From: Terriglobales bacterium
GTDB taxonomy: Bacteria > Acidobacteriota > Terriglobia > Terriglobales > Acidobacteriaceae
NCBI GenBank assembly: GCA_035538255.1
Contig: DATLKS010000989.1
Coordinates: 1-30,734, forward strand
DNA: 30,734 bases
Direction: 5' to 3'
In this document: positions 1 through 30,734 of the stretch, in pieces
How positions within the stretch are numbered: position 1 is the stretch's first letter
How the letters are laid out: each line of letters opens with the position of its first letter
Notes under the pieces: model-generated
The model's input: the letters and a program-made list of their open reading frames with translations, nothing else
The model's database searches: none
What the model was told of the DNA's origin: nothing
Program-made: the position numbers and the translations under genes

Positions 1-873
1 CCACGCTTCGTGCGCGGCATCCGCAGCGGCTTAGTCGATCCGCATGCGGTGCCCAAGCTAGTCTCACGTTTTGGAGCATTCGAAAGATGGGATGGGCAGC
101 GCGGCCCCGGCAATCTTAACGCGTACCACTGCATGCAGCGCGCTGTTGATCTGTCTCACGAACATGGAATCGCCTGCGCTGCTTTGCGCAACACGAACCA
201 CTGGATGCGCGGCGGCAACTACGGCTGGCAGGCCGCTGATGCGGGCGTGATTGGCATCTGCTGGACGAACACGATGCCGAACTTGCCGCCTTGGGGCGCG
301 AGCGATCCGCGGTTGGGGAATAATCCCATCATCATCGCCGTGCCAAGACGGGAAGGACACGTCGTGCTCGATATGGCCGCGTCGCAATTTTCCTATGGGG
401 CGATTGAGTCTTATCGCCTGAAAGGCCAGATGCTGCCGGTGCCGGGAGGCTTCACGCGCGAAGGCGAGCTGACGCGCGATCCCGCGGAGATAGAACGCTC
501 AAAGCGGCCGCTGCCAATTGGATATTGGAAAGGCTCAGGATTAGCGCTGATGCTCGACATGATCGCGAGCATGTTGTCCGGTGGCAAGGCGACGCATGAG
601 ATTGCTGGTGAGGCTGAGCGGGAGACTAATCTTTCGCAGGTCTTTATCGCGATTGATCCAGCAGTGCTCGGAGCGGGTGAAGAGATCGTGAACCGGATCA
701 TCGCAGACCTGCGCGCCTCCACACCTTTGACTGAGTTGCCGGTACGCTATCCAGGAGAGCAAGTGCTGAAGATTCGGCGCGAGAGTATGGAACGGGGAGT
801 TCCCGTCAACGGCGAAATCTGGAGTGAAGTACAGCAACTCTTAGCGAGTCTTCAATCCCAGAGTTCCTGCTAA
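1..873 (+). CDS. yiaK: 3-dehydro-L-gulonate 2-dehydrogenase / 2,3-diketo-L-gulonate reductase (Ldh_2 family), 5'-truncated by the window edge
   Basis: Frame is open from base 1 (PRFVRG...). Motifs ALRNTNHWMRGGNYGWQAA, CWTNT, GNNP, DMAASQFSYG and PIGYWKGSGL match the YiaK/DlgD subfamily. Confidence 0.88.
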   Translation, partial: PRFVRGIRSGLVDPHAVPKLVSRFGAFERWDGQRGPGNLNAYHCMQRAVDLSHEHGIACAALRNTNHWMRGGNYGWQAADAGVIGICWTNTMPNLPPWGASDPRLGNNPIIIAVPRREGHVVLDMAASQFSYGAIESYRLKGQMLPVPGGFTREGELTRDPAEIERSKRPLPIGYWKGSGLALMLDMIASMLSGGKATHEIAGEAERETNLSQVFIAIDPAVLGAGEEIVNRIIADLRASTPLTELPVRYPGEQVLKIRRESMERGVPVNGEIWSEVQQLLASLQSQSSC

Positions 874-881
874 TGACATGC

Positions 882-957
882 ATACCGCGCGTGCGGGACT
901 GGGCATCTGTTAAATACATGGAGGTAGCAGTGAACAGCTAACCGACTAAACGTTCAA
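882..957 (-). pseudogene. Possible degenerate N-terminal relic of a PIN/VapC toxin
   Basis: TTG overlaps the antitoxin stop (TTGA) and reads LNV* before an in-frame TAG. A shifted frame then reads MYLTDAQSR, reminiscent of the x-x-Y-x-D-(T/S)-S...LYLxD start of PIN toxins. Resemblance judged by eye only. Confidence 0.3.
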
Positions 958-1190
958 TACCGCCCACGCTCCTCGATAAGAAGGTCAGCTCCCGGAAGAG
1001 TACGGTCTCCAAAGATCTCTTTTCGCATCGCTGCGAAGTCTGGATAGGGAACTTTCTTCCTCTCTGGATTGCGCGGCACGATGTGCGCAATCACTCGATC
1101 ACGCTCGCGAAGCTCGACGGTCTTGCCGGCGCGAAGCCACGCCTTAAGCTTGCGAGTGTCACGAAGCTGACGCAGGTTGATGCTAGGCAT
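954..1190 (-). CDS. Phd/YefM-like type II antitoxin (78 aa)
   Basis: From ATG 1190: MPSINLRQLRDTRKLKAWLRAGKTVELRERDRVIAHIVP. This is the Phd-type pattern (short helix, G-x-x-V, 'VIAxIVP'). The ORF-track extension to 1241 is probably not translated. Confidence 0.7.
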   Translation of the reverse strand: MPSINLRQLRDTRKLKAWLRAGKTVELRERDRVIAHIVPRNPERKKVPYPDFAAMRKEIFGDRTLPGADLLIEERGRY

Positions 1191-1200
1191 GAACAGAAAG

Positions 1201-1219
1201 GTGACACATCCTGTCTCAC
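1201..1219. promoter_or_regulatory. Imperfect inverted repeat, candidate TA autoregulation operator
   Basis: GTGACAC-atcct-GTCTCAC (6 of 7 pairs), 10 nt upstream of the antitoxin ATG. Confidence 0.3.
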
Positions 1220-1254
1220 AACTCAAGAATCGCCAGGACACAACACTGGTTGTT

Positions 1255-2304
1255 CTAAATAACTTCTATTGGCTTCTCACCCTTCGGCAGCACTTCGCCG
1301 ATGCGCACCGCAGGGACTCCCGCAACTTCCATCGCTGCGATCACACCCTTTGTGATCTCGCTGGGAACCGATAGCAGCAAACCACCTGCGGTTTGTGGAT
1401 CGTAGAGGAGCGTCTTGAGTTCCTCCGAAACATTGCCTTTGTAAGCGACGCACGATTCTGCAAACTCACGATTTGTCTTGAGACCGCCGGGGATGAACCC
1501 GGCTCGAACGCATTCCAGTGCACCGCGCAGAAGTTCGATCAATTTAGCTTCAATGCGAATTGTGGTTTTGCTGCCTACAGCCGTCTCTCGCGCATGGCCG
1601 ACCATTCCGAAGCCGGTGATGTCAGTTGCAGCATGAACCGTGAAGCCGCCTTGATGAACCACCTGAACTGCACGCTGATTCAACTTGGTCATTGAGGCTA
1701 CAGCGCCATCGATCCACTCCTGCTTGGCTTTGCCCTTCTTGATAGCCGTTGAAATCACTCCGGTGCCGATCGGCTTGGTAAGCACGAGCGCGTCGCCTAC
1801 TTTGGCCTTTGAGTTCGCCCAGAACTTCTTCGGATGCACGCGCCCGGTCACGGAGTAACCCAGTTTCATTTCGGGATCACGCACGCTGTGGCCCCCGGCA
1901 ACGATGCACCCTGCCTCCTGCATCTTTGATAGTCCGCCGGCGAGCATCCGGCCGAGTATCTCGAGATCGCCGCCTTCCGGGAAGCAGGAGATCGCGAGCG
2001 CCGTCATTGGCTCGCCGCCCATTGCATACACATCGCTTAACGAATTCACTGCCGCAATCTGGCCAAAAATGAAGGGATCATCGACGATGGGCGTGAAGAA
2101 ATCGACGGTTTGTACGAGAGCGAGATCGTCCGAGAGCCGGTATACGGCTGCGTCGTCGGCGGTATCGAAGCCGACTAGCAGGTTTTCGTCATGTTGCCGG
2201 GCTAATTTCCCAAGCACCGCGTCCAGCGCCGCCGGACTCAGCTTCGACGCTCAACCTGCAGCCTTTACCTGCTCAGTAAGGCGCAATGGACGGCGATCTT
2301 CCAT
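1255..2304 (-). CDS. selD: Selenide, water dikinase SelD, probable selenoprotein (Sec18 encoded by in-frame TGA at 2251-2253; 349 aa)
   Basis: Body motifs DDAAVY, QTVDFFTP, FGQIAAVNSLSDVYAMGG, GGHS, TDITGFG and DPQTAGGLL. In-frame upstream extension reads MEDRRPLRLTEQVKAAG-TGA-ASKLSPAALDAVL, matching the G-(C/U)-x-x-K active-site motif. Confidence 0.95.
2221..2237 (-). promoter_or_regulatory. Putative bacterial SECIS hairpin
   Basis: Minus strand GUCCGG-CGGCG-CUGGAC: 6-bp stem with one G-U pair and a G-containing loop, starting 14 nt after the UGA. Confidence 0.6.
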
Positions 2305-2310
2305 GGTTCG

Positions 2311-2316
2311 ATTCTA
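2311..2316 (-). promoter_or_regulatory. -10 box of a probable leaderless selD promoter
   Basis: TAGAAT followed by 6 nt and then ATG 2304; no Shine-Dalgarno. Confidence 0.55.
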
Positions 2317-2533
2317 GGTCTGTGGGCTTAAAACTGCCACGGGGAACTCGGCGGAAGTCTACGCATGGACCGGCACGTTCGAAATCAGGAATGCGCCCGA
2401 TCTAGTCGCAATAGAGTGTAGCTTCGAATCATCATGCCGTGAGAGTACATGTCTCTCCGTGCTTTGCGCCTGCAGTCAACATCGGGGAACATGAGGCCTG
2501 TCCCCCGGTCCAATCCCTCAAATGGAGATTGTC

Positions 2534-4579
2534 ATGACGCTCTCGGCGACTCGTTGTGTCCGCACGATGATTTCATTCGCTTTGGCTTTCGCACTCGGCG
2601 CTAGTGCTCACGCGCAAACCAATACTTCGCCGCCCTCCTCGGCAGCGGCCGCTTGGACCGTAAGAGTGAACGGGAACATACGCTGGCAGCAGGTCACGCC
2701 CGCCGGCGCACTCCTCGTTTCAACCGACAATGCGCTCTCAGGCATCGATATCGATCGCGGCCGAGCTGCATGGGAGAAACCGGAATTGGCCGGACTTCCG
2801 GCCGATAGCATTCATCCCGTCGAGGGCTCGCTTCTGATGGAAGCGGTGCGCGAGGGCACAACGATGATCTTTGATCCGGTAACCGGCGCTGTTGTTTTCG
2901 ATTCCCGGAAGTTGGATTTTACGCGAGTCATCACTCGTCGCGTTTTGCCTCAGAGTGGCACATTTCTCGTCCATGGACAGCGCGCCGCTGGTCCGGCTGC
3001 GGTAGCGCTTTTCGACTTAACTACGGGGCAGCAACTGTGGATGAACGAATCATTGTTTACGCAGACCGAGCAGCCCAAGCGCCGAGGCTTCGGAGCGCTA
3101 ATGCAGGGACTCACGCGCCTCGCCTCCGAGGGTACTGAACTGGAAGTACTGCAGGCCGGACCCGACATGATCGTCGTGCACACCCTCATGGGCCTGCGCG
3201 GCCTCGATGCGCGAAGCGGAACCATTCGCTGGTCGGCGACGCTCCCGACCGGACGCATGGGCATGGTTGCAAGACATGTGCGGCTCTATCCTTCAATTGA
3301 CAAAAACGATCGCATTTACGTGAGTTTCAATGACAGCATGATGGCATATCGTCTGGCGGACGGTCAGCCCCTGTGGGGGCAACCGGCGAAGATAGACGGC
3401 TGGATTCACGACATTGTTCAACATCCAGCCGGGATCGTCATGTTGCCTGAGGCGCCTCCGGAAAATGAGGCGACCGGCAGCCGTCGTGTAGTGAACGGAG
3501 TCGTGCAGACAGGACTCAATGTTGCTCGCTACGAGGACGGCACAACCATCGCTCCCAAACCGGTACGAATGCACGGCAACGTAATCGACGCCATGATCGC
3601 CGGAAATACGGTAGTGCTGGCGGTCGACGCTGAATCGCGTACGTTCATCAACGTTTTAGATGTCTCCACCGCATCATTGCGGTTGAAGAAGGATGCCAAG
3701 ATCAAAGGCCAGCTCTCCTATGCCGAACTGACGCCCACGGGCCTGCTCTATATATCGCGTCCTGACGCCACGATTAACGCTGAGGTCAACATTCTCGATC
3801 TTGGAACCGGGGAGCCGCGATACAAAGATGCTATCGAGAGTGGCAAGCCATTGAGCTCAAATGAAGACGGGTACAATGCCGCGCGTTATTACCTGCACCA
3901 TGCAATAGAAGGAAAGACCCTCTACGTTTTTGCCAACCGCGACCATCGGCTGTACGCAATCGATCGCGAGGCCGGCGCTTTCAAGGCAATTAGCAGCGAG
4001 ATCAAGCTGCAAGGTGGCGAGGATCCGACCGCAATGGAAATTCGCGCGGAAGGCATCGTTCTCAGCTCTCCGCAAAATCTTGTAATCGTCGGCAGGGACG
4101 GACAAATCAAGCGGCAGGCGTATTACCCGGCGCCGCAGCTTCCCGGGTTACTGCGCGCGCTCTACGCTGTTAACGCAGTTCGGGCCGGCCTCTATGGCGC
4201 CGCTGCTTCCGCCTACGGCGACGCCTTCGCTCAAGCCTCACGGCAATCTTCTGATCCCGCGACGCAGCAAGTCACTGGGCAACTCGCGGCGGCATATAGC
4301 CAAGGCGGCAAACAGCTCGAGGGTTACTCGCGTCAGTCAGCCGCACTAGCAACTAAACGCTTCAAAGCTTCGCTGGATGTTCCTGGATTCGTCTTCATGC
4401 TGACCAAGGCACCCGATGGACATGGAAACGTCCTGCTGCAGATCGACAAGAGCACAGCACAGCCGCAGGCGCACGTGAACCTCGGGAAGGAGAATGAGCC
4501 GGCGTACGCAGTTGACGATATCGCCGATATGCTCTTCCTGCAGACCGCGCCGGGAACGCTGGTTGGATATCGGCTGTAA
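2534..4579 (+). CDS. Secreted beta-propeller protein (PQQ-like repeats), function unknown
   Basis: N-terminal signal peptide (ALAFALGASAHA). Repeated 'D..tG...W' blades (DIDRGRAAW, DLTTGQQLW, DARSGTIRW, RLADGQPLW). GGAG lies 6 nt before ATG 2534 (track start 2522). Confidence 0.75.
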   Translation: MTLSATRCVRTMISFALAFALGASAHAQTNTSPPSSAAAAWTVRVNGNIRWQQVTPAGALLVSTDNALSGIDIDRGRAAWEKPELAGLPADSIHPVEGSLLMEAVREGTTMIFDPVTGAVVFDSRKLDFTRVITRRVLPQSGTFLVHGQRAAGPAAVALFDLTTGQQLWMNESLFTQTEQPKRRGFGALMQGLTRLASEGTELEVLQAGPDMIVVHTLMGLRGLDARSGTIRWSATLPTGRMGMVARHVRLYPSIDKNDRIYVSFNDSMMAYRLADGQPLWGQPAKIDGWIHDIVQHPAGIVMLPEAPPENEATGSRRVVNGVVQTGLNVARYEDGTTIAPKPVRMHGNVIDAMIAGNTVVLAVDAESRTFINVLDVSTASLRLKKDAKIKGQLSYAELTPTGLLYISRPDATINAEVNILDLGTGEPRYKDAIESGKPLSSNEDGYNAARYYLHHAIEGKTLYVFANRDHRLYAIDREAGAFKAISSEIKLQGGEDPTAMEIRAEGIVLSSPQNLVIVGRDGQIKRQAYYPAPQLPGLLRALYAVNAVRAGLYGAAASAYGDAFAQASRQSSDPATQQVTGQLAAAYSQGGKQLEGYSRQSAALATKRFKASLDVPGFVFMLTKAPDGHGNVLLQIDKSTAQPQAHVNLGKENEPAYAVDDIADMLFLQTAPGTLVGYRL

Positions 4580-4619
4580 TGCAGTAATAGCTCTGGGAGG
4601 CTAGTCGGAAAAGCTGTGT

Positions 4620-5150
4620 TTACTTTTCTGACAACAACTTCTTTATACTCGCCTCAAGCTCATCTCGATCCACAAGTCGCGCTTGGTAAGCCGCAGCGAT
4701 TCTTCCGCGGCGGTCGATCACGAATGTGTCGGGCAAGTTTTGGATCCCGTATTGTTTGGCAGTTGCAGCGTCGCCGACGAGCATGCGGTAGGGAATTTGA
4801 TGCGTGCCTAAATACGGCTTTACCACTTTCCAGCCACCATCGTCCATCGCCACGCCGACGATCGAGAGGCCACGCCGACCGTAGGTCTTTTGATATTCAG
4901 AAAACCACGGAATCTCCTGTTTGCACCCTGTGCACCACGTAGCCCAGAAATCGAGGACGAGAACTCTACCGGCGTAATTTCTCAACTTAGCAGTTTTGCC
5001 GAATGAATCCTTGAGCGTGAAGCTTGGTGCCGGCTTTCGATCCTGTGCTCGTATCAACGTTGTGTCTGTAACAGGTTCGTCTGCAGCAGCGAGTGCAGTC
5101 GCAAAAAGGAGAAGGATCGACAACGGCGTGCGCAGCCACTTTGAGTTCAT
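4620..5150 (-). CDS. TlpA/redoxin-family thiol-disulfide oxidoreductase, exported
   Basis: APSFTLKD, VLDFWATWCTGCKQE (CxxC), LPDTFVIDRRG; signal peptide; SD AAGGAGG. Confidence 0.88.
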   Translation of the reverse strand: MNSKWLRTPLSILLLFATALAAADEPVTDTTLIRAQDRKPAPSFTLKDSFGKTAKLRNYAGRVLVLDFWATWCTGCKQEIPWFSEYQKTYGRRGLSIVGVAMDDGGWKVVKPYLGTHQIPYRMLVGDAATAKQYGIQNLPDTFVIDRRGRIAAAYQARLVDRDELEASIKKLLSEK

Positions 5151-5186
5151 CTGTACACCTCCTTAAATCGGACGACTGGGAGCTTT

Positions 5187-6110
5187 CTAATACGCAGCAA
5201 TGAGCTTCAGCTTTCCGCTCAAACGAAATGCAACTTTGATCAGCAGATATGCTGCTGGCCAGTAGGAAACGATTAGCAGCAACTCGACGATGGAATGCAC
5301 GAGCGACGGCCAAGCCTGCCATGTTTCCGGACGCATTCCCATCTTGAGCAGTATCAGAAAAATGAGACCGGGTACCTGAAGAGCAATACCAATCAAGCTT
5401 GCCGTCGCAAGAAACATGAACGTTCCCATTCTGGGACGAACACTCCGGTCTTGTAGCATTCCCAAGACAGCCGGTAGCGCCACAAAGACTGCCGCGGCGA
5501 CAAGCGGCAGAACTGTGCGATAAACGAGGTAGGCCGAAACCGGGTCTTTCGTTACTAGAAAACGCGCGCTGGGAAGCGTTCGATGAATCATGCTGAAGAG
5601 AAGACGGAAGTATGCTGGCTCGCCTTCGAGAGCCCCCAACAGAAGGCCGACGCAGAACAGAGTCCCAACAAGACAAGGCTTTCTTTTGAAAAGAACACTT
5701 CGGCCCAGCAGAAATCCGGCCGACCACGCCCAGCAACCCACAGTTAGACACCTTCCGCAAAGAAACCAAAATGAATCCGCGAGCACATACCAGAATGCGC
5801 GCTCGTGTAGCAGGCGCGAATCCCAGTTGCTGAAGTAGAGCCAGCCATACACAGAACCGATCCCGAGCTTCTCGGACGAGACGATGGAGAGCAGCATGGT
5901 AATGGGCACTATCGCAGTTACCAGCACTAGCCAAAGTCGCCAGTCACTCCAGACCGCAAATTGCCGTCTCACGACAAGACCAAGGACATCGCGCAAAGCC
6001 CGTGAGCCGCTCTGGCCTAACTCCACAAGGTCGCCGCGAACTGCCTCGCGCTCGTTCTTTTCGAGCGTTCGGCAAAGGAGATTCGTTAACCACCGGCATA
6101 CTCGATTCAT
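5187..6110 (-). CDS. Uncharacterised multi-pass membrane protein, PadR operon partner
   Basis: Several hydrophobic segments. N-terminal 'REAVRGDLVE' helix resembles those of PadR-associated permeases. Starts 3 nt after the PadR stop. Confidence 0.7.
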   Translation of the reverse strand: MNRVCRWLTNLLCRTLEKNEREAVRGDLVELGQSGSRALRDVLGLVVRRQFAVWSDWRLWLVLVTAIVPITMLLSIVSSEKLGIGSVYGWLYFSNWDSRLLHERAFWYVLADSFWFLCGRCLTVGCWAWSAGFLLGRSVLFKRKPCLVGTLFCVGLLLGALEGEPAYFRLLFSMIHRTLPSARFLVTKDPVSAYLVYRTVLPLVAAAVFVALPAVLGMLQDRSVRPRMGTFMFLATASLIGIALQVPGLIFLILLKMGMRPETWQAWPSLVHSIVELLLIVSYWPAAYLLIKVAFRLSGKLKLIAAY

Positions 6111-6113
6111 GGC

Positions 6114-6437
6114 TCAACCTTTTGCTCGCTCCGCGCTCCAGGAGAGGTCGCGACTTGCGCGCTTAACCGCACTGTAAAAATCACATGCCGCGCGAACTCC
6201 GTTTGGAGTGACAGCGACCATGCGCTTGGCGCGTCCGCCGCGTTCAGGAGTGGACGGTCCCATCCACGTTTTCACCAAACCTTTTTTCTGCAGGCGATCG
6301 AGTGTTGTGTATAGGGCGCCAATCGAACAACGCCGGCCAGTCGCATCCTCGACCTCGCGTCGAATCGATGCGCCATATGCGTCGTCTCCCAATCGGACAG
6401 CAGCACTCAGCAGTAGGTATTCGAATTCACCTAGCAT
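6114..6437 (-). CDS. PadR-family transcriptional regulator
   Basis: MLGEFEYLLL, YGASIRREV, SIGALYTTLDRLQKKG, ERGGRAKR, VTPNG. ATG 6437 preferred over GTG 6446, which abuts the -10 box. Confidence 0.92.
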   Translation of the reverse strand: MLGEFEYLLLSAAVRLGDDAYGASIRREVEDATGRRCSIGALYTTLDRLQKKGLVKTWMGPSTPERGGRAKRMVAVTPNGVRAACDFYSAVKRASRDLSWSAERAKG

Positions 6438-6446
6438 TAGTATCAC

Positions 6447-6475
6447 AATGTAGATGTAATCGGAGGTGTTGTCAA
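6447..6475 (-). promoter_or_regulatory. Sigma-70 promoter of the padR operon
   Basis: TTGACA-N17-TACATT; ATG follows 9 nt later with no SD. Confidence 0.75.
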
Positions 6476-6491
6476 ACTACAGAAAAACAAA

Positions 6492-6557
6492 AGATCTTTC
6501 GACTTCGGTTTCCCGCGCTGGAGAAAACGCGCGGGAGCCCTCCTCCGCTTCAGGATG
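6492..6557. repeat. REP-like palindromic element
   Basis: AGATCTTTCGACTTCGG, then a hairpin TCCCGCGC(6511-6518)/GCGCGGGA(6529-6536), then CGCTTCAGGATG. Resembles, from memory, the GATCCTTCGACT...CGCTCAGGATGAC repeats of Acidobacteria. Single copy in this window. Confidence 0.45.
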
Positions 6558-6590
6558 CCGAGCGACGCATAGGATGCAAGAATTCGAGGA

Positions 6591-6626
6591 GAAAAACAAA
6601 AAGGCGCGACCATCAGGCCGCGCCTT
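6591..6626 (-). terminator. Intrinsic terminator of rpoD
   Basis: AAGGCGCG/CGCGCCTT 8-bp stem followed on the minus strand by TTTGTTTTTC. Confidence 0.8.
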
Positions 6627-6627
6627 G

Positions 6628-6658
6628 TAGCTTAGAAGCTCAGGAGCTTAGTAGCTAG
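6628..6658. repeat. Four degenerate octamer repeats (nAGCTnAG)
   Basis: AGCT at 6629, 6637, 6645 and 6653 (period 8), overlapping the rpoD stop. Confidence 0.6.
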
Positions 6659-8346
6659 TCCCTGACTCCATCCATGAACGCTCGCAACTTCCTCGAGCGG
6701 GATGGATGACGCAACTTGCGCAGCGCTTTGGCTTCTATTTGGCGGATGCGTTCGCGCGTGACTGCAAACGACTGTCCGACTTCTTCGAGCGTGTGCTCGG
6801 AGCCGTCTTCGAGCCCGAAGCGCATCTTGATTACTTTCTCTTCGCGCGGAGTGAGCGTGCGCAGAACATGCGCCGTCTGCTCCTTGAGGTTCACGTTGAT
6901 CACGGCTTCTGCCGGCGAGACTACGCCGCGGTCTTCGATGAAATCGCCAAGATGCGAATCTTCCTCTTCTCCGATTGGAGTTTCGAGAGAGATAGGCTCC
7001 TGCGCGATCTTCAGCACCTTCCGGACCTTCGCCACAGGAATATCCATGCGCTTGGCGATCTCTTCCGACGTAGGCTCGCGGCCGAGTTCCTGCACAAGCT
7101 GCCTCGAAGTGCGAATCAGCTTGTTAATGGTCTCGATCATGTGCACCGGAATACGAATGGTGCGTGCTTGGTCGGCAATGGCGCGTGTGATCGCCTGGCG
7201 AATCCACCACGTCGCGTAGGTCGAGAACTTGTAGCCGCGACGGTACTCGAACTTGTCCACTGCCTTCATCAGGCCGATGTTGCCTTCCTGAATCAGATCG
7301 AGGAACTGCAGTCCGCGGTTGGTGTATTTCTTAGCAATCGAAACGACGAGCCGCAAGTTGGCTTCGATGAGTTCGCGTTTCGCGTACTCAGCATCGATGT
7401 CACCTTGTACGATCTCGCGCTGCGTGCGCTTCAGCTCGCCGAAGGTGATGCCGTACTCCTGCTCCATCTTCTCGAGATCGGCCTTGCAGTTGCGCTGCTG
7501 ACGGCGATATTCCTTCTTGAGCTCTTCCGAACGCGTGGAGTCGACCTTCTTTTCCAGGTTGTGGAATTGACGATCGAGCGAACGCATCTGCTCGGCCACG
7601 TGTCCCACGCGGTCGATCAGCTTCTTGCGCTGCGAGTTGGTATAGCGCAGCTCGCGAATGATGCGCGACACCATCACGCGCTCGCGGCCCAGCGCCCAGC
7701 GGCATTTACGGAACTCGCCGGGACGCTTCTTCTTGTCGACGTTTTCCAGCTTCTCTTCAAGCTGCTCCGCTTTCTTGAAATGCTTGTGCATTTCGTCGAT
7801 GCGGTGCGTCGTAGCCTTGATGCGGGTTTCGATGATCTCGTCGGTAATCTCTTCCTCGTCGAAGATCACCACTTCCTTGATCGAGCGAACCCCGCGCTTC
7901 AGGTCTTCGCCGATTGCGAGCACTTCGTTGATGACGATGGGAGAACGAGAAATCGCCTTCAGAACGCGGAGCTGTCCGCGCTCGATGCGCTTCGCAATCT
8001 CAACTTCGCCTTCACGCGTGAGTAGCGGAACCGTTCCCATCTCCCGCAGATACATGCGGACGGGATCGTTGGTTTTTTCCAGAGTGCCGGGAGTGAGGTC
8101 GAGTTCTACGTCTTCGCCGGCCTCTATGTCTTCAAATTTATCCTTGAGATCGGAGCCGGGCATTTTCGATCCGTCAAGGACGTCGATACCCTGCGTGCCA
8201 ATCGTGGTAAGCAGATCATCCAGATCATCAGGCGAATGGACATCGTGGGGAATGAGATCGTTGACCTCCCCGTAGGTGAGGTACCCCTTCTCCTTGCCTG
8301 CGTCGATCAGTTTTTGTATATCGTCGAATTTGTCGTTAAGCGCCAA
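6655..8346 (-). CDS. rpoD: RNA polymerase primary sigma factor RpoD
   Basis: Region 1.1 ([14 protein letters not shown]), 1.2 ([11 protein letters not shown]), 2 ([58 protein letters not shown]) and 4 ([24 protein letters not shown]). Start is TTG 8346 or GTG 8352. Confidence 0.98.
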
Positions 8347-8498
8347 ATGCACTCATCTCCAGTTCATCAAAACTTGTGGGCCGAGATGGCCGGACGGCGA
8401 GCCAGGCACAGTTCTGCGCAGCTCGACTACATGTGCGGCGAAGCGTCGTAAGTTCTTCAGAATGAATAGCTGGTAGGCACGCCTATCCGGGAGAGACT

Positions 8499-8507
8499 AG
8501 AATATCA
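8499..8507 (-). promoter_or_regulatory. Candidate extended -10 promoter for rpoD
   Basis: TGaTATTCT about 150 nt upstream of the start. Confidence 0.4.
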
Positions 8508-8756
8508 CACCCCTCCTACAGCGATGAACCCTTCACCAGTTTGTCGATTTGTGCGCGCTCTGGCGCCTCGTGGACACTCCGCCCTAGAAGACTTAGATGC
8601 TGCTCACGATAAAGGGGTTCAGCAGAATCTCGCGGAAATCTGGCAAACGAGCGATCCTGCGGCATGGGATCCGGAAAACCCAGGGCAGGCCAGTCCCATT
8701 CTCCCCCGAGATTTCCGGGCCTGACTTGCCCCTCGTTTCTCCCGCTAAGGAGAGCC

Positions 8757-8828
8757 TGACGGGGTACGGGACACATGTGACAGGGACGCTTCCTGGCCCC
8801 TATCCCCTGTGAGCAGTACCCCTCGTCA
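8757..8828. repeat. Inverted heptamer-array element
   Basis: Left ACGGGGT ACGGGAC ACATGTG ACAGGGA; right CTGGCCC CTATCCC CTGTGAG CAGTACC; outer arms TGACGGGGTAC / GTACCCCTCGTCA. Confidence 0.6.
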
Positions 8829-8910
8829 TAACACTGCGTGAGCTGCCCGGTCGAGACAATCAGAAATGTAACCGAGTGCTTGAAATGGCATTAACTGGAG
8901 GGATTCGTTG

Positions 8911-9062
8911 GGAGGGTACAGGGGACAGATCACACGGAACAGAAGAACAGAACTTATCGAGGGCATCGTTTAAACAATCGAGGGCACCGTTTAAACATTC
9001 AGTACCGGAGGCCTCGACCGCTGCTGCCGCTGTTCGCTGTTCCCTGTCCCCTGTAACCTATA
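8911..9062. repeat. Inverted heptamer-array element
   Basis: ACAG/ACAC at 8918, 8925, 8932, 8939 and CTGT at 9030, 9037, 9044, 9051. GGGTACAGGGGACAG (8914-8928) is the reverse complement of CTGTCCCCTGTAACC (9044-9058) with one mismatch. Confidence 0.75.
8956..8997. repeat. 2 x 21-bp tandem direct repeat with GTTTAAAC palindromic core
   Basis: ATCGAGGGCATCGTTTAAACA followed by ATCGAGGGCACCGTTTAAACA (one mismatch). Confidence 0.85.
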
Positions 9063-9065
9063 GCC

Positions 9066-9998
9066 ATGCACGCGCATGTTCATGGGCCGGCGAGCACCTC
9101 AAAGCTCCTGCGCGTCGCTCTGCTGCTGACTCTGGGCTACATCGTTGTCACGATCGTTGCCGGGCTGAAGGCGCACAGCCTTGCCTTGCTCTCTGAAGCA
9201 GGACACAACGTCTCTGATTTCCTGGCGCTTTTGCTTTCCTGGGTCGCTGTGTACTTAGGTTCGCGGCCGCCGTCGTCCACCAAGACCTATGGCTATCATC
9301 GGGCCGGAGTACTGGCGGCGTTCGTGAACGCGGTCAGCCTTGTAATCATCGCAATCTACATATTCGTTGAGGCCGCCCACCGTCTTGTGAATCCCGTTGC
9401 TGTGCATGCGCGCATCATGATGATCGTCGCCGCAGCCGGAGTAGTGATGAACGGCGTAATCACCGTCATGCTGCGCGGCAGCAGCCACGACGTAAACGTC
9501 CGCAGCGCTTTCATTCACATGCTCGGCGACACGCTCTCGACGGCATCGGTGATTATTGGCGGCTGGGCAATCTTGTGGACTGGCCGGACGTGGATTGATC
9601 CTGCACTGTCGTTTGCTATTGCGGCGCTGATTCTATGGTCGTCGTTCGGAATCATCCGCGAGACGCTCAACATCCTGCTCGAAGGGACGCCCAAAGGCGT
9701 AAGCATGGAGCGCCTCGCCCAGGCCATGAAGCAGGTGGAAGGCGTGCGCGATGTTCACGATCTCCACGTGTGGAGCATTGGTTCGGAGATGCACGCCCTC
9801 TCCTGCCACATTGCGATTGCCGATATCCCGCCCTCGGCCAGCGAAGTGATCCTGCGCGATATCAGGGAGTGCCTCGCAACAGGGTTCCGCATACACCACA
9901 CCACAATTCAGTTCGAGCATGAGAAGTGCGACATCGCTCATGGTTGCGTGATGCCGGTCTCGATGGAGGAAGCTCATCATCAACACCATGAGCACTGA
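9066..9998 (+). CDS. Cation diffusion facilitator (CzcD/ZitB-like Zn/Co/Cd exporter)
   Basis: SLALLSEAGHNVSD, TYGYHRAGVLAAFVN, NVRSAFIHMLGD, VHDLHVWSI, HTTIQFE; His-rich termini. Confidence 0.92.
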   Translation: MHAHVHGPASTSKLLRVALLLTLGYIVVTIVAGLKAHSLALLSEAGHNVSDFLALLLSWVAVYLGSRPPSSTKTYGYHRAGVLAAFVNAVSLVIIAIYIFVEAAHRLVNPVAVHARIMMIVAAAGVVMNGVITVMLRGSSHDVNVRSAFIHMLGDTLSTASVIIGGWAILWTGRTWIDPALSFAIAALILWSSFGIIRETLNILLEGTPKGVSMERLAQAMKQVEGVRDVHDLHVWSIGSEMHALSCHIAIADIPPSASEVILRDIRECLATGFRIHHTTIQFEHEKCDIAHGCVMPVSMEEAHHQHHEH

Positions 9999-10007
9999 AG
10001 AGTGCTC

Positions 10008-10016
10008 TGCTACTCT
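10008..10016 (+). promoter_or_regulatory. Extended -10 of a probable leaderless promoter
   Basis: TGcTACTCT followed by 6 nt and then GTG 10023. Confidence 0.45.
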
Positions 10017-10022
10017 GTGCCT

Positions 10023-10301
10023 GTGAGCACGGAGATTCCCACTTATGTCACGACTATTGGCTTCGCTGCCGGAACGTTGACGACCATCTCATTTGTTCCT
10101 CAGCTCTTGAAGACGTGGCGAACACGGCAGACTCGGGATATGTCGGGATCGTGGCTTGCTTCCTTCATTGGCGGTCTCTCGCTGTGGCTCACCTACGGAC
10201 TGCTGAACCCGTCGATGCCAATTATCGTTGCGAACACAGCGAAGCTGCTGCTGACGCTCCCGATTCTCGTACTCAAGATCCACCATCGTGAACAGAAATG
10301 A
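10023..10301 (+). CDS. SemiSWEET / PQ-loop sugar transporter
   Basis: AGTLTTISFVPQLLKTWRTRQTRDMS, LWLTYG, PIIVAN; three TM helices. GTG 10023 preferred (track start 10002). Confidence 0.9.
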   Translation: MSTEIPTYVTTIGFAAGTLTTISFVPQLLKTWRTRQTRDMSGSWLASFIGGLSLWLTYGLLNPSMPIIVANTAKLLLTLPILVLKIHHREQK

Positions 10302-10357
10302 CAGACCCCGCGGAAGCCATTGAAGTAGTTGCCACGGACGGAGAGCGGCACGCGTGA
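10298..10357 (+). other. 19-codon bridging mini-ORF (MTDPAEAIEVVATDGERHA)
   Basis: ATG overlaps the SemiSWEET stop (ATGA); its TGA overlaps the next gene's start (GTGA / TGATG). Confidence 0.3.
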
Positions 10358-11688
10358 TGCGTGCTTCCATTCACAACTGGCGCCGACCCGTTCTCATGGT
10401 TTCGATCGGATTGCTCGCCCGCGAAATCGCGATCTTGGTGGGACACACCTATCGCATTTCCAGGCTGGAAGGAAGTTTTGGATTTGGCTGGGAGACAGGA
10501 CGCATTGCGCGCTCGATCGCACTGGGCCAGGGCTTCAGTTCACCCTTCGTCGCGGGCACCGGTCCCACAGCCTGGCTGGCGCCGATTTACCCGTACCTGC
10601 TCGCCGCAGTCTTCAAGATCTTCGGGATATATACAACCGCATCTGCAATCGTGATCTTGTCGATTAATTCAATTTTTTCGGCGCTCACCATTGTCCCAGT
10701 GTTTTACATTGCCAAGCGAACGTTTGGTCCACGCGCGGCATGGTGGTCAGGATGGCTCGCAGCATTATTTCCATACGCCTGGTATTGGGCCATTAAATGG
10801 GCGTGGGAGACAAGCCTGGCCACGCTGCTACTCGCCTGCGTCTTCCTTCTTAGTCTGCGCATGGCTGGCATCGACTGGATAGGCCGTGACAAATGGGAGA
10901 TCACGCCGATCGCGCGCTGGCGGGATTGGCTGCCTTTTGGACTGCTGTGGGGACTTATTGCTCTGGTAAATCCATCCTTGCTGCTCTGGTTGCCTTTTGC
11001 CGGCCTATGGTTATTGGTTGTTCAGCTGAGGTCCGACAGAACCAAGGACCTATTGGCACAGGCACTGGTTTCAGGCTTGGTATTCGTTTCAGTGCTCAGT
11101 CCGTGGGTAATTCGCAATTATGTTGTCTTCCATCGCTTAATTCCGGTTCGTGGGAACTTCTGGGCTGAGCTGCGCATGGGCAATGCCGACGATGCCGTCG
11201 GACTCTGGCGTTTCTGGATGCATCCCAGCAGCAACGTACTCGAATTGAAAAAATATGAACAGATGGGCGAAGTGGGTTATGTGCAGATGAAAAAGCGCGA
11301 GGCGCTGGACTTCATCCGCGCCCATCCGGGAAAGTTCGCTAATTTGTGCCTACGGCGCGCGGTGTTTTTCTGGTACGGCACTCCGCGCGACACCGGAATG
11401 GAACTGCTGACCCAGAGCCGTAATCTCGGTTTTCTGCTTTCCTCGATTCTGGCCTTTGGCGGCTTAGGCGTGATGTGGCAACGGCATAACCCAGCGACAT
11501 TTCTATTCGCCTCTCTTTTGTTCGCGGCACCACTGATTTACTACGTAACTTTCCCGCATCCGCGTTATCGTGCTCCAATCGAACCGGAGATGATGATTCT
11601 AATGGTTGGATTGTTTCTTGCTGCCGAGCCGCGGCGGCGAAGATCGGTTGCTCGGCCAGCATTGCGCGAAGCGGAGCGCGCTGCCTGA
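10354..11688 (+). CDS. GT39/ArnT/PMT-like (GT-C fold) membrane glycosyltransferase
   Basis: FGFGWETGRIARSIALGQGFSSPF, PTAWLAPIYPYLLA, WETSLATLL, PWVIRNY, PRYRAPIEP; many TM helices. Confidence 0.8.
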   Translation: MMRASIHNWRRPVLMVSIGLLAREIAILVGHTYRISRLEGSFGFGWETGRIARSIALGQGFSSPFVAGTGPTAWLAPIYPYLLAAVFKIFGIYTTASAIVILSINSIFSALTIVPVFYIAKRTFGPRAAWWSGWLAALFPYAWYWAIKWAWETSLATLLLACVFLLSLRMAGIDWIGRDKWEITPIARWRDWLPFGLLWGLIALVNPSLLLWLPFAGLWLLVVQLRSDRTKDLLAQALVSGLVFVSVLSPWVIRNYVVFHRLIPVRGNFWAELRMGNADDAVGLWRFWMHPSSNVLELKKYEQMGEVGYVQMKKREALDFIRAHPGKFANLCLRRAVFFWYGTPRDTGMELLTQSRNLGFLLSSILAFGGLGVMWQRHNPATFLFASLLFAAPLIYYVTFPHPRYRAPIEPEMMILMVGLFLAAEPRRRRSVARPALREAERAA

Positions 11689-12446
11689 TGGAAATCGTTC
11701 CCTCTCAAAGGTTCGCCATCGATGCACGCAAACCTCTGCGACGCTTGTCGATCGTGCTCCCCGTGTATAACGAAAAGGAGACGGTCGCAACCACTGTGGA
11801 ACGCGTGCTCCAGGCGAACACGCTATTGGAACACGAACTGGTAGTCGTAGATGACTTTTCCCGAGATGGAACCAGAGAGATGCTGCCGGATTTGGTACAG
11901 CATCTACGAACGAAGTTCGGCGCGCGAATTGAGCTGGTCATGCACGAGCACAATCAAGGAAAGGGAGCAGCGCTCAGGACCGGTTTTAAGCACGCTACGG
12001 GAGACATTATCCTGGTCCAGGACGCTGATCTCGAATACGATCCTCGCGATTATCCTCAACTACTCGAGCCGATCCTGGAAGGTTTCGCCGACGTCGTGTT
12101 CGGCAACCGCTTTCACGGTGGCTCTCATCGCGTACTTTATTTCTGGCACTATCTCAGCAATCAGGCCCTGACGTTCTTCTGCAACATGCTGTGCAATCTC
12201 AACCTTACCGATATGGAAGTGGGTTACAAAGTTTTTCGCCGCGAGGTGCTGAACGCAGTTCAATTTCGCAGCAATCGTTTCGGCTTCGAACCTGAATTTA
12301 CCGTCAAAGTCGCGCGCCTGGGCTGCCGCATTTACGAAGTTCCAATTCGATACCACGGACGGACCTACGAAGAAGGCAAGAAAATTACCTGGCGGGATGG
12401 CATCGCGGCGATCTGGCACATCCTGAGATTCCGGTTCTTCGAATGA
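11688..12446 (+). CDS. GT2 glycosyltransferase, polyprenol-phosphate glycosyltransferase (DPM1/ArnC-like)
   Basis: LSIVLPVYNE, VVVDDFSRDGT, NQGKGAALRTG, QDADLEYDP, DMEVGYKVF, FGFEPE, GKKITWRDG; TGATG coupling to the upstream gene. Confidence 0.92.
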   Translation: MEIVPSQRFAIDARKPLRRLSIVLPVYNEKETVATTVERVLQANTLLEHELVVVDDFSRDGTREMLPDLVQHLRTKFGARIELVMHEHNQGKGAALRTGFKHATGDIILVQDADLEYDPRDYPQLLEPILEGFADVVFGNRFHGGSHRVLYFWHYLSNQALTFFCNMLCNLNLTDMEVGYKVFRREVLNAVQFRSNRFGFEPEFTVKVARLGCRIYEVPIRYHGRTYEEGKKITWRDGIAAIWHILRFRFFE

Positions 12447-13471
12447 GCGCAGCTCCGCAAAAGGTGCGCGTGGCCGTTGTCGGCTGCGGTGTATTCGGGC
12501 GAAATCATGCGCGCGTCTATCGCCAGCTTGAGCACGATGGCAGCGGCATCGAATTCGTTGGCGTAGTTGATACGCAGGCAGAGAGAGCCAAGGCTATTGC
12601 GCAAGAGTTTGCTACTGAAGCGTTCTCTTCAGTCGCGGATTTGAAAAACAACATTGACGCTGCATCTGTAACCGTGCCCACTGTAGATCACCTTGCAGTA
12701 GCCCGAGAGCTCATGCAGGCCGGCGCGGACGTTCTTGTCGAAAAACCGGTTGCTGCCTCCCTGGCGCAGGCCGATGAGCTGATTGCTCTTTCGAGACGCT
12801 ATAACCGGATCGTCCAGGTAGGACACCTTGAGCGATTTAATCCTGCAGTGCTGGCGACTATACCCATTGTGACGCAACCGATGTTTTTCGAGGTCCATCG
12901 CTTAAGCGTGTTTACTCCTCGCTCGCTCGACGTCGATGTAGTGATGGACTTGATGATTCACGATCTGGATGTTGTGTTGTCGCTGGTAAAGGATCCGGTG
13001 GGTGAGATACGCGCTGTGGGACTTGCTGTAATCAGCGACAAAGTGGATATCGCCAATGTGCGACTCGAGTTCGAGAACGGATGCGTTGCGAATTTGACCG
13101 CCAGCCGCGTGAGCACAGAAAAAGTGCGCAAGCTGCGCTTCTTTCAGCCGCAGCAGTACATTTCCATCGATTACGCTCGGCAAGACGTAATTAGCATTCG
13201 TGTCGACGAGCGTGCGGCAGCAGCCCTACTCAGGGGCCAGACAGTGCCTGAGATGAGTGGCCCCGCGCCCGGCGTCGCGGTCGATAAGCCCAAAGTGGAA
13301 CCCAAGGAACCCTTGCGGACGGAGATTGAGGCGTTCCTAGAGTCGGTTCGCAGTCGCCAGAAACCTCGCGTTTCGCTCGAGGATGGGCGGAGGGCGCTGG
13401 ACTTGGCTCTGAAAATCAACGCCGCCATTGACGCCCATCACAGCCGTGCCGGCCTGGCACATATCGGATAA
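12443..13471 (+). CDS. Gfo/Idh/MocA oxidoreductase, GnnA-like
   Basis: VAVVGCGVFG, VLVEKPVA, QVGHLERFNP, DVDVVMDLMIHDLD, DIANVRLEF, ANLTASRVS; ATGA overlap with the GT2 gene. Confidence 0.85.
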   Translation: MSAAPQKVRVAVVGCGVFGRNHARVYRQLEHDGSGIEFVGVVDTQAERAKAIAQEFATEAFSSVADLKNNIDAASVTVPTVDHLAVARELMQAGADVLVEKPVAASLAQADELIALSRRYNRIVQVGHLERFNPAVLATIPIVTQPMFFEVHRLSVFTPRSLDVDVVMDLMIHDLDVVLSLVKDPVGEIRAVGLAVISDKVDIANVRLEFENGCVANLTASRVSTEKVRKLRFFQPQQYISIDYARQDVISIRVDERAAAALLRGQTVPEMSGPAPGVAVDKPKVEPKEPLRTEIEAFLESVRSRQKPRVSLEDGRRALDLALKINAAIDAHHSRAGLAHIG

Positions 13472-13601
13472 GCGGCGGAGGAGGTCCCAAGGCATACGCC
13501 AATGGGCTACAGGAATGGCGCGTATTCCGCGCTACGCAACTGATAAAGACAAATCGGCTCAGCACACCAGCCGGATGTAGAGTTCCCGCAGCGTGTATGA
13601 A

Positions 13602-13901
13602 TTAGCGGTGGACTGTCATCGCGGGTGATGCGCTAGTTTGTGCTTGCTGCGGGTGTGGACGGGTTTGGTCTGCAGCGGCCGGCGGCACTGCGCTGCCTTG
13701 TTGCGTGTTCTCCGGAGCTGGCGCCCGGTCAGCAACACTCTGCTTATTGGTGGTTTCTGGTCCACCTCCTGCCGGCGTTTTCACTTCGCGCGCCTGCTGT
13801 TCCGATTTTGAGGCGTTGGGTTCCGGCGCCGCGCGGTAATTGCAGGCGACTGAAAAACCGAGCAATGTCGAGATGGCCAGGCTGGAGATCAGCTTCTTCA
13901 T
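13602..13901 (-). CDS. Small Pro/Ala/Gln-rich lipoprotein, unknown function
   Basis: MKKLISSLAISTLLGFSVA-C lipobox-like signal; GAGG SD upstream; disordered body. Confidence 0.65.
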   Translation of the reverse strand: MKKLISSLAISTLLGFSVACNYRAAPEPNASKSEQQAREVKTPAGGGPETTNKQSVADRAPAPENTQQGSAVPPAAADQTRPHPQQAQTSASPAMTVHR

Positions 13902-13978
13902 AGGCACCCTCTCGTTCAGAGAGTTATCCCGATGGAATGGGATGCCTCTGAAGGTTTTCGCCGCCCCTGGAGGAACAA

Positions 13979-14005
13979 CAAAAAGGCCGCCCCAAAAGGG
14001 CGGCC
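13979..14005 (-). terminator. Intrinsic terminator after the 14028-15008 gene
   Basis: GGCCGCCC/GGGCGGCC stem, 5-nt loop, then TTTTTGTT on the minus strand. Confidence 0.8.
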
Positions 14006-14027
14006 GTTGAATCAGAGGAAGAAGAAC

Positions 14028-15008
14028 TTATTGCTGGTTCACCTGCAGGAGCATTTGCGTTCCGCTGTCGAGCTTTACGTCTTTACCAGTCGACGTGATT
14101 ACCGAACCGGTGGTGCTGTTCGAAGCAGCGCTGCTGAGCGAGAGACCGTTGAGGCCGATCACGCCCTGACTCTGCGAAGTGAGTTGGCCGGTTGCGCCGC
14201 GAGCTGTGCCACCCACAGCACTGCCGGCATTGGCTCCAACACCAGCGGCGGTGTTGCCCACGCCGCTGACCGCGCCACCCGCCGTGCTGCCCACGGTGCT
14301 GGTTGCACCGCCTACAGCACCACCTGCTCCGCCAAGCAATCCGCCGCCCCCTCGCGCCGCCGGAGCTGCTGCTGATATGTCTCCGCCTGCCGACGAGCTG
14401 CCCGCTGCCCCAAGGGTATCGTCGCCCATCGATGTTGACGCGCTGTTCGCGGACGCAGCCAGAGCTCTGATGCTTGCGTTCAGCGGGACTTCCTGACCGT
14501 TGCGAAGGATCGCGCGATCAAAAGCAATGCCGAGCGCCGACTCGGAGTCACCCTTCGCCTTTGCCTTTGCGTCGGTAACGTGACCGACCAGACGCGATCC
14601 ACGAGGAATCACAACTCCCGAATCAGATCGGACATCCTGAGTCGTCTTCGCCATTACCTGATCGCCCGACTTTGCCTTACGAGCGTCAAGCTGCTTGCTG
14701 AGCGTTGCGGGAATCGTAGTGCCCGCCGCCAATGATCCAGTACCGCTTGTGCTGGCCGAATTCCCGTTTGCGGAAGCTGAGCTATCGTTGCTTGCGCTGC
14801 CGTTTGCATTGGCGTTGCTGCCGCGACGCCTGTGGCCGGCTTGCGCGCCGGCATCCACCGAAGAATTTGAATTTACATTAGCGTTTGACTGACCAGCCTG
14901 CACGCTGGTGCTGGTGTTGGCAGAGCCGCTTGCCTGCGCACCCGTCTGCGCTGCCGCTCCCAGACTGAAGAGACTCACTGTCGCAATCGCAATCCAAAAC
15001 TGTTTCAT
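14028..15008 (-). CDS. Secreted Ala/Gly/Ser/Asn-rich protein with a central TrbI/VirB10-like beta domain
   Basis: Signal peptide; low-complexity N region; GTTIPATLSKQLDARKAKSGDQV...VIPRGSRLVGHV; Gly-rich 11-mer repeats; SD AAGGAG. Domain assignment is by resemblance only. Confidence 0.75.
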   Translation of the reverse strand: MKQFWIAIATVSLFSLGAAAQTGAQASGSANTSTSVQAGQSNANVNSNSSVDAGAQAGHRRRGSNANANGSASNDSSASANGNSASTSGTGSLAAGTTIPATLSKQLDARKAKSGDQVMAKTTQDVRSDSGVVIPRGSRLVGHVTDAKAKAKGDSESALGIAFDRAILRNGQEVPLNASIRALAASANSASTSMGDDTLGAAGSSSAGGDISAAAPAARGGGGLLGGAGGAVGGATSTVGSTAGGAVSGVGNTAAGVGANAGSAVGGTARGATGQLTSQSQGVIGLNGLSLSSAASNSTTGSVITSTGKDVKLDSGTQMLLQVNQQ

Positions 15009-15058
15009 ACGATCGTTTTCTCCTTGCTGACTCGGAATGTAGATTGAAGGTCTCGCAG

Positions 15059-15490
15059 CTATTTGGCTGCGCGCTCGCTTGTGGTGCGCGAGTCGGTGTT
15101 GATCAGCTGCATCGACGTTACCGAATATTCCCGCTCTTTACCATCAAGCTCAGGCACGGCCAGCAGCAGTTTGTCCTTCTTGATCCGAAATTCCGCTCGC
15201 TCGCCGACCGGTAGCAGGACAGGATGCTTCTCGTCGTGCGGACGAATACGATACATCACCCGCTCGGTTTTCAGCACGTACTCCTGACAAAGCATCTCGC
15301 GCGATTTCTTGTGCGCTCCGTCGGTACCCAGAATCTCTCCCGCGAAGCTCTTGCCGCTGTTTTCGTCAACTCCAAATGACACCGCATCCATGTTGGAGAT
15401 GATGCCTGTTTGATGGAACACCGGCTCGTCTTTTGCCAAAGCAAACGAGCAAAACATCAGAACAGCACAGATTGCAAAGAATGACTTCAT
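15059..15490 (-). CDS. Secreted hypothetical protein (143 aa)
   Basis: Signal peptide (CSFALA-K); strong SD GAGGAGG; beta-rich globular composition. Confidence 0.78.
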   Translation of the reverse strand: MKSFFAICAVLMFCSFALAKDEPVFHQTGIISNMDAVSFGVDENSGKSFAGEILGTDGAHKKSREMLCQEYVLKTERVMYRIRPHDEKHPVLLPVGERAEFRIKKDKLLLAVPELDGKEREYSVTSMQLINTDSRTTSERAAK

Positions 15491-15517
15491 GGCGCCTCCT
15501 CAAAACAGAAGGCAAAA

Positions 15518-15534
15518 TGCAGAATCTGTGCCAA
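15518..15534 (-). promoter_or_regulatory. Sigma-54 (-24/-12) promoter
   Basis: TTGGCACAGATTCTGCA: GG-N10-GC with TGGCAC core, 27 nt upstream of ATG 15490. Confidence 0.7.
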
Positions 15535-15710
15535 TTCGAGAGTAGATGCGGAAAACAGAGTAGCTGGTTGTTTTTCAGAGACTTAGGACTGTAACGACAG
15601 ACCGGGCATGGCGGATAGTAACTGGGAAAATCTGACCAGCAAGTGTAGAAATGCAAGCGTTACTTCCGTTAGGGAGCGATTGAGGCAAATGGTTGCTTGG
15701 GAAAGACATT

Positions 15711-15784
15711 AGGTTAAGCAGAACAGGCTGTCATTGCCTGCTTTTCGCTGTTCCCGGCAACCTCTCGCCTGTAACCTGTTCCCT
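15711..15784. repeat. Inverted heptamer-array element overlapping the rhomboid 3' end
   Basis: CTTTTCG CTGTTCC CGGCAAC CTCTCGC CTGTAAC CTGTTCC (15741-15782), with a short opposing arm AGGTTAAGCAGAACAGG (15711-15727). Confidence 0.65.
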
Positions 15785-17182
15785 CTTCTGTATCTCAGCG
15801 TTTGTTCGGTCAGCCTGCAAACTCATTCCGGCAAGCAGATACGTTCTTACCAATGCTCGAAGTGGCGCAACGTCGTTGGGCCGGAGTTGGCTGGCCCGTT
15901 GGTAGAAGAGAATTGCCTCCTTGGGCTGGTGATGTTTTTCATAAATGCTTCCCAGCGCCATCTGTGCCTCGTAAAAATCCGGATTGATCTCTATTGCTTG
16001 ACGATAGTGAGCGATGGCTTCGCCATCGTTGTTCAGTTCCTGCAGCGCGCGTCCGAGATACACCTGGGCATAAGCATTGCGCGGCTGAAAAGGCAGAGTT
16101 TTAAGCAGCAGATCGCGGGCGCCGATTGCGTTGCTTTCGTTGAGCTGGATCGCAGCCAGGCCGTTGAGTGCGCTCTGACTTCGTGGATTCTGCTGGAGCA
16201 GTTGACGCAGGTACTTGCCTGCCTCGGCATCGTCGCCCAAGAAAAGGGCAGCAGTGCCCAGTGCCTCCAGAACTTCGTTGTCATCAGGCAGATGCCTGAG
16301 CGCGATCCTGGCTTCTTTTTCGGCTTCGGCGTATTGAGAAAAGGCGAGAGCATCCTGGGCCCTGCGCAGATGAATCCGTGGCTCTCCGTGCCGCTGCACC
16401 GCGAAGCTCAGCGGCACCATTAGCGCAAATGGAACGAGCAGACAAATCAGTCGAAGCGGACGTCGCACGTTGTAACCGGCACGCCGTGTCAGACTCAGCA
16501 GGAGTCCCATGAAGAGGCCGCAAACCAGGCCACCGATGTGCGACGCATTATCAATCCTGGGCAGCAGCCCAATTACCAAGGTGAGCAGAGCTCCTTGCAC
16601 AAGGCTGCGAAGCGTAGACCTGAGAACCTCCTTCGGTAATGGCAAGTGCGCGAACTTGAGCACGCTGACTTCGGCGCCAAGAATTCCCATAATGGCACCT
16701 GATGCCCCTGCTCCAACCACGCCAGGGTTCCAATACAAGCTCGCCAATGAACCTGCTATCGCGCACACCAGGTAGACTCCAACGTATAGATAGGTTCCCA
16801 GGACAGCCTCTGCCAGCGTTCCTAAAACCCACAACGCCCACATGTTCATGATCAGATGAGCTCCCCCGATGTGAACGAACGCCGAAGTGATGATGCGCCA
16901 CCACTGGTTTTGCAGAATGACCTTTTCCCCAGAGTCTGCGCCCCAACGCATGAGCTGATTGACGGTGGGGTTCATGGGTGAGACGTGACCGAGCACCATG
17001 GCCACGAAGACCAGCACGTTGATGGCTATCAGAATGGTCGTTGCCGGAAATCGTTTAATGTAATCGGTGACACTCGGTGGATGGTGCGCCTGTTGCGACT
17101 CGTGGACACTGCATTCGGGGCAGAATGGTTCGCCGTTTGGCGCGGCCTGGAGCTCGCGCCCGCAGTTGGGGCAGTTGGGCAA
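15731..17182 (-). CDS. Rhomboid intramembrane serine protease with N-terminal Zn ribbon and C-terminal TPRs
   Basis: CPNC...CPEC; QWWRIITSAFVHIGGAHLIMNM; catalytic GASG and HIGG; TPR-like helices (AHYRQAIEINPDF, FYQRASQLRPND). Confidence 0.9.
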   Translation of the reverse strand: MPNCPNCGRELQAAPNGEPFCPECSVHESQQAHHPPSVTDYIKRFPATTILIAINVLVFVAMVLGHVSPMNPTVNQLMRWGADSGEKVILQNQWWRIITSAFVHIGGAHLIMNMWALWVLGTLAEAVLGTYLYVGVYLVCAIAGSLASLYWNPGVVGAGASGAIMGILGAEVSVLKFAHLPLPKEVLRSTLRSLVQGALLTLVIGLLPRIDNASHIGGLVCGLFMGLLLSLTRRAGYNVRRPLRLICLLVPFALMVPLSFAVQRHGEPRIHLRRAQDALAFSQYAEAEKEARIALRHLPDDNEVLEALGTAALFLGDDAEAGKYLRQLLQQNPRSQSALNGLAAIQLNESNAIGARDLLLKTLPFQPRNAYAQVYLGRALQELNNDGEAIAHYRQAIEINPDFYEAQMALGSIYEKHHQPKEAILFYQRASQLRPNDVAPLRALVRTYLLAGMSLQADRTNAEIQKREQVTGERLPGTAKSRQ

Positions 17183-17222
17183 TGATTTTCCTTGAATCCT
17201 GTGCGGCTCAAAAACAAGTAGC

Positions 17223-17365
17223 CGTCAGGCTCAGCATTCAGCACTCAGCCACGTACCGGCATGGGCGCATATGAGTTTTAGGACGCCAAACGTCCGACTC
17301 CAGAGCTTGCAGGAACTCCCTAAGCTGGTTGCTGGCAGAATGCTGAGTGCTGACAACTGAGTGCT
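17223..17365. repeat. Inverted heptamer-array element
   Basis: CGTCAGG CTCAGCA TTCAGCA CTCAGCC ... GAATGCT GAGTGCT GACAACT GAGTGCT, around an 87-nt spacer. Confidence 0.75.
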
Positions 17366-17406
17366 TCTCCAGCGGCCATCATAGTCCAAGCCCTTACTCG
17401 ACCCGC

Positions 17407-17435
17407 ATGACAGCAAGCGAGTGACCTCTTAGAAT
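17407..17435 (+). promoter_or_regulatory. Sigma-70 promoter of purH
   Basis: ATGACA-N17-TAGAAT. Confidence 0.65.
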
Positions 17436-17468
17436 CGACTTATCCCATCCTTCCGAGGAACCGTCGCC

Positions 17469-19070
17469 TTGCCACAGACTGAAGCTCTTGAAATGCCTTC
17501 CAAAGCAGCTAGCGAAGAAATCAAGCCTGTAGGTCGCGCTATTCTCAGCGTGACAGACAAGACAGGTGTCGCAGAGTTCGCTCGCGAGCTGGAAAAACTC
17601 AGCGTGGAACTGGTTTCGACCGGCGGCACGGCCAAGCTCCTGCGCGAGGCGGGCATTCGTGTAAAGGACATTTCCGAGCTGACTGGTTTCCCCGAGATGC
17701 TCGATGGCCGGGTAAAGACACTACATCCAAAAGTCCACGGCGGCATTCTGTACATTCGCAACAACGACGCTCACCGGCGTGCGGTGCGCGAACACGAGAT
17801 CGCGGCGATCGACATGGTGGTCGTTAACCTCTATGCATTTGAAAAAAACGCCGCGCGTCCTGGCGTGACCTTTGAAGAGCTGATTGAAAACATCGATATT
17901 GGTGGCCCTTCGATGCTGCGCTCGGCGGCGAAGAATTTCCAGGATGTCGCGGTGGTCACTTCGCCGATTGACTATCAGGAGATCATTGCCGAGCTGAAGA
18001 GATCGGGCGGATTGTTACTTCAAACCAAATGGAAGCTGGCAAAGAAAGCCTTCGCCGCGACAGCGGCGTACGATGCAGCGATTTCTTCAGCCCTGGAGCG
18101 AATTAGTGATCCCGGAGATCTAGCTGCAGCCAAGAAAGCGTTCCCTACTCAACTACAACTCTCGTTCCGCAAGCTCGCTGATCTACGCTATGGCGAGAAT
18201 CCGCACCAAAAAGCCGCCGTGTATTCAGATGGCACCAGTTCGGGGATCGCCAATGCTCGCCAGCTTCAGGGTAAAGAGCTGTCCTACAACAACCTCGTCG
18301 ATCTTGATGCTGCGTGGGAACTTTGCCGCGAATTCGAAGAGCCGATGTGCGCGATTATCAAGCACACGAACCCATGCGGAGCAGCCACTGGCGTGGACCT
18401 CGCAACTGCCTACGTTCGCGCTCTAGAAGCTGATCCGGTATCTGCTTTCGGTGGGGTAATAGGCGTGAATAGAGAAATCGACGAAGCTGCTGCGGAAGAG
18501 ATCGCGAAGCTCTTTGTCGAAGCCATTGCCGCGCCTGGCTATTCGCAGGCGGTTCTTACACGCTTTGCGGCGAAGAAGAATCTCCGGCTGCTGCAGGTAC
18601 AGCCTGCGCAGCAGGCCGCAGTGCTGAAGCAGGTCTCAGGCGGGGTGCTACTGCAAGATGCCGACGTTCATCGGCTCTCCCGCGCTGATCTCAAGGTCGT
18701 GACGAAGCGATCTCCTACCGATGACGAACTGGCCGCCTTACTGTTTGCATGGAAGGTGTGTAAACACGTGAAGTCGAACGCGATCGTCTATGCCCGCAAT
18801 GGGCAAACAGTCGGTGTGGGTGCCGGCCAGATGAGTCGCGTGGACTCCTGCAAGATCGGCGCTGCCAAGGCGGTTCTACCTCTGACCGGAACGGCCGCCG
18901 CCTCTGATGCCTTCTTCCCGTTTCCCGACGGCGTCGAAGAGATCGCCCGGGCAGGTGCAACCGCTGTAATCCAACCAGGTGGGTCGGTCCGCGATAATGA
19001 AGTAATCGAAGCAGCCGACCGTCTTGGTTTAGCGATGGTGTTTACTGGAGTACGACACTTCCGTCACTAA
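17469..19070 (+). CDS. purH: Bifunctional AICAR transformylase/IMP cyclohydrolase
   Basis: [69 protein letters not shown]. Start may be ATG 17493. Confidence 0.98.
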
Positions 19071-19239
19071 AGCTTGCGTCTTATCGGGCGCATCAGGCGT
19101 ACAATTTAGGTAAGGTTTTGGCTGGGCTTAGCCGGACGTCGCGGGTTAGCAGCTCTGCATCGAAATAGTGCAGCTGCGAACTTGGGCAGTTGCGCATCCA
19201 ATATTTCGGGAGTGGAGTTTCTCGTTTTAATTAACCCTC

Positions 19240-21435
19240 ATGACTAGTACCGGTGTACGTCTGTCTTTCTTTGTTCTTCTTGGTTCGTTACTTAGCTTTA
19301 GCCAAGCTCCCGCGAATCAGAATCCCAGTCCAGCAACCCCTGCCGCTCCTGCTGCGCAAAGCCCCGATAAGGCGCCTGGCAATCAGAACCAGCTGCCGGA
19401 TACTCTAGCCCCTCCTGCAAAGAAGGGACAGCAGGCTCAGCCGTCGGCTAGCAAGCCTGCAACGGACAGCACACCTCCTGCGCAGCGTGATCGTGCGCAG
19501 GCCTACTACCACTATGCTCTCGCGCATATGTACGAGGAGATGGTGTCCGTCTATGGGCATTCGGAATACGCGAGCAAAGCCATCGACGAGTACAAGCTTG
19601 CGCTGCAAAACGATCCAGGATCAGAAGAGCTCAATGCCGGACTTGCCGAGCTCTACTTCAAAACCGGCCACATCCGCGATGCAGTAACCGAGTCACAGGA
19701 GATCATCAAGCGCGATCCTAACAATCTGGACGCGCGCAAGTTGCTCGGCAGGATCTATCTGCGGTCGCTCGGAGACATGCAGGGCGGAACGCAGTCATCC
19801 GAAATCCTGAAACTGGCTATTGACCAATTCAGCCAGATCGTACGTCTCGAACCAGACAACATCGACGACCACCTGCTGCTCGGACGCCTCTACATCATCG
19901 ACAAGGACTATGTAAAAGCTGAAGGCGAATTCAAGTCTGCGCGGAGAATACAGCCGGACTCCGAAGAGGCGATTATCAATCTTGCATATCTCTATAACGA
20001 GGAGGGAGATAACAAGAAAGCCGTCGATATCCTGCAGTCTCTTCCTGATGCTCAGCGCAGCGGCAAACTCTACGCGGTACTCGGATACACCTTCGAACAG
20101 CAAAAAGATTACAAGCAGGCAATCGGTTCCTATAAGCGCGCAATCGAGATAGACAAAGACAATCTGGACGCGCAACGCGGACTGGCGAATAGTCTGCTTG
20201 GCGATAATCAGATCGATGCCGCCCTGGAACAGTACAAGCAGGTTGCCGATTCCGATCCTCAGGATGCGCAGGCATATCTGCGCATGAGCGAGATCTATCG
20301 GCGTGAGGGCAAGTACAACGAGGCGATGGCGACTCTCAAGAAAGCCGATTCGCTCGTGCAGGATTCTCTCGAAGTGCCTTACAACGAGGCGCTCATCGAT
20401 GAAGCTCAAGGAAAGTTCGATGAGGCAATTCAGCTTCTGCAGGACCTGATCACAAAGAACCAGAAACCTGCCGCCAACTATAGCAACAGCGAGCGCAATA
20501 ATCGTTCGGTATTTCTTGAGCGGCTCGGATCGATCTACCGCGAGACCGGGCGGCATCAACAGGCGATCGACACTTTCCGCAGGATGATGGAACTTGGCGA
20601 CGAGAGCGCAAAGCGCGGCTACAGCCAGATTATCGATACGTATCGCGATCAGAAGCAGTGGAATCAAGCCGTAGCTGCTGCAGAAGAGGCGGTGAAGGCC
20701 CTTCCCAAAGAGAACGACATGCGTCTCGTTCTCGCCGGGCAGCTTGCTGACAACGGCAAAGCCGATGAAGGCATTGCCATGGCTAAGGCTCAATTAAAAG
20801 GCGGGCCGGAAGATCGTGACGTTTATCTGGCGCTTTCGCAAATCTACGGCAGGCTCCGTCGTTGGCCGGAGGCGGATGAGGCTCTGAACAAAGCCGGCGC
20901 CCTCTCGACCAAGCCGGAAGACAAGAAATACGATTACTTCCTGCGTGGCTCCTATCTCGAGCGCCAGAAAAGGTATGAGGCCGCAGAAGAGATGTTCCGC
21001 AAAGTCCTAGCGGCTGATCCGCGCGATGCCGGCGCCCTGAATTATCTCGGCTATATGTTTGCCGATCGCGGCGTTCGTTTGGACGAAGCTCTCAACCTGA
21101 TCAAGCGCGCAGTCCAGGAAGAGCCGCAGAACTATGCCTATCTCGATTCTCTCGGCTGGGCCTATTTCAAGCTTGGCAACTACGACATGGCTGAAGAGAC
21201 ATTGCGCAGAGCGATGGATCACAATAGCAGCGATCCCACCGTCCACGATCACATGGGCGAGGTCTATGCCAAAACGGGACGTCTAAAACTGGCCGTCGCC
21301 CAATGGGAGCGCGCTCTGGAGGAATGGAACCGATCTCTTCCGGCCGATATCGAGACTAATGACGTCGCCCGTGTTCAGAAGCAGCTTGAAAGCACAAAGG
21401 TGAAGCTGGCAAAACAGGAGGGCGGCAAGGATTAG
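19240..21435 (+). CDS. Exported tetratricopeptide-repeat protein
   Basis: Signal peptide, P/A/Q linker, many TPRs; C-terminal ALNYLGYMFADRG...YLDSLGWAYFKLG...DHMGEVY motif. Confidence 0.9.
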   Translation: MTSTGVRLSFFVLLGSLLSFSQAPANQNPSPATPAAPAAQSPDKAPGNQNQLPDTLAPPAKKGQQAQPSASKPATDSTPPAQRDRAQAYYHYALAHMYEEMVSVYGHSEYASKAIDEYKLALQNDPGSEELNAGLAELYFKTGHIRDAVTESQEIIKRDPNNLDARKLLGRIYLRSLGDMQGGTQSSEILKLAIDQFSQIVRLEPDNIDDHLLLGRLYIIDKDYVKAEGEFKSARRIQPDSEEAIINLAYLYNEEGDNKKAVDILQSLPDAQRSGKLYAVLGYTFEQQKDYKQAIGSYKRAIEIDKDNLDAQRGLANSLLGDNQIDAALEQYKQVADSDPQDAQAYLRMSEIYRREGKYNEAMATLKKADSLVQDSLEVPYNEALIDEAQGKFDEAIQLLQDLITKNQKPAANYSNSERNNRSVFLERLGSIYRETGRHQQAIDTFRRMMELGDESAKRGYSQIIDTYRDQKQWNQAVAAAEEAVKALPKENDMRLVLAGQLADNGKADEGIAMAKAQLKGGPEDRDVYLALSQIYGRLRRWPEADEALNKAGALSTKPEDKKYDYFLRGSYLERQKRYEAAEEMFRKVLAADPRDAGALNYLGYMFADRGVRLDEALNLIKRAVQEEPQNYAYLDSLGWAYFKLGNYDMAEETLRRAMDHNSSDPTVHDHMGEVYAKTGRLKLAVAQWERALEEWNRSLPADIETNDVARVQKQLESTKVKLAKQEGGKD

Positions 21436-21458
21436 CTGCTCATTCTAAGTGTGAATTG

Positions 21459-21489
21459 AAGCCCGGCTGCGAGCTGGGCTTTTGTTTTT
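21459..21489 (+). terminator. Intrinsic terminator
   Basis: AAGCCCGGC-tgcga-GCTGGGCTT followed by TTGTTTTT. Confidence 0.8.
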
Positions 21490-21606
21490 CGAAGCAACGA
21501 AAGCCGCAGGAAATCGCGCCTTGCGGGCTCAATCGTTCCACTACCGGATCCGCGGCTGAGGGCACTGGCTGCAGGAATGACGCTCCTCTGGCGCTGGGAT
21601 CAAGCC

Positions 21607-23076
21607 TCATTCGTAGTTCCTGGCCATTCCTACAGCTCTGAGCAGGGCCTTGGCTTTGTTCAGACACTCCTGATACTCCATTTCGGGATTGGAGTCGGCG
21701 ACTATGCCTGCTCCTGCCTGGACATACGCACGGCGGCCTTGCACCCACATAGTCCGGATGGCGATACAGGAATCGAGATTTCCCGCAAAATCCGCGTAAA
21801 GGACCGCACCGCCGTAAATACCACGCCGAACTGGTTCGAGTTCATCGATGATCTCCATGGCTCGCACCTTTGGCGCGCCGGAGAGCGTGCCTGCCGGGAA
21901 TGCTGCCGCGAATGCGTCGATAGCGTGGGCATCAGAGCGCAGCTTGCTTTCGATCGCCGACACCAGGTGCATCACATGCGAGTAGCGCTCGACGAACATG
22001 AAATCCTTCACCTGTACTGAGCCGTACTCGCTCACGCGTCCTAAATCGTTGCGCCCTAGATCGACTAGCATTACGTGCTCGGCGCGCTCTTTCTCGTCTT
22101 CGCGCAGTTCCTGCTCCCATCGTCGATCTTCATCCGGATCGGCGCTCCGAGGCCGTGTTCCCGCAATCGGACGATATTCCAGCTTGCGTCCAGTCACGCG
22201 AACCAGCATCTCCGGCGAAGAGCCAAGCACCTGGAACCTGCGAGTCTGAAGAAAATACAGATAAGGCGAAGGATTGATCATGCGCAGCGCGCGGTAAATT
22301 TCGAACGGAGGAACCCCCGGCTCCAGTTCCATGCGCTGCGACAGCACAATTTGAAACGCGTCTCCTGCGCGAATGTATTCTTTAGCTTTGAGAATGCTCT
22401 TAAGGAAGGCGCTCCGGCCGGTGGTCTCCTTCAGCCTGTAGTTTTCTTTGCGGGGACGCACTCGCGTGCGCGCGACGCCGCGTGCCAGCTTGCGTTCCAA
22501 AGCAGAAATGTCACGCTGTGCGCGTTCGTAGGCCAGCTTGGGTGAAGTGTCGCGAACATGGGCAACAGCAATGATGTGAATCTGCTTTCGCAAGTGGTCG
22601 AAGGCGAGCGCACGATCGAAGAACATCAGGAAGCAATCGGGAACCTTGAGGTCGTCGCGTGCTTTATCGGGCAATTCCTCGAGCTGGCGGACTGCATCGT
22701 AGGCGACGAAACCCACCGCTCCACAAGTAAAAGGCGGAAGATCGGGTAGTGTGGCTACACGGTGCGCTCGCAGAAGATCGGCAATAGCCTCGAAGAGCTT
22801 GCCTTGGCGGCGTTCTACGCTGCGGCCGCGGCGCACGGTGATCTCGTCGCCACGGTTCTCCAGCACCATGTAGGGACGCACCCCGAGAAACGTGTAGCGT
22901 CCGATGCGTTCGCCGCCTTCGACGGATTCGAGTAGGAATGCTTCCTGCTCCCCGGAGGAAATGTTGAGAAACGCTGAAACCGGGGTGAGCAGATCGGCCA
23001 TGACGGTCTTCACCACCGGCACGAGAGTGGCCGTAGGTGCTAAGTCTTCGAATTCTTTGAGCGGGGGACGCAGCAT
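21607..23076 (-). CDS. trpE: Anthranilate synthase component I
   Basis: DLLTPVSAF, FLLESVEGGERIGRY, GDAFQIVLSQR, NPSPY, GSSPE, PIAGTRPR, AEHVMLVDLGRND, FPAGTLSGAPK, IAIRT, QAGAGIVADS. Confidence 0.95.
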   Translation of the reverse strand: MLRPPLKEFEDLAPTATLVPVVKTVMADLLTPVSAFLNISSGEQEAFLLESVEGGERIGRYTFLGVRPYMVLENRGDEITVRRGRSVERRQGKLFEAIADLLRAHRVATLPDLPPFTCGAVGFVAYDAVRQLEELPDKARDDLKVPDCFLMFFDRALAFDHLRKQIHIIAVAHVRDTSPKLAYERAQRDISALERKLARGVARTRVRPRKENYRLKETTGRSAFLKSILKAKEYIRAGDAFQIVLSQRMELEPGVPPFEIYRALRMINPSPYLYFLQTRRFQVLGSSPEMLVRVTGRKLEYRPIAGTRPRSADPDEDRRWEQELREDEKERAEHVMLVDLGRNDLGRVSEYGSVQVKDFMFVERYSHVMHLVSAIESKLRSDAHAIDAFAAAFPAGTLSGAPKVRAMEIIDELEPVRRGIYGGAVLYADFAGNLDSCIAIRTMWVQGRRAYVQAGAGIVADSNPEMEYQECLNKAKALLRAVGMARNYE

Positions 23077-23099
23077 TGGAAAGGAACGGAAGAAACGAG

Positions 23100-23105
23100 A
23101 TTATA
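23100..23105 (-). promoter_or_regulatory. -10 box for trpE
   Basis: Perfect TATAAT 23 nt upstream of ATG; no room for an attenuator leader. Confidence 0.5.
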
Positions 23106-23193
23106 CGTGCTGGTTTGAAAATGTGACTGACGTAATCTTGTCCGTGGCAAGGTGTTGCGTAAAATGCCTTGGGGCGAATTAAGCCCCTGTCCC

Positions 23194-23403
23194 GTGACTT
23201 CTCACATCGAAGAACAAATCGGACCGCTGATCGCCGCTGCCGGAGTTGGCTGGGCTGTGTATCACGGGACGTATGTGGCCCATGACATAGCCCAAGGCTT
23301 CACGTCTGTCTATCTGTAGTCAGGACCGCTGGAGGTCTGCGCTCTCGGCATTCTCTTGTGGCTGCATGGGAAGTGGCGCCGAACGACTAATATGAACCGC
23401 TGA
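23194..23403 (+). pseudogene. Small two-TM membrane protein gene interrupted by an in-frame TAG (23317-23319)
   Basis: VTSHIEEQIGPLIAAAGVGWAVYHGTYVAHDIAQGFTSVYL-TAG-SGPLEVCALGILLWLHGKWRRTTNMNR-TGA. Same frame and protein-like on both sides of the TAG; fills an otherwise empty gap. Confidence 0.6.
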
Positions 23404-23477
23404 ACAGCCCCGACCTTCCTCATTCCAGCGACGAGGGTACTCACAATTGAAAGATCATCCGAATCTGTAGCCAACAA

Positions 23478-24647
23478 TCACGTTGCGCGCTGCTGCCCTC
23501 GCGATTCGTCCAGTGTGACACTGATGCTGAGCCGCTGCTTACCGCGATAGACGACTACTTTCACAGTATCTCCGGCATGATGGTTATCGAGCACGTTGCC
23601 GATGTCCTGCGGTGTTTCGATCTCTTGATCGTCGATTTGCACGATCAGGTCGCCGCCGATGTAGATGGGAGTGTTGCCAAGATACGCGCGCTCGCGGCCG
23701 CCGCGCAGCCCAGCCCGATCGGCAGCGCCACCCGGAACTACATGCTGGATTAGCACGCCGGCGTCGGCGGCGAGCCCCATTTGGTCCGCAAGTTCCGGTC
23801 CGATCGGGAGCAGACCGGCGATGCCGAGGCTTGGCCGGCGGACTCGGCCGAACTGCACCAGATCGTTAAGCACAGCCTTGGCGGAATTTATAGGAATTGC
23901 GAAGCCGACTCCTGCACTCTGTTCCGCGCCGCCTGTAAGAATCATGCTGTTGATTCCGATTACTTCGCCGTGCGAGTTCAGCAATGGACCGCCGGAGTTA
24001 CCGGGATTGATTGCTGCATCGGTTTGGATAGCCTGATCTATCCCGTTCCCTTCCGGCCCGCGGACTGACCGAATCGAGCTGATGATGCCCCGTGTCATGG
24101 TGCCGCTAAGCCCGAAGGGATTGCCAATTGCGTACACCTTCTGACCAACTTCCAAGCTCTTCGAATCCCCGAGAGTGGCAGAGGAGAGGTTCTTTGCGGG
24201 AATTTGAATCACGGCGAGATCTTTCTGCCGATCTGCGCCGATTACATCCGCGCGATACTTCTTTTTGTTCCACAGCGTTACCTCAACCTGTCTTGCGTCG
24301 GCAATTACGTGATAGTTGGTGAGAATGTGACCCTCGGCGTCGATGATGAATCCCGACCCTTGCCCCTGCTGGGGAAAGGCGCCATAAAAGAAATCGAACG
24401 CTACTGCGGTTGAAGTGATATTCACCACCGTCGGGATCACTTTGCGGTAGACGGTGATGTTGTTCTGCTCTTCGGGATCGAGCGCGGCCGGAGCAGCAGC
24501 CTCTGTGATTTCGATCTTCGAGGGATGCAAACTGCCGCGATCATCACTGAAAGGTATGTGAAACCCACCACCACGGCCGTGAGTCGTGACGATGTAGAAG
24601 CCGAGTACGAGAAAGATAGAAAAGATCAGAGGACGGACTGTCTTCAT
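23478..24647 (-). CDS. HtrA/DegP-like S1C serine protease with PDZ domain
   Basis: GQGSGFII, ILTNYHV, DLAVI, AIGNPFG, IQTDAAINPGNSGGPL, GGAADRAGL, GDLIV; N-terminal anchor. Confidence 0.93.
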   Translation of the reverse strand: MKTVRPLIFSIFLVLGFYIVTTHGRGGGFHIPFSDDRGSLHPSKIEITEAAAPAALDPEEQNNITVYRKVIPTVVNITSTAVAFDFFYGAFPQQGQGSGFIIDAEGHILTNYHVIADARQVEVTLWNKKKYRADVIGADRQKDLAVIQIPAKNLSSATLGDSKSLEVGQKVYAIGNPFGLSGTMTRGIISSIRSVRGPEGNGIDQAIQTDAAINPGNSGGPLLNSHGEVIGINSMILTGGAEQSAGVGFAIPINSAKAVLNDLVQFGRVRRPSLGIAGLLPIGPELADQMGLAADAGVLIQHVVPGGAADRAGLRGGRERAYLGNTPIYIGGDLIVQIDDQEIETPQDIGNVLDNHHAGDTVKVVVYRGKQRLSISVTLDESRGQQRAT

Positions 24648-24653
24648 ACCAAT

Positions 24654-25316
24654 TCACGAGCGTGACGCGCTTTGCCGCGCACGCGCCAACACCTGGAGTT
24701 CTTTAAATATTGTATTTACCTGGCGTTCGGTTTCGCCGAGTGATCCGGAGTTGTCGATCACATAGTCGGCAGCGGCTAGCTTTTCTGCATCGGAGAGTTG
24801 TACTCCGATCCGCCTTTCTGCCTCGCGCAGAGCTTTGGTCAATTCCAGTTCTTGAGAAACGTCAGGACCCAACACTCGACTCGCAAATCGCTCTCTCTTC
24901 TGCTGGGGATTGCTGTTGACAACAATCAGTTTGTCGAAATATTTCCCCAAGCCGGCTTCAAGAATTAGCGCTGCCTCAAAAATCAGAATACCGAGGGGAT
25001 CGAACTCGATCGTCTCTTGTATCCATTGCTGCATGCGCGCGGCCACTGCCGGATGCACGATGCGGTTCAGTTCCTCAGCACGACCGTCCGCAAATGCGAG
25101 TTCCGCAAGCTTGGCACGATTGAGACCTCGATCAGAGTTAACGATGGAATCACCGAAATGGGCGACGATCTCGTCGTACGTGGGCTGGCCTGGCCTCATC
25201 AGCTCACGACCAACTTCGTCGGCGTAAAGCACATAAGCGCCGCGTGCGGCAAACATCTGCGCCACCACTGTTTTTCCACTGGCCAGTCCGCCAGTAAGGC
25301 CAACTCGCAGGCTCAT
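24654..25316 (-). CDS. coaE: Dephospho-CoA kinase
   Basis: VGLTGGLASGKT P-loop, LNRAKLA, LNRIVHP, ADYVIDNSG; ATGA overlap with folD. Confidence 0.93.
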   Translation of the reverse strand: MSLRVGLTGGLASGKTVVAQMFAARGAYVLYADEVGRELMRPGQPTYDEIVAHFGDSIVNSDRGLNRAKLAELAFADGRAEELNRIVHPAVAARMQQWIQETIEFDPLGILIFEAALILEAGLGKYFDKLIVVNSNPQQKRERFASRVLGPDVSQELELTKALREAERRIGVQLSDAEKLAAADYVIDNSGSLGETERQVNTIFKELQVLARARQSASRS

Positions 25317-26236
25317 TGCACCGCCAACCCGCGGCGCATTCGGGCAGCTTTCACGGTGTTTGACATGAGCATAGCGATGGTAAGTGGCCCAACGCCTCCC
25401 GGAACCGGCGTTATTGCCCCCGCGACTTCAGCGACGCCCGGATGAACATCGCCAATTAGCGTCGATCCCTTGGCTGCAAACTCCTCTTGACGCTTAGCAT
25501 CGTGTCCAAAGTATTGCTGGATTTTCTGCTTGTCCATTACTCGGTTGATACCTACATCGACTACCGCTGCACCAGGTTTCACCATCTCGGGTGTGATTAC
25601 GGCGGCCTTGCCGATCGCGGCGACAAGAATGTCAGCAGAACGCGTGTACGCGGGTAGGTCAACCGTGCGGCTGTGACACACCGTGACCGTCGCGTTGCTA
25701 TTGATGAGCATCATCGCGATAGGCTTGCCAACGATGTCGCTGCGGCCGAGGACGACCGCCGAGCGTCCAGCGATCTCGATATCACACCGTTTGAGAATCT
25801 CCATGATTCCTGCGGGCGTGCAAGGAGTCAGCCCTAAGCGCTGAGTCGAAAGATATCCGACATTTACCGGATGAAACCCATCGACATCCTTTTCCGGGGA
25901 AACGGCAAGCAGAACCCGCTTTGAGTCTACCTGTGGTGGCAATGGAAGCTGTACCAGGATGCCATCGATGTCATCTCGTCGATTAAGTTCAGTAACGATG
26001 CCAACCATCTCATCGGTAGTAATGGAGTCCGGCGGCGTTAACTGTTCGCTGTAGATGCCCAGTTGCTCGCAAGCCCGGACTTTGCTGCGGACATAAATCT
26101 CGGACGCCGGATTGTTTCCGGCAAGAACCGCGGCTAAGCCCGGCCGAATATTTTGGTTTGCGAGTTCCTTTACCTGCGCCGCTACTTCTTCCTTGATCTG
26201 CGCGGCGATCTTGGCACCGTCGAGAATGATGGGCAA
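25313..26236 (-). CDS. folD: Methylenetetrahydrofolate dehydrogenase/cyclohydrolase
   Basis: ILDG, PGLAAVLAG, DGILVQLPLP, KDVDGFHP, PCTPAG, GRSDIVGKP, TVCHSRT, TPVPGGVGPLTIAML. Confidence 0.97.
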   Translation of the reverse strand: MPIILDGAKIAAQIKEEVAAQVKELANQNIRPGLAAVLAGNNPASEIYVRSKVRACEQLGIYSEQLTPPDSITTDEMVGIVTELNRRDDIDGILVQLPLPPQVDSKRVLLAVSPEKDVDGFHPVNVGYLSTQRLGLTPCTPAGIMEILKRCDIEIAGRSAVVLGRSDIVGKPIAMMLINSNATVTVCHSRTVDLPAYTRSADILVAAIGKAAVITPEMVKPGAAVVDVGINRVMDKQKIQQYFGHDAKRQEEFAAKGSTLIGDVHPGVAEVAGAITPVPGGVGPLTIAMLMSNTVKAARMRRGLAVQ

Positions 26237-26328
26237 TGCAACAGACTCTCCGTGGGCTGAAGAATAACTCTAAATGACTGGAGATTCTTGTAGTTTCAGT
26301 GGGCGAATTTGAGAAGCGCACGTGCGCA

Positions 26329-26496
26329 TCAGCCCTGAATGGCTTTATCCACCAGCATTACGGGGATGTCATCCACAATTGGATAGATACGGCTGCACTT
26401 TGCGCAGCGCAGCCCGTCCTGTTTCTCAGTCAGTTTCACTGGTTGTTTGCAGTCTGGACAAACCAGGATATCGAGCAACTCCTTAGACACGGGCAC
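26329..26496 (-). CDS. Trm112-family protein (55 aa; absent from the ORF track)
   Basis: MPVSKELLDILVCPDCKQPVKLTEKQDGLRCAKCSRIYPIVDDIPVMLVDKAIQG: LxxLVCPxCK...LxCxxC.R.YPI.D.IPVML signature with four Cys. Confidence 0.92.
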   Translation of the reverse strand: MPVSKELLDILVCPDCKQPVKLTEKQDGLRCAKCSRIYPIVDDIPVMLVDKAIQG

Positions 26497-26502
26497 ACTC
26501 AG

Positions 26503-26508
26503 ATTCTA
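26503..26508 (-). promoter_or_regulatory. -10 box of a probable leaderless trm112 promoter
   Basis: TAGAAT followed by 6 nt and then GTG 26496. Confidence 0.55.
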
Positions 26509-26516
26509 ACCTCTGA

Positions 26517-27827
26517 TCACTTCTGAACCCAGGTTTTCCCAGCGTCGGTTGTGGTCCATCTCCCGTCTTTAGCGACAACTGTCAGGCTGTTCACAGCCGT
26601 GAGCATGAGGCTTTGGATGGATTCCTGCCACGGACCATCGATCCTCGTCCAAGTTTCTCCTGCGTCGGAGCTGTGAAAGAGCACGGGACGCTGCTGCCAC
26701 TGGGCCGCCGACAGATCAGGCTTCGATCCTCCTGCCCACACTTCGATTCCTTGCGCCGCCACCGTGCGGATCTTTACGCCCGGCGCCGGTTCAACTGCTT
26801 GTAACGTGCCGTTCGTTGAGCGGCGCTGGAGCTGGCCATTTGCAGATATGGTCCAATGCGCGATTGGAGCAAAGTCGTAAGCGCCGCGGGTCGAAACTGC
26901 TCCCGCAATTCCTGCAGTTGCGGGCGACGCGACTGCCTTCATCGCCGATGCAGTGGGCGGCGCCGCACGCGCCTGAAGAGTCACGTCGGACGGGCTGGTG
27001 TAATTGGACGCGACCGAACTGCTTCTGTTGCGTGCATCTGCTAGCTGTGCTTTTGCGGATGCAGGAGCAGAAGGTTCAGCAGCGGACGAAGGTGCCATTA
27101 TCTTTTGCGGCGAAGCTGACGGAATATTTGACAAAACGCGGCTGCCGCTCAGCGGGTTCTCAATTGATTGATTCCGCGCGTTCGCAACATTCCCATCGGC
27201 GAACGCATCAGCCGTTTGTAGCCCGCCCTGCTGAGGCTTTTGTTGCGGACCCGCGCTCCCAATCAGGCCGCCTACCACGGCCTCACTCTTGGTTTTTTTA
27301 GACTCCACTGCGCCAGCCGACGAGTAATGATCCAGCCGTGCAACGATATGCGCACTGCGTGTCTTGGGCGAAGCTTCTGGCGCTTCGCGCGTTATTTTCT
27401 GAGCCGGGGCATGAGACGCGATTTCAGTAGCAACGGATGGCGCCTTCTCAGCGCTTGTGTTTCGGGCCCGGCTAGCCAATGGGAGAGCCGGTTTTCCCTG
27501 GTGTTCGTAAGACAGAACACCGATGCCAATCGCCACAGCCAAAACCGCTGCCGCCGAAGCCCAGCGCATCGCTGCGGGGAACTTGATTGCGCTCCGTGAT
27601 GGCAAAACTGCGGCAGAGGGTTGCGTCTCAGCCGCTTCCCGGGTCGCAAGCGCCACCGCGTGGCGGCAAGATGAGCACATCGCCAGGTGCGACAAGACGC
27701 GCTGCTGCTCCGGAGCTCGGAGCCCGTGCTCAATGAATGCAACCAGTGTGTCTGCCGCGGGATGCTCTGCGCTGGACGGCAGCTGCGCCGCAAGCCGTTG
27801 TTTCAAAATGTGCTCAAAACGTTCCAA
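26517..27827 (-). CDS. Putative zinc-binding anti-sigma factor: ZAS/zf-HC2, TM, A/S/P linker, Asp-box (YCF48-like) domain
   Basis: H...HLAMCSSC; TM segment WASAAAVLAVAIGIGVLSY; Asp boxes SSDAGETW and TTDAGKTW; directly downstream of the ECF sigma. Confidence 0.8.
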   Translation of the reverse strand: MERFEHILKQRLAAQLPSSAEHPAADTLVAFIEHGLRAPEQQRVLSHLAMCSSCRHAVALATREAAETQPSAAVLPSRSAIKFPAAMRWASAAAVLAVAIGIGVLSYEHQGKPALPLASRARNTSAEKAPSVATEIASHAPAQKITREAPEASPKTRSAHIVARLDHYSSAGAVESKKTKSEAVVGGLIGSAGPQQKPQQGGLQTADAFADGNVANARNQSIENPLSGSRVLSNIPSASPQKIMAPSSAAEPSAPASAKAQLADARNRSSSVASNYTSPSDVTLQARAAPPTASAMKAVASPATAGIAGAVSTRGAYDFAPIAHWTISANGQLQRRSTNGTLQAVEPAPGVKIRTVAAQGIEVWAGGSKPDLSAAQWQQRPVLFHSSDAGETWTRIDGPWQESIQSLMLTAVNSLTVVAKDGRWTTTDAGKTWVQK

Positions 27828-27899
27828 ACTGCCTCAATTCCTGTCCTTGCTGGCTGAACGCCAAAACCACTCCATCTTGCGCCGTATGGCAACAAAAAT

Positions 27900-28796
27900 T
27901 CAGGAACTATTCTGTCGAGGAGGCTGCAGTCGCGAGCGGACATCCAGCCCCAAATCGCGCACGTCAGCTTCCATGGCCTCCTGCGCCTGGCGACGGCTCA
28001 TTCCGCGTCGCTCCAATTCCTTGCGAGTCCGCTTACGGAGTTCTTTGAGCAGCTTCTCCAGCTTTCGACTGATGGTGGACTCGTGGACTCCCAGCATGTG
28101 GCCGATTTCGGCCAGGCGGCAACCATCGAGAAAATACGACGACAGCAGAAATCGCTCTTCGACGGACACTGACGCCAATATCATGTCAACCGATTCTTTA
28201 ACGCGCGCATCGATTTGCGCAGGGGCTACGGTCTCCGCCGCCGCGAACTGCATCCCGTGCTCTTCTTCCTCCTCTTCGATACTGACCAGCCGCTTGCCAG
28301 TGCGAATTTGATTCACATAGCTCTGCGCCAGGACCATTCGCAACCACCCGGCCAGCGAGCCACGCCCAGAATAGAGAGCCAGTTTTGAACGGCGTTCTTC
28401 CGGCGGCCCCAAACCGTATAACTCCGCATAAAGGGAGTCGGCAAGTTCACGACCGATCGACTCGCTCCGAGTGATGCTCCGCGCCGACTGATAGATCGAT
28501 TCGCGGTATCGAGTCAAGAAAACATCCCAGGCGTGCTGATCTCCGCCGACGCAGCCATGCGCCAAGGCAAGTTCATCGATCCTGAGGCTAGAAAGAAAGG
28601 CTGCGATCTCCTCGGGAGTTGCGCCGGTCACCTCCTCGGTTCGGCTCACGACTCGCCGAAGGATGTCGAGGAATTGTTCCTGAGAAATCGAGTAAGCGGA
28701 AGCACCGCTGCGGTCATAGAGCTCAGCCGCCTGCCGAAGGTCTATCCGTACCTCGACGACAGATCCAGGACGCGTGCTGCTCTGGGCCACGGGCAT
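27900..28796 (-). CDS. ECF-type sigma-70 factor with N-terminal extension
   Basis: Region 2-like ELALAHGCVGGDQHAWDVF...YSGRGSLAGWLRMVLA and region 4 HTH YFLDGCRLAEIGHMLGVHESTISRKL. ATG 28796 preferred (track start 28901). Confidence 0.88.
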   Translation of the reverse strand: MPVAQSSTRPGSVVEVRIDLRQAAELYDRSGASAYSISQEQFLDILRRVVSRTEEVTGATPEEIAAFLSSLRIDELALAHGCVGGDQHAWDVFLTRYRESIYQSARSITRSESIGRELADSLYAELYGLGPPEERRSKLALYSGRGSLAGWLRMVLAQSYVNQIRTGKRLVSIEEEEEEHGMQFAAAETVAPAQIDARVKESVDMILASVSVEERFLLSSYFLDGCRLAEIGHMLGVHESTISRKLEKLLKELRKRTRKELERRGMSRRQAQEAMEADVRDLGLDVRSRLQPPRQNSS

Positions 28797-28822
28797 ATTA
28801 GACAAGACTTGCGGCTCAGCGG

Positions 28823-28831
28823 ATGGTAGCA
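28823..28831 (-). promoter_or_regulatory. Candidate extended -10 for the ECF operon
   Basis: TGcTACCAT 26 nt upstream of ATG 28796. Confidence 0.35.
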
Positions 28832-28923
28832 AATTTTGCTGCAGGCCGTAGCCGAATCGACGTTCTTTTCTCAAATCAGCGAGGCCCTCCCCCGACAACA
28901 CCTCGCAATGGCGGAGGCGAAGT

Positions 28924-30084
28924 ATGTCCCGGCCCCTCTTGTCCCGTTTTGGTATGCCAGTAACTCTGGTCTTAGTCTGCTCCTCGCTACTTTGGGGAGG
29001 TAATCCCCACCCGAGCTATAAAGTCTTGAGCCCGATTTCCCACGGCAATCTCACGATTTTTCCGGTAGTCAGTTCGAACACTCACGACACCAGTGAGTTC
29101 ATCACGTTGGATGAGGGTATTCGGTCGGCCGAAGTCGTTATCACGGAAGCTGGACGAGTTGGCGGCCTGATCCGTGGGCCGCATCACAGAGTTCCGGTCT
29201 CTGGTCCGCAGGTAAACAGTCTTGTTCTGGTGAACAATTCGAAGCATCCGCTGATCCTGCTCGCAGGTGAAATCGTCACCGGAGGCAAGCAGGACCGCGT
29301 AGTAGGAAAAGATCGCGTGATTCCGGCAGAGAGCGATCCGGTCGACCTCGGCGTGTTTTGCGTTGAACCTGGCCGGTGGACGGAGAGTTCGGTCCAGTTC
29401 TCCACAATGAAATCGCAGATGGCACAGCCCAGCGTGCGCCGTAAAGCGATGATTGCACAGGATCAGCGCCAGGTGTGGGACTCTGTCGGCTTCGCAAATG
29501 GCGCGGTGCTTGGAGCGATCACGGGTCACGGCACAAACGCAGCTCCAGCGTCTGCAGGTCCATCGTCGTACGCGAAAACCTTTGACGACGAGAAGGTGCG
29601 CAAAATAATCGCTGAGCAAGCCGCTCCGGTTGAGCAGTCGTATAGCTCGCTGATCAAGCAGCTTCGCGATCAGCATGCAGTTGGTGTGGTCGTTGCCGTC
29701 GGAGGGCAGCTCATCTGGGCCGACTTGTTCGCAAGCACTCCGCTGCTCGATAAATATTGGCCGAAGTTGGTACGCTCCTACGCCGCAGAGGCTGTCACAA
29801 CCCACACCGCGGCTAAGCCCGTGAGCATTGCCGAAGCGCAGCAATTTCTGGACAAAACTGAAGGCACACGGGAAATGATCGAGAGCGAGCCTGGTGTATA
29901 CCGCCAGTCAGAAATAATAGCTACGAACTTCAAGCTGTTTACGCTGGCAACGTTACTGCCCGGCACGGGTTTCGATCTGCACATCAGCAAGATTGCGGAT
30001 GTGAACGCGATGACTCCCGAAATAGGAAAATTGAGCGCCCCATCGGAGTCTGGAGCGACTCGCACTGAGCGAAACAGGGAATAA
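28924..30084 (+). CDS. Exported DUF6569/ARPP-1-like protein
   Basis: SD GGAGG; hydrophobic N-terminus; NLTIFPV, ITLDEG, VNSLVLVNNSKHPLILLAGEIVTGGKQDRVV, VFCVEPGRW. Family recognised from memory. Confidence 0.7.
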   Translation: MSRPLLSRFGMPVTLVLVCSSLLWGGNPHPSYKVLSPISHGNLTIFPVVSSNTHDTSEFITLDEGIRSAEVVITEAGRVGGLIRGPHHRVPVSGPQVNSLVLVNNSKHPLILLAGEIVTGGKQDRVVGKDRVIPAESDPVDLGVFCVEPGRWTESSVQFSTMKSQMAQPSVRRKAMIAQDQRQVWDSVGFANGAVLGAITGHGTNAAPASAGPSSYAKTFDDEKVRKIIAEQAAPVEQSYSSLIKQLRDQHAVGVVVAVGGQLIWADLFASTPLLDKYWPKLVRSYAAEAVTTHTAAKPVSIAEAQQFLDKTEGTREMIESEPGVYRQSEIIATNFKLFTLATLLPGTGFDLHISKIADVNAMTPEIGKLSAPSESGATRTERNRE

Positions 30085-30170
30085 ATTACCTGAGAGCAGG
30101 GAAAAACTTCCCTTCGTTTCTGGCCGCAACTTGGTCCCCCGGTCGGCCCTGTCCCCAGTAACCATTCGCT
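30067..30170. repeat. Inverted heptamer-array element overlapping the DUF6569 3' end
   Basis: GAGCGAA ACAGGGA ATAAATT ACCTGAG AGCAGGG ... TTGGTCC CCCGGTC GGCCCTG TCCCCAG TAACCAT TCGCT. CTGTCCCCAGTAACC nearly equals the 9044-9058 arm. Confidence 0.6.
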
Positions 30171-30386
30171 TAGTCTCGACTTTACGAAACCAAGTAGCCG
30201 CTGCTTACGTATAGCAAATATGCGGGTCTAACGAGATGAGGCACAAAGGTAACGACCAGGGACAACCTTGGTGATAGGACTGTAGATACTTACTTTCGTG
30301 TGTCCAGAAAGAGGAAACTGCAACAAATGATCAGCCAAGTGAGTCTAATGTTGCAGGAAGCAAGTAGGGTCGGAGGTGACCTGAAA

Positions 30387-30614
30387 ATGGTGGAAAAGTT
30401 CTCAATCGCCGAATTGTCCGCGCTGCGCAACGAATTGATGCAGAACGGTCTGGATTCGTGGCAGGCGGCAGAGCTGTTCCATGTGTTCCTTTCGGGCCGC
30501 GGCTACGGAGTGTCTTCGAATGCGGCTATCGATGCCGCCACGCGCGTCGAGGAAGCGGGGTGCTCGATTGACGTCCTGCAGCGCGAGCTTGAGACTTTGG
30601 CCATGGTCATGTAA
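30387..30614 (+). CDS. Small hypothetical protein (75 aa)
   Basis: Strong SD GGAGGTGA 7 nt before ATG 30387; MVEKFSIAELSALRNELMQNGLDSWQAAEL...; terminator downstream. Confidence 0.78.
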   Translation: MVEKFSIAELSALRNELMQNGLDSWQAAELFHVFLSGRGYGVSSNAAIDAATRVEEAGCSIDVLQRELETLAMVM

Positions 30615-30675
30615 CCGACCGCAAAGATTGTTCCGTTCCGCCGGCGGTGAGGCTGACGGACAGGACATGCAATAC

Positions 30676-30708
30676 GAGCCGGGCGAACCTGCCCGGCTCT
30701 TTGCTTTG
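30676..30708 (+). terminator. Intrinsic terminator
   Basis: GAGCCGGGC-gaacct-GCCCGGCTC followed by TTTGCTTT. Confidence 0.75.
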
Positions 30709-30734
30709 CAGCCGCTAGCTACTGGCTGCTGACT

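What the first reader, a model, noticed from the sequence alone, without database searches (positions are those of the whole stretch)
2221..2316. selD is a probable selenoprotein: in-frame UGA at the catalytic residue plus a SECIS-like hairpin
Seen: the ORF track starts selD at 2217, but the frame continues to ATG 2304 through a single TGA (2251-2253), giving RLTEQVKAAG-U-ASKLSP. A 6-bp hairpin with a G-containing loop begins 14 nt after the UGA, and a TAGAAT box sits 6 nt before the ATG. Known: the SelD active site is Cys17/Sec with Lys three residues later (E. coli C17, K20), and bacterial SECIS elements lie just 3' of the UGA. Inference: the organism decodes Sec and must carry selA, selB and selC elsewhere. 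Automated annotation would truncate or pseudogenise this gene.
Basis: partly seen in the sequence, partly recalled or inferred. Interest (0 to 1): 0.7.

Follow-up and report, generated by a model that had tools for sequence, protein, structure and literature searches.

The report
Selenocysteine-containing selD in a soil acidobacterium
The selD gene of this uncultured soil Terriglobales bacterium really does use an in-frame UGA to place selenocysteine at its catalytic site, helped by a conserved RNA hairpin; this is a correct call but a well-known kind of gene that gene callers routinely cut short.

Summary
The observation and the interpretation both hold. selD lies on the minus strand (ATG 2304 to TAG 1255). 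Its single in-frame TGA (2253-2251, codon 18) aligns with E. coli SelD Cys17, and Lys21 aligns with Lys20. The same TGA is present in 27 of 28 related Terriglobales genomes. The one exception has TGT and no hairpin.

A 7-bp hairpin with a GGC loop (2237-2221) meets all four constraints of the published bacterial SECIS model. It is 98% paired across relatives, with one G-C to A-U compensatory change. Synonymous-codon identity rises to 1.0 just after the UGA, against a gene mean of 0.49.

The genome carries tRNA-Sec, selA and selB. It also has three formate dehydrogenase genes with UGA at the canonical Sec site. TGA is otherwise the commonest stop codon in the window. Contigs from four soil studies show no other base at the codon.

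Sec-containing SelD is one of the two most widespread bacterial selenoproteins, so the novelty is low. Two minor extras: the mRNA is probably leaderless, and the conserved RNA block is longer than the hairpin explains.

The parts
1255..2304 (-). Full selD coding sequence (349 codons plus TAG stop), selenide, water dikinase with Sec at residue 18
   Evidence: Translation with TGA=U. TIGR00476 SelD scores 365.5 bits against a cut-off of 125, and NF002098 scores 320 against 299. E. coli SelD structure 3u0o matches at E 6.5e-69 over residues 5-341.
2251..2253 (-). Sec codon UGA (residue 18)
   Evidence: Aligns with Cys17 of E. coli SelD. TGA sits at the same column in 27 of 28 relatives; one has TGT. 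No alternative base in contigs of four soil runs.
2242..2244 (-). Lys21 codon (AAG), equivalent of E. coli Lys20
   Evidence: Alignment; invariant in relatives.
2221..2237 (-). SECIS upper hairpin: 7-bp stem with GGC apical loop (loop 2228-2230)
   Evidence: Fold (-10.8 kcal/mol on its own). 98.4% paired over 27 sequences, with a G-C to A-U double change in 6. Meets all four constraints of the bSECIS model (PMC13188914).
2208..2248 (-). Proposed full SECIS stem-loop: lower stem (2239-2248 with 2208-2219) enclosing the upper hairpin
   Evidence: The 20-pair structure, which also includes three base pairs 2251-2253 with 2203-2205, is 86% paired against 20-46% for slid registers. The lower stem has a G/G mismatch in this window. 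Support is weaker than for the upper hairpin.
2188..2256 (-). Block of near-invariant nucleotides, including synonymous sites, around and 3' of the UGA
   Evidence: Synonymous-codon identity is 0.85-1.0 here against a gene mean of 0.49, sd 0.13. Alignment A1. Summed contig depth jumps from about 5-15 to several hundred or over 1300 in three of four soil metagenome runs (about twofold in the fourth) across 2188-2253, tailing off by about 2264.
2215..2217 (-). GTG taken as start by stop-to-stop ORF calling; gives the 320-aa truncated product
   Evidence: ORF list. Public relatives of 320 aa start at the equivalent MLGKLARQ.
2311..2340 (-). Promoter-like site GTGGCA-18 nt-TAGAAT, with the -10 box ending 6 nt before the ATG; implies a leaderless or nearly leaderless mRNA
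   Evidence: Promoter scan. A TA[G/C/A]AAT box ends 6-9 nt before the start codon in 19 of 20 same-family loci, while the surrounding sequence diverges.

Best explanation
This is a functional selD gene encoding selenophosphate synthetase (selenide, water dikinase). Its catalytic N-terminal-loop residue is selenocysteine, encoded by UGA at codon 18.

Inferred mechanism: when the ribosome reaches the UGA, the hairpin that starts 13 nt downstream (7-bp stem, C-GGC-G top) sits at the mRNA entrance. It is bound by SelB carrying Sec-tRNA(Sec), which delivers Sec instead of letting release factor 2 terminate. The enzyme then makes selenophosphate, which SelA uses to make more Sec-tRNA(Sec). That supply serves SelD itself and at least three Sec-containing formate dehydrogenases in the same genome.

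Shown here: gene identity, the position of the UGA, conservation of the UGA and the hairpin, presence of selA, selB, selC and other Sec genes, and normal use of TGA as a stop elsewhere.

Inferred only: actual Sec insertion, SelB binding to this hairpin, and transcription starting at the ATG.
For: - SelD family models score far above their cut-offs.
- U18 and K21 align with E. coli C17 and K20, and the ATP-site motifs DDAAVY, TVDFF, SDVYAMGG and TDITGFG are conserved.
- TGA is at the same codon in all 12 same-genus genomes where this part of the gene was read (the thirteenth carries one TGA in a separate N-terminal fragment). It is also there in most of the family and sister family, 27 of 28 loci in all.
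- The peptide upstream of the TGA (RLTE..KAAG) is conserved as protein, so it is translated.
- Full-length homologues at 65% identity have Cys at that column.
- The hairpin is 98.4% paired, with a compensatory G-C to A-U change that includes a synonymous Leu CTG to TTG change.
- Synonymous-codon identity peaks at about 1.0 in the ~20 codons after the UGA, roughly 4 sd above the gene mean.
- The one Cys (TGT) orthologue lacks the hairpin.
- In other phyla, many Sec-selD genes fold a hairpin with a G-containing loop at about the same distance from the UGA.
- All four bSECIS model constraints are met: 3-nt loop, 7-bp stem, GG at the first loop positions inside a C-G pair, 20-nt spacing, and -10.8 kcal/mol.
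- tRNA-Sec, selA and selB are present.
- Three FdhA homologues carry TGA at QAR(I/V)-U-H, followed by 7-bp hairpins at about the same offset from the UGA.
- TGA ends 10 of 20 long ORFs in the window, so there is no global reassignment.
- No variant base at the codon in contigs from four studies.
Against: - There is no direct evidence of selenium incorporation or of expression.
- Folding of this single sequence is not better than shuffled controls.
- The covariation amounts to essentially one evolutionary event, one clade against the other.
- The lower stem has a mismatch in this window.
- The assembly is a fragmented metagenome bin (1038 contigs, 2% contamination). Co-residence of selA, selB and selC with this contig therefore rests on binning. 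However, relatives with better assemblies carry the same TGA.
Confidence: 0.95

Rival explanations
1. The UGA is a true stop. The real product is the N-truncated 320-aa protein starting at GTG 2217, as gene callers annotate it, or the gene is a pseudogene.
For: Table-11 ORF calling gives 1255..2217. Public collections hold relatives as 320-329 aa proteins.
Against: - The truncated protein would lack both catalytic residues, Sec/Cys17 and Lys20 in E. coli numbering.
- The 17 codons before the TGA are conserved as protein in 27 genomes down to 54% overall identity.
- The TGA itself is invariant rather than decaying.
- The gene shows no other stops or frameshifts.
Confidence: 0.02
2. The UGA is read through, but by something other than Sec: near-cognate Trp, Cys or Arg insertion, or a local or global codon reassignment.
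For: Nothing here shows which residue is inserted. UGA is the leakiest stop codon (general knowledge).
Against: - Complete Sec machinery is present.
- The column is Cys in homologues, the standard Sec/Cys pairing.
- A model-conforming SECIS lies at the right distance.
- TGA is the most frequent stop among long ORFs in the window.
Confidence: 0.03
3. The TGA is a sequencing or assembly error for TGC or TGT.
For: The window is a metagenome-assembled contig, and the region is a graph-branching hot spot.
Against: No alternative base at 2251-2253 in contigs from four runs of four studies. The same TGA appears in 26 other independently assembled genomes.
Confidence: 0.005

Closest known systems
Sec-containing bacterial SelD (for example the Aquifex aeolicus enzyme solved as 2yye/2zod; also Haemophilus influenzae and Deltaproteobacteria)
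   Same: Same family and same position of Sec in the N-terminal Gly-rich loop. The motif G-U-A-[AS]-K matches G-C-A-A-K in the Aquifex crystallised protein. A coding-region SECIS hairpin follows the UGA. SelD and FdhA are the two most widespread bacterial selenoprotein families (PMC1794560), and 19% of prokaryotic SelD genes encode Sec (PMC4561486).
   Different: The host lineage is an uncultured Terriglobales (Acidobacteriota) from soil. The mRNA is probably leaderless. The block of synonymous-site conservation runs about 60 nt past the UGA, which is longer than the minimal hairpin.
E. coli SelD (Cys17 form; PDB 3u0o)
   Same: Alignable over almost the full length, residues 5-341 (phmmer E 6.5e-69), with the catalytic Lys and ATP-site motifs conserved.
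   Different: E. coli has Cys (TGC) and no SECIS; this gene has Sec.
E. coli fdhF/fdnG-type bacterial SECIS
   Same: A stem-loop within the coding sequence just 3' of the UGA, with G at the first loop positions and spacing inside the 16-37 nt model range (PMC13188914). The FdhA genes of this same genome have GGUCU loops on 7-bp stems at about the same offset.
   Different: The loop is only 3 nt (GGC), or 5 nt if the closing C-G pair opens. No bulged U is evident. The sequence is otherwise unrelated.

Membership tests
SelD / selenophosphate synthetase (TIGR00476, PurM-like) | Score above the curated family cut-off over the full length | tested here: met
   TIGR00476 scores 365.5 bits against a cut-off of 125. 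NF002098 scores 320.2 against 299.
SelD / selenophosphate synthetase (TIGR00476, PurM-like) | Catalytic Cys/Sec in the N-terminal loop, with Lys three residues later (E. coli C17, K20) | tested here: met
   U18 and K21 align with C17 and K20 of 3u0o.
SelD / selenophosphate synthetase (TIGR00476, PurM-like) | Conserved Asp-rich ATP/metal-site motifs of the AIR-synthase-like N domain | tested here: met
   DDAAVY, (T)VDFF, SDVYAMGG and TDITGFG align with the E. coli and Aquifex motifs. The assignment of these motifs to the ATP site is from memory of the published structures.
SelD / selenophosphate synthetase (TIGR00476, PurM-like) | ATP-dependent selenophosphate synthesis | not testable with these tools
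   Needs an enzyme assay.
Bacterial selenoprotein gene (SelB-dependent UGA recoding) | In-frame UGA aligned with Cys in homologues and conserved in orthologues | tested here: met
Bacterial selenoprotein gene (SelB-dependent UGA recoding) | bSECIS model: 3-9 nt loop, 4-16 bp upper stem, G in the first two loop positions, 16-37 nt spacing, MFE <= -7.5 kcal/mol (PMC13188914) | tested here: met
   3-nt GGC loop closed by C-G, 7 bp, 20 nt between the UGA and the loop, -10.8 kcal/mol. Conserved pairing.
Bacterial selenoprotein gene (SelB-dependent UGA recoding) | tRNA-Sec, SelA and SelB in the same genome | tested here: met
   RF01852 scores 62 bits and ARAGORN calls SeC with anticodon TCA. selA scores 544.8 bits and selB 385.7 bits. 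All are on other contigs of the bin.
Bacterial selenoprotein gene (SelB-dependent UGA recoding) | Selenium actually incorporated at the UGA | not testable with these tools
   Needs 75Se labelling or mass spectrometry.

The most novel reading that the evidence does not exclude
In this Terriglobales family the selD mRNA is leaderless, with the Sec-UGA only 51 nt from the 5' end. The roughly 69-nt invariant block (2188-2256) is more than a SelB-binding hairpin. It can form either a long lower stem or a second 3' hairpin. It might act as a selenium- or SelB-responsive switch that autoregulates SelD synthesis.
Probability: 0.12. Interest if true: 0.45.

Novelty: new member of a known kind. Interest (0 to 1): 0.15.

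Why it matters
- **Annotation:** the catalytic N-terminus, including Sec18 and Lys21, is missing from essentially all public protein records of this clade. Anyone modelling or expressing those records would get a dead enzyme.
- **Physiology:** this abundant group of soil Acidobacteriota uses selenocysteine, in SelD plus at least three formate dehydrogenases, but selenouridine synthase was not detected. That is a small datum for selenium ecology in soils.
- **Mechanism:** nothing new is shown.

Tried and rejected
- **Rfam scan.** A scan of the whole window at gathering thresholds found nothing. This is not informative about a bacterial SECIS.
- **Single-sequence folding.** The significance test was negative (z = -0.65). 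I relied on comparative data instead.
- **Exact look-up of the truncated ORF.** The look-up failed, probably because the reference translation begins with V rather than M. It was replaced by the homology search.
- **selU.** Selenouridine synthase was not found in the 91%-complete assembly. Absence is not proven.
- **Earlier notes.** A search of this genome's earlier notes returned nothing.
- **RNAalifold lower helices.** Its consensus proposed different lower helices from the MFE-derived lower stem I counted. Neither lower-stem model has decisive covariation, because the family is invariant there.
- **MFE contrast.** Downstream segments averaged -18.5 kcal/mol in Sec loci and -9.4 in Cys loci. 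The contrast is confounded by GC content, since many Cys loci come from other, more distant phyla such as Bacteroidota. I do not use it as evidence.

Full report
**The observation**

On the minus strand the sequence reads TAGAAT (2316-2311), six bases, ATG (2304-2302), then 16 sense codons, TGA (2253-2251), and an open frame down to TAG (1257-1255). The TAG inside the TAGAAT box is in frame, so ATG 2304 is the only start available upstream of the TGA. Plain ORF calling stops at the TGA and restarts at GTG 2217.

The hairpin has 7 bp once its closing G-C pair is counted: 2237-2231 pairs with 2227-2221, with a GGC loop at 2230-2228.

**What the gene is**

Read with TGA=U, the 349-residue product matches the SelD equivalog models far above their curated cut-offs. 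TIGR00476 scores 365.5 bits against 125, and NF002098 scores 320 against 299. It aligns end to end with the solved E. coli and Aquifex aeolicus enzymes.

In that alignment residue 18 (the UGA) falls on E. coli Cys17 and Lys21 falls on Lys20. The motifs DDAAVY, VDFF, SDVYAMGG and TDITGFG are conserved. I recall these from the published structures as forming the ATP/metal site. A protein starting at GTG 2217 would lack both catalytic residues.

**Is the UGA conserved and real?**

Titles of the nearest public contigs identify the organism as an uncultured Terriglobales (Acidobacteriota) from soil. The evidence on the codon is as follows.

- A search of 40 relatives found selD with exactly one TGA in all 13 same-genus genomes and in most of the family and sister family.
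- I extracted 28 loci. In 27 of them the TGA sits in the identical context ...AAG-U-A[S/G]KLSP.
- The remaining locus (L039) has TGT.
- The peptide before the TGA is conserved as protein, so it is translated.
- Full-length public homologues at about 65% identity have Cys there.
- Contigs from four soil runs of four different studies show no other base at 2251-2253.
- TGA ends 10 of 20 long ORFs in the window, so it is an ordinary stop in this genome.

One of the 27 rows, L034, comes from an unpublished genome (G015). No claim depends on that row alone.

**The SECIS**

The review PMC13188914 states four constraints for the bacterial SECIS model. This hairpin meets each of them.

| Constraint | Required | Observed |
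|---|---|---|
| Apical loop | 3-9 nt | 3 nt |
| Upper stem | 4-16 bp | 7 bp |
| Loop sequence | G in the first two loop positions, typically N1-G-[G/U]-N-N2 with N1 and N2 paired | C-GGC-G |
| Spacing from UGA to loop | 16-37 nt | 20 nt |
| Free energy | <= -7.5 kcal/mol | -10.8 kcal/mol for the hairpin alone |

Single-sequence folding of a 62-nt piece is not better than shuffles, so I tested the element comparatively.

- In 27 sequences the seven pairs are 98.4% paired, against 21-42% when the 3' partners are slid by 1-3 columns.
- One pair changes G-C to A-U in six sequences of the sister family. This happens through an Ala to Thr change on one side and a synonymous Leu CTG to TTG change on the other.
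- Another pair goes from G-U to A-U in eleven sequences. Together these amount to about one evolutionary event, so the covariation is supportive rather than overwhelming.

Stronger evidence comes from 20 same-family orthologues. Identity of codons encoding the same amino acid averages 0.49 (sd 0.13) over the gene. It climbs to 0.85-1.0 in the roughly 20 codons after the UGA, a signature of selection on the RNA.

Three further observations fit.

- The Cys orthologue L039 has no comparable stem.
- In other phyla (Gemmatimonadota, Desulfobacterales, Campylobacter and others), many Sec-selD genes fold a hairpin with a G-containing loop at about the same distance from the UGA.
- The three Sec-FdhA genes of this same genome have 7-bp stems whose loops start 2 nt closer to the UGA. 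Two of them have GGUCU loops.

**Sec machinery**

All parts are in the same 91%-complete bin.

- tRNA-Sec is at C752:1359-1453, at 62 bits against a cut-off of 47. ARAGORN calls SeC with anticodon TCA.
- selA is at C800, at 544.8 bits, in an uninterrupted 480-codon frame.
- selB is at C203, at 385.7 bits. It covers model positions 1-576 of 581, so the C-terminal SECIS-binding part is included.
- Three formate dehydrogenase alpha homologues carry one TGA each, at QAR(I/V)-U-H.
- Selenouridine synthase was not detected.

**Annotation**

The best public protein hits at 80-90% identity are almost all 320 or 324 aa and cover about 92% of the query. They begin at MLGKLARQ or MLDKVLGK. The one named NCBI record ("selenide, water dikinase SelD [Terriglobales bacterium]") is 329 aa and begins at MSPAVLD.

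**Extras beyond the finding**

1. *Probable leaderless mRNA.* The promoter scan finds GTGGCA-18-TAGAAT ending 6 nt before the ATG. A TA[G/C/A]AAT box ends 6-9 nt before the start codon in 19 of 20 same-family loci, although the flanking sequence is not conserved and there is no Shine-Dalgarno sequence. The sister family instead has TATAAT 17-18 nt upstream followed by GGAGG. This points to a leaderless selD mRNA in this family. It is an inference without transcript data.

2. *An invariant block longer than the hairpin.* The block extends to about 2190, well beyond the upper hairpin and the candidate lower stem (2239-2248 with 2208-2219). A 20-pair structure made of these, plus three pairs joining the UGA itself (2251-2253) to 2203-2205, is 86% paired, with a G/G mismatch in this window. 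An alternative 3' hairpin is possible. Because the family is invariant there, neither model can be tested by covariation.

3. *Depth jump in soil metagenomes.* Summed contig depth jumps from about 5-15 to several hundred or over 1300 in three of the four soil runs, and about twofold in the fourth. The jump spans 2188-2253 and tails off by about 2264, and contigs break at its edges. This independently shows that the block is shared nearly letter for letter by many community members.

**Comparison with what is known**

Sec-containing SelD is textbook. SelD and FdhA are the two most widespread bacterial selenoprotein families, and every Sec-using bacterium surveyed had at least one of them (PMC1794560). 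In addition, 19% of prokaryotic SelD genes encode Sec, always at this position (PMC4561486).

This is therefore a new member of a known kind in a poorly studied soil lineage. The finding is correct and useful for annotation. It is not surprising to a specialist.

Noticed in passing
window 2311-2340 (-) and loci L018-L038: A conserved TAGAAT-like -10 box ends 6-9 nt before the selD start codon in 19 of 20 same-family genomes, with no Shine-Dalgarno sequence. The sister family has TATAAT plus GGAGG. This suggests a leaderless selD mRNA.
   Followed up: partly
window 2188-2256: In three of four soil metagenome runs the summed contig depth jumps about 20- to 100-fold over this block (about twofold in the fourth), and contigs break at its edges. 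The stretch is shared almost identically by many organisms in these soils. Conservation reaches about 30 nt beyond the classical SECIS hairpin and is not explained.
   Followed up: partly
G000:C947:3524-3777 (L136 1122-1376, minus strand): A second SelD-like C-terminal fragment (84 aa, 47% identical to residues 269-349) runs off the contig end. It is either a paralogue or bin contamination. Relative G002 also has two TGA-containing selD copies.
   Followed up: partly
G000:C842:4655-7657, C730:3072-5660, C681:1012-4368 (L128-L132): Three formate dehydrogenase alpha-subunit homologues each carry one in-frame TGA at QAR(I/V)-U-H, followed by a 7-bp hairpin (GGUCU loop in two). They are presumably selenoproteins too, and likely split or truncated in annotation.
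   Followed up: partly
window 4620-5150 (-): An AhpC/TSA-Redoxin family protein (176 aa) lies about 2.3 kb from selD. Some members of this family are selenoproteins, but this one is an uninterrupted ORF.
   Followed up: no
window 954-1241 (-): A small ORF (95 aa, no Pfam hit) lies directly downstream of selD on the same strand. Its function is unknown.
   Followed up: no
window 6655-8352 (-): A full-length primary-type sigma-70 factor with regions 1.1, 1.2, 2, 3 and 4 (565 aa), i.e. an RpoD-like housekeeping sigma.
   Followed up: no
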